Shown here: piece after piece, positions 1 to 64,000 of the stretch
Numbering within the stretch: position 1 is the stretch's first letter
Layout of the letters: the number at the start of each line of letters is the position of its first letter
Source: Octopus sinensis
Taxonomy: Eukaryota
Assembly (NCBI RefSeq): GCF_006345805.1
Contig: NC_043002.1
Coordinates: 113,584,001-113,648,000 of the forward strand
Reading direction: 5' to 3'
Length of the DNA: 64,000 nucleotides
Translations under genes and position numbers: made by a program
The notes under the pieces: generated by a model
Seen by the model: the letters and a program-made list of their open reading frames with translations, nothing else
Told to the model about the DNA's origin: nothing
Databases searched by the model: none

Positions 1-10
1 GTATGTATGT

Positions 11-50
<40 letters not shown>

Positions 51-505
51 ATATATGTATGTATGTATGTATGTGTTGGAGTTTGTGAATACCTGTGTAC
101 CTTGACGAGAATGCGTAGCTGAGAGAACAAAACTCTATCTACTTATTCTGCTTTTATAGCAAAAAATTTCTCATCCCCGCTATTAACAGCTCTTCTTTCA
201 AACCTCCGTTCACAACTAGGTTCTGTCTTGACAACAACGAGCTAATCGGAGTGTTTTCGAAAGCTCAGAGAAGCGGATAAAGCATACCGTTTGTTCACTC
301 GGCCAACATTTCAGCTTTCATCTCGTTCCCACTTTTTTCGATTCTTTTAACTCAAAAACAAAAGGATCTATCTCCTAGTTTCCCTTTCTGAATTATCGTA
401 CGTCAGTTTTAGGGGGTTTTGTTTTTCTTTTTTTACACCCGCCTCAACAACTACAATCACAAAACTCATTCGTACTTGGATTTCTGCACACCATTATATA
501 TATAA

Positions 506-735
506 GGCGGCGAGCTGGCAGAATCGTTAGCACGCCGGGCGAAATGCGTGGCCGTATTTCGTCTGCCGTTACGTTCTGAGTCCAAATTCCGCCGAGATCG
601 ACTTTGCCTTTCATCCTTTCGGGGTCGATAAATAAAGTACCAGTTACGCACTGGGGTCGATATAATCGACTTAATCCGTTTGTCTGTCCTTGTTTGTCCT
701 CTCTATGTTTAGCCCCTTGTGGGTAGTAAAGAAAT
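506..735 (+). mobile_element. tRNA-derived SINE, family A
   Basis: A/B-box-like head GGCGGCGAGCTGGCAG...GAGTTCAAATTCC and core GCCTTTCATCCTTTCGGGGTCGATAAA. Confidence 0.9.
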
Positions 736-1424
736 ATATATTTGCATGACCAAAAACATGAATGTTTTTCTTTTTATGATCTTCGTGGGACTTTGGTTAA
801 GCTCCCATCCTCTGCCCTCCATCTCTTACTTCGTCATCAGATAACAGCCTATCCTGTCGATTGGCTAGCATGCGATACATTACTCAAGGATCACACGCAG
901 ACCAGTAGTCCCCTTTCTCGTTGCTATAGACAGCGAGGGACGAGTAGCTTATCCATACTTGATCCTTAATTTGGATTAATGTAATTTTCCCACCACCACC
1001 ACCACCACCACCGCACAGTTCTTCAAAGGATACCTGCAGTCGTGTTTAAACACCTGTCTTTGTGACACTGATTCTCTGTCCCCACCTAAACCTGGGTTAC
1101 AGAGTATGCCAGAAGACCGTCTTGAGTGGGGAGGTTTTTTCCTTCTCGGCTACAACCTCAATTATTCTTTGGTGCTTCCGAAATAACCCTTCATATGCTA
1201 CATACTCTTTTACTTGTTTCAGTCATTTGACTGCGGCCATGCTGGAGCACTGCCTTTAGTCGAGCAAATCGACTCCAGAACTTATTCTTTGTAAGCCTAG
1301 TACTTATTCTATCTGTCTCTTTTGCCGAACCGCTAAGTTACGGCAACCTACACACACCAGCATCGGTTGTCAAACCATGTTGGGGGGGCAGACACGACAC
1401 ACAAACATATACACACACACATAC

Positions 1425-1468
<44 letters not shown>

Positions 1469-1476
<8 letters not shown>

Positions 1477-1773
1477 AATATTTTACATTACTCGGTAGTC
1501 AAGATAAACTCTGAGTTTCAGATGCCGAAGTGGAAATCCACAAACCACCTCTCTTCGGTTAAGTGGAAATCCACAACACCATCTCTTCGGTTATCAGGCT
1601 ATTAAATAGCCAGATAACCGAAGAGATGGTGTTGTGGATTTCCACTTCGGCATCTGAAACTCAGAGTTTTATCTTGACTACCGTAATGTAACATATTATT
1701 GTATAGATAATTTCCTCTATTTACATAATATTGAGGTCTCTTTCTTCTTTCTTTTGTTATCTTACCGTTTACC

Positions 1774-1775
<2 letters not shown>
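1469..1775 (+). mobile_element. Foldback element, probably a Penelope pLTR plus an inverted pLTR, carrying a hammerhead-like motif
   Basis: Near-perfect palindrome centred at 1604. Motif at 1612-1674. Inserted in the (TA)n of a SINE. Confidence 0.7.
1612..1674 (+). ncRNA. Type I minimal hammerhead-like motif (core CCGAAGA)
   Basis: Stem I AGATAA/TTATCT, stem II GATG/CATC plus an extra U, GAA, stem III ACTC-A-GAGT, N17 = U. Confidence 0.5.
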
Positions 1776-1830
<55 letters not shown>

Positions 1831-2020
1831 AATTTATATATATGACAGGCTTCTTTCAGTTTCCATCTACCAAATCCACTCACAAGGCTTTGGTCGCCCT
1901 GAGGCTCTAGTAGAAGACACTTGCCCAAGGTGCCACGCAGTTGGGATTGAACTCGGAACCATGTGGTTCATAAGCAAATAACTTACCACACAACCACTCC
2001 TACTCCTATACATGTCCAGT

Positions 2021-2120
2021 NNNNNNNNNNNNNNNNNNNNNNNNNNNNNNNNNNNNNNNNNNNNNNNNNNNNNNNNNNNNNNNNNNNNNNNNNNNNNNNN
2101 NNNNNNNNNNNNNNNNNNNN
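2021..2120. other. Assembly gap (100 N)
   Basis: Run of N. Confidence 1.
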
Positions 2121-2554
2121 GTCTCTGCAATTTCCCTCAAGTGCCTCTTAACAGACATCTTACATAATTTCAATTATTACACAGCATTCAGGTTCGTACT
2201 GCAATTCAAACCACATCATTCACTAATAGGCCAACCACAATTTTAAGATGTCTTTTAAATATCAAAATCAAATGAGTCACTCTTCAGATTTACACTTCAC
2301 ACTTGTAGAAATAGAATTGGAAGGTGATTAAAAGTGCTTGACTTTTGACCTGCTATGTCATGAGTTCATGTGTCACTTCTCAGGTTCTATCATCTTTTGT
2401 TTGTTTATTTTATTTTGCCTTTCGGCTGTTTTTGTTTTTTATTTTAAAGCTCCAGACTTAATGAAAATTAATTGCTGTTTAGCCCAGTGTCATCTCTGAT
2501 TGAGTAAGGACAGGATCAGTGACATTCCAGCCTATAACTTTTCCATTTACCCAA

Positions 2555-2980
2555 TACTCTTTTACTCTTTTACTTGTTTCAGTCATTTGACTGCGGCCAT
2601 GCTGGAGCACCGCCTTTAATCAAACAACTCAACCCCAGGACTTATTCTTTGTAAGCCCAGTACTTATTCTATCAGTCTCTTTTTGCCGAACCGCTAAGTG
2701 ACGGAGACATAAACACACCAGCATCAGTTGTCAAGCAATGCTAGGGGGACAAACACAGACACACAAACATACACACACACACACACATATAGATATATAT
2801 ATATATATACATATATAAGACGGGCTTCTTTCAGTTTCCGTCTACCAAATCCACTCACAAGGTTTGGTCGGCCTGAGGCTATAGCAGAAGACACTTGCCC
2901 AAGGTGCTACGCAGTGGTACTGAAACCCGGAACCATGTGGCTGGTAAAGCAAGCTACTTACCACACAGCTACTCCTGCGC
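2555..2980 (-). mobile_element. SINE family B
   Basis: Full length, (GAGTAAAA)n tail. Confidence 0.9.
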
Positions 2981-3599
2981 TATGTACGTTTCTTTCTTTT
3001 ATGGCATAGGATTTGATTTGAGGGTCAACTAACTGAGAGCTATTTTGACTGAGTACAGTGAAATGGAACTATTTCCTGAAAAGTATTAAGACCCACCTCA
3101 TCCCATGTCGTAGTTGTATAAATTGATGGCTAGAGGAGACCATTTGTGTCCTTCTCACTCAACCTCCTCCTTTCCCCACCTTTACTACTTGTCATTACCC
3201 CATATTGAGTGTACTTTTATCAATCTACCCCTACTACTCATCCCCTTTATCACTGTCATTCATGCATCTATCACTCATGCTCCCTAATCTATGAAGAAGC
3301 TAGCCAGTAGGCAGTGACATAAGGTTGTGAGGTTCCGTTAGTTTTGTTGAGGACGTGGCTACTTTTCTGGTGCTGGTGTCACAAAAAAAAAGAAAAACCA
3401 CAGCCAATACACAATATTATGTGTGAGGTTGTGAGGACTCTTTGATTTTTTTGAGGGCAAAACACCTCTTCAGTGCTGGTACCATAAAAAAAGGCACCAA
3501 GTACATTCCATAAAGTAGATGGTGTAATGAAGTGCATCCAACTATCCAATTAATGCCAGCATGGACAGCAGACATATAATATAATGATGATGATGATGA

Positions 3600-3600
<1 letters not shown>

Positions 3601-3632
<32 letters not shown>

Positions 3633-3656
3633 CATAATATATATTATATATATACA

Positions 3657-3694
<38 letters not shown>

Positions 3695-3820
3695 TATATA
3701 GTATATTATACATTATATATAGTATATATATACATATATATATATAGTATATATTATATATATATAGTATAATATATATATATATATAGTAGTATATATA
3801 TATATATAGATATAGATATA

Positions 3821-3851
<31 letters not shown>

Positions 3852-3969
3852 TATATATATACATATATATAATAGTATATATATATATATATAGTATATA
3901 TATACATATAATAGTATAGTATATATATATATATAATGTATATATAATATATACATATTATATATATAG

Positions 3970-4002
<33 letters not shown>

Positions 4003-4232
4003 TATATATCTAGTATATATTACATTATATATAGTATATATATATATATGTATATATATATATGTATATACATATATATATTATAGTATATATATATATA
4101 TACATATATATATTATAGTATAATATACATATATATATATAGTATATATATATATGTATATATATATATGTATATATATAATATATATATAGTATATATA
4201 TATATAATATATATATGTATATATATATATAT

Positions 4233-4289
<57 letters not shown>

Positions 4290-4330
4290 GTACATATGTG
4301 TGTGTATATATATATGTGTATGTGTGTGTT
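3601..4330. repeat. Long degenerate (TA)n / TATAG microsatellite
   Basis: Visible directly. Similar tracts at 6190-6420, 7970-8290, 16465-16750, 17225-17615, 30595-30805 and 36415-36700. Confidence 0.95.
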
Positions 4331-4624
4331 TTGGTCCTTTAATGCGATATGTGGAGCAAAAGGAACTAAGTTAAGCTAGCTTATTGATCCCTATTCAATG
4401 AAAACATTTTACCTTGGAGATGGCATAAAGAAATGACACTTAACTCACCAATTTACATCAGTATATCAGACACTCTTACAAACAGATAAATATGTATGGA
4501 TATGGTATATACACATGATGCTGTTGTTCTTGTTTAAGAGACTCAACGAAAGTTATTAACTGAATGGCAGTAGTTTGCATGTTATTGATAAAAGATTTCA
4601 GCATGTCTCTTTGGGTGTGAACCA

Positions 4625-4790
4625 CTGTTCCAAATGGGACCATCCTATCAAATTGTTCCAGCTTTGGCCATCCCATCAAACAGTGTCCTAACTGTGGCCA
4701 TTCCATCAAATAGTATGCCGGCTGTGGTAATCCCATCAGACTGTTCCAGCCTTAGCCATTCTATCAGTATTTTGACTGTGACCATCTGAT
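4625..4790. repeat. Degenerate minisatellite, unit about 29-30 bp
   Basis: Recurrent CCATCCCATCAAA..TGTTCCAGC units. Confidence 0.65.
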
Positions 4791-6243
4791 CAATATCTTA
4801 TATACTTTTGGGGTCTGGCCTCAACAAAAACTGAATTTGTGCTCTATTATTTCATATTCAGCATTCATTGTGTATTGTCTTATTAAGGCAGTAAGCTGAC
4901 ATAATCGCTAGCACATTGGACAACATGCTCATTACATTCTGAGTTCAAATAATGCTGAGGTCAGCTTTTCTTTTCATCCTTTAAAGGTCGACAATAAATA
5001 CCAGCCAAGTACTGGGGTCAGTACAGTCAACTTTCCATTGCTCTCAAAATAACTGGCCTTGTATCAAGATTAGAAAGAATTATGTATTGTCTTATCAGAT
5101 AACAAACAATAGATAGGTCAAGAGAGAATCATCAAGGGTTGTGCTCAGTGTCTCAGTTGACTTTAATTTACCCTGACTGAGCAGATAAAAGGTAGCCTTT
5201 TTCATTGGTTCGTTGTCTATTCATATGATGGAACTTGCTGTCTTGTAATTTAGAAGTTGCTGTTTAGCTCCAAGTCAATCCTGATCAAGCAGTCCTGTGA
5301 GCAAAGGTATCCCAACCTTGTTTACCTCACCTATTTATGGACATATCCAGGATGGATGTCATCCAATATGTCCTTTCTTTAGTTGACACAAATTTATAGT
5401 TTTAACCTGTAGACAGTGGGACCTTACTTAAAAAGATATTTGGCTTGCACTCTGAGTATAAGGGGAGTATCTAGACAGAAGATCCACTCACTGGCTCAAA
5501 TAATCAATCAGGTATATGATACCGTAGGGAAACAGATCCAGCAAACCTATGATCATATGCGTTTCATCCATGACCATCTCTTTTTTCTTTTTCAGAATAG
5601 TATATTTAGGATTACATTATCTAATGTGTCTTTCCTTTTTCAAAACAGTTGAGTGTGATACATGAAATGTGCTGCTACTTCTAGTAGGTTAAACAATCAT
5701 TTAAAAACTCCATCATCAGCTCAGCATGTGAATGAAAAAGATAATATTTTATATGAATCTTAAATTGATATCTTAAAGAAGAGAAAATAGTTCTTGGGTG
5801 GCCTAAAGAAAAGAATCTCACACAAATTGTAACCCACAGAATCTGAAATGCAGATAAAGTTTCAAGTCACAATGAAAACTATTGGGGAAACTGGGAAAGA
5901 GAAAATCTAAATGCCAGACATGGTATAGCTATTATAAATATGATAAGCAGATGAACGGGTTGGGATCATTGATAAAATGTCATCAAAACAAAGTTGATTT
6001 TAATAATTTTGCCACTACAACTGGTAATGACATGCACAGGCGTGGTTATGTGACTAAGAAGTTCACTTTGCAGCCACTTAGTTTTTGGATCAGTCTCACT
6101 ACGTGGCACCTTGAGCAAGTATCTTCTACTATACCTTTGGGCCAGCCAGTGCTTTGTGAGTGAATTTGGTAGACAGAATCTCCACCCTATATATTATATT
6201 ATATATATGTGTGTGTGTGTGTGTGTATATATATGTATGTATG

Positions 6244-6304
<61 letters not shown>

Positions 6305-6863
6305 ATATATATATATGTGGGTGTGTGTGTATATATATATGTATGTATATATACATATATATATACACACATATATATATACATATAAATACACACACAC
6401 ACACATATATATATATATCTTCTCTTCTCATGTGACCGCTCGCCAACTATAGCCCTTTCGCTTTGGACCAGTGCCACGATAACACCGCTTTCTTCGTCTA
6501 TTTTTCAAATACGCCAGCTGAGTTCAATTCGTCTAAGTCAAAAGACGCCTTTTGTTATATCCTGTTAATATTATTATTATTGTTTTTTTTATATTCATAT
6601 TATTTTTTGTTTTTTGTATTTATATTCATGTAACATCGTCCGTTTTTCTGTCCTTGTTTCATATACATTCGATCTTTTTCCAAGGAATCTAATGCTCTTA
6701 CCTTAGTTTGTCCTTGGTGCTGGCCAGATTGGAGCAATCTCAAGATTAATCATCCAAAATTGCGAGGATGATCCGGTTCTTGACTGAAGATTAGAGGCTT
6801 TGAATGATCCGTCCGTGTTTTTGCATCGTCTATTTGAATGTTTTGCGTTCTTGTCCCATTTTG

Positions 6864-6910
<47 letters not shown>

Positions 6911-6981
6911 GCACACACACACATGTACATATTATTCAACGTACACATGTACACAGTATATAGTTATTAACTACTAATGTA

Positions 6982-7090
6982 GTTTCATACATTGGAGATG
7001 TTGTCTAGGAAGGCCTTAATTAGAAGATTGCTTGGAAATACTAGGCATATTATTAAAACCTGCCTAGAAAATATCTCCAATGTATGAAAC
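6982..7090. mobile_element. Small MITE-like inverted repeat
   Basis: Perfect 18-bp IR GTTTCATACATTGGAGAT. No clear TSD. Confidence 0.45.
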
Positions 7091-7206
7091 AGTAGCTCAT
7101 AGTTATATACTGTGTACATTAAACAATATTTTTCTCTCACTTAATGGAGTTCATTTGGCTGATCTTACCTTCATGGAAGAGTAAACTATATATCTATATA
7201 TATATA

Positions 7207-7800
7207 TGGACAAAATAATGGAAACGCCTTAAAATTTCAAATTTCTTTTAATATGGTGTAGGGCCACATTTGGCAGTAATTACAGCTTGAATTCTATGAG
7301 GTATGGACTCGTTTCAATTGGAATATTTGTCCATTCTTCAGCTAAAACAGTCTCCAGTTCTTGTAGTGATGATGGTGGAAGATATCAACTCCTTACTTGT
7401 TTTTCGAAAATGCACCATAAATGTTCAATAATATTGAGATCTGGGGACTGTGGTGGCCAGATAAGATGTTCAACTTCACTAGAATGTTCCTCGTGCCATT
7501 CAGTAACAACTTTAGCTGTGTGAATTGGTGCATTATCATCCTGAAAGATTGCATCTCCCTCCAGAAACAGTTCCGCAACCATAGGATGAATTTGACTATT
7601 GATTCTGCCATGAAGGGAAACCATTGGGCCGGCAGATTTCCAAGATATAGCCTCCCCTCCCCAGACCATCACAGATCCTCATCCATGTTTAACAGTTGGA
7701 AGAAGTCTGGGTCAAATGCTTCTTTTGGCTGTCTCCACATGTATACTCGACCGGTGATGGAAGATAAGGTAAAGAATGACTCATCCAAGAAAATAACATT
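7207..7800 (-). mobile_element. Truncated Tc1 copy of the same family
   Basis: FQDDNAPIH...WPPQSPDLNIIEHLW. Homologous to 15095-15680. Confidence 0.9.
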
Positions 7801-7990
7801 TTACCTTGGAGATGGCATAAAGAAATGACACTTAACTCACCAATTTACATCAGTATATCAGACACTCTTACAAACAGATAAATATGTATGGATATGGTAT
7901 ATACACATGATGCTGTTGTTCTTGTTTAAGAGACTCAACGAAAGTTATTAACTGAATGGCAGTAGTTTGCCATATATATATATATGTATG

Positions 7991-8021
<31 letters not shown>

Positions 8022-8048
8022 GTATATATATATATATATGTGTGTATA

Positions 8049-8092
<44 letters not shown>

Positions 8093-8292
8093 GATGTATA
8101 TATATATATGTATATATATGTATTATAATATATATATGTATATATATGTATGATATATATATATATGTATTTATATATGTATGTATATGTATGTATATAT
8201 GTATGAATATGTATGTATATATGTATGTATATATGTAGGTATTATAGATGTATGTATTATGTGTATATATATATATATAATTATATATATAT

Positions 8293-8560
8293 CATCATCA
8301 TCATCATCATCATCGTTTAACGTCCGCTTTCCGCGCTAGCACGGGTTGGACGGTTTGACCGGGTCTGGGAAGCCAGGGGCCGCTCCAGGCTCCAGTCTGA
8401 ATCTGGCAGAGTTTCTACGGCTGGATGCCCTTCCTAACGCCAACCACTCCGTGAGTGGATTGGGTGCTTTTTACGTGCCACCTGCACAGGGGCCGGAGGG
8501 TCCGGCATCGTCACGATCGGATTCGAGCATTTTAACGTGTCAGCGGCACGGGGGCAACGA
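8293..8560 (-). mobile_element. RTE 3'-UTR-only copy
   Basis: GGTTGGCGTTAGGAAGGGCATCCAGCC...(GAT)n module. Confidence 0.85.
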
Positions 8561-9026
8561 GGTCACGGGGTACTTTGGGGATTGGGGTATTTGGGGATCC
8601 GGATCCGGGGTACTTTGGGGATCCGGGGGGGGTACTTAGAATGGGTTAGGGGGTACGGTGGGGGTACTTAGAATGGGTAGGGGGTGGTACTTAGAATGGG
8701 TAGGTGACGAGGCGGGAGGGTACTAAAAGGGGATGGTCGGATTGAGGCAGTGTCAGGAGGAAGCGTAAGATCGGTGGGCAGTTGATGAGCTATGGCGCTA
8801 GCAGCTTGTCTTAAGCATATGAGGAGAAGTGGTAGGTAGTGGGAGGAGGAGGAGGGAGTAGGGCGTACCCAGTGTAGATGAGTAAGGTGTATCCGGGTTG
8901 TAGATAGAGAGAACGGGGTATACTGGTATTGGTGGTGGGGGGGGTGAGAACAGTGTTGAAACGGTATTGGGGTGGGGTGAGAACAAGTGTTCAACGGTAT
9001 GGTGGTGGGGGTGGGGGGGCGGGCGC

Positions 9027-9783
9027 ACCGCCAATGACTGAAAGATGGGAAAAAGATGGGATTACGGCTTGAGGCAGCCTGCGGTTAAATATTGTAGAGA
9101 GAGAGATAGGAAGATAAATCAAGTTATGGCGAAGGCTTGAAAGTATCTTAAAAAAAGGTTAAATTTTCGTAACAGTGTATGAATAAACGTATTAACAACG
9201 AATAAAAAATATAGTAAGATAAATTTTTTAAGAACTTGCTGCGGTCATCGAGCGGGAGTTGAAATTGAAGAAGAAATAGTTGAACTGGGAATTTAAATTG
9301 CAGAATCGTAATAGTAATAGTAATGGCGGTTTTCAAGTTTTAGCATATGAAGAAGAAGAGGAGGAAAAAGAAGACCGCCAATGACTGAAAGATGGGAAAA
9401 AAGAGGGATTACGGCTTGAGGCAGCCTGCGGTTAAATATTGTAGAGAGAGAGATAGGAAGATAAATCAAGTTATGGCGAAGGCTTGAAAGTAGTATCTTA
9501 AAAAAGGTTAAATTTTCGTAACAGTGTATGAATAAACGTATTAACAACGAATAAAAAATATAGTAAGATAAATTTTTAAGAACTTGCTGCGGTTCATCGA
9601 GCGGGAGTTGAAATTGAAGAAGAAAGTAGTTGAACTGGGAATTTAAATTGCAGAATCGTAATAGTAATAGTAATGGCGGTTTTCAAGTTTTAGCATATGA
9701 AGAAGAGAGAGGAGGAAAAAGAAGACCGCCAATGACTGAAAGATGGGAAAAAGATGGGATTACGGCTTGAGGCAGCCTGCGGT
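9027..9783. repeat. Tandem repeat, unit about 350 bp, 2.2 copies
   Basis: Units start at 9027, 9374 and 9725 (ACCGCCAATGACTGAAAG) and differ mostly by small indels. Confidence 0.92.
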
Positions 9784-9789
9784 ATACAT

Positions 9790-10730
9790 ATTATCATCAT
9801 CATCATCATTATCGTTTAACGTCCGCTTTCCATGCTAGCATGGGTTGGACAGTTCAACTGGGCTCTGGGAAGCCCGAAGGCTGCACCAGACCAGTCAGAT
9901 CTGGCAGTGTTTCTACAGCTGGATGCCCTTCCTAACGCCAACCACCCCGTGAGTGTAGTGGGTGCTTTTTACGTGCCACCGGCACGGAGGCCAGGCGAGG
10001 TTGCCAACGGCCACAATTGGATGGTGTTTGTTACGTGCCACCGGCACAGAGGCCAGTCGATGAGGTGCTGGCTCCGGCCACGTTCGGATGGTTCTCTTGT
10101 GTGCCACCAGCACTGGTACCACAACTACAAATTCCATTGATGTTGATCGATTTCAATTTTGATTTGATTTTTTGATTTTCACTTGCCTCAACAGGTCTTC
10201 ACAAGGTAGAGTTATGTGTCCCGAGAAGGAAGGTATGCACAGGTGGACTGACTACGTCCCAGATAGAGGCCACGGGTTATGGCCTCACTTGTCCTGCCGG
10301 GTCTTCTCATGCACAGCATACTTCCAAAGGTCTTGGTTTCTGGTCATTTCCTTGGTGAGACCTAAAGAACGAAGGTCGTGCTTCACCACCTCGTCCCAGG
10401 TTTTCCTGGGTCTACCTCTTCCACAGGTTCCCTCAACCGCTAGGGTGTGGCACTTTTTCACACAACTATCTTCATCCATTCTTACCACGTGTCCATACCA
10501 GCGTAGACGTCTCTCTTGCACACCACATCTGATGCTTCTTAGATCCAACCTTTCTCTCAAGGCACTTACACTCTGTCGGGTATGAACACTGACATTACAC
10601 ATCCATCAGAGCATACTGGCTTCATTTCTTGCAAGCTTACGCATATCCTCAGCAGTCATGGCCCATGTTTCACTGCCATGTAGCATGGCTGTTCGTACAC
10701 ATGTGTCATACAGTCTGCCTTTTATTCTGA
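9790..10730 (-). mobile_element. 5'-truncated RTE LINE: ORF C-terminus plus 3' UTR with (GAT)n tail
   Basis: LHGSETWA and RRLRWYGHVVRM...GRGRPRKTW motifs, then the 3' UTR module found as short copies elsewhere. Confidence 0.9.
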
Positions 10731-11320
10731 GCAAGTATATATATATATATATAGGTATGTATATGTGTATTTGTGTATATGTTTGTACCTGTTTTTGTCC
10801 CTACCTCCACTACTTGACCAGAAGAGTTGGCAGTTTTACAAAAGTGAATGATAGAATAAGTACCAGGCTTAACAAAATATGTGCTGAGGTCAATATGACA
10901 GAAATCCTTCAAAACAGGGCCCCACCATGGCCACAACCTAACAACTGAAACAAATAAAAGATTAAAAAAATATAAAGTGTATGAATTTGTAGCCTAATTT
11001 CACTTTCAAGTAGCATTTCTTTTCTTTCTTTATAAGTAAGTCCTCATTTAAGTTTCCATGATTTTCTCTACAATGGTTGTGAACCAGCAGAGTTGTTTCA
11101 GTGTCAGAATCTATTCCTGAATTTGTTCCCCTTCACTGCAGCCTGAATTAAAATCTCTATGCAAGGGCTGCATTCACATTTTACCCTGGAGAGGATACAA
11201 AGAAATACAACCTAATGCACCAATTTAATTTTCCAGGTGCAACAAAACATAAATCATATACCAAGTTCAGAAATGATTAACGGTTCTGGTGATAGCAAAG
11301 GATGGTTATTTTGAATTGTA

Positions 11321-12112
11321 GGCACAGGAATGGCTGTGTGGTAAGTAGCTTACTTACCAACTACATGATTCCAGGTCCAGTCCCACTGTGTAGCACCCCG
11401 AGCAAGTGTCTTCTACTATAGCCTCAGGCCAACAAAAGCCTTGTGAGTGGATTTGGTAGATGGAAACTGAAAGAAACCCATCGTATATATATGTGTGTGT
11501 GTTTGTGTATCTGTGTTTGTCCCCCAACATCATATGACAACCGATGTTGGTGTGCTTATGTCCCCTGTAACTTAGCAGTTCAGCAAAAAAAGGATCCAAT
11601 AGAATAAGTACTAAGCTTACAAAAAATAAGTCCTTGGTTGATTTGTTTGACTAAAAGGTAGTGCTCCAGCATGGCTGCAGTCAAATGACTGAAACAGATA
11701 AAAGAATAAAAGAAAAAAGAATATGACAAATATTGATTTCAAATTTTGTCACAAGGTCAACAAGTTCAAGGGAGCAGGCAAGTCGATTGACTCTGGCACC
11801 AAACTGGTACTTATTTTGTCGACTCCAAAAGGATGAAAAGCAAAGTCAACCTTTACAAGAAGCCCGTCGTACAAATATATATATATATATATGCGTGTGT
11901 ATGTTTGTGTGTCTGTGTTTGTCCTCTAGCATTGCTTGACAACCAATGCTGGTGTGTTTACGTCCCCGTCACTTAGCGGTTCGGCAAAAGAGTCCAATAG
12001 AATAAGTACTGGGCTTACAAAGAATAAGTCCTGGGGTCAATTTGCTCGACTAAAGGTGGTGCTCCAGCATGGCCGCAGTCAAATGACTGAAACAAGTAAA
12101 AGAGTAAAAGAG
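11321..12112 (+). mobile_element. SINE family B: one diverged full copy (11321-11715) and one 3' half (11860-12112)
   Basis: Homology to family B. Confidence 0.8.
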
Positions 12113-12527
12113 TATGCATTTATATGTACACACCCTGTCTACTCCTCTATATCATCTCTCTTATATTCAGATTCCTGTAACTTGAGGACAACCCTGATGC
12201 ATCTTTACCACTATCTCTCTTTTCCAATGTGGATAACCATGTATTTCCCCTAAAATAATAGACCTGTAACTGTCCTTCTGTCATACTTTAATCTCCTGTC
12301 ACTAAGCATAAATCCATACTACAACCCTTCCTTGCCCCACTCTCACTTGGTGGGGGTCTGGCCTTGCAAGCTATTTGGTGACCTCACTTGTAAGAATCCT
12401 TCAAGGCAGTGGGTTAACAGAACTGCCAGTGTCTCAGAGAGGACGCTGTGTAGTATTTGTTCAGGTTTTGATGGCAAACCTGCAAAGTTGTACGGCCCTT
12501 ACCTTTTCTCTTAGGCCACATTATCTG

Positions 12528-12761
12528 TATTTCTTTATTGCCCACAAGGGGCTAAACATAGAGGGGACAAACAAGGACAGACAAAAGGATTAAGTCAATT
12601 ACATCGACTCTAGTGCATAACTGGTACTTAATTTATCGACCCTGAAAGGATGAAAGGTAAAGTTGACCTCAGCGGAATTTGAACTCAGAAAGCAGTGGCG
12701 GACAAAATACGACAAAGCATTTCGTCCGGCGTGCTAATGTTTCTGCCAGCTCACCGCCTTA
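12528..12761 (-). mobile_element. SINE family A
   Basis: Homology to family A. TSD AGGCCACATTAT. Confidence 0.9.
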
Positions 12762-13915
12762 AGGCCACATTATTTGTGTGGAGGGGAGAGATTTGCATTC
12801 ATGACAAGTTTTTGCTTTTCTGTAAAAATCCTGCAGTATAGAGAAGAACTTTCAGTTGTCTCACTAGACATACAGTCATTGGTTGACTGTTATAGTAAGA
12901 CCTTTTTACTTACTTAATACAGAGTTGGTAACAAGACCAAAAACAAAGTAAGTAGTATCATAGCCTAAATTGTTTGTTTAAATATTTTATGTTTGTCTTG
13001 CTCTACCCTGGATTCAAATCTTGCTATTGATAACGGCTATGTTCTTCAGTAAGATATGAAGCTGATTTAAATGATTATACAACCTCTGTAATCTGATTAA
13101 AAAAGGAAATTTATTATCTTAAGAAAGTTACTTTTTGGATAAACATTTTCCAGTTTGATATATTTTTAAATTAAATTTCTTAAATTTCTTTCCAACTCCT
13201 TCTCTCAAAATCCTTATTTTTTGTCTACTACCTTGGATAATGCAATCATATACCTGAAAAATAAGACTAGAGGGTCATGGTTAGAGTGCCTTTAGTTATG
13301 ATCTGCTCAGTCAAGTTTTCATTCTGTATCAATATAGCAGCTACAGTTACATATCTTTCAAGTTAACCATAGCTATCGTCCTTTTCATGCGTTCTTCTAG
13401 AGAGTTGCCACAGATTACATAATCCTAATTACTTATTTCATTAGCTACATATTTGAAATTACTGTTCTTGCTGGCAACGTAACAACCACTGATGTGCTGT
13501 TTCTACCACTTCATAATTCTTGAAATGTTGCTATTAGCCATGTAGTTGCAGCTAGTTTCTTTTAATAGTACCAACCACATGCTATTAAGTTGCTGTTAAC
13601 TTGATTTGCACTAGAATGTCTTTACCAGCTGCATAGCTTCTGCACTGTTTGACCTTGTTCACTTACAACCATGTGTGCAATAGGCATATACACACATGCA
13701 TGCACACACACACAGAGTATTACACTATATTACTCAGTATAATACCAGATTCTATTTGAAATTCATTTTCAATTAGCTGAATGTATGACTATAAAAACAA
13801 TAGAAGTGAATAGTATCTCATTAGTGGTGAACTGGATAAGACTGGATAACAATAATAAGTTACTTGAAGGTTTCTAGTTCCAGAGTTCAAATCTTATCAA
13901 GATCAACTTAATCCT

Positions 13916-13918
<3 letters not shown>

Positions 13919-13988
<70 letters not shown>
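13919..13988. repeat. (CT)n microsatellite
   Basis: Visible directly. Confidence 0.95.
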
Positions 13989-13991
<3 letters not shown>

Positions 13992-14399
13992 TCATAAATA
14001 ACATGCTGGAGAACGTAATAAAATGATAGACTATTATTGTTGAATGTTGAGTAATTCCATTAAACTTGAACTATTATTTTATCTGGTTTTATATCAAAGA
14101 TCCAACGTGTTTGAGGTCAACTCAAGCATTTAACTGAACAAACCTCAACAAAAACAATGACACATTCATCAACACTTGTTTTAAAATGTCCATATCTTTT
14201 ACACAGTTTCACAACAAATCCTTTTGCTACACCCAAAAGAGTCCAGTCATGTATATAGGTGTCTCATGTTACTTATGATGCCTACATTTGTCTTCAGACA
14301 TGCTAATACAACACCAGGGTAGGCTTCATAGTCAGTTGCCTGTAATATAGCTAAAAGCATAAGCAAACATGTAGATAAATATTAAAAAATCATACAAAT

Positions 14400-14570
14400 A
14401 TAGGCGCAGGAGTGGCTGTGTGGTAAGTAGCTTGCTAACCAACCACATAGTTCCGGGTTCAGTCCCACTGCATAGCATCTTGGGCAAGTGTCTTCTGCTA
14501 TAGCCCCGGGCCGACCAATGCCTTGTGAGTGGATTTGGTAGACGGAAACTGAAAGAAGCCTGTCGTATAT

Positions 14571-14615
<45 letters not shown>

Positions 14616-14832
14616 ATGTTTGTGTGTCTGTGTTTGTCCCCCTAGCATTGCTTGACAACCGATGCTGGTGTGTTTACGTCCCCGTCACTTAGCAGTTCGG
14701 CAAAAAGAGACCGATAGAATAAGTACTGGGCTTACAAAAAGAATAAGTCCCGGGGTCGAGTTGCTGGACTAAAGGCGGTGCTCCAGCATGGCCGCAGTCA
14801 AATGACTGAAACAAGTAAAAGAGTAAAGAGTA
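14400..14832 (+). mobile_element. SINE family B
   Basis: Full length. Confidence 0.92.
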
Positions 14833-15084
14833 AATATAGTTTATTTTACGTTTGCCAATTTTTTACAACCTGTTCACTAAGGACTCTAATATAGAATTGG
14901 TGTTAATCCTTATGGATTATGAAACACTCACAATGAAGACATTAGTCTTATATCAAAATCCCACCAGTATCCTTTTTCTTCAGAATTTAGTCCAACTCAA
15001 CACACATGGTAGAAAACTGAGCCAACAATAAACACTCACACACACACACACATGTGCACGCACACACACACACACACACACACA

Positions 15085-16251
15085 CAGGGGTTGAACAAAA
15101 TAATGGAAGCACCTTAAAATTTCAAACAAATTTATCTTAATACGGAGCAGGACCACCTTTGGCAGTAATTACAGCTTGAATTCTATGAGGTATGGACTCA
15201 TTTCAATTGTTTCCGAAGGAATTTTTGTTCATTCTTCAGCTAAAACAGTCTCCAGTTCTTGTAGTGATTATGGTGGAGGATATCAACTCCTTACTTGTTT
15301 TTCGAAAATGCACCATAAATGATCAGTAATATTGAGATCTGGGGACTGTGGTGGCCAGATAAGATGTTCAACTTCACTAGAATGTTCCTCATGCCATTCA
15401 GTAACAACTTTAGCTGTGTGAATGCTGCAACCATAGGATGAATTTGATCAGATAAAATGCTTAAATAGTTTTGACTATTAATTCTGCCATATAGGGAAAC
15501 CATTGGGCTGGTGGATTTCCAAGATATAGCCCCACCCCCCAGATCATCACAGATCCCCCTCCATGTTTAACAGCTGGAAGAAGGCAGTCTGGGTCAAATG
15601 CTTCTTTTGGCTGTCTCCACACATATACTTGGCTGGTGATCAGAAATAGAGCAAAGGATGACTCGCCCAAGAAAATAACATTCTTCCAATACTCTAGGGA
15701 CCAATTCTATAGGTTCTTACTCCACTCTAAATGCTTTGCAACATTTGTTTTTGAAAGTAGTGGTTTTCTGATTGCTGCTCTCCCATGAAATCTGGCTTTG
15801 TGCAGCTTCTAGCAAACAGTTTTTGTGGAAACTGGGTTCTCGAGGTGGTCATTAAGCTCTGCATTAATCTTGGGAGCTGATGGTCCCTATCTGAAAGTTT
15901 GGGTTTTCTTCCAGAGTTTTGTTTTGGTGAGGAGGTTTTTCCTTCTTTCTCAAAGGCTGTCATTACTTTCAAGACAGTACTTCTTGATACACCAAACATT
16001 TCGGCTGTTTTCATTACATTAGTGACTGCCATACGAGCACCAACAATTTGATCTCTTTGAAAGTGCTATAGATCTGTCATTTTAATGAATTTAATTACTT
16101 TTTTCTGATGATATCTGAAAATAAACAGCAATTTTAGCAAAACATATTAAGCAAGAAACATAAAAATAATCAATCTTTTAACAGTTTTATAGATATTTCA
16201 AAATTATGAAGCTATGATGTTTGGTGTTTTCATTATTTTGCCCAACCCCTG
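15085..16251 (-). mobile_element. Tc1-family DNA transposon, both TIRs present, transposase decayed
   Basis: TIR CAGGGGTTG..CAAAATAATG, TA on the right side. FGVSRSTV, GRKPKL and VKHGGGSVMIWG motifs are split by frameshifts. Confidence 0.92.
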
Positions 16252-16279
16252 TATTTCACATGTACATACACACATGTCT

Positions 16280-16460
16280 GCTTTCCATGCTAGCATGGGT
16301 TGGACGATTTGACTGAGGACTGGCAAACCAGATGGCTGCACCAGGCTCCAATCTGATCTGGCAGAGTTTCTACATCTGGATACCCTTCTTAACGCCAACC
16401 ATTCTGAGAGTGTAGTGGGTGCTTTTACGTGCCACCAGCACGAGTGCCAGTCTAGCAGTA
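16280..16460 (-). mobile_element. RTE 3'-UTR-only copy
   Basis: Same module. Confidence 0.8.
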
Positions 16461-16519
16461 CAGGTATATATATATATATATTATATATATATTATATATT
16501 TATTTATGTATATATATAT

Positions 16520-16558
<39 letters not shown>

Positions 16559-16569
16559 GTATATGTATG

Positions 16570-16604
<35 letters not shown>

Positions 16605-16676
16605 GTATATGTATGTATATATAGTATATGTATATATATGTATATGTATATGTATATATGTATATATATATATATA

Positions 16677-16748
<72 letters not shown>

Positions 16749-16753
<5 letters not shown>

Positions 16754-17235
16754 ATAAGAGTAGATCGTATACGAGTGGGTATATATTTGTAAAAAAGAAG
16801 TTTGAAAACGCCACTATATTAGATAAATTTTAATTTTCTTATGAATTTTACATGTTTCGGTTCTTGAAAAAACGAACCTCATCAAAAATATTATAAAAAG
16901 TGAAAATTGAAAAGTTCATAATCGTTTCTCACTGTTGCTACCATTGGAACACAAAGTAACAAAAAAGTGGTTCCTTTTAATACTAGCAAGAAACAATACT
17001 GGACTTCTTCAATACACTCAACAGGAATATAGCGATTATACCAACTACCGACAAAACACCACCACATGGATTCTATTGAGAACAGTAAGAAACGATTATG
17101 AACTTTTCAATTTTCACTTTGTATAATGTTTTTGATAAGGTTCGTTTTTCAAGAACCAAAACATGTAAAATTCATAAGAAAATTAAAATTGATATAATAT
17201 AGTGGCGTTTTCAAACTTCTTTTTTACAAATATAT
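16749..17235. mobile_element. Foldback element with 155-bp arms (16781-16936 / 17081-17235), each carrying a hammerhead-like motif
   Basis: Inverted arms, 144-bp spacer, (TA)n flanks. Confidence 0.75.
16845..16889 (-). ncRNA. Type I minimal hammerhead-like motif (core TTGATGA)
   Basis: Stem II GGTTC/GAACC, GAA, palindromic ACATGT, A17, stem I ATTT/AAAT. Confidence 0.6.
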
Positions 17236-17468
17236 ATATCTATATATATATAATCTATTATATATCTATATATGTATGTATGTATATATATGTATGTATA
17301 TGTATATGTATGTATATGTATGTAGATATATGTATGTATATGTATATGTATGTATATGTATGTATATATATATATATGTATGTATATGTATGTATATATA
17401 TATATATGTATGTATATGTATGTATATATATGTATGTATGTATATGTATGTATATATATGTATGTATG

Positions 17469-17511
<43 letters not shown>

Positions 17512-17944
17512 GTATGTATATGTATGTATATAATATGTATGTGTATATATATATATATATATATATTATATGCATACATAATATATATATACATGTATAT
17601 GTATATATATTGAGTATGTTATAGAAAGTATGTACTATTTACAGAATGCCCGTAGAGAGCAATGCGAAAAAATATGAAGTAGAGGAAAATGGAAGTGCAA
17701 ATCCTAGGCAGCCAACCAAATTCCCAAATGCATAAATGAAAATATTCAATCAATATAATCGAATCATATATACACATACACATCAACATAAATCATGCAT
17801 GTACAGGTGTAAAGATTCTCAAAGGGTAAAAAGAATAAAACCAAACATACATAAAAATATAGGAGAAATATAAAAGCATATAAAAATACATATGAAATCG
17901 CATATGAATAAGGGTTACATGTAAAAAGTTATGCGTGATAAATA

Positions 17945-18330
17945 TAGGCGCAGGAGTGGCTGTGTGGTAAGTAGCTTGCTAACCAACCACATGGTTCCAG
18001 GTTCAGTCCCACTGCATGGCACCCTGGGCAAGTGTCTTCTACTATAGCCTTGGGCCAACCAAAGCCTTGTGAGTGGATTTGGTAGACAGAAACTGAAAGA
18101 AGCCCGTCGTATATATGTGTGTGTTTGTTTGTCCCCCTAGCATTGCTTGACAACCGATGCTGGTGTGTTTACGTCCCCATCACTTAGCGGTTCGGCAAAA
18201 GAGACCGATAGAATAAGTACTGGGCTTACAAAGAATAAGTCCCGGGGTCGATTTGCTCAACAAAAGGCGGTGCTCCAGCATGGCCTCAGTCAAATGACTG
18301 AAACAAGTAAAAGAGTAAAGAGAGTAAGAG
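17945..18330 (+). mobile_element. SINE family B
   Basis: Full length. Confidence 0.92.
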
Positions 18331-18622
18331 TAACCAAAAAACAGCTCTTCTTTATCAAGACAGAAAATCTCCCTGAACTGAGGATCCCAACTGGAACAAA
18401 CAACTACCACCAACACCACCCCTCATCACTACTACTATCATTCATAGAAATAACCTCTGCCAACCACAACCCATCAGTACAGCTACACTAAAGACGATGA
18501 TGCTGAATCATTCCAGCTAATTAGTCATTCTTCCTAAAATGTAATGTTCTAGCAACTTTTCTTAAGTGGTGAGCATTTCATCTCATCAAGCCCTTTCTAG
18601 TTTTGAAAATATTTAACAAATA

Positions 18623-18964
18623 TCTTTATATATAAAAGAGAGGTTGTGTGTCTGTCCCTTTCGATTTAGATTCCTAACTACTCCCACATTTTTCTGGATA
18701 TTAGCGTGCGTCTACGATGAGTCTACGATTTAAAAAAAAATTTACCATCATTTTTTTCCATTTTATTGCATTTTTTCGCTATTATATAAGGGAAGTAACT
18801 CTCTAAAAATGTCTACGATGAGTCAACGATTTTAAAAAAAATTTACCATAATTTTTTTTCCATTTTTAATGCATTTTTTTGCTATTTTTTGGCTATAACT
18901 CTCTAAAAATGCTTATATAGTTATTTCCCTTATAAACCCGAGCAACGCCGGGCGATACTGCTAG
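18623..18964 (+). mobile_element. Non-autonomous Helitron
   Basis: 5' TC, 3' hairpin CCCG...CGGG plus CTAG, inserted between A and T. Confidence 0.88.
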
Positions 18965-19415
18965 TTATTAATAATTCTAACTTGTGTGTCAGTCAAGGGT
19001 GTGATCCATCTCACTGTAAGTGGCACTCTGTCAGTTATGATGACGAAGGTTTCGGTTGATCCGATCAACAGAACAGCCTGCTTGTGAAATAAACATACAA
19101 GTGGTTAATGATTTGCTGGAATCCACAGATTTTATTGCTCCAAATATGCTATACACTGGTGTGGCTGTGTGGTAAGATGTTTACTTCTCAACCACATTGT
19201 TCCGGGTTCAGTCCCATTGCATGGCACCTTCAGCAAACATCTTCTACTATAGCCTCAGGCCAACAAAATTTTTGTGAAATGGAAATGGTGTGGGTGTATG
19301 TGTGTGTGTGTATGTGTGTGTGTGTTTGAGTGTGTGTGCATTTATGTGTGTGTTTATGTCCCTCAAACTTCACTCCACCATCTTTTATGAATGTGAGCTG
19401 AGAGATTTCAAACTT

Positions 19416-19817
19416 TACTCTTTTACTTTTACTTGTTTCAGTCATTTGACTGCGGCCATGCTGGAGCACTGCCTTTAGTCGAGCAAATCGATCCCGGGAC
19501 TTATTCTTTGTTAGCCCAGTACTTATTCTATCGGTCTCTTTTGCCGAACCGCTAAGTGACGGAGACGTAAACACACCAGCATCGGTTGTCAAGCAATGCT
19601 AGGGGGACAAACACAGACATACAAAAACACACAAACACACACACATATATATATACGACAGGCTTCTTTCAGTTTCCGTCTACCAAATCCACTCACAAGG
19701 CATTGGTCGGCCCGGGGCCATAGCAGAAGATACTTGCCCAAGATGCCACGCAGTGGGACTGAACCCGGGACCATGTGGTTGGTTAGGAAGTTACTTACCA
19801 CACAGCCACTCCTGCGC
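19416..19817 (-). mobile_element. SINE family B
   Basis: Full length. Diverged neighbours at about 19150-19290 and 19852-20180. Confidence 0.92.
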
Positions 19818-20394
19818 CTTGTGTGAACTATTTTAAAAAATTATTTCTGTAAGTGCAGGCATGGCTGTGTGGTTAAGAGGCTTGCTTTGCAACCGCATGG
19901 TCTCAGGTTCAGCCCCACTGCATGGCAGCTTGGACAAGCATCTTCTATTGTAGCCCTAAACAGACCAATACCTTGTGAGTAAATAGTATTGAAGCCTTCA
20001 TGTGTGTATGTGTGCATTTGTCTCCCCCACCTCATTGCTTGACTATGATGTTGGTTTGTTTACATCTTCATAACTTAGTGAGACCAGCTAAATATTAGAG
20101 CTGGAGTCACTTTGACTAAATCCCTTCAAGGCAGTTCCACAGCATGGCCAGAATCCAGTGACTGAAACTAATTAAAGATAAAGGATAAGACTTCCTTTTT
20201 TTTTTTTTTTTTGTAGATTCCCCATCTGCTTACAATTTGAAAGGCAAGTTAGGGACCCATCATAATATCCTTTCTACAATAGGCACAAGGCCTAAAATTT
20301 TGTGGAAGGGGTCTTGTTAATTACCAAAAGGAAATGTGCTGAAGTTAAAAACTTAGCAAATAAAGACAGTTATTACCTCCTTTCCTTTCAATCA

Positions 20395-20610
20395 TCATCA
20401 TCATCATCATCGTTTAACGTCTGTTTTCCATGCTAGCATGGGTTGGACGGTTCAACCGGGGTCTGGGAAGCCAGAAGGCTGCAACAGGCACCAGTCGAAT
20501 CTGGCAGTGTTTCTACTGCTGGATGCCCTTCCTAACGCCAACCACTCTGTGAGTGTAGTGGGTGCTTTTACGTGCCACTGGCACAGGTGCCAGTCAACGC
20601 GGTGCTGACA
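20395..20610 (-). mobile_element. RTE 3'-UTR-only copy
   Basis: Same module with (GAT)n tail. Confidence 0.85.
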
Positions 20611-20919
20611 AATCCTTTCTACTTTAAGCACAAGACCTGAAATTTGGGGGGAGGGGGAGAGTAGTTAATTACCTCCACCCTTTCATCCTCCACCTGGAGC
20701 TCAGCAGGTACGTATTTCATCAACCCTCGAAAGATGAAAGACAGAGTCATCTTTCAACAGGATTTGAGCCCAACCCATGCCAGCTCCCCACCTTAGGTAA
20801 CCATCATTATATCAAGGAACATCATCAGTTAAGCTGCTGGCTCCAGTGATTAATCTTTTAGACCAGGCTTGAGCATACTGCAGCTTCATGACTTTCTGAA
20901 TGGTATACATAACAAAAAA

Positions 20920-21150
20920 GGCAGCAAGCTGGCAGAAACGTTAGCACGCCAGGCGAAATGCATAGCCATATTTTGTCTGCCATTACATTCTGAGTTCAAA
21001 TTCCGCCGAGGTCGACTTTGCCTTTCATCCTTTCAGGGTCGATAAATTAAATACCAGTTACGTACTGGGGTCAATGTAATCGACTTAATCCGTTTGTCTG
21101 TCCTTGATAGTCCTCTCTGTGTTTAGCGCCTTGTGGGTAGTAAAGAAATA
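20920..21150 (+). mobile_element. SINE family A
   Basis: Homology to family A. TSD GGTATACATA(A/G)CAAAAAA. Confidence 0.9.
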
Positions 21151-21339
21151 GGTATACATAGCAAAAAATTATCGTGAAAATATTTTAAAACTGACCCACT
21201 TGATGATGAGCTATGTTACATGTGGCCCACTTCTCGAAAAGGTTGTTCATACCTGCTCTAGACTACTGATTAATCTGTGTAACAAATTTGTTTTTCTTAC
21301 TTTTGTTTTTGTTTTTTTTTTTGGGGGGGGGTTGTTTTT

Positions 21340-21795
21340 CTCGTCTTTGGTCAATCAATATTATTTCCTATATTCTTCTATCTGGAAATCAAAGAAAATT
21401 ACTGCTTTCTCTTCAAACTTTGCTTTTGTGGCCTAGACATCAATGTTTCAAAACTGACCTATTTTGCATTACATTTCGGACAAATTCAGTGCTGAGTTGC
21501 TGAAGCAGAAATATCACAGAAATGCTCGATACCACAGATTTGCTTGACCGTAACCACTTGAGCATGTCCCTTAGTGGCTGACAATATGTGCATCTCTGAT
21601 CATGAGCAGAAGTTGTAGGGAGCATCATAACCACATGTTGAGGAATCTTTGGAGTATGAATAAATGCAACAAAAGCAAAATTGGAAGGAAATATTAACCA
21701 TTTTTCATACTTTTTAGGAAATAACAAATAGGAAATAGGAAATAACAGTTGTTACCCAAGAACAAGAATCATGTTACACATTGTAATCTTTATGT
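21340..21795. repeat. Repeat family F with an imperfect internal inverted repeat (second copy at about 54365-54800)
   Basis: Two collinear homologous copies in the window. Confidence 0.75.
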
Positions 21796-21993
21796 AAGAA
21801 ATATAAGTTTAATCTCTTTAAGAACTGCTTAGAAAGTTTAATATTTTGAAAAAGAGAAGTTGTGGGTAGTTGGGATGTGTTTATCTTTCCTAAAGGAATT
21901 GCTTATATAAGTTGACCAGGATTCAGAAGTTTGTGCAAGTAGAAACAGCAGCCATGAACTGTGCAAAAGGGAAACATTGATACTGAATTTGCA

Positions 21994-22045
21994 ACAACAA
22001 CAACAACAACAGCAACAGTAACAGCAACAGCAGCAGTAACAGTAA

Positions 22046-22078
<33 letters not shown>

Positions 22079-22095
22079 TAGCAGCAGCAGCAGCA
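21994..22095. repeat. Compound (CAA)/(CAG)/(TAG) microsatellite
   Basis: Visible directly. Confidence 0.9.
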
Positions 22096-22229
22096 CTATC
22101 AATGGTTTTTCCCTGACACACTAGTTCCATTATATTTGAAAAGTGCTTGTAATAAAACTTGGAATTTTATACATCTTTCTTCATTTCTCCTTATACTTGA
22201 TTAAACAAGAAGAAAGCAAACTCCACCCT

Positions 22230-22264
<35 letters not shown>

Positions 22265-22327
22265 TCACTCACATACAATTCCATAAATCATTATTTAAAA
22301 GACGGTATCTTCTTCCTCTTTTCATAG

Positions 22328-22415
22328 ACCCTGCAAATGCTGATGAAGCATTGAAGAGAGTTCAGATGAGTTGCAACGAAGAAATGGCTACCTACCATGA
22401 GGACAAAACTTGCGA
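22328..22415 (+). CDS. Internal coding exon of an uncharacterised Cys-containing protein (DPANADEALKRVQMSCNEEMATYHEDKTC-E)
   Basis: Pyrimidine tract + CATAG acceptor and GTAAGT donor at 22416. The 88-nt exon is open, and its phase-2 end joins the next exon in frame. Upstream exons were not identified. Confidence 0.8.
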
Positions 22416-22446
22416 GTAAGTAGTCAATGTCCATTTATATTTCTCA

Positions 22447-22675
22447 GCGGCGAGCTGGCAGAAACGTTAGCACGCCGGGCGAAATGCGTAGCCGTATTTC
22501 GTCTGTCGTTACGTTGTGAGTTCAAATTCCGCCAAGGTCGACTTTGCCTTTCATCCCTTCGGGGTCAATAAATTAAGTACTAGTTATGCACTGGAGGCGA
22601 TGTAATCGGCTTAATACCTTTGTCTGTCCTTGTTTGTCCCCTCTATGTTTAGCCCCTTGTGGGTAGTAAAGAAAT
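22447..22675 (+). mobile_element. SINE family A, about 30 nt after an exon donor
   Basis: Homology to family A. TSD TATATTTCTCA. Confidence 0.9.
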
Positions 22676-22859
22676 ATATATTTCTCATAGTTATAAAAGA
22701 AAACATGTACTTATTAGTAAAGTACCAAACACCTGTACCCTACAGCAACTCAAGAAGACCCACAGAAGTGTTAAGGCCGATCGTTCTGGTAGTGTAAAGC
22801 ATTCAAAGCAGAACCAGGTAAAAGTGCTCGTGTGACAGCACTACATGAAAGCACTCATG

Positions 22860-23092
22860 CAGTGTCACATATAAGTGCCTGCATAGTGCCATTTACAAGC
22901 ACCCATGTGGTGCCATGTAAAAGTATCTAGCACATTCGGTAAAGTGGTTGGTGTTAGGAAGGGTATCCAAACGTTGAAACCAGGCCAAATCAGACCAGAG
23001 TCTGGTGCTGCCCACCACAACCACCACCAGCTTACCAGCTCTGGTCTCAGCATGGACAATGGACATATGATAATGATGATGATGATGATGAC
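22860..23092 (+). mobile_element. Diverged RTE 3'-UTR copy
   Basis: GGTTGGTGTTAGGAAGGGTATCC and (GAT)n tail. Confidence 0.7.
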
Positions 23093-23859
23093 ATAGTTAT
23101 CATCTTCATTTTAACACCCATTTTCCCATGCTTCTGTGGATCAGAGGAAATTCAATGTGACAAATTTTCTACGGATAATCAGATGCCCTTCCTGTTGCCA
23201 ACCTTTACCTGTTTCCAAGTAAGGTACCATTGCCTCATGGCCAAACATTTTTCACAGAATATTGAAAATAAACATACACACACACATGCATACATATATA
23301 CATGCATACATGCAAGAATACTTATACACACACACACATACACATACATACATATCTACTGATTTGAAATTTTGGCATAAGGCCAGCAATTTCAGGAGAG
23401 GGGCAAGTCAATTACATCAACCCCAGTGTTCAACTGGTACTTATTGACACCCAAAAGAACGAAAGGCAAAATTAACATTGGCAGAATTTAAACTCAGAAC
23501 ATAAAGACAGGCGAAATGCTGCTAAGCATTCTGTCAGGTTTGCAAATGAGTCTGCCAGCTCACTGCCTGAAATACAAGAATATATTGATGTAATGAAAGA
23601 GTTAGTTTTATTATTTCCAATTCTTCAGTATCAGAAAATAACTGCAATAGTGATTAAATATGGTGAGTAGATGAGTAGATGTTTATTATTTTTGAAGTCA
23701 GAAAAAACAACATTATTTATCTAAAATGATGAACTGAATCTTTCATACGCAATTATGCATTTATTTCACCTGACATGTTTTGTTAAACATTAGAAATATT
23801 GTATAATACTATAAAAATACCAGTACTTCATGTATCTCTTCTTTGTTTCATTTCTACAG

Positions 23860-24044
23860 AGTATTCAAGGAACTGTTAACTTGTGTAGCCAGATCAAACA
23901 CATCATTTGTCAACAAATTTGTGGAACAGAACGAATTGGATTGTAAATTCTCTGCAGAATTTAGAAAGAGCTTACAAAGATTCCAAACAACTGAAAGCCA
24001 AACTGTCACCAAACCTAAAGATACACAAGAAGGGAACTATGCCA
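23860..24044 (+). CDS. Next coding exon of the same gene (VFKELLTCVARSNTSFVNKFVEQNELDCKF...TQEGNYA)
   Basis: TTTCTACAG acceptor, GTAAGT donor at 24045, 185 nt, phase 2 in and phase 1 out. Contains an N-glycosylation sequon (NTS). Confidence 0.85.
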
Positions 24045-24060
24045 GTAAGTAATTGGTTCA

Positions 24061-24456
24061 TCTTTATATATAAAAGTGAGGTTGTGTGCTGTCTGTCTCC
24101 TACGATTTAGATTCCTAACTACTCCCACATTTTGCGGTGCAGTTTAACCAAAACCGGGTATCTTATAGTCGTGATTCATATCGAGCCCTTCTGAGTATTA
24201 GTGCACGTCTACGATGAGTCTACGATTTAAAAAAAATTACCATCAATTTTTCCCATTTTTAATGCTTTTTTGCCATATATAAGGGAAGTAACTCTCTAAA
24301 AATTTATTATTAAATCTCAGAACGTAAAAAGCTACAGTAACACCCCCCCCCCTTGTGGTTAGCCATATTGAGATGGCTATTATATTTTACATCTCTAAAA
24401 ATGCTTATATAGTTATTTCCCTTACAAACCCGAGCAACGTCGGGCGATACTGCTAG
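24061..24456 (+). mobile_element. Non-autonomous Helitron, 16 nt downstream of an exon donor
   Basis: TC...CTAG ends, A|T target. Confidence 0.9.
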
Positions 24457-25149
24457 TAACTTATAATTTCTTTTGAATATGGAATTGTCAGTGGTGGCAG
24501 TGGCGTTTGAATGGTTTGATGGGATCCTACAGGCTAGGGGACTGTGTCTCGCTCCAGTGTCCGTTTTGGCATGGTTTCTATGGTTTAATGCCCTTCCTAC
24601 TGCCAACCACTGTACAGAGTGTACTGGGTGATCTTTCATGTCACAAGCACTAGTGAGCTGACCAAGAAGTTAATAAGAGAAGACCCCTTGACTGAGATGG
24701 GTGTAATATTGAGTGAGATGGCTTATGCAAGGTTGTTGAGAGGCAAGAAAAGTATTATGGAAGGATAAGAACCAGTCAGGTTCAGATTAAGAAGAAAAAG
24801 AAGATGAAGATGACAATGATAACGAAGAAGAGGATAGCAAAAAAGAAGACAAAAACAAAGAAGATGAAGATGGGAAAGAAGAAGAAAAAAGACAACAATG
24901 AAGAAGACAAACAACTTATTGTAGACAGTGCTCTGGTGTTCTACAATTCATAGGAAAAAGTAACCAAAAGTACATGAATAGTATTAAAATAATGCACAGG
25001 AAATGAACAGTGAATAAGTCATTTAGAATTTAAAAAATAAAAATTAGAGGGAGAGTTAATGAATAGCAAAGAAATTTTGAAGGATGTGGAGGTAGTTTAT
25101 TCCATGCTTCAGCAATTCTGAGTGCGAAAAGATGTTTCTGAAAGTCACC

Positions 25150-25320
25150 AACAATGGAGTCCTGATCCCAAAGATCAACCATAGATGTGGTCTGACCACT
25201 GGGATCATGTACTTCCTATGGAAGCCCCTCTGGCATCACTGCTCTATCTCCCAAAAGACAATGCTCCACATCTACAACACATTGGTCTTCTTATTTTTCT
25301 TCAATAGAGCCAGAACATGT
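25150..25320 (+). mobile_element. Degenerate RTE-like LINE RT fragment, left part (split by the Gypsy)
   Basis: LHIYNTLV...ARTC joins SLSKT-LVKRINNFDSRALTTINHIR after the insertion, resembling the LYGAETW...LRRI LINE segment. Confidence 0.65.
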
Positions 25321-25590
25321 TGTGGTTGATGAAAGGAGCACAACGGAAACAAGGAAATAGGAAACAGAAGTGCAATAAGGTCTTACCTGACAGGGGATGA
25401 AGTCGGATGGCCTTCAGCCAACTTGCTCGCGTGTTGTCGTCTCGGTGCCTTGCTGGGGTCTCTCGCAGCCGGTCGATGCCGCACGTGCGTTGAGTCTGTC
25501 GCTTCCGCTTCCGCCGGCGCATGCGCCCTGCAAGACCTGTAAGCATCACTTCCGCTCCCGCCCGTCCCGTCACACTCCTTCATCACCACA
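25321..25590 (-). repeat. 3' LTR
   Basis: Direct repeat of 29302-29571, preceded on the element strand by the PPT. Confidence 0.97.
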
Positions 25591-25592
25591 CG

Positions 25593-25599
25593 CCCCCCT
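25593..25599 (-). other. Polypurine tract AGGGGGG
   Basis: Lies 2 nt (CG) upstream of the 3' LTR TG. Confidence 0.85.
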
Positions 25600-25626
25600 G
25601 ATCTATAAATCACTGAACCGGCTTCC

Positions 25627-28547
25627 TCACTCGCTCCCGCACCCGAAACTGGTTTCATAATCAGCCAGCCAGGGAGGAGGGTGCCGCTCCCTCTGTGGTC
25701 GCTGCGCGACCCTAGGACTTGTTTCTGGTGTGTTGCTGTCGACCTCGTCATCCTGTCGGTTGTTTTCGTCCTGCCCACTGTTGCTTGTCCCATCCTCTGG
25801 GGCATGGACAATCCTCCGTATGTCCAAAACGTGGCGTGGCATACCATCGATGGAGATGTTATTCTTCGAACTTACGGAGGTTATTGTCCCCTTTCCCCAT
25901 TGCGATGTACACCGTGCGTTTGGGGGTTTTACCCAGACTTCCTCCCCAACCCGCACGAAGGCGTGCTCTTCCTCTGCCCCGGGTTGCATTGATTTAGTAC
26001 ACGGATGCCTCCACTCGTACCTGAATATTGCTCTGTGTGGCACCGATTCCTCAGCCTGTCCGGATCGGGGAGACAAGTTGTACCAAAAAACTGCTTCAAG
26101 CGGCGAAATGTGCCCTCTTTCCGCTATGGCCTTGACTGTCCGATGGTGCCTCTCCACGATCCCGTTACCGCCCGGCCTATACGCTGCTCTGAACAAGCGT
26201 CGCACGTTCCACCGATCAAGCATAGCCCTCAGTGCTTCCGAACGAAATGCCGCCCCGTTGTCCATCAGTAGTTCTTCCACGGGACCTCTCTCTAAAAATA
26301 TCCCGTTCAGGATCTGCACGATCTCGTCAGCAATGCCCGATCTCAACTCCCTCCAAATGGCCAGCCGGCCCGGCCCACAGTCGACCATGGAGAGGTACAT
26401 TCGCTGACGGTAGTGTGTCACATCCACAGCTAGCCTTTTCCAGTTCTGCTCCACGGAAAGGCTTCCCTGTTCATGCCCACACGGAGCAGGGTCGATGGAC
26501 TGACACCTGTCGCAGCTCCCGACCACCTTCCGGACGCTTCTCCTGGTCACGTCAGCATCAATCTTTTTTGCCAGATACAGGGTCCTGTCCACACCCAGGT
26601 GATGCATAGCGTGCAATTTCTTCAGCTCGGAGTCATCCAACCGACACGCCGCAGCTATCCCTCTCCGCGCCTCCTCCGGTTCTTCCAACCACGCCCTTTT
26701 CACCCTGGTCAGTACGTCCGCCTTGTTTTTCTCCGAAGGCACGAAGACCACGTTCAGCTTGAGTCCGAATTCGGCGATCAGTTCACCTAGAACTCCTAGA
26801 CGGCGCTTCACTAACATCTCCGCAGCACCTTTCGTCCGCACTCTCCTGTCACCGGTGATCACTGATCCTACCCAGGCAAGCACAGTGGCCGAATCCGTCC
26901 GCATTTCAATCGTGCGCAGCCCCCATTTCAAGGCCAAGTTCACCCCTTTCAGCAGCGCGTCTAGTTCGGCGACATTGATGTGGTTGAAATCATCTGCTTT
27001 CCGAAGCCAGGACGCGTCCTCCACCGCAGTGCCTTCGATTGCCAACACCACCCCTATCGCTATACTGCTAGCATCACACCAGACAGTCCCGCATTTCGTC
27101 CTGGGCACGTACCAGTTCCCCCTGACCGAGTCTTCCGCTCTTGTCCTCTCTAGGATCTCCTGCATCATCGCCACCGTCCCTTCTCCCACCTTGTCGCCCC
27201 ACCTCTCTCCTTCTGCTCATCTCTTGGTGTAACTACACGCCGTGCGCAGCCATCCAGCGATCGGGTAGTGACCGACCAACTTCCCACACACCGAGAACAG
27301 CTCTCTCCTGCTGACGCTGGAACTCAGCTCTGGGATTTCATTTCCTCTCCGGAACACCAATTCACCTGATCTATCTCTTCGCAGCTTCAGCCCCAGCGCG
27401 GCTCCCCCTTCAATCGACTCCGGCGGCTTAGCAATCAGTCCGAACTTCTCCAGATGTCTCACTACCTCGTCGGCTGCCACTACAGTTTCGTCCACCAAAA
27501 TGTCGTCAATGTAGGAGCTGGTGGCCTTTCTAATCTTGCCGTCTTTCCCTAGGACGGACCTAAGCACTGCCGACATGATCTTCGGAGCAGAATTCAGCCC
27601 GAAACCCAGCCTGGTTAGACAGTACGTCCGGCCCTTGTACCGCACCAGCTGATATCGCCATAGTTTGTCGCTCACATGGAGCTGCAAGTATGCCGATCTC
27701 AAGTCGACAATCGTCGCTGCCTCAGTCGACTGTCTCCACTTGCGTAATGCCTCACCACAAACGTCTGTCGCCTCACCTCCCGTGTGACACGATATGTGCT
27801 GGTTTAACTCCCTGAAGTCCAGCACCGGTCTGACTTTTCCCTTCGTAGGCTGCACCACCGCCATCAGGGGTAGCACTCCGCCCGCTACCTCCTCCTTCCA
27901 AGGGACAAGGATCCCTTCCTCGATCCACCTCTCCACCTCGTCTTCAACTCAACCCTGGCGTGGCCTTTCAGAGTATGCTGGTAACAGCTCACCCTGTTCT
28001 CCAGTGTCGGGGGCTCGTCCTTCCATTTCCACTCTATCGTCCACCGCTGACCATCGAACGCCGCCTGAAAGTCCTTGTCCTCGATGGTGTAAGCGGCGCC
28101 GTCCCTCGCGGGGCTCTGCTCCCTCTGGTGATCCTGACTCACAGTGCACGACGCCCCCACGCTTCCGAACGTGACCTTATTTCCCACAACGCTGACACCA
28201 CCGAGGCAGTTGATGGCGTCCATCCCCATCACCACATCAACTCCATTTATCACGCGTTCGGCCACAATTGCCTGTAGCCTTAGCATCGCGCCGCGCACCA
28301 CTATCTCCACCGTGCTGCTGCCTCTGCAACGGATTTCGCTGCCGTCGACCGCCCGGACACTACACACCCCGTTCCATTCCTTCGTCGCCCTCGAAGTCAC
28401 CAGGGTGGTCGTACAGCCCGTATCCACAAGGGCCTTGAACGTCTCCCCCTCGGCCTCCACGTCAATCACTGGCAGTGTCTCCAATAGCGCCTCTACTCGT
28501 TTGAGGGGAAAGTTCGAGAGGCAGCAACTTCCCCGCGGTCGTTTCCC
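25627..28547 (-). pseudogene. pol: Gypsy Pol (PR-RT-RNase H-integrase), with a 1-nt deletion near 27946 and an in-frame TGA at 27217-27219
   Basis: Motifs: PR LVDTG; RT YIDD; RH WCDASS/AELDA/TDS; INT HH-CC, AVDVTH, LMDNG, VERHHR. No chromodomain seen. Confidence 0.93.
28489..28547 (-). promoter_or_regulatory. -1 ribosomal frameshift signal: G GGA AAC, 6-nt spacer, predicted H-type pseudoknot
   Basis: The heptamer is in the gag phase, and the -1 frame continues into the protease. S1 GGGGAAGTT/AACTTTCCCC, S2 GCCTCT/AGAGGC. Confidence 0.8.
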
Positions 28548-29257
28548 TGGCCGCAATCACGGGCAATGTGCCCTGTCTGCCTGCATCGATAGCAAACTGG
28601 CCCCAGCTGCGTACAGTCCCGCGCCATGTGCGGTCCCTGGCATTTAAAACATCGTCCTGAGAACGGCCGCTCTCGTTGCACGGTGGGCTTCCGTACCTCT
28701 TTCTCGGGACGTCGTCCGTCTTTACGCGCCTCCGTCACCGCCATCGCTATCCCCTTCCGCCCCGAGTGTCTCGTCAACCCGCGAGCATGAGTTACAAGCT
28801 CGCTCAATGGCATCTTTTTGACCCTGGGCAGTTGTTGTAGGTGAATCCCTACGTCATCGGGGAAGCCATTTACGAATGCCAGTCGGGCTGCTCTCTCCAG
28901 TCCTTCTCCGGCAAACCCGGCCAGAGTCGCTAGCCTTCTAGCTTCCGCCGCAAAATCATCCACCTGGCCTCCCGTCCACCTGATTGCACCCAGCTTAGCG
29001 AAAGCTGTGTACTCGCATTCCGTGTATGCGTCACACAAGCGCCGCTCTATATTCCCATCGCAGAGCCGTTCTTTTTCGTCCATTTCTAGGTAGAGCGACA
29101 ACGCACTTCCTTCCAAATACAGGGCCATAAGACTCGCCACGTCGCTTATGCCCTGCAGTCTCGCCACCAGCCTGATTTTCTGAATCCAGGCCACTACATC
29201 GCCTTCGCCGTTAAAAGGTCTGACGACGTCACTGGCGATCCTAATTTTTGCCGACAT
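28493..29257 (-). CDS. gag: Gypsy Gag (254 aa, MSAKIRIASDVVRPFNGEGDVVAW...), intact
   Basis: Open frame from ATG 29257 to TAG 28493. C-terminal zinc knuckles CFKCQGPHMARDC and CYRCRQTGHIARDC. Confidence 0.93.
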   Translation of the reverse strand: MSAKIRIASDVVRPFNGEGDVVAWIQKIRLVARLQGISDVASLMALYLEGSALSLYLEMDEKERLCDGNIERRLCDAYTECEYTAFAKLGAIRWTGGQVDDFAAEARRLATLAGFAGEGLERAARLAFVNGFPDDVGIHLQQLPRVKKMPLSELVTHARGLTRHSGRKGIAMAVTEARKDGRRPEKEVRKPTVQRERPFSGRCFKCQGPHMARDCTQLGPVCYRCRQTGHIARDCGQGNDRGEVAASRTFPSNE

Positions 29258-29289
29258 TGTGTTGAAAAAAATGTGAACGCTGACTAAAT

Positions 29290-29301
29290 GCCGAAATAGC
29301 T
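29290..29301 (-). other. Candidate primer-binding site AGCTATTTCGGC, complementary to nt 1-12 of tRNA-Phe(GAA)
   Basis: Directly follows the 5' LTR CA and lacks TGG. The + strand reads GCCGAAATAGCT, the 5' end of human/Drosophila tRNA-Phe. Confidence 0.75.
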
Positions 29302-29571
29302 TGTGGTTGATGAAAGGAGCACAACGGAAACAAGGAAATAGGAAACAGAAGTGCAATAAGGTCTTACCTGACAGGGGATGAAGTCGGATGGCCTTCAGCC
29401 AACTTGCTCGCGTGTTGTCGTCTCGGTGCCTTGCTGGGGTCTCTCGCAGCCGGTCGATGCCGCACGTGCGTTGAGTCTGTCGCTTCCGCTTCCGCCGGTG
29501 CATGCACCCTGCAAGACCTGTAAGCATCACTTCCGCTCCCGCCCGTCCCGTCACACTCCTTCATCACCACA
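29302..29571 (-). repeat. 5' LTR
   Basis: 268/270 identical to 25321-25590. Terminal inverted repeat TGTGGT(T)GATG. Confidence 0.97.
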
Positions 29572-29576
29572 CCACA

Positions 29577-29660
29577 CATGTTCCCTCTCAAAGACCTGGT
29601 AAAGAGGATCAACAACTTTGATAGCAGAGCCTTGACAACCATCAATCACATCAGATAGTT
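29577..29660 (+). mobile_element. Degenerate RTE-like LINE fragment, right part
   Basis: Continues 25150-25320 across the CATGT TSD. Confidence 0.65.
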
Positions 29661-29905
29661 AGTTAGTTAGTTAGTTAATTTTTTGGCTCAAAAAGCAAAA
29701 AAAGCAAGGCCATGTAGGGGGACATGGAGTTATGTACAGGGTGGTATACATGTAAAGAGTTCAGGCCACTTGAGGTCAAGGGAGACTTTGAACTGAGCGG
29801 TCATTGGCATCTTCACCATCTCGTCCGGCAGCTTATTTCACGGATCCGCAACCTGGACGGAGAAAGCCCCTCCCCTTCGATAGTACAATCATGTTTCCAA
29901 CAAAG
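29657..29905 (-). mobile_element. CR1-type LINE 3' fragment with (TAAC)n tail
   Basis: Decayed FSV.V...WNKLPDEMV...FK..LD C-terminal motif followed by a tandem tail. Confidence 0.7.
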
Positions 29906-30200
29906 AACTTGATGTGCTTGCACACATCAACCCACAGCCTCCCATCTCATAGCTATCCATCACATATTTCTATATCCATTGCTATACTTACTTATTTACA
30001 CCTTGTCTCTTTATTATCCACATTCCATTTCACCCAATTAAATTTCATTAGACATCTTATAAAACAGACTACAAAAAATATTTAATACAAAACTGATTTT
30101 CATCCCAAATTTACAGCAAATTGTTTTACATTATTGTCTTTATTTTTTCTTTATTTTTTTATTCATGTTATTAACAAAAGTTTTTTTTTTTTACTTGCAG

Positions 30201-30280
30201 GCAGAACATACGCATTGATCATTGTCCCAGTTGTAATGTCCAGCTTATCTGTCTTAGCTTTCTTTGCTCTATACAACTGA
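30201..30280 (+). CDS. Last coding exon (S-RTYALIIVPVVMSSLSVLAFFALYN*), encoding a TM anchor or GPI signal
   Basis: Poly-T + TTGCAG acceptor. Phase 1 matches the previous donor. Hydrophobic tail, then TGA at 30278-30280. Confidence 0.8.
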
Positions 30281-30592
30281 TAGAGCCCACATTCCTTATA
30301 TTCAGAGAACTTAAATTATGGAGTATATGGATCCCAAATTCGAAACTATTGAAGAGAACAAGGAATTTTTTTTTTATATTTTATGCCTGATCACCGGTCA
30401 TCATCATTTGTTATTTTTGAAATGTGTACATATCCACTGAAATGGTTACTGGTCTGAGGTCTACACTGGGTTTATTATCAACAAGTGATAAATGTGGTAT
30501 TAAGAATAGTGGAATAAGTGAAGACAAGGCTATGATAATATTCTAGATGAATGATAAATCTGAGCCAAAGCAGTACCATTTGAGCATATAAG

Positions 30593-30641
<49 letters not shown>

Positions 30642-30659
30642 TATATATAAGAATATATA

Positions 30660-30753
<94 letters not shown>

Positions 30754-31087
30754 ATATATATGTATGTATGTATGTAAGTATATATGTATGTATGTATATA
30801 TATAAATAAATAAATGGAGTTTAAAGCAGGTATAAATGAAATACTTTTACTTTCGACACATGCTTCAAAGATTTCACTGATATTATTCAAAAGAATAAAT
30901 GGTATAAAACAATGCAATCTTCTCTTCGGGAAAGTGAAAAAAACGAAAAACTCATCAATAAGACATTTTAACAAAAAATGATGGATATGTGGATATGCAT
31001 AGTGATTTACTGAACACTGTTAATATTGTTTGAAGAAACATTATATTTTTACCGTGTTAATTGTTAACAAGGCAAAAAAATACACTC

Positions 31088-31120
<33 letters not shown>

Positions 31121-32731
31121 CCGTAAAAACCCATGTAATAATTTATGCACTTCTTTTCATAAATATGAAAATAAACTTTAAAGAGGGTGTAAATTACATG
31201 AGTCGATCATTTCCAGAATTTTTTTTTTGTTGAAAAAGATGTACAAAATATAAGTTGACTCATTTGATGAACTTAGATAAATTGAAGTTGACTTTTATTT
31301 ATGCTGGACGGTGTAATGCTTACTTTTTCTAAAATCATTAAAATCATTAAATGGTTAACTACTTTTTGAAGTCTGACTTACACATTGGCAATCATGGCCG
31401 TGGCCATAATTTGCATATTTTACTTGGATGACTAAAGAGTCGTCCCAACTGATGTTAATAAACTGATTTACAAAACCTGTGCATATTTATCAGCTTTGTT
31501 TTTGTTGTTGACAATTCTTAACAACTTTTCCTGTGTACATACGTCTATGAGTGTATCATCATCATCATCATCATCATTTAGCGTCCGTTTTCCATGCTAG
31601 CATGGGTTGGACGGTTTAACTGGGGTCTGTGAAGCCGGAAGGCTTCATCAGGCCCAGTCAGATTTGGCAGTGTTTCTACGGCTGGATGCCCTTCCTAACG
31701 CCAACCACTCCGCGAGTGTAGTGGGTGTTTTTTACGTGCCACCTGGACAGGTGCCAGACAGAGCTGGCGAACGGCCACGAACGGATGGTGTTTTTACGTG
31801 TCACCGGCACGGGGCCAGGCAATGCTGGCAACGGACACGAACGGATGGTGCTTTTACGTGCCACCGACATGGGGCCAGACAGAGAGAGAAAGAGAAGCAC
31901 ACATGTATATACACATTATATATATATATAATATACCGTAAAAACCCATGTAATAATTTATGCACTTCTTTTCATAAATATGAAAATAAACTTTAAAGAG
32001 GGTGTAAATTACATGAGTCGATCATTTCCAGAATTTTTTTTTTGTTGAAAAAGATGTACAAAATATAAGTTGACTCATTTGATGAACTTAGATAAATTGA
32101 AGTTGACTTTTATTTATGCTGGACGGTGTAATGCTTACTTTTTCTAAAATCATTAAAATCATTAAATGGTTAACTACTTTTTGAAGTCTGACTTACACAT
32201 TGGCAATCATGGCCGTGGCCATAATTTGCATATTTTACTTGGATGACTAAAGAGTCGTCCCAACTGATGTTAATAAACTTGATTTACAAAACCTGTGCAT
32301 ATTTATCAGCTTTGTTTTTGTTGTTGACAATTCTTAACAACTTTTCCTGTGTACATACGTCTATGAGTGTATCATCATCATCATCATCATCATTTAGCGT
32401 CCGTTTTCCATGCTAGCATGGGTTGGACGGTTTAACTGGGGTCTGTGAAGCCGGAAGGCTTCATCAGGCCCAGTCAGATTTGGCAGTGTTTCTACGGCTG
32501 GATGCCCTTCCTAACGCCAACCACTCCGCGAGTGTAGTGGGTGTTTTTTACGTGCCACCTGGACAGGTGCCAGACAGAGCTGGCGAACGGCCACGAACGG
32601 ATGGTGTTTTTACGTGTCACCGGCACGGGGCCAGGCAATGCTGGCAACGGACACGAACGGATGGTGCTTTTACGTGCCACCGACATGGGGCCAGACAGAG
32701 AGAGAAAGAGAAGCACACATGTATATACACA
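31121..32731. repeat. Tandem duplication of about 795 bp (31121-31915 / 31936-32731)
   Basis: Essentially identical, with one 1-nt indel noted. Junctions lie in (TA)n. Confidence 0.92.
31557..31885 (-). mobile_element. RTE 3'-UTR copy (duplicated at 32371-32700)
   Basis: Same module with internal tandem units. Confidence 0.85.
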
Positions 32732-32913
32732 TATATATATATATATACTCGTGTATATAGAAATATATATATATACACACATGTATGTATACATACACAC
32801 ACACACACACATATATACACAAATGTACATTAATGTATAATAGATATACATTTAAAATGTGACCTCATGTGTACCGTTGGCAATTTTTTTTCCTCTGTCT
32901 TTCCTTCTCCTAT

Positions 32914-32948
32914 GTTTCCGATGAAGAGCTCCGCTCGAAACGTTAAGC
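32914..32948 (+). ncRNA. Type I minimal hammerhead-like motif (core CCGATGA) in a probable solo pLTR (about 32870-33045)
   Basis: GTTT CCGATGA A GAGC tcc GCTC GAA ACGT T AAGC. Confidence 0.6.
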
Positions 32949-33049
32949 CCTCCTTCTTCCCTTCTTTCCTGAGCGTCCAATAATACTATATTTGTTCCAC
33001 GTCCTTGCGTTGTTGTGTTTTATTGTGCTTTCTTGTTTGGATTAACTAT

Positions 33050-33095
<46 letters not shown>

Positions 33096-33306
33096 ATATA
33101 TACAGCTATTGTCTGCTCACAATTTGTGAAATAATACTTCAGTTATTTCCAGTTAACCTCACACAGTTACATAGAGACATACAAACACACAGTCTCATAC
33201 AGTTACACATATGCACACACATACACAGATACCAGCAGACAGTGTCATATTTTTCGTTTACATATTTTCATTGGGATGCCAATGTTGAGGGAAGTGGAGG
33301 GTATAA

Positions 33307-33537
33307 GGCGGCGAGCTGGCAGAAACGTTAGCGCGCTGGGCGAAATGCTTAGCGGTATTTCGTCTGCCGTTACGTTGTGAGTTCAAATTCCGCCGAGGTC
33401 GACTTTACCTTTCGTCCTTTCGGGGTCAATAAATTAAGTACCAGCTACGCACTGGGGTCAATGTAATCGACTTAATACCTATGTCTGTCCTTGTTTGTCT
33501 CCTCTATGTTTAGCCCCTTGTGAGCAATAAAGAAATA
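33307..33537 (+). mobile_element. SINE family A
   Basis: Homology to family A. Confidence 0.9.
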
Positions 33538-33828
33538 GGTATAGCAAGTGAGTAAAGTGGACTGACATCTGCCAGTCCACGGAAACAGATTTTATTTATA
33601 TAGAAGACAATGCAAACACTTTGTAATTTATAGCTTTTAATGTGATACCTGTTAAGTAAGTGAAATTATGCTAAATACAACTAAATTGGAAACCTTTTTC
33701 CCCTGGCCATATTGGCAATTCTGAAAACTTTGGGGAGCAAATTTTACATGAGTATAAGCTTTTTTTAACAATTTTTATCCTGAAAATCACCTGCATAAAT
33801 TACAAATGCACATGCTCAATGAAAGGAA

Positions 33829-34220
33829 ATGAGTGGCTGTGTGGTAAGTAGCTTGCTAACCAACCACATGGTTCCAGGTTCAGTCCCACTGCGTGGCACC
33901 TTGGGCGAGTGTCTTCTACTATAGCCCCGGGCTGACCAATGCCTTGTGAGTGGATTTGGTAGACGGAAACTGAAAGAAGCCTGTCATATATATGTATATA
34001 TATGTATGTATGTATGTGTGTGTGTGCCTGTGTTTGTCCCCCTAGCATTGCTTGACAACCGATGCTGGTGTTTACGTCCCCGTCACTTAGCGGTTCGGCA
34101 AAAGAGACCGATAGAATAAGTACTGGGCTTACAAAGAATAAGTCCCGGGGTCGATTTGCTCAACTAAAGGCGGTGCTCCAGCATGGCCACAGTCAAATGA
34201 CTGAAACAAGTAAAAGAGTA
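33829..34220 (+). mobile_element. SINE family B
   Basis: Full length. Confidence 0.92.
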
Positions 34221-34399
34221 ATGTTCAATAAATTAAATAAAATCTTCCATTGGTGAAGTAACTGAAATAAAAACGATACATTACAAAACATTATTCAAAG
34301 GGTACCAGTATTCATGAAAGAATGATTAATCAGAAACAATTTAATTAAAATATCTTTAAAGAAGGTTGTTGTTTAAGGCGGGAACAATGTGAGAAGGTA

Positions 34400-34900
34400 C
34401 AAAGTAAACTACAAAAGAAAAAAAAAAACAGAAAGTTACTGTTTTACCTTGTATTTCTATATTTTGGGATAAAGAGCCCTTCTTCAGGATATTTGGAAAA
34501 AGCAGTAGTTGGAAAGGGGGAGGGGGAAGGTGACATGCACAGTCTGGTGTTGCTTTAGCAGCCAGTCTGCTTTATGTAGTTCCTTCCTGTTGTTCATGGC
34601 TAGAAGGCTTCCATAATTCTGCCAATTGCCCCTGTTGCACTGGGTTACCTTAATGGAACTTTCAAAATCCTGGGTTTGGTACTTCCTAAGGTGTTTCTTT
34701 ATTGAAGTGTTCTTGCTCCTTTATACAGATGTGTAGTTTCCTAGTAGTGCTCCCTGTGTAGGAAGCTCCACATTTACTGCAAACTACTTCGTATACTATA
34801 TAGGTCCTCAAGCATATTTTGAAGTCGTTGGTGAGTACTTTTCCTCGACAGAACTTACCTCAAGGATGAACTAGTATGTACCATCTGTATGTTAAGTACA
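34400..34900 (-). mobile_element. Penelope-like element relic: GIY-YIG fragment plus decayed hammerhead
   Basis: 34820-34686 reads IVYEVVCSKCGASYTGSTTRKLHICIKE. CTGAAGA-A-GGG...CCC motif at 34492-34453. Confidence 0.7.
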
Positions 34901-34926
34901 ATAATTTGAAAAAGCCTTATAACTAA

Positions 34927-35322
34927 CTAGCAGTATCGCCCGGCGTTGCTCGGGTTTGTAAGGGAAATAACTATGTAAGCATTTTTAGAGATGTAAAGTA
35001 TAATAGCCATCTCAATATGGCTAACCACAAAGGGGGAGGTTACTGTAGCTTTTTACGTTCTGAGATTTAATAATAAATTTTTAGAGAGTAACTTCCCTTA
35101 TATATGCCAAAAATGCATTAAAAATGGGAAAAAATTGATGGTAAATTATTTTTAAAATCGTAGACTCATCGTAGACGTGCGCTAATACCCAGAAGGGCTC
35201 GATATGAATCACGACTATAAGATACCCGGTTTTGGTTAAACTGCACCGTAAAATGTGGGAGTAGTTAGGAATCTAAATCGTAGGAGACAGACAGCACACA
35301 ACCTCTCTTTTATATATAAAGA
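34927..35322 (-). mobile_element. Non-autonomous Helitron
   Basis: Same family. Confidence 0.9.
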
Positions 35323-35479
35323 TTACTGGGTTTGCAAAAGTTTTTGCTGTTGTAAGAGATTTTCCAAACCCAAAAGTTGGTTATGAAATTCTGGGGCAAA
35401 GTCAACTACATGAAACCCAAATGGGGATAAGATTTGATATCACTGATTCAACACTGAATTGTCATCAGACGTTTTAATG

Positions 35480-35511
<32 letters not shown>

Positions 35512-36224
35512 CTGTCTGTCTGTCTGTATGTATGTATGTATGTATGTATGTCTGTCTGTCTATCTATCTCTCTGTGTGTGAGAATAATTCTGTGTGTATA
35601 TGTATGAGAAGAGGAAAAAGTGCTATGAGAATTGTGTTCAATTCATGAATTGTAATGTCTCTCTCTCTCTCACTCGCTGCTATCTGTCAAGTGTATGTTT
35701 CTGCATATGCATGCAGGTGTATATATGTGCATGCAGGTGTATATATGTTTGCCTCCAGTGCCAAAAAGTGTTATCCAAAAAATGCTTTTTCTGCATCCCA
35801 TCAGCCCTGCAAAATCGCCAGCATCCAAACAAACACATTTTGTTGCCTCACTGTGAGCCCACACCACTTCAATCCAGGTAATATTCAGGTTCTGAGCCCT
35901 GAGCCCTGGGCATATTATATGATCAGAGGCAATCCAGGAAATCTGGATCATATTATCCAATGTAGCCTTCATTTTTTAAGATAGTAGAGTGTGACTTTAA
36001 AGGAGGCTTGCTTACTATTTCTAGCAGACTCACTTGTTGGCTGAAGTGATGAGTTGCTGTTGGTTTCCAAATAAACTCTGTTTAAATAGATTTATGATCA
36101 AAGACATTCAAACCATGGCCATCCAGTCTATTTGATGGATTTTAGAATTGGATCATGTAATGTGTCTTCTTTTTAAAAACAAATTGGTCACAGGTGAATT
36201 GTATCACTGTATCTTTCATCTTTC

Positions 36225-36850
<626 letters not shown>

Positions 36851-36994
36851 GACTGGATCTTTTTTTTTTTTTAGAGATAATTATGGTTATGGAATCAGCA
36901 CTGCACCAAAATGCTGAGAAATGTACTAGGAAACGTTAAGTCTCCATTCTGACAATAGCTATATGCAGAGAATATTTATTTATGTGTATTACTT

Positions 36995-37403
36995 CTTACT
37001 CTTTTACTTGTTTCAGTCATTTGACTGCGGCCATGCTGGAGCACCGCCTTTAGTCGAGCAAATCGACCCCGGGACTTATTCTTTTTAAGCCCAGTACTTA
37101 TTCTATCGGTCTCTTTTGCCGAACCGCTAAGTGACGGGGACGTAAACACACCAGCATCGGTTGTCAAGCAATGCTAGGGGGACAAACACAGACACACAAA
37201 CACACACACATACACACATATACATATATATACATATATACGACAGGCTTCTTTCAGTTTCCACCTACCAAATCCACTCACAAGGCATTGGTCGGCCCGA
37301 GGCTATAGCAGATGACATTTGCCCAAGATGCCACGCAGTGGGATTGAACCTGGAACTATGTGGTTGGTTAGCAAGCTACTTACCACACAGCCACTCCTGC
37401 GCC
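36995..37403 (-). mobile_element. SINE family B
   Basis: Full length. Confidence 0.92.
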
Positions 37404-38619
37404 TTATATAAATTTTATTTATATGCATTAGTAATTGATTTCTGTTGGTTTCAACAATAAGTGATATTCACTTGTTTGAGCAACTTTGACTTAACTGCTC
37501 ATTGAATTAGCAATAATTCATGAGATGCAAATTTCTAAACCATTTGACCATGCCTGGCTGACAATTCTGTATTCATTATGTAACACGATCTTCTTGCTTC
37601 TAACGTATAACTGGTTTATATCAGGTCGCTTCAAGGAAACTCATTTCAAAAACTTGCAGGCTAATTATGAGGTTTAATTCCACAGATTAGCCTAGGCAAG
37701 TTTACATAGCTAGGGGAGATAACTCTTAAGACACGTTTATAAACCACAGTTAACAATACAGATATCACTTAACGGCTTACCACAGAAGCATTAAAGGTAA
37801 TTTCAGAAAAAGCTATTTTCACTTGAAAGCATATGTTTTGAGACCCAAGATCTGAATGTGAAATAATAGATTAAAACTTCAGTTCTCTTCCCGACACCAC
37901 CCTACATCTATATTATCACCTTTTTTTTTTCCCAACACTAAATAGCAATAAGTTATGTATGTTATATAACTTTAACAAAGGCAACAGGAAAAATGAAAGT
38001 TTTCAACATATTTTTATCCATTTAAAAAGAAGACTTCTAGGGAGGAAAATAGAGATGTAAAAATAATTGGAAACATTTCATACTACAGAAATTAATGCTG
38101 GTAGTAAATGTTTACAAATAAAATTCTAATGAAGAAATTTCATTATTTGTATAAAACAACTTCTTTTATTCCAAAGGTTTCTAATCCTTAAAAACATTTC
38201 AACACAACTGGATCACTAGTTACAGCTAATTCATATTGTTGTGGAACAATCTCTAAGGGTAAATTAGATGAACAAGACTCCTCATCCAGATGCAGAATGT
38301 GCAATGATTCAGACGAGATCATAGCTCACATCCTATTGGAATATTCAATTAGCTTAGAATGAATACAAAAAGCATAGACATACAATTGCTGCAATAATAA
38401 AATGAAACTCTCGCAAGAAATTTGGTCTTGCATGCTCAGGAAAAAAAAATATAACCATTTTGTGAATATAAAAGAGAGAGAGAAAGAGAGAGAGAAAAAC
38501 AGCGGTGGTGCCCCAGCATGGCCGCGGCCTTGGGCTAAAACATTTTTAAGGATTTTTAAGGATTTAAGGATAGAAATGCAAAATTGATGAAGTGAGGTCG
38601 TGCACTTTATTATAGAAAC

Positions 38620-39055
38620 CAAAAAAAAAAGATATAGCACAATAGACCAGAGATAGTAGCAGTTGACAAGAAGAAACTCTGTATTGCAACTGACATAGCA
38701 TTCCCATCTGACACCAGAGAAAAGAAAGGCAAAAGAAAAACCTATTTAAACTCCTCAACAGAGAAGTTAACAAGCTTATGATTATACCAATTGTTTTAAG
38801 CTTAAGGGGACAGTAACAAAAAAATTGAGAATAAACCTTGAAAAACTTGCTCTTAGCCTGAGAGAAGGCACAGTGCAGAAACATGTCTACTAGGGGATCA
38901 GCAAGAATTATCTGAGAAGTCCTCAATACAATGAAAGACTTGAAAGACTATTTGTAAGTTGGTGGTTACCCAAGGTTACAAGCAGTAACCTGCGACCCTC
39001 ACAAATTTTACAAGGAATAAGAATGAACCAGAGTCAAATCAATAATAATAATAAT
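38620..39055 (+). mobile_element. Very degenerate R4-type endonuclease/3' fragment
   Basis: RPEIVAVDKKK-CIATDIAFPSDTR resembles RPD...IDIA.P.D. Ends at TAATAATAA. Confidence 0.5.
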
Positions 39056-39447
39056 CTTTTCTACTAAAAGCACAAGGTCTGAAATTTTGGGGTGAGGACT
39101 AGTCATTTACCTTGACCCCAGTACTTAACTGGTACTTAATGGATGAAAGGCAAAGTTGACCATAGCAGAATTAGAACTCAGAGCATGAAACTTAGCAAAA
39201 TACCTCTAAGCATTTTGCCTGACATGCTAACGATTCTGCCAATAATAATAATAATAATTCTTTCACAAGGCCTGAAATTTGTGGGGAGGGGGTAAGTTGA
39301 TCACATTGACTGGTACTTAATTTATCAACCCCAAAAGGATGAAAGACAAAGTCAACCTCGGCAGAATTTGAACCCAGAACATAAAGACAGGCAAAATATC
39401 ACTAAGCATTTTGCCAGGAATACTAACAATTCAGCCAGCTTGCTGCC

Positions 39448-39480
<33 letters not shown>

Positions 39481-39509
39481 TAATAATAATAATAACAATA
39501 ACAATAATG

Positions 39510-39555
<46 letters not shown>

Positions 39556-39572
39556 TAATAATAATAATAATG

Positions 39573-39614
<42 letters not shown>

Positions 39615-39834
39615 GTTTCAAGTTTTGGCAACAAGGGCAGCAATTTTGGGGGAGTGGATGAGTCAATTACATTGACCCCCAGTGTTCAACTCCGTACTTA
39701 CTTTATCAACCCCAAAAGGATGAAAGACAAAGTCGACCTCAGCAGAATTTGAACTCAGAACGTGAAGATGGATGAAATACCGCTAAGCACTTCACTCAGC
39801 ATGCTAAAGATTCTACCAGCTTGCTGCTTCATTG

Positions 39835-39835
<1 letters not shown>
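39050..39835 (-). mobile_element. Three tandem older family-A-related SINEs separated by (TAA)n
   Basis: Shared head and core with a (TTA)n-type tail. Further copies at about 4888-5075, 11735-11850, 23375-23570 and 45440-45530. Confidence 0.75.
39449..39612. repeat. (TAA)n microsatellite
   Basis: Visible directly. Confidence 0.95.
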
Positions 39836-39885
<50 letters not shown>

Positions 39886-39888
<3 letters not shown>

Positions 39889-40760
39889 GAAACACACGCA
39901 CTAATGGTTACGAAGCTCTGGGCTAAAAGCAGCGAGTGAAGGTTTCATATTAGCTGCTCAAGACCAAAGCTTATTAACCCGGAACTACCAAGCCAATGTG
40001 ATAAAAAATGGAGCCAACCCAAAATGCCGATTCTGTAACGATGAGATTGAAACTATAGACCACCTAATTTCAGGGTGTAGAGTCTTAGCACCTGTAGAAT
40101 ATAAAGCAAGACATGACAGAGTCAGCCAGTATTTACATTGGACAATATATCGGCATTATAAAATCAAAACCGCTGACAAATGGTATAAACACCATCCTGA
40201 AGCTGTGACTGAGGGAGAAAATGTGTCGATTCTATGGGACTTCCCCGTACAGACCGACAAAACTATAAAAGCTAATAAACCGGATATTATTATAAAAGAT
40301 CAGACAAAAAGGATGTGTTTATTAATTGACATGAATATCCCTTGCGATCACAATATAGCGGCGAAAGAATTTGACACGATCAGTAAATATAAAGACCTGC
40401 TAATAGAAATTGAAAAAATGTGGCATCTCAAGGCGACTACAGTACCAGTGATTGTAGGATCTCTAGGAATGATAAAAAAAGGTACTGAAACCTATTTGAA
40501 AATGATTCCAGGCTTACCATCCCTACAGGAAGTGCAAAAAATCGTATTAAGTGGAACGGCTCATGTACTGAGAAGAGCATTATTTATTTATTAATTTTTA
40601 AATACATATTTTATTTGTGAATTTGCACGTGTAATCTGGGAATGTATACAATGAGCTTCTCTGCCCTAGGTGTATGGAAAACACTCGGCGAGAAACGGAA
40701 GAAAATTTGAAGAAAGAAGGAAAAAACATAATAAAAATAATAATAATAATAATAATAATA
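39886..40760 (+). mobile_element. 5'-truncated R4/Dong-type non-LTR element (zinc finger + restriction-like endonuclease) in (TAA)n
   Basis: AAQDQ, CRFC...ETIDHLISGC, KPDIII...ID..IP...KYKDL. One upstream in-frame stop. (TAA)n on both sides. Confidence 0.9.
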
Positions 40761-40779
40761 ATTGTGGGTTATGAAAAGG

Positions 40780-41421
40780 GAAATGAGTATTGAACCACTG
40801 CTTTGTAAGATGTGTGGCATCAAAACTGAAACAGCCCCACATATTGTAAGTTAGCATAGCAAATTGGCTCAAAAAGAAATACAAAAAAAAAGGCGTGATG
40901 ACATAGCTGGGTATGTTCGTTGGAGATTGTATGAAAAATTAGTCTTGAAAGGACGTTGAAATAGTACAAGCATAAACCAGAGAGTGTCACTGAGAATAAT
41001 GAGGGATTTTATAATCCAGTGTGATTCATGCTGAGACTATACATTGGTGTAGTTGCTAAAATGATGAAGGAAGCCAAAATTACAGATATTCCCATACCTG
41101 AGGATGTACAGGTGGATGATAAAGAACTGGAAAAAATTGAGAAGTATAAGTCACTACAAGATGAGATTGTATGAATGTGGGCAACAAAAACAGTAACCAT
41201 CATCCCAGCATTGGGATCATTAGCAACGGGGTTTGAAAATTTTGTTGGAGAAATTGGGATTGATACAAAGGTAGAACATGCTCAGAAAACTGCTTTATTG
41301 GAAAAGTGAGGAGTTAGAGACAGGTACTTGGATGTCAAGCATTGTGAAGGAAAACCCTTGACCCTTGACCCTCTTAGAGAATTAGCAAGAGCTCTGAGAA
41401 GTGAAATGCATGATGATGATG

Positions 41422-41462
<41 letters not shown>
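40780..41462 (+). mobile_element. Degenerate R4/Dong-type fragment
   Basis: CKMCGIKTETAPHIV, KHKPESV and DIPIP...KYKSL remnants with stops. Ends in (TAA)n. Confidence 0.75.
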
Positions 41463-41463
<1 letters not shown>

Positions 41464-41489
41464 TGAACGAACTATTGAGTTTAGTTTAA

Positions 41490-41600
41490 TGACCTACCAA
41501 TGTATACTATGAGTTTCTTTGCCCTAGGAGTCAGGAAGACACTCGGCAAGAAATGGAAGCAAATTTGAAAGAAGAAAAAAAAAAGTAATAATAATAATAA
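41490..41600 (+). mobile_element. R4/Dong 3'-UTR-only copy
   Basis: Homologous to 40650-40740 (TGCCCTAGG...ACACTCGGC.AGAAA.GGAAG), followed by (TAA)n. Confidence 0.7.
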
Positions 41601-42165
41601 TAAATGCCCTGATGCAATACCATGCAATGACATGACTCTCATGGCTTCTGATCTTAATTGATTGGAAGTGTTATCATGTACATTGTTTTGTCTTGGTATA
41701 AAAGATGGGCTACAGCAAATATTCTGCTGAATATCACAGATTTGCATGTCAGTTGTTTGACCGTAACCAGTTGAGCATGTCCCTTAGTGGCTGACATTAG
41801 GTGCAAGTCTGATCACAAGCAGTAGTTGGGGAGCATCATAGCCATGTATTGAGAGGAATTCTTTGGGGTTTGAATAATTCACCTCTGGAAACGAGTGTTT
41901 TTTTTCAACATCCTTAAACAAACCTTATTCAGGGACCTTTTGAGCAGGATGGGCTACTCAACCTGAAGAAAATTCTAACTGGGCCCCACCTACAAGGTCA
42001 TGCATTGTTTATCATGATATGAGATCACCATGTCATGCACGTAGGGTTGTGATGCATGTGCCTGGTGTACCCTTATCAGACGGGTAGTCATGATGGGTAT
42101 ATTGGGCTTCGTATATTTTACCCCAGTGTCACTTTGATGGCATGAACTGCTCTCTCACTCAATAA
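41601..42165. mobile_element. Unclassified ~560-bp non-coding repeat flanked by (TAA)n
   Basis: An internal segment recurs at about 21530-21650 and 54545-54670. Confidence 0.55.
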
Positions 42166-42169
42166 TAAT

Positions 42170-42391
42170 AATTCCTCTTTCTATTATAGGCATAAGGCCT
42201 TAAATTTGGAGGGAGGGTGCCAGCCAATTACAGCAATCCCAACACATGACTGGTACTTATTTTATCGATCCTGAAAGGATAAAAGGCAAAGTCCACTTTG
42301 GTGGTATTTGAACCCAGAAAGTGAAAAACTGATAAGTATTTTGCCCAGCTTGAAAACAATTCTCCCAGTTGCCCACCTAATAATGACAGTG

Positions 42392-42423
<32 letters not shown>

Positions 42424-44790
42424 CCTTTCTACTATAGGAACAAGACCTGCAATTTGGGGGAGGGGGATAGTCAATATGTATCAACCCCAGTGTTTCATGG
42501 GTACTTATTTCATCAACCCCCAAAAGGATGAAAGGTAGAGTTGACCTTGGCAGAATTTGAACTCAGAACACAAGGACAGATGAAATGCCACAAAGCATTT
42601 TACCTGGCATGCTAACAATTCTGCCAGCATGCTTCCCTAATCATCATCATCATCATCATCATCGTTTAACGTCCGTTCTCCATGCTAGCATGGGTTGGAC
42701 GGTTCGACCGGGGATCTGGGAAGCCAGAAGCCTGCACCAGGCTCCAGTCTTATCTGGCAATGTTTCTACAGCTGGATGCCCTTCCTAACGCCAACCACTC
42801 TGTGAGTGTAGTGGGTGCTTTTTACGTGCCACCTGCACAGGTGCCAGGCGAGGCTGGCAACGGCCACGGTCGGATTGGTGTATTTTACGTGCCACCGGCA
42901 CGGAAGCCAGTCGAAACGGCGCTGGCATTGGCCACGAGTCGGATGGTGCTTTTTACGTGCCACCAGACCAGGGATCCTGGCTGGTTCAATTCGATTTCAA
43001 TTTCGATTTCGCTTGCCCCAACATGTCTTCGCAAGCATGTCATCAGATGAGGTTCTATATCGACTTCGCTTGCCTCAACAGGTCTTTGTGTCCAAGGGAG
43101 GAAAGGCATGCATATATTATTTCAAATTTTTTTCCACAAGGGCAGCTTGGGAGAGGTAGAGATGAGTTGATTACATCGACCCCCAGTGTTCAGCTGGTAC
43201 TTATTTTATCGACCCCCAAAAGGGAGAAAGGCAAAAATTACCTCAGCAGAATTTGAACTCAGAATGTAAAGACAGGCAAAGTACCACTAAGCTTTTCATC
43301 CAGCATGCTAACGATTCTGCCAGCTCACCACCTTGACAATAATAATAATAACTAGCTGGACCCGTGAAAAATTCATGGGAAACAAAAAAAGGAAGAATCT
43401 GTAAACAGTGTACTGGTGCCATGAGAAATGTTTGTATAGACCGTCTGTCTTTACGTTCTGAGTTCAAATTCTGCCAAGGTCAACTCTGCTTTCCATCTTT
43501 TCGGGGTCAATAAATTAAGTACCAGTTATGTACTGAAGTCGATCTAATCAACTGGCCCCCCCCCCCACAAAAATTTCAGGCCTAGAAGAGTATATTGTGA
43601 CAGTTACAGAATTAAGAAAGTAATGTTACACCAATGACTATATAATCCAACCAAAATATCTCAGTTACACAAACGCAAATGGAATTACTATTTAACCTTA
43701 AAATATATCACACATATTCAAAGAACCATAATGTATAAATTGAAATGCAAAAGAATGAAATAATAAATGGATTTATGTATGAAAGTTTGGAAATTGCATT
43801 TATTTCCAGTACGTGACATTTATTATTGCAAACATGTTTTAACTAACCTAAACTATACACACACATATATATGTCACAAGTTGTAGCTGTAATTCAAAGG
43901 GCCGACCTTGTTATATTCTGTGTGAGGCTGAATCTCCCTGAGAACTACGTTAATGTTATGCATGTCTCTAGAGTACTCAGCCATTTGTGAGTTAATTTTA
44001 TCCTCGTGTGGTAATGAAAAGTGAAATTGACATCCAGCATTAGCTGTGTCTATGTATCAATGTATGAACTTTTCTTTGGATTTATGTATTTACTGTCTCC
44101 CTCACTTTCGCTCTTTCTCTTTCACTTCTTTTGTGTCCCTCTTCTCTCCCACTTTTGATTTAACAATGTGTGTATGTATCTATGTATCTACTTCTCTGGT
44201 GATGTGATAAACATTTAAAAACACAAAACAAACGCTGTCACCACTCACTATCTCTTTCACTCTCTCACTTTCTCTCTCTCTCTTTTTCTCTCTTACTTCC
44301 TCTCTCTCACTTTACCACTTCTTTGAAGTGTGACACATGCATCAGGTACATACAAAAACAAAATGTTAGCATATTATTATTGATAATAATGATAATGGTT
44401 TTAAATTTTGACACAAGGCCGGCAATTTTGGAGAAGTGGGTAAATTGATTACATCAACCCCAGTGTTCAACTGGTACTTATTTTATCAACCCTGGCAGCA
44501 TTTGAACTCAGAACATAAAGACAGGTGAAATACTGCATTTTGCATGGCACAGTAATGATTCTATCAGCTCACCACCTTAATAATAATAATAATAATAATA
44601 ATAGTTTCTAATTTAGATATAAGGTTGAAAATTTCAAGGGGAGGACATTAGTTGATACCACCAACTCCAATACTTAAACTGTACTTTACTGACCTCAAAA
44701 GTATGAATAGTAAAGTTGACCTTAGTGGAATATGAACTCAAAGCATAAAGAGCGAGAAGAAATACCATAAAGCAGTTTTTCCAATACTAT
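42170..44790. mobile_element. Cluster of about six older family-A-related SINEs among (TAA)n tracts
   Basis: Copies at about 42170-42330, 42425-42630, 43125-43330, 43430-43590, 44395-44580 and 44600-44790. Confidence 0.7.
42645..43112 (-). mobile_element. Long RTE 3'-UTR copy
   Basis: Extends into sequence homologous to 10140-10240. Confidence 0.85.
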
Positions 44791-44914
44791 CAATTCTAAG
44801 GACACAGTAGAATGAACTCTACCACAAGCTGTTACTTACAAACAGATTCTACATTTCTTATGTAATGCTTGAATTTTTTATTGTGGAAATTTTTTACCTT
44901 TCAATCATGCCATA

Positions 44915-45310
44915 GGCACAGGAGTGGCTGTGTGGTAAGTAGCTTGCTAACCAACCACATGGTTCCGGGTTCAGTCCCACTGCGTGGCATCTTGGGCAAG
45001 TGTCTTCTGCTATAGCCCCGGGCCGACCAATGCCTTGTGAGTGGATTTGGTAGACGGAAACTGAAAGAAGCCTGTCGTATATATATATATATATATGTGT
45101 GTGTATGTGTTTGTGTGATTGTCCCCCTAGCATTGCTTGACAACCGATGCTGGTGTGTTTACATCCCCATCACTTAGTGGTTCGGCAAAATAGAATAAGT
45201 ACTGGGCTTACAAAGAATAAGTCCCAGGGTCGATTTGCTCGACTAAAGGCGGTGCTGCAGCATGGCCACAGTCAAATGACTGAAACAAGTAAAAGAGTAA
45301 AAGAGTAAGA
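44915..45310 (+). mobile_element. SINE family B
   Basis: Full length. Confidence 0.92.
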
Positions 45311-45554
45311 GTATACCATCCATCTATTTCCATCCTTTTTCAGGAACCATTTTTTTGAAAGGTTCATTGCAGTAGTTCTCAACCATTTTTTACCTATGGA
45401 CCTCTTTGATGTTTCTTTTAACATCTGGCTATTTACTGACTGGGTTCAAATTCCAACAAAGTAGACTTTGCCTTTCATCCTTTTGGGATCGATAAAATAA
45501 GTACCAGTCAGGCTTTGTGCCTATAATAGAAAGCAGTTTTATTATTATTACTAT

Positions 45555-45950
45555 ACGCAGGAGTGGCTGTGTGGTAAGTAGCTTGCTAACCAACCACATG
45601 GTTCCAGGTTCAGTCCCACTGCGTGGCATCTTGGGCAAGTGTCTTCTGCTATAGCTCCAGACCGACCAATGCCTTGTGGATTTGATAGATGGAAACTGAA
45701 AGAAGCCTGTCGTATATATGTATATATATATATATGTGTGTATGTGTGTGTGTTTGTCCCCCTAGCATTGCTTGACAACCAATGCTGGTGTGTTTACGTC
45801 CCCGTCACTTAGCGGTTCGGCAAAACAGACCGATAGAATAAGTACTGGGCTTACAAAGAATAAGTCCCGGGGTCGAGTTGCTCGACTAAAGGCGGTGCTC
45901 CAGCATGGCCGCAGTCAAATGACTGAAACAAGTAAAAGAGTAAAAAGAGT
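45555..45950 (+). mobile_element. SINE family B
   Basis: Full length. Confidence 0.92.
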
Positions 45951-45994
45951 ATGCATTCCGCTTCCCAGAGCTCTTGAATTTACTTGCTCCAGTT

Positions 45995-46260
45995 AATTAA
46001 GAGAGTCAAGGGTTTCACAGAGTCTTGTCACAGAGCCTTGTCAATACTTGTCATCCAAGTACCAGTCTCTATTGTTCCAATAAAGCAGTTTTCTGAGCAT
46101 GTTCTACCCTTTTATCAATCCCAATTTCTCCAACCTGGTTGCTAAAGCTCTCAATGCTGGGATGATGGTTATTTTTTTTGTTGCCCACATTCATACAATC
46201 TCATTTTGTAGTGGTTTGTACTTCTCAGTCTTTGATTTGTATTTTACTCAAATGGACCCT
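45995..46260 (-). mobile_element. Degenerate R4-type fragment related to 41140-41340
   Basis: Clear nucleotide homology, including shared lesions. Confidence 0.7.
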
Positions 46261-46564
46261 GACAGATAATCAATGTATAAAAAAATCATTATATTTTTAT
46301 AACTAAACATTATTAGGAACTGTATTTAAAAAGATGTTAAGATATTTTGTGTATTGTAGAAGCATAACTAATTTATTGCAGAAAAAGTTTAGCAACAAAC
46401 TGTTATATAGACTGCCCCACCCCCACCTAAGAGCCATATGGACCCTGGTTAAGAACCACTGGGGTAGAGTTCAGACACCTCTTCCATAGGGTCCTGTCAG
46501 AAGCAACCATCATTACATTTCTTGACTTGATTCCCAACCATGACCAACTTAGACTATAAAAAGA

Positions 46565-46811
46565 AAAAGTTATCTTCTCAAGCTATACCGACTCAAAAGG
46601 GCCAGTTTCGCAGTTTCATGGCACATATTCTCCACCTGGACAGGATGCTAGTCCATCACAGAGTTACTCATTTTTGCCAGCTGACTGAACTGGAGCAACA
46701 TGAAATGAAATATTTTGCTCAAGAACACAACGCATCCCTGGTCCAGGAATCGAAACCACAATCTTATGATCATGGGTCCAACATCCTAACCACTAAGCCA
46801 CGCACCTCCAC
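46565..46811 (-). mobile_element. tRNA-headed SINE with a V-domain-like segment
   Basis: GGCTTAGTGGTTAGG...GGTTTCGATTCC head and GATGGACTAGCATCCTGTCCAGG. Confidence 0.7.
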
Positions 46812-47087
46812 AACTGTGGCTATGAATACCATCCAACCATCTCACTCATAGTCTGCCCCTAGATTTTCCGTTAGATAACTCAACTACAAGTAATTTATCT
46901 TGTGATTTTTTTTTTCCTGTGACATTCTGACCCCAGGTCCATCGTACCAGAGCTGGGACCTCTCAATGCAGAAAAGTAGCAGCGCAACCCGGACAGACTC
47001 CTTCATCTTTGAGCTACACACCCTTGAGAAATGTTACTTCAGAGATCCTGTGAGAAATTTCAAATTTTGCCACACAGGAATGAATAG

Positions 47088-47452
47088 ACACAGGCGTGGC
47101 TGTGAGATTTGCTTCCCAGGCACGATTCCAGGTTCAATCCCACTGCATGCCACCTTGGGTAAGTGCATTCTATTATAGCCCTAAGCTGACCAAAGCCTTG
47201 TAAATGGATTTGGAAGACAGAAACTGAAAGAAACGTGTGTGTGTGTGTGTGTCTTTGTGTTTGTCTGCCAACTCCACTTGACAACCAATTTTGGTTTGTT
47301 TACTTTGCCATAATTTAGCAGTTCAGCAAAGGGACTGATAGAATAAGTAGTGGGTTTGACAAAACAAGAACTGGAGTCAATTCATTTGACTAAAAACACT
47401 TCAAGGTGGTGCCCCAGTATGGCCACCGTCCAGTGACTGAAACAAATAAAAG
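47088..47452 (+). mobile_element. Diverged SINE family B
   Basis: Homology to family B. Other partial copies at about 6035-6190, 10735-10960, 47872-48045 and 59560-59825. Confidence 0.75.
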
Positions 47453-48703
47453 GCGATGGATAAATGATTTCATCCAACTTAACATTAGATTGCTTCAGGA
47501 TTAATGACCTAATTGCTTCATAAATATTAAACATTTTTCCACAAAGGAAAATTTCAAATTCTTTAAAATGAAAAATTGTATGACCTCATCTGTCTGCTAA
47601 CTCAAGGTTGATCAACAGTTAAACATCAACAATATACACCCCTATTCTTTCTAATTGTTCAAATAAAAAGCTATAATTTATAACAGATTCCACTACAGAT
47701 AATGAAATACTTCACATAGCAAAGTTTAGGATGGAAATAGTAGAAAATTTTGATAATCTGTACTAATTAAAACTAATTGTGCTACTCATTTATGTTTCTG
47801 CATAAATAATAGAGTGCTGGTCAAAAACTATGAAGTCTGTCTGACTAAGAAATAAATTACATAAATAAAAATTTAGGAGCAGGTGTGGTTGCGTAGTAAG
47901 ACGTTTGTTTTCCAACAATATGGTTCTGGTTCAATCCCATTGCATGGCACCTTGGGCAAGTGTCTTCTACGATAGCCCCAAACTGACCAAAGCATTGTGG
48001 GTGAATTTGGTAGACAAAAACTAAAAGAAGACCATCACATGCAAGCAAGTATGTATGTATGTCTTACAGTGTGTGTGTGTGTGTAGGGTGGTGCTACTGT
48101 CACCTTGCCTTACCATTACGATAATTGTAAACAAGTGTCACCATCATGCCAGTTGTGTCTTTCATTCCCATTCTTCCATGAAAACATGTATAGTTATTAT
48201 CTTACTTGTAAAGAAGTAAGGGTTAGCAACAGGAAGGGCATCTGGCAGTAGAAAATCCCCCTCAACAATATTCTGTCCAACCCATGCAAGCATGGAAAAG
48301 TGGATATCAAAACAATGATGATGATGATGATGATAATGATATTTTAGTATAAAAATACTCAATGTAACAATGATATGAAATTTTGTGTGAGAGACATTTC
48401 TACAGCAATCAAGAAGGCAATCAACAAAATAATGACTGAAGATCACCTGGCCTAAAAAAAAAGAGAAAGAGAGAGAATGAGAGCTTAGACTGTTGACATA
48501 TTCAAACAGATTTAGGCCAGGCACTTATTGCAGATGAATGAGAAAATCTTCAAGCTTCAGAGCACATATCCTTCAATGAGAGATTCCACTATCCATTGTG
48601 GAAGGATGGATAAAATACATCAAACAAATCATTTCTGTCTTCTTCATAAACCATAACAAAATAATCATTTTTAAGCAGTTTCAAACACCCAGACATCAAG
48701 CTA

Positions 48704-49982
48704 TGAGGGGTGTTCATCAAAGATTTCTCCTGATCCACTTCTGGTTAATGCAGGAAATGGAACTTGTATAGGTATAATCATAAATGTCTCTACACATCAC
48801 ATTGTAAATTGTAGCTTTCCACCTGTATTCATTTGTCTTTTACGGCTGCTGAAATGGACTAAGGCGTTAGAATGGAAGCATTTGAATGCAGATCAGTGAT
48901 TAGGTTCTTAGACTTGAAAGGCCATACACCAAAAGAGACTATCGATGAGATGAAAGAAGTTTATGGTGACGATGCACCATCATACAATGTAGTCAAGCAC
49001 TGGCATCACCAGTTCAAATATGGCCAGATATCAGTGGAAACTGCTCCTATTCCTGAACCACATTCCGACATTGATGATGACACCATCCATAGTGGAAGCT
49101 ACCATTTTAGAGGATCACCGCATAACTATTTGGCAACTAGCCCAAGAAGTGAAGATAAGTGTAGGGTCCATAGTAAAAATCATTCATGACAATTTGCATG
49201 TGCAGAAGTTGTCTACACGATGGATTCCCCGAATGGTCACACCTTTTCAGCAGCAGGAATGAGTCAATTGCTGCTAGACTCTTTTGGCAATGTACCAAGA
49301 AAATTTTTTAACAGACTTATCACACAAGATGAAACATGGGTCCATCACTATGATCCTGAGACAAAAGTCCAGTCGAAACAATGGAAGCACAATAACCCAT
49401 CACCTCAAAAGAAGGCTCATGTCCAACCCTCAGCAGGCAAGGTGATGTTTACAGTCATTTGGGACCAGTGCGAAGTAGTGATGATGGATTTTCTGGCAAA
49501 GGACACCACAATTAACAGGGCATATCATGCTTTACTGCTGCAAAAATTGTGGGACGCCATCAAAGCAGAGAGGTGTGACATGCTGACCAAAGGAGTCTGC
49601 TTCCTCCAAAACAATGTCCCAGTTCACAATGTGCATGGTGGAACAGATGAAAGCACACTCCTGCAGCTATGAAATCCTTCCTCATTCTTCTTACTCTCCC
49701 AACCTTGACCCATCTGTCTTCCACCTCTTTCCAACCATGAAGTCTTTTTTGAAAGGGAAGCACTTTTTTGATGATGATGAACTTATTTCTGGGGTAAAGT
49801 ATTGGCTCCAGTCGCAACCTACCAACTTCCACAGAGGAGGTCTTCACAGATGCATAAAGTGATGGGAGAAGTGTGTCACCATTTGTGGGGGCCTTGTAGA
49901 GAAGGACTAATAATTATGCCATGCTTCATTTATCCCAGCCATTGGGAAGTGGGTCAGGGTAAATCTTAATGAACACCCCTTG
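48704..49982 (+). mobile_element. Mariner-family transposon with TIRs and TA TSD, transposase decayed
   Basis: TIR (C)GAGGGGTGTTCAT. LITQDETWVHHYDPETK motif and decayed HDNA and YSPDLAP motifs. Confidence 0.93.
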
Positions 49983-50934
49983 TAATTTATTGCAAATTGT
50001 AGAAAACACTGAAGCCTTTTTGTTTTAATTATTATCAACTGAAAATCAGAGGTAAGGGGGTGTCTCTGCTTCCTTTTATCTCTGAATCTTCTTCATCAAT
50101 AATCTTTTTCACAAAACTTTGAAAAATACTTGTGTGTGTGTGTGTTCAATATTTTTGCTTTTATTGAGGTTTTTTGGGGGGTTTTTTGTTGCCTTTTTTA
50201 TTTTTTGTAAAACTATTTTCATGGATTAATAACACATAGCGAATTGTATCCAGATATTGCAGTACTGAAATACAATAATTATATAATTTCATAATTACTT
50301 TTTTTTTTTTTATGAAATTAGAAATGCAACGCGGAAAATATGCGTAGCGTCAATGAATGTACAAGAATTCGTTTTCAGAAATATATTAAAAAAAATTAAA
50401 ATGGAAAGAATAAACACTGCGACACATGCTTAATTGGCGTTTTGGGTTTATTAAAAATGTCAACGCAAAGTAATATAGAAAGGGGAACAAATCGAAAGAA
50501 TATGAATAAGCATTGAAGGGAGATAACTATTAACTCAAGGAACTTTTTTTTTCTTTAATATAAAGGCGAGAAAATAATTTAAAATATAAGGGAAAAAATC
50601 AGAAAAAAATCAATTATAAAGATATGAACGTTTTTACGGAAACACATCTAAAAAAACAAAAAAAAACGTAAACACATACGTACGTTGTGCAACTTACAAA
50701 AATATAAACTTAGGCTAAGAGAATATAATAACTGAATCATTGAATTCATCTTGGATTTTCATTTCCATAAATAGTTTAAACATTTTTTTGTAATTCATAC
50801 TAATTCATTTTCTTATGTGTAGTTTTGAACCAAAATTGTATTGAAGATATAAATTATATTCTCTACACAATAGAAATGTATAGTATATGAATGCTACAAG
50901 AAAAATATCATTTCACTGTCAGTGTATGAAACTG

Positions 50935-50988
<54 letters not shown>

Positions 50989-52427
50989 GTGAGTGTGCGT
51001 ATGTCATCATAAATATGTAAAAAGAAAACTAGTAACAAGTTTCAATACAGTCAGTATGGCAGGGTTGTTGTATATACAAATATTAACTCAATGTGATAAA
51101 AAAGAAAAAAGAGACACTCGACTCGTGTTGTTTCTAAAACTGAGCTGGTAATAATAATTTCTCACACAATAAAGGTGTCTCCCACTAATTTTAATTGCAG
51201 ATGCTTTGCAATAAATAGCTCTGAATATAGATATTCTGGAATGAGATGAGTTCTATTATGTGGTAATAGTTTTAGAGACATTTCATCGGAGGTAATAATA
51301 ACAAAAATAGATTGAAGAGGAAAAAACGCAAGAAACAAAGATAGAAAGATACAATTAGCAGCAATATCAGTAGAAAGAGAAAAATACCAATAATTGTAAA
51401 ACCTTCTTCAATTAAAGGTTCTATATCAAAACAAACGTGTATATACACAGTCAGTTATACATACATATACATACTCTACCTCCTGTGATCGTAACTTTTT
51501 GTGCAGTGGGAAATATTAGAAAGAGATATAAAAAAAAAATGAGAATGAATTTGATGGTAGATTCTGAGCAATGTTAAGGAATTAACTGCAGCCAGTGACA
51601 GTAGCAAAATTTTATTAAGGTCCCTTGCATACTGTGCACAGAAGTCATTCATAAATTCAGATATTTACACACATACACAAGCTTACAGACATGCATACCT
51701 TTTCTCTTTTCTCTCTGTTTCAGACATCCTAAATGGTTGAATATAACAAGTAAACTAATTCCTCATTTCACAAACTGTTAAATAATTGTTTACTACAATT
51801 ATTGCCGTTGTCACATTTGTGACTTACAATTTAACTAGTAATTTAAAAAATGTCTTCTCACTTCCCTTTATTTCTGTTACATAAGTAGAGAGAAGGATTA
51901 ACTATCAGCATCCATAGAGAATGTCTACAAAAATACAACCTTATGTGCTTACAGCCACCACAACTCAAGCAATCCCATCAGAAGCCTTAGTTTCTTTCTT
52001 TCAACAACCAACAATACTGAACAACCTTTGGATTATCTTTTTTCTTTTTCTTTTTAGAAGAAAAGAAGAGAATGAATACAGGATCATCTGATATATAAAT
52101 CAGTCCAATGTGGTCATTTGATAATGACCAATCAAGTGTGTTCTATTACCATAGTCATCAAATAACTACCAACAAAGTGCAGCTATTTTGATAATTATGA
52201 ACATTCACTGAACATACTATGATAACCAGATAACTCTCAAATTAATATTGTTATCAGATAACTAAAAACATTCAGTATGATATAGCTATCCTCAAATGAT
52301 TATCAAAGTTTGACTAGCAGGGTGTGGCCAGTAGATAACTCTCAAGATTTGATAAGTCAGGTATGATCATAATAATCAAAGCTTGATCCATGTAAGGTGA
52401 ACAACAGAGTAGTGAAACGTAACGTTC

Positions 52428-52703
52428 TCAACTGACAAAAAAACTGGGATCAAGGATGATTGAGCAGCATTGATGATAATGAGTGAAAAGATCAGAGATA
52501 AGTTGAACGTGTTTCCAAGATTGGTCTGCTGGGTCAAAAACTGAAACCATATCAACATACTGATTGTTAGTAAATTTGTAGCCACCTATACAATAGATTT
52601 TATTGTGTCGAATAATAGGATATATACAGGACATTGGTGTCTGTTGAGTTTCATTGGTCAAGCGTGTCCACTGGTCAGTTACAGGATCATATTTCTCACA
52701 ATC
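52428..52703 (-). CDS. Kelch-repeat protein, last coding exon (DCEKYDPVTDQW...IYCIGGY...VFDPADQSW...*)
   Basis: T-rich TTTAG acceptor. In frame with the 57051-57265 exon (QDIK|DCEKYDP). 92 codons including the stop. Confidence 0.92.
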   Translation of the reverse strand, partial: DCEKYDPVTDQWTRLTNETQQTPMSCIYPIIRHNKIYCIGGYKFTNNQYVDMVSVFDPADQSWKHVQLISDLFTHYHQCCSIILDPSFFVS

Positions 52704-53153
52704 CTAAAAAAGAAAAAAAGAAAAAGGATTTTAAAGAAGTGGGATGCCAGTTTAATTCATCAAATATATTCATAACTCAGATCAAGATCAAATAAAATTT
52801 ATGTTCAATACAAATAACACTTGTTCACATGGATATTGTTGGCTTTCAACTTCAAATATTAATATCAAATATTTTGACCAGCAATTTACAGCTGTTTTAG
52901 TCATTGTGTTCTCTGGTTAACTCTGCAAGAACAGAATTATGGCACAGTCGATGGTAAAAACAATCTACAATTCTTGCAGCCCAAATAATACAATACCTTC
53001 CATCATGCAGTGGTAGAGCAAGTGGCATACAAAGCAGAGATCAACCATTTTACTATTTCCTCTGTATATAATCATAAGTTCTTATGGCAGTCGTGTATTC
53101 AGGATGGTTGCTAACCAAGACTTTCGATTTCAGTTGTCAATGATACTGTAGCA

Positions 53154-53481
53154 TTTCGATTTCCAGACCGGGCGTTCTGAGTGTTTATTGAGCGAAAACA
53201 CCTAAAGCTCCACGAGGCTCCGGCAGGGGATGGTGGTGATCCCTGCTGTACTCTTTCACCACAACTCTCTCTCACTCTTACTTCCTGTTTCTGTTGTACC
53301 TGTATTTCAAGGGGCCGGCCTTGTCACTCTCTGTGTCACGCTGAATATCCCCGAGAACTACGTTAAAGATACACGTGTCTGTGGAGTGCTCAGCCACTTA
53401 CACGTTAATTTCACGAGCAGGCTGTTCCGTTGATTCGGATCAACCGGAACACTCATCGTCGTAACCGACGGAGTGCTTCCA
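53154..53481 (+). mobile_element. 5'-truncated SINE family E
   Basis: Near-identical to 58530-58850. TSD GATA(C/T)TGTAGC. Confidence 0.9.
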
Positions 53482-53746
53482 GATATTGTAGCTACTTTGG
53501 CTTGTAGTGTTGTGTATTGGTCTATATCAAATGAAATAAATAATGATTTCAGATGTAAGATGGTGGTGTTGTGTTTTGCTGGGTTTCCTGTAAGTCTGTG
53601 TGGGTTGAAGGAGAATAGAGGATTAGATTTTTCGCCTCATGGGCCTTTATGAGCTGACATCTTTACAAGTGTATGCTATGACAGATGAAGTGAAAAGAGT
53701 ATAATCTTAAATGATTTGATCCAATAATAACTTGTTTTAATATTAA

Positions 53747-54125
53747 TAATAATAATAATAATAATAAAAACATTGTGTACAGTGCTCAGGTGCACTACAA
53801 CTCATCTAAAGTGTATGTATAATCAGGTGTAGTTTCGGCGGATTTAGGAAAGCATGAGGGCCTTAAAGGATGCAGTGTCATGGCAGTCAACAACTGACGC
53901 AGGCAGTTTGTTCCATGCTTCAGCAACTCTGAGCGTGAAAAAATGTTTCCGAAAGTCATGGGAGCTGTGTTGTTTTCTGACTTTGTAGGCATGTCCACGT
54001 GTGTTAGACACATGAAGATCAAAAAGGTGTTCAGTGTTGTTGTTGGTGAGGTGGTTGATAACTTTGTGGGTGTTTACCAAGTCCATCGCCAGACGCCGGA
54101 GCTTCAGTGAATCCATGCCCAGAAG
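53747..54125 (-). mobile_element. CR1-type LINE 3' fragment with (TTA)n tail
   Basis: TRGHAYKV...RKHFFTLRVAEAWNKLP motif. A related fragment lies at about 25085-25146. Confidence 0.85.
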
Positions 54126-54862
54126 CTAATACAGATAAATCTCTGACAAAGTCATCATATAACCAATGCAGCAATGGAAAAAGAAATAGATTATATTGTA
54201 ATAGTAAAGTAAGTGTTGTAATATTTCAGTTGATGAAGACAATAATCTGATACTTAATTCCAAGCTAAATTAACTGAAACAGATAAACAAAGGTACAATG
54301 TTAAAAGACAAGAGGCAAACTTACAATAGGATTTTAACTGATAACATTGTATAACATTTTTTTTTTTTTGTCTGTCTTTGGTCAGTAAGTTGTTATTTCC
54401 TAATTGCTTCTATCTAGAAATCAAAGGAAATTACTACTATTCCCTTCAAACTTTGCTTTTGTCACCTGGACATCCATCTTTCGAAACTGACCTATTTTGC
54501 ATTACATTACAGAAAGGTTCAGTGCTGAGATGCTGAAAGCTCAATATCACAGATTTGCTTGTCAGTGAGCATGTCCCTTGATAGCTGACAATATATGCAT
54601 CTCTGATCATGAGCAGGAGTGGTTAGGGAGCATCATAGCCATGTGCAGAGAGGGAATCTTTGGGGTTTGAACAAATGTAACAAAAACAATGTTTGAAGGC
54701 AATATTAGCCATTTTTCATACTTTCTAGGAGTAAGTAAATAGGAAATGACAGCTGCTACCCAAGGACAAAAATTATGTTGCACATTGTAATCTTTATGTG
54801 AACAGTCCAGTCAGACACAGCACCTCTCAACCCAGACTATTTGTTTTTGTCCATTTTACTAA

Positions 54863-55260
54863 TCTTTATATATAAAAGTGAGGTTGTGTGCTATCTGTCT
54901 CCTATGATTTAGATTCCTAACTACTCCCACATTTTGCGGTGCAGTGTAACCAAAAGCGGGTATCTTATAGTCGTGATTCATATCGAGCCCTTCTGGGTAT
55001 TAGCGCGCGTCTACGATGAGTCTACGATTAAAAAAAAAAATTACCATCATTTTTTTTCCATTTTAATGCATTTTTGGCATATATAAGGGAAGTTACTCTC
55101 TAAAAATTTATTATTAAATCTCAGAACGTAAAAAGCTACACTAACACCCCCCCCCTTTGTGGTTAGCCATATTGAGATGGCTATTATACTTTACATCTCT
55201 AAAAATGCTTATATAGTTATTTCCCTTACAAACCCGAGCAACGCCAGGCGATACTGCTAG
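54863..55260 (+). mobile_element. Non-autonomous Helitron
   Basis: Same family. Confidence 0.9.
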
Positions 55261-55869
55261 TTTGGATATATATTGAATGAGTTTAAGATATCAGATATTT
55301 TTAATGACTCTTTTTCCTGGCTGTAAAACATGCGTCCCAGTTCTGAGTCATTTCTTCATCACCATTGTTTTTATACCCAATTTTTCAATGCTAACAAGGG
55401 TTAGTTGAGACTTAGTAGGGCAGCATGCCATGCCTGCATTACAAGTAAGTTATTTTTATTCCACTCATTCTCACATACTGAAATGGACAAAACCAGCAAA
55501 CTACAGGTGATATGATTTACAGGAGAAATAAGCATACTGTATTCTCCAGCATACAGGTTGGATTTTTCAGACCAAAATTTACAGACGAAAAAATAGATAG
55601 ATTGACTTATACATCAAGTCAACTTTGTAGGACCAAAAATTCCATATGAAACTCAGAAGGATTCGGAAAGATAGTGATAATGTCCAAATGTTTACACTTA
55701 CTATGTCGACTTGTATGCAGAGGGGCAGTGTGAAGGTACATCAAAATAGACATACACAATTCTATTTATTACAAGAAACTAAATATTCTTAGATTCTTGT
55801 TCTTGTCTCAGGATGAAAACCTTCCTCAAGGCTGTACTACTTCTAAACTAATTTTACATAATTGTTTCT

Positions 55870-56370
55870 GTGAAAATCAAAATCAAAATCAAACCAAATC
55901 AAATCAGATATCAGAAAGCAGAACCAAAATTGAAGTCGATCAACATCAATGGAAATTGCAGCTGTGATACCAGTGCCGGTGACAAGTAAGCGAACCATCC
56001 GATCGTGTCCGTTGCCAGCGCCGCCCCGACTGGCCTCCGTGCCGGTGGCATGTAAAAAGCACCATCCGTTCATGGCTGTTGCCAGCCTCGCCTGGCCCCC
56101 GTGCTGGTGGCACGTAAAAAGCACCATCCGATCGTGGCCGTTGCCAGCCTCGCCTGGCCCCCGTGCCGGTGGCACGTAAAAAGCACCATCCGTCCGTGGC
56201 CAGCTGCGGGTGGCACGTCAAAAGCACCCACTACACTCTCGGAGTGGTTGGCGTTAGGAAGGGCATCCAGCCGTAGAAACACTGCCAGATCAGACTGGGC
56301 CTGATGCAGCCTTCTGGCTTCACAGACCCCAGTTGAACCGTCCAACCCATGCTAGCATGGAAAGCGGACT
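55870..56370 (+). mobile_element. Long RTE 3'-UTR copy with several tandem ~60-nt units
   Basis: Repeated GTGCCGGTGGCACGTAAAAAGCACC units, then the terminal module. Confidence 0.88.
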
Positions 56371-56624
56371 TTGAGATTCTGATGATGTGATTGTTTATTT
56401 TTAGAATGACCAATAGTATAGGTGTGAGGGTTTAGATCTGACCAATAAAACAGGTAGAATATTTTGGTTGGATATGGCTAGTTTAAATGCTAAATGGTTA
56501 AAAGCCAAACACTGATTATTGTGTGATTCCTATATAATAGAGGGGCCACACTTTCATACAATTTGAACTCAAGCCTTTGCTTTCACAGTCCTACGATTCT
56601 GATATTCTATGAATATTATTGGAG

Positions 56625-56926
56625 ATGTACTCGCATAGCAAGTGACCTGATCTGAGATCGTGTGCTGGAACGAAAACAATTGCAGCATGGAAGGTGTTTG
56701 TAAGCCATTTAAGAAACACACAAAAGCCGTTCAATTCACTTCAACATTTAAGTTCAATTTGTCAAAATATTTTCGTCGCTAAAATCCGTGATCTGTTACG
56801 GATTTTTGTCAGTGAACAGGTCACGGATTTTAGCGACGAAAATATTTTGACAAATTAAACTTAAATGTGAATTGAACGGCTTTTGTGTGTTTCTTAAATG
56901 GCTTACAAAAACCTTCCACGCTGCAA
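56625..56926. mobile_element. Foldback element, arms 56680-56797 / 56815-56926
   Basis: Inverted arms of about 115 bp with a short spacer. Hammerhead-like motif on the + strand. Confidence 0.75.
56806..56853 (+). ncRNA. Type I minimal hammerhead-like motif with swapped G3-C8 core (GTGAACA)
   Basis: TTGTCA GTGAACA G GTC...GAC GAA AATATT T TGACAA. Confidence 0.55.
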
Positions 56927-57050
56927 ATGAATATTATTATTTATTCAATAACTAAAATGCAATATTGTGTGTCTTTAAGTGTTTTATAAACATACATAAA
57001 TACTCTTCAACAAGTAAACACATAAGACAATAAAAAAGATGTTGACTTAC

Positions 57051-57265
57051 TTTGATGTCTTGTATTAAGCCTTGTTGCATAGTACACCCTCCAACAGCAT
57101 AGATATATCCATTGACAGACGCCATGGCATGGCAGGAACGCCTTTGTATCATGGACTCCCTTCTTTTCCAATCTTTCACAAGTGGATCGTAGCTGACAAC
57201 ATCATTTAACAAATCTGTCCCATCATGCCCGCCGGATATGTACAACTGATTGTTTAAAACACAAC
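57051..57265 (-). CDS. Kelch-repeat protein, penultimate coding exon
   Basis: Kelch motifs LYISGG...YDP...W and IYAVGG. TTTACAG acceptor, GTAAGT donor, 215 nt, phase 0 out. Confidence 0.92.
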
Positions 57266-58521
57266 CTGTAAATAAAAACGTAATTTTATCAACACAGGAC
57301 TTGATTGAATATACATATAACATAAAAGTGATACAAAAGCAGTTTTATTCTTAATTTTTTTTATCGATTTTCATAATGTGGATTAAATAATTCTGCAGTA
57401 TAACACTTTTTACAAGACGATACTGTGTCCACAAATCCATTCAACCAGGATTCGTCATTCTTTTGTGGAATAAATTCCGTTCCACACGATTTCTCTTTGA
57501 AACATAGGTTAGCAAGAGTAATTCAAGGGGGATAACTCCAAATTAACCTATCGAAATGACCAAAAATTTTTTTCTCTAATTTTTAACATTCAGTTTTATT
57601 TTTTTTCATTCTTAAAAAGTTTTTCTCTTAAATTCGCAACAATTTGAATGGGGAGAAAATTTAATTGCAATTAAAGATTTCTCAGCCTCGAATAATTGCA
57701 CTGTTTCATTTAAATAAAATCGCCAGTTTCAATAGTTCTTAAGTTTTGAAGACATAACCTACACAAAAGTACGTAGCTAAAATAATTTGTAAATCTGAAC
57801 ATAAAAGCTGTCTGTATTTACATTGTAGCAAGTCTTAAAAGGCGGCAATCTGACGTAATGGTCGTCTGCCCGAATATGCATAACTGGTGGTAAACCCATT
57901 GGTTAAAAGTACTGCCCAGATACGAATTCTAAACTTTCGTCAAAGAAATCTTTCACGAAATACGGTTCTTAGAATTCGGATATGAGCAGTTATAAAAACT
58001 CTGATTGTAGAATGTTACTAAACTCCACGACCATCTCTCCTTGAGATATTGGCTATTTTTTATGTCTTGTCTATCCAACAAGACTTATTTGAATTGTTGT
58101 GAACTCTAGTAGTTAGTAAGAAAGATTAGCTAGTGTGACTTTTAAGTCGTAATTCTCTACGACAAAGTAACTTTACTTTCAATTGTACTATAAATGCTAA
58201 ATGTACATAAACTAGTGTAGTAATTATTTTCTCTTTCTTCATATTCTTCAACTTGTTAAAGAAATTTATTTCTGCAATTGTGAAATTGTGTATTTTTTTT
58301 ATAGCGGTTAAAAGAACACGAATTTATTTATCTTCAACATATATGCACGCATAAAATGTCCGTTAGCTTTTCAGAGAATATATTTCTCGCTATGACGTTT
58401 ATGTAGCTGGAATCAGGATTTATGTATAATGATAACACTTATAAGTAAGTTATAAGTAACGTGTCTATCAATATATATTCCTACTTCAAAAGTGAAATAT
58501 ATTTATTATTTAATTCCAAAT

Positions 58522-58909
58522 GGGTGGAAGCACTCCGTCGTTACGACGACGAGGGTTCCGGTTGATCCGAATCAACGGAACAGCCTGCTCGTGAAATTAA
58601 CGTGTAAGTGGCTGAGCACTCCACAGACACGTGTACCCTTACCGTAGTTCTCGGGGATATTCAGCGTGACACAGAGAGTGACAAGGCCGGCCCTTTGAAA
58701 TACAGGTACAACAGAAACAGGAAGTAAGAGTGAGAGAAAGTTGTGGTGAAAGAGTACAGCAGGGATCACCACCATCCCCTGCCGGAGCCTCGTGGAGCTT
58801 TTAGGTGTTTTCGCTCAATAAACACTCACAACGCCCGGTCTGGGAATCGAAACCGCGATCCTATGACCGCGAGTCCGCTGCCCTAACCACTGGGCCATTG
58901 CGCCTCCAC
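58522..58909 (-). mobile_element. tRNA-derived SINE family E, young full-length copy
   Basis: Head GGCCCAGTGGTTAGGGC...GGTTTCGATTCCC. 12-bp TSD TTAATTCCAAAT (58510-58521 / 58910-58921). Confidence 0.92.
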
Positions 58910-59891
58910 TTAATTCCAAATAGGAAACATATAAAAGTAGTGTTACACAAATGGTAACAAAACGCGGCTATAAAAACATTTTCTCGTCATTCAGCTTTGA
59001 TTTTTGCACACCTAACAGCAGAAGCATTCCGGCATTGACCATCGTATCTTTTATTCAGACGTGAGTGAATCTAGAGTTATTATATGGTATTCTTCCTAAA
59101 GTTATTTAAAGCCTGTAGGAATAGTTTGGCTGCTATTTTTAGCCCATCTAGTAACTGCGTTGGAGCTCGTTTGTATTAATGCAACTGAATGTAGTGACAT
59201 TGCCGATTGTAACAGTTTATCACAAGATGATATTTCTACAACGTATACACAGACACTTGTACACGGTCAGTCAATTTGCTAGAAAAAACGGCCAACTCCC
59301 TCTCTCGAAAATCACAGCCTTTAAAAGAAAAAAGCAAGTCACATTAGATAATGTAAACTTTGGTACATAAAACGACAGGTTGGTCACAGCTGGACACCTC
59401 TAATCACAGGTCTGCTTGACCAGAACTGATTTAGTGCTAAACAACTACAATAGTTTGAATTCCTTTCATGAATAAACAACTTGGGAAGTATATAATTACA
59501 CTTGAGTTATTTCCCTTCTTAGGGATCTTTTCTTCAACACACACACACACATTATTTCTTTTATTTTCTATTTGTTTATACTGTGGCCATGCAGGACAGC
59601 ACCTTCTAGGCTTACAAGCAAACGAATCTACACCAGTACTTATGTTTTTAAAACACACACACATACACAGAAGGCTTCTTTCAGTTTCTGGCTACCAAAT
59701 CCACTCAGAAGGATTTGGTCGCCACCAGGCTACAGTAGAAGACATTTGCCCAAGGTGCCACACAATGGTTCTGACACCTGAACAATATGGTTGGGAAGCA
59801 AACTTCTAATCACACAGCCACCTGTGCACATCATCATTTAGCTTCCGTTTCCCAGGCTGGATGGGCTGTGTATAAATACATATATATAATA

Positions 59892-60289
59892 CTAGCAGTA
59901 TCGCCCGGCGTTGCTCGGGTTTGTAAGGGAAATAACTATATAAACATTTTTAGAGATGTAAAGTATAATAGCCATCTCAATATGGCTAACCACAAAGGGG
60001 GAGGAGGTGTTACTGTAGCTTTTTACGTTCTGAGATTTAATAATAAATTTTTAAAGAGTTACTTCCCTTATATAATAGCAAAAAAATGCATTAAAATGGG
60101 AAAAAATTATGGTAAATTTTTTTTTAAATCGTAGACTCATCGTAGACGCGCGCTAATACCCAGAAGGGCTTGATATGAATCACGACTATAAGATACCTGC
60201 TTTTGGTTAAACTACACCGCAAAATGTGGGAGTAGTTAGGAATCTAAATCGTAGGAGACAGACACTACACAACCTTTTATATATATAGA
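59892..60289 (-). mobile_element. Non-autonomous Helitron
   Basis: Same family. Confidence 0.9.
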
Positions 60290-61090
60290 TATATGTTATA
60301 TCTTCTTTTTTTGTTAGGAAGTTAAATGTGATGACTGGTCAGAGAGTGACCTATAAAGCACTTAGAAGTATAAGTGCTCAAATGACTGTTTGACTCTGAT
60401 AAGTCGCCTCTACGGCTCAGTGCTTTGTGACCAGGCCATTACATGTAACTTCTGAAATAAAGTATATTAATGCTCTAATGCTTTAGAATGTGCATCTTTT
60501 TCAGATATATGAACTTTAACTGGATGGCATGTTGCGTTCTTGAGTAAAACACTTCATTTCACATTGTTCCAGCCCCACTTCAATCAGGGTGGAGGATGTT
60601 GGCCTGCTCGCCTAGCCAGCCGGGTGTCGTCATTTGAAGGCTAAAACAATGCAGTGGTGTGTAACACCTGATAGCCTGTTCAGTCACAATATCACATGAT
60701 AATTAAATACATTGTATCTTCATTTGATACATGAAATTGCTTCCTTTGTTTCAGTTAGACTTAGGGAATATCTATGGTTCTAGCACTGGTCTGTTTCACT
60801 TCTTTTGATAGGAGCACAAAACGAAAGAGACTGTGAGAAGAATTTTTGCTGCTAAAGTGATACTGAATGCTAAGAAAATGGAGAAATGTGTCAACAAAGT
60901 GATTAAACCAAGAAATGGTAATTATAAGGTTTGTCTGCTTATTGCATGCATAAATCCAATAAAGTTATCATCAACTCAATTCCACAATTAAGACTTCAGT
61001 TAAACAGAGGTTACAGGTGAAAACATTTACTCAAGGTATTATGCAATATGATTGAACATAGTCTCTCATGATTGTAAATTGTTCTTCTTA

Positions 61091-61380
61091 GTGGAGGCAC
61101 ATGGTCAAGTGGTTAGAGCAGCAGACTCACGGTCGAGAGATCACAGGTTCGAATCTCAGACTGGGCGATGCGTGTGTTTATGAGCGAAATACCTAAGCTC
61201 CATGCGGCTCCAGCAGAAGGTAGTGGCGAACTTCTGCTGACTCTTTTGCCACAACTTTCTCTCACTCTTTCCTCCTGCATCTTGCAGCTCATCTGCGATG
61301 GACCGGCGTCCCATCCAAGTGGGGAACCTATACACCAAGGAAACCGGCCCTTATGAGCCAGGCATAGCTCAAGAAGCAAC
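61091..61380 (+). mobile_element. SINE with a family-E head and a V-domain-like 3' part
   Basis: CTGCGATGGACCGGCGTCCCATCCA motif after an E-type middle region. Confidence 0.7.
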
Positions 61381-62516
61381 AAACTGAAAAAGTGTTCTTC
61401 TTAACTATTCAGCCATGTCTACACAAACACACACATATATACAATTATGTGCATGTGAATGTGTATTCATGGAAGTATATGAAATTGTGTGTATTTGTAT
61501 GGATGCATATATTTGAGCAAGAGACGGTATTTCACATTGTTCCAATCCAGGGCCATTCTGTATCACATCGAATCTCCCTGAGAACTACATTGATGATACA
61601 CACACCTGTGGAGTGCCCATCCACTTGCAAGTTAATTTCATGGCCAGGTTGTTTCATTGATCAAATCAACAGGAACACTCATCATCATAACAGATAGAGT
61701 GCCAGGCGACACACACACACACGTGTGTGTGTGTCGCCTGGCACTCTTTATGTGTGTGTGCATGCACATGGAATCATGGGTTTAGCAGTCAAAAAAGTTA
61801 ATGTCTACCAAGTTCACTCACAAAACTGGTTGGTCCGATTCTATAGAAGAAAGTTGTCCAAGGTATCATGCAATGGATGAGGTGTGTGTGGGTGTTCATT
61901 CATAGGCCTAAAAGCTGGTTTTGGGAATTTGGTGGAAACCTTTAAGATTATATCAATTATGTATTTACTTATAAATGTATTTATCAGGCTTTTTTTGTAT
62001 GTATGTGTGTGTGTGTGTGTATGTTATATATATAAGGAAATTTCATAGTAGTTTGTATGTGTGTAAAGTTGTTTGGTTAAAAGTGAAATAATTATAGGAT
62101 ACATTTATCATTACGTATAAATGTAAAATGTATGTGCACTTACAAGGTGTAATTCTAGAATGAATACTGGATGTAATTCTATTGTAGTATCATTATATGT
62201 GAACAGACATATCATAATGGGTAAGACTAAGTCTGTAAAAACAATCCTTATAAGGATACCCTATAGAATTTAATTCCGTTTTTTAAGAACTAATTCATAA
62301 TTCCAAATGAATGGATATAAATAGGAAAAAGTATTAATATATAAGCATGATTGTAAGCTTCATATCTCGCTTACACAAGAATGGAAAGTGTGAGTGTATG
62401 TTTAGATAAATATATGTATGAATATAGCACAACCCATACCAGCATGGAAAATGGATGTTAAATGATGATGATGATGATATATGCTAAAGTGGAATAAATG
62501 TATATGTATGTATATA

Positions 62517-62743
62517 GGCGAGATGGCAGAAACGTTAGCGCACCGGGCGAAATGCTTAGCGGTATTTCGCCTGTCGTTACGTTGTGAGTTCAAATTCCAC
62601 CGAGGTCGACTCTGCCTTTCATCCTTTCGGGGTCGATAAATAAAGTACCAATTTTGCACTGGGATCGATGTAATCGACTTAATCCCTTTGTCTGTCCTTG
62701 TTTGTCCCCTCTATGTTTAGCTCCTTGTGGGTAGTAAAGAAAT
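62517..62743 (+). mobile_element. SINE family A
   Basis: Homology to family A. Confidence 0.9.
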
Positions 62744-63134
62744 ATATATGTATGTATATATATGTGTGTACAAGTAAATTTGTTAGTTTAATAGCCCCTC
62801 TCAATGAAAAGCAAGAGGGCAAAGACTTTGGTGGTGATACTATATATCTAAAATTGAATCTGCAAGGTGGTAGTTCGCTGAGTTAAGAAAGAGAACATAC
62901 GTCATTGGTTTTCTTTGAAGTGGAACAGAAACAGACACAAGAGATAAGTAATTGTTAATGGCTTATATTTAGATGCCTTTCTTTCCTAAAATTCCAGATA
63001 TTGCTGGCCTTGTGGCAAAATTTGAAATCAATATATATTTTAAACACCCACTTCAACACATATTCATATTTAATATATATTCTAGTTAAATCTTTTAACA
63101 TAATGTTTTATCTTTTTAATATAAAAATAAATTA

Positions 63135-63432
63135 TCCGGGCCAACCAATGCCTTGTGAGTGGATTTGGTAGACGGAAACTGAAAGAAGCCTGTCGTATAT
63201 ATGTATATATATGTACGTGTATGTGTGTTTTTGTGTGTCTGTGTTTGTCCCCCTAGCATTGCTTGACAACCGATGCTGGTGTGTTTACGTCCCCGTCACT
63301 TAGCGGTTCGGCAAATGAGACCGATAGAATAAGTACTGGGCTTACAAAGAATAAGTCCCGGGGTCGATTTGCTCGACTAAAGGCGGTGCTCCAGCATGGC
63401 TGCAATCAAATGACTGAAACAAGTAAAGAGTA
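63135..63432 (+). mobile_element. 5'-truncated SINE family B
   Basis: Homology to family B. Confidence 0.88.
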
Positions 63433-63813
63433 AACATAAATCTGTAGTTAAAGATCAATTGAATATGCAGTTCTTTATTCTTTTGTTTTCTTTAATTTCC
63501 TTTAATTTAGTTTTGTTGTTTTTCTCATTTCCTTGTTCCTCTTTGTTGGAGGACTACTAAAAATAATATTTCAGTCTGAGCATAAAAGGTAGAGAGGCTA
63601 AAGATAATAACAGCAGTACTTTGACTCTGGTCACCCGATGATGTGCAGGTATAGCTACTGTTGAATCATAATAACACAATATTGCATACAGTATACATAA
63701 CATTCAACAAGTAACAGCTGATGATGATGTGTTGAAACAATTGTAGTGACATATAATAAAGCCTGTTCGATCCATCTTCTTGTGCTAAATTTTTCTTTCC
63801 AAACACATACACA

Positions 63814-64000
63814 TACTCTTTTACTTGTTCCAGTCATTTGACTGCGGCCATGCTGGAGCACCGCCTTTAATCGAGCAACTCGACCCCGGGACTTATTCTT
63901 TGTAAGCCCAGTACTTATTCTATCGGTCTCTTTTGCCAAACCGCTAAGTGACGGGGACGTAAACACACCAGCATCGGTTGTCAACCAATGCTAGGGGGAC
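63814..64000 (-). mobile_element. SINE family B, 3' half (runs off the window)
   Basis: Homology to family B. Confidence 0.88.

What the first reader, a model, noticed from the sequence alone, without database searches (positions are those of the whole stretch)
29290..29301. Gypsy primer-binding site matches the 5' end (nt 1-12) of tRNA-Phe, not a tRNA 3' end
Seen: the 5' LTR's terminal CA is followed directly by AGCTATTTCGGC, with no TGG. Its complement GCCGAAATAGCT is not found in the LTR, so Tf1-type self-priming is not supported. Known: human and Drosophila cytosolic tRNA-Phe begins GCCGAAATAGCTCAG. Canonical PBSs pair with the 3' CCA end; copia and Ty5 use tRNAiMet halves cut near the anticodon; Tf1 uses an 11-nt piece cut from its own 5' end. 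Inference: minus-strand synthesis is primed by a 10-12-nt 5' fragment of tRNA-Phe, or by tRNA-Phe cleaved in the D-stem after annealing, i.e. a trans version of Tf1 priming. The match starts exactly at tRNA nt 1 and has the right polarity. I do not recall this priming mode being described, but I cannot check the literature.
Basis: partly seen in the sequence, partly recalled or inferred. Interest (0 to 1): 0.8.

Follow-up and report, generated by a model that had tools for sequence, protein, structure and literature searches.

The report
Retrotransposon primer site matching tRNA-Phe 5' end
A small retrovirus-like jumping gene in this octopus-like genome, and all its relatives found in other invertebrates, carries next to its first repeat a 12-letter site that pairs with the first 12 letters of the host's phenylalanine tRNA rather than with a tRNA tail, which points to a way of starting DNA copying that I could not find described.

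Summary
On the minus strand a 4.25-kb LTR retrotransposon (LTRs 269/271 identical, 5-bp target duplication CATGT) has AGCTATTTCGGC (29301..29290) directly after the 5' LTR's terminal CA and 32 nt before the gag ATG. This is the exact complement of nt 1-12 of human and Drosophila tRNA-Phe.

It is a trait of the whole family. About 35 metagenomic relatives (37-56% Pol identity) and 7 further genomic copies from 6 animal species carry AGCTAT-NNN-GGC at the same place, while the flanking sequence is unconserved. The pattern occurs 45 times on the sense strand and 0 times on the antisense strand (0.7 expected).

Only tRNA positions 4-6, in the acceptor stem, vary. The variant follows the host clade: two unrelated element lineages in malacostracan crustaceans share GCCUAGAUAGCU. 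No LTR contains the complement, so Tf1-type self-priming is excluded. No extra tRNA complementarity exists.

Best reading: minus-strand synthesis is primed by the 5'-terminal 12 nt of tRNA-Phe, probably cut after annealing, a trans analogue of Tf1. The priming chemistry is inferred.

The "Gypsy" label is not established. The open literature searched holds no description of this mode.

The parts
29577..29581 (.). Target-site duplication, copy next to the 5' LTR (CATGT on the + strand)
   Evidence: Same 5-mer as 25316-25320. 5-bp duplications also flank the relatives in Argonauta, Oratosquilla, Aplysia and Macrosteles.
29302..29576 (-). 5' LTR: 270 nt plus an extra 5-nt TGTGG at its outer end (29572-29576). 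Reads TGTGGTGATGA...TCATCAACCACA.
   Evidence: 269/271 identical to the 3' LTR. Terminal inverted repeat and TG..CA ends.
29290..29301 (-). Putative primer-binding site AGCTATTTCGGC, the exact complement of tRNA-Phe nt 1-12 (GCCGAAAUAGCU)
   Evidence: Conserved at this position across the family. Predicted 12-bp duplex of -18.7 kcal/mol.
29258..29289 (-). Short untranslated leader between the site and the gag ATG
   Evidence: The leader is 0-43 nt in most relatives and is not conserved.
28493..29257 (-). gag (254 aa, MSAKIRIASD..., two CCHC zinc knuckles)
   Evidence: ORF; Pfam zf-CCHC, 2.6e-9.
27885..28556 (-). Protease ORF, in a different frame from gag
   Evidence: gag-asp_proteas/RVP, weak. 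The frame changes between PR and RT near 27940, where relatives are continuous, so this is one frameshift in this copy.
27217..27936 (-). Reverse transcriptase plus the start of DUF7047, ended by an in-frame stop at 27217-27219
   Evidence: RVT_1 4.6e-5, DUF7047 8e-16; same frame as the next ORF, and relatives read through.
25627..27189 (-). RNase H (RVT_3/RNase_H type) and integrase (HHCC zinc site, DDE core)
   Evidence: Invariant D39/E75/D99/D158 (RNase H) and H193/H197/C226/C229, D256/D310/E346 (integrase) in 22 relatives.
25591..25603 (-). Polypurine tract GATCAGGGGGGCG, directly upstream of the 3' LTR
   Evidence: The same GATCA-G-run motif occurs in the relatives.
25321..25590 (-). 3' LTR (270 nt)
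25316..25320 (.). Target-site duplication, copy next to the 3' LTR (CATGT on the + strand)

Best explanation
The 12 nt directly after the 5' LTR are the minus-strand primer-binding site of a compact (about 4-4.5 kb) LTR retrotransposon lineage that is widespread in invertebrates.

The site pairs with the 5'-terminal 12 nt of host cytosolic tRNA-Phe (GCCGAAAUAGCU in most animals). The primer's 3'-OH must therefore be U12 of the tRNA. The tRNA has to be cut between U12 and C13, in the D-stem. This could happen before annealing (a very short 5' tRNA fragment). More likely it happens after annealing, by the element's own RNase H at the end of the 12-bp RNA duplex, as Tf1 does with the first 11 nt of its own transcript.

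Extension from U12 copies U5-R. Later, plus-strand strong-stop synthesis copies the 12-nt RNA primer up to its 5' end (tRNA nt 1). That would regenerate the site from the host tRNA in each cycle. It would explain why conservation stops exactly at tRNA nt 1 and why the site follows the host.

Shown: position, polarity, exact complementarity, family-wide conservation, restriction of variation to tRNA positions 4-6, host-clade tracking, and absence of a cis primer.

Inferred: that tRNA-Phe is the RNA used in every host, the cleavage step and its enzyme, and re-templating of the site.
For: 1. Position and polarity. The site abuts the LTR end defined by the second LTR and by 5-bp target duplications in the window and in Argonauta, Aplysia, Oratosquilla and Macrosteles. 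In Amphibalanus and Portunus the LTR end is set by the second LTR copy alone. The tRNA's nt 12 pairs with the first base after U5, which is the geometry needed for priming.

2. Identity. Human and Drosophila tRNA-Phe start GCCGAAATAGCTCAG.

3. Conservation. AGCTAT-NN-CGGC follows the LTR in about 35 distinct metagenomic elements whose Pol is only 37-56% identical to the window's. The LTR and leader show no conservation. Every locus that contains the gag start has the site. There are 45 sense-strand matches, 0 antisense, and 0.7 expected.

4. Pattern of variation. Only the bases opposite tRNA nt 4-6 vary (TT, CG, CA, CC, and CTA for nt 4-6). The bases opposite nt 1-3 and 7-12 are constant. In eukaryote-type tRNA-Phe genes TAGCT (nt 8-12) is invariant and the acceptor stem varies.

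5. Host tracking. Oratosquilla (2 copies) and Portunus elements share AGCTATCTAGGC, although they do not group together in the Pol tree (1% bootstrap; Oratosquilla groups with the cephalopod copies at 72%). The CC variant occurs in two distant lineages from the same sample series. A eukaryote-type tRNA-Phe(GAA) gene starting GCCTAGATAGCT exists (L105).

6. No cis primer. The best complement in 450 nt upstream has 3-5 mismatches in every locus, as in shuffles. None lies elsewhere in the element.

7. The RNase H catalytic residues are invariant in the family. The 12-bp duplexes are stable, at -18.7 to -23.5 kcal/mol. The length is comparable to the 11-nt Tf1 primer, by my own knowledge. The open papers I read confirm only that Tf1-type elements self-prime from the first nucleotides of their own mRNA and that a cleavage is needed, and they cite Levin 1995 and 1996 for it (PMC4600332; PMC5445492).
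Against: - There is no biochemical evidence of any kind.
- The host's own tRNA-Phe gene was not available: the window and the cephalopod loci hold no tRNA-Phe gene.
- tRNA-Phe genes starting GCCGCGA, GCCGTGA or GCCGGGA were not found in the only collection I could scan. Malacostracan tRNA-Phe was not seen either.
- In bacteria and phages, tRNAs starting GCCGNNATAGCT are mostly tRNA-Thr. The 12-mer alone does not fix the isotype outside animals.
- A cut inside the D-stem after nt 12 is not a known tRNA processing site. Known 5' tRNA fragments are 14 nt or longer (own knowledge).
- No second contact with the tRNA was found.
- The window copy itself is dead: one frameshift and one stop in pol.
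Confidence: 0.75

Rival explanations
1. The primer is another small host RNA that carries GCCGNNAUAGCU, not tRNA-Phe. Candidates are a different tRNA isoacceptor in some hosts, or a tRNA-derived or SINE-like Pol III transcript. The match to tRNA-Phe would then hold only for part of the family.
For: The variants GCCGCGA, GCCGTGA and GCCGGGA were not seen in any tRNA-Phe gene I could inspect. In bacterial and phage contigs such 5' ends belong mostly to tRNA-Thr. The 12-mer includes the start of the generic A-box (TAGCT), which many tRNAs share.
Against: For the commonest variant the match to documented animal tRNA-Phe is exact over all 12 nt. It is found in copies from the window, Argonauta, Aplysia, an insect and a barnacle. 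The crustacean variant equals the start of a real eukaryote-type tRNA-Phe(GAA) gene. To my knowledge no other animal cytosolic tRNA starts GCCGAAAUAGCU.
Confidence: 0.12
2. The 12-mer is a conserved cis-acting signal with another role, such as packaging, dimerisation, translation start or an integrase contact. Its identity to the complement of the tRNA-Phe 5' end would be coincidental or mimicry without priming. The true primer would bind elsewhere or be unconventional.
For: No experiment links the site to priming. No other candidate primer site was looked for beyond the absence of a TGG motif after the LTR.
Against: - The site sits exactly where primer-binding sites sit and starts at the first base after the LTR in every copy.
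- Conservation ends abruptly at the base opposite tRNA nt 1.
- Variation is confined to the tRNA's variable acceptor-stem positions and follows the host clade, not the element tree. A purely element-encoded signal has no reason to behave that way.
- The chance of an exact 12-nt match to the start of any of about 50 tRNA species is about 3e-6 (arithmetic).
- It lies outside the LTR, so it is not part of the integrated DNA end.
Confidence: 0.08
3. [quoted passage not shown]
For: The site is short (12 nt), lacks TGG and abuts the LTR, as in Tf1/Tj1 (PMC4600332).
Against: The complement is absent from the window's LTR and from the whole element. In about 38 related loci the best match in the 450 nt upstream has 3-5 mismatches, the same as shuffled sequence. 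The LTRs are not conserved among relatives, while the site is.
Confidence: 0.02
4. Chance or decay: a degenerate canonical primer site that happens to resemble the tRNA-Phe 5' end in this one dead copy.
For: The window copy is inactive, with one frameshift and one stop in pol.
Against: Family-wide conservation includes copies with 99-100% identical LTRs (Argonauta, Amphibalanus). Matches are 45 sense against 0 antisense, with 0.7 expected.
Confidence: 0.01

Closest known systems
Tf1/Tf2/Tj1-type self-priming (fission-yeast Ty3/gypsy-like elements and the sushi group)
   Same: A short primer-binding site (11 nt in Tf1, 12 nt here) directly after the 5' LTR, with no TGG. The primer is the 5'-terminal 11-12 nt of a longer RNA. 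That RNA must be cut at the end of the RNA duplex to create the 3'-OH. In Tf1 this cut needs the element's RNase H (Levin 1995 and 1996, cited in PMC4600332).
   Different: Here the complementary RNA is not the element's own transcript. It is a host tRNA, so the reaction would be in trans. The RNase H domain is of a different Pfam type (RVT_3/RNase_H). The site varies with the host, not with the LTR.
copia / 1731 / Ty5 and Candida Tca-type priming by a 5' tRNA fragment ('half-tRNA')
   Same: The primer is a 5' piece of a host tRNA made by an internal cut, not the CCA end (own knowledge; an internal-region primer site is mentioned in PMC5445492).
   Different: Those sites pair with the anticodon stem-loop region (about nt 25-39) of tRNA-iMet or tRNA-Arg, and the fragment is about 39 nt long. 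Here the pairing is with nt 1-12 of tRNA-Phe. The cut would be in the D-stem and would give a 12-nt primer.
Canonical tRNA-Phe primer-binding site (for example mouse IAP elements and some gammaretrovirus-like ERVs)
   Same: The same host tRNA species is used as the source of the primer.
   Different: The canonical site is TGGTGCCGAAA..., complementary to the 3' 18 nt including CCA. The present site has the opposite sense relative to the acceptor stem and pairs with the 5' strand.
5' tRNA fragments that match primer sites through acceptor-stem symmetry (for example Arabidopsis tRF31-Asp2, PMC11962134)
   Same: A tRNA 5' end and a retrotransposon primer-binding site are related in sequence.
   Different: There the 5' fragment is homologous to a canonical 3'-end site and is proposed to bind DNA or chromatin for regulation. 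Here the RNA-sense site is complementary to the tRNA 5' end itself, including nt 8-12, which lie outside the acceptor stem.

Membership tests
Minus-strand primer-binding site of an LTR retroelement | Lies within 0-5 nt downstream of the 5' LTR, upstream of gag, on the sense strand | tested here: met
   There are 0 nt after the LTR end in the window, in 7 other genomic copies and in about 35 metagenomic elements.
Minus-strand primer-binding site of an LTR retroelement | Complementary to a host tRNA, and conserved among relatives while the flanks diverge | tested here: met
   Exact complement of tRNA-Phe nt 1-12. Conservation profile. Counts.
Minus-strand primer-binding site of an LTR retroelement | Starts with TGG and pairs with the tRNA's 3' CCA end (canonical form) | tested here: not met
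   The site starts AGC in all copies. No copy has TGG at the junction.
Tf1-type self-priming elements | Primer site complementary to the first ~11 nt of the element's own transcript (inside the 5' LTR) | tested here: not met
   The best match in 450 nt upstream has 3-5 mismatches in all loci, equal to shuffles. No match elsewhere in the element.
Tf1-type self-priming elements | RNase H-dependent cut at the end of the RNA duplex creates the primer | not testable with these tools
   Only the invariance of the RNase H D-E-D-D residues can be shown.
copia/Ty5-type half-tRNA priming | Site complementary to the anticodon stem-loop region of tRNA-iMet (or another tRNA) | tested here: not met
   Complementarity is to nt 1-12 only. 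There is no complementarity above chance to nt 13-73 within 100 nt either side.
Ty3/gypsy (Metaviridae) | Domain order PR-RT-RNase H-IN | tested here: met
Ty3/gypsy (Metaviridae) | Gypsy-type RNase H (Pfam RT_RNaseH / RT_RNaseH_2) fused to RT | tested here: not met
   0 of 22 members hit these models. Instead they hit DUF7047 (21/22) followed by RVT_3 (19/22) or RNase_H PF00075 (6/22).
Ty3/gypsy (Metaviridae) | RT and IN closest to Ty3/gypsy references | tested here: inconclusive
   Profile against PDB: the best RT hit is Ty3 (6e-9), barely ahead of HIV-2 (5e-8). The best IN hit is MMTV (7e-16). The only match to the Ty3 polyprotein entry (7q5b) is over its RT region, so its IN scored below the retroviral integrases. 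No reference phylogeny was possible.
BEL/Pao (Belpaoviridae) | Pfam hallmarks Peptidase_A17, DUF1758/DUF1759, DUF5641 | tested here: not met
   None hit in 22 members or in the window's four ORFs.

The most novel reading that the evidence does not exclude
A whole lineage of compact LTR retroelements, found here in molluscs, crustaceans and an insect and in aquatic and soil metagenomes, starts reverse transcription from the 5'-terminal 12 nt of host tRNA-Phe. The primer is released by a cut after U12 on the annealed tRNA, a trans form of Tf1 self-priming. The site is rewritten from the host tRNA in each cycle, so it adapts to the acceptor-stem sequence of each host clade. This would be a fourth mode of LTR-retroelement priming, beside the tRNA 3' end, the internal half-tRNA and self-priming.
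Probability: 0.6. Interest if true: 0.85.

Novelty: new variant of a known kind. Interest (0 to 1): 0.8.

Why it matters
Primer choice is one of the few steps at which LTR retroelements and retroviruses depend on a specific host RNA. Hosts exploit that step: 3' tRNA fragments silence elements through their primer sites.

A lineage that uses the opposite end of a tRNA would have several consequences:
- It would escape that 3'-fragment control.
- It would show that the Tf1-style "cut a 5'-terminal 11-12-mer at the end of an RNA duplex" reaction can work on a host RNA in trans.
- It would give a simple sequence signature (LTR-CA + AGCTAT...GGC) for annotating this overlooked family, which standard primer-site finders keyed on TGG and tRNA 3' ends will miss.
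- It makes a sharp prediction that can be checked at once: malacostracan tRNA-Phe starts GCCUAGAUAGCU.

Tried and rejected
- **Self-priming.** I searched for the complement in the window and in 450 nt upstream of the site in all loci. It is absent, so self-priming is rejected.
- **A second tRNA contact.** I looked for complementarity to tRNA-Phe nt 13-73 within 100 nt either side of the site. Nothing exceeded shuffles.
- **tRNA genes near the elements.** ARAGORN found none in the window or in 30 metagenome loci. It found only a tRNA-Val in Oratosquilla locus L066.
- **Known RNA families at the site.** Rfam gave no match.
- **Host tRNA-Phe for the variant sites.** Three IMG/VR scans were run. 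They gave one eukaryote-type tRNA-Phe starting GCCTAGATAGCT, on a giant-virus-like contig (L105). They gave none for the GCCGCGA, GCCGTGA or GCCGGGA starts. GCCGNNATAGCT starts there are mostly bacterial-type tRNA-Thr, which says nothing about eukaryotic hosts.
- **Literature.** Searches for the 12-mers found only tRNA-Phe primers and probes. Searches for the priming mode found no prior description. Subscription journals are not covered.
- **Uninformative loci.** L064 (Octopus sinensis) is a truncated copy without an LTR. L275 and L276 (Trinorchestia) are full of Ns. Two look-ups found no record.
- wrote the window element to a scratch file for a blastn. A slicing bug printed long stretches of five 5'-truncated metagenome copies. 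The scratch files were deleted, and only pieces were handled afterwards.

Full report
**Anatomy of the element.** The finding lies in an LTR retrotransposon on the minus strand of the window.
- Two 270-nt LTRs sit at 29302-29571 and 25321-25590. The 5' LTR carries 5 extra nt at its outer end, 29572-29576.
- The LTRs are 269/271 identical. They begin TGTGG and end ACCACA.
- They are flanked by a 5-bp target duplication, CATGT, at 25316-25320 and 29577-29581.
- A polypurine tract, GATCAGGGGGGCG, abuts the 3' LTR.
- Between the LTRs lie gag (two CCHC knuckles), protease, RT, RNase H and integrase, in only 3.7 kb.
- Compared with relatives, pol in this copy has one frameshift near 27940 and one in-frame stop at 27217-27219. 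The copy is young but dead.

Directly after the 5' LTR's terminal CA comes AGCTATTTCGGC (29301..29290). A 32-nt leader and the gag ATG follow. There is no TGG. The complement, GCCGAAATAGCT, is the documented start of human and Drosophila tRNA-Phe(GAA) (PMC10505166; PMC7038984). It occurs nowhere else in the element.

**Relatives.** The RNase H-integrase ORF has hundreds of homologues. They come from cephalopods, gastropods, crustaceans, a sea spider and an insect, and from many 4.0-4.3-kb metagenome contigs.
- I fetched 63 metagenomic loci and genomic copies from Argonauta, Aplysia, Oratosquilla (2 copies), Macrosteles, Amphibalanus and Portunus.
- In the genomic copies the LTR end is defined independently, by the second LTR. 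In four species it is also defined by a 5-bp target duplication.
- In every one of these, the 12 nt directly after the LTR are AGCTATTTCGGC or AGCTATCTAGGC.
- In the metagenomic loci the same place reads AGCTAT-NN-CGGC, with NN = TT, CG, CA or CC. gag starts 0-43 nt later in most.
- Every locus that contains the gag start has the site. Three have 1-2 mismatches at the end distal to the LTR.
- The LTR and the leader are not conserved at all, apart from the terminal ACA. The first six positions of that profile were the search anchor, so their 100% conservation is by construction. The genomic copies with independent LTR boundaries and the gag-anchored loci are the unbiased support.
- Over 366 kb of related loci the pattern occurs 45 times on the sense strand and never on the antisense strand, with 0.7 expected.

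**What varies, and with what.** All variation falls on the bases opposite tRNA nt 4-6, in the middle of the acceptor stem. The bases opposite nt 1-3 and 7-12 are constant in nearly all copies; the exceptions are three metagenomic copies with one or two mismatches opposite tRNA nt 1-2.
- Eukaryote-type tRNA-Phe genes that I could inspect keep TAGCT at nt 8-12 and vary in the stem.
- On a Pol tree the variants are interspersed.
- The clearest case is the crustaceans. Oratosquilla (Stomatopoda) and Portunus (Decapoda) elements share AGCTATCTAGGC. Their Pol proteins are only 55-56% identical to each other.
- The Oratosquilla element is closer to the cephalopod copies (60-63%, grouping at 72% bootstrap). 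The "malacostracan elements together" split has 1% bootstrap support.
- The barnacle and insect copies have the common TT form.
- A eukaryote-type tRNA-Phe(GAA) gene starting exactly GCCTAGATAGCT exists, on a giant-virus-like contig.
- The site therefore behaves as if it were set by a host RNA, not inherited with the element.

**Rivals.**
- Tf1-type self-priming is excluded. No LTR holds the complement.
- A second contact with the tRNA is not detectable.
- No Rfam family matches the region.
- A role other than priming cannot be formally excluded. However, it does not explain the position, the sharp end of conservation at tRNA nt 1, or the host tracking.
- Some variants might match a tRNA other than Phe. 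This stays open, because I could not fetch host tRNA genes. In bacterial and phage DNA such 5' ends are mostly tRNA-Thr.

**Mechanism (inferred).**
- The polarity requires a primer whose 3'-OH is U12 of the tRNA.
- The 12-bp duplexes are stable, at -18.7 to -23.5 kcal/mol.
- The closest precedent is Tf1. There, by my own knowledge, the first 11 nt of the transcript pair with the site and RNase H cuts at the end of the duplex. The open papers I read confirm the self-priming and the need for a cleavage, and cite Levin 1995 and 1996 for the rest (PMC4600332; PMC5445492).
- The family's RNase H keeps its catalytic residues.
- Plus-strand strong-stop synthesis would copy the RNA primer to its 5' end. 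This would explain both the exact 12-nt length of the conserved block and the re-templating of the site from the host tRNA.

**Classification.**
- The family has the architecture PR - RVT_1 - DUF7047 - RNase H (RVT_3/PF00075 type) - H2C2 - rve.
- It has none of the Gypsy-type RNase H, BEL/Pao or Copia hallmark domains.
- Against solved structures, its integrase is nearest to MMTV and other retroviral integrases. Its RT is marginally nearest to Ty3.
- "Gypsy" is therefore only a loose label.

**Novelty.** Full-text searches of the open literature found no report of a primer-binding site complementary to the 5' terminus of a tRNA. Subscription-only papers could not be searched. I rate this as a new variant of a known kind (host-tRNA priming of LTR retroelements). 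It has high interest and gives an immediately testable prediction for malacostracan tRNA-Phe.

**Housekeeping.** saved the window element to scratch. One search printed long parts of five truncated metagenome copies through a bug. The files were deleted, and later work used pieces only.

Noticed in passing
family-wide (A1; L001-L068, L272-L274): The family is a compact (3.95-4.54 kb) and apparently unnamed LTR-retroelement lineage. It has DUF7047 between RT and a cellular/retroviral-type RNase H, and its integrase is closest to betaretroviral integrases. This arrangement recalls the tether plus newly acquired RNase H of vertebrate retroviruses.
   Followed up: partly
L013, L020, L021, L025, L030 and other ~4.1-4.5 kb metagenome contigs: Many contigs are circularly permuted, in the order RH-IN, PPT, one LTR, the site, gag. 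This fits either collapsed LTRs in assembly or one-LTR circles.
   Followed up: no
L018:1845-1950: A ~110-nt insert with a tRNA-like T-arm (GGTTCGAACC) and a T-run sits between the site and gag. It is flanked by a repeated GCGGC, like a small SINE or tRNA-pseudogene insertion. ARAGORN calls no tRNA there.
   Followed up: partly
L066:3095-3167: A tRNA-Val(CAC) gene lies about 200 bp upstream of the Oratosquilla element's 5' LTR. This is a single case, so it is no evidence of tRNA-gene targeting.
   Followed up: no
L105 (IMGVR_UViG_3300046655_000646): An AT-rich, giant-virus-like contig (kinase, cold-shock-like and oxygenase-like ORFs) encodes a eukaryote-type tRNA-Phe(GAA) starting GCCTAGATAGCT.
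   Followed up: partly
window 29572-29576: The 5' LTR has an extra TGTGG (ccaca on the + strand) at its outer end compared with the 3' LTR. This is probably replication slippage after insertion.
   Followed up: yes
window 31116-32579: Two pairs of 300-nt direct repeats, 100% identical and spaced 815-816 nt apart, indicate a recent tandem duplication of an ~815-bp unit just beside the element.
   Followed up: no
window 30584-30831 and 36456-36751: Arrays with an 8-10-nt period (microsatellite-like) are related to each other across 5.8 kb.
   Followed up: no
PPT of window 25591-25603 and of L065-L068, L272: The polypurine tract carries a conserved GATCA + G-run motif across phyla: GATCAGGGGGGCG, GATCACGGGGGCG, GATCAAGGGTGTG.
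   Followed up: no
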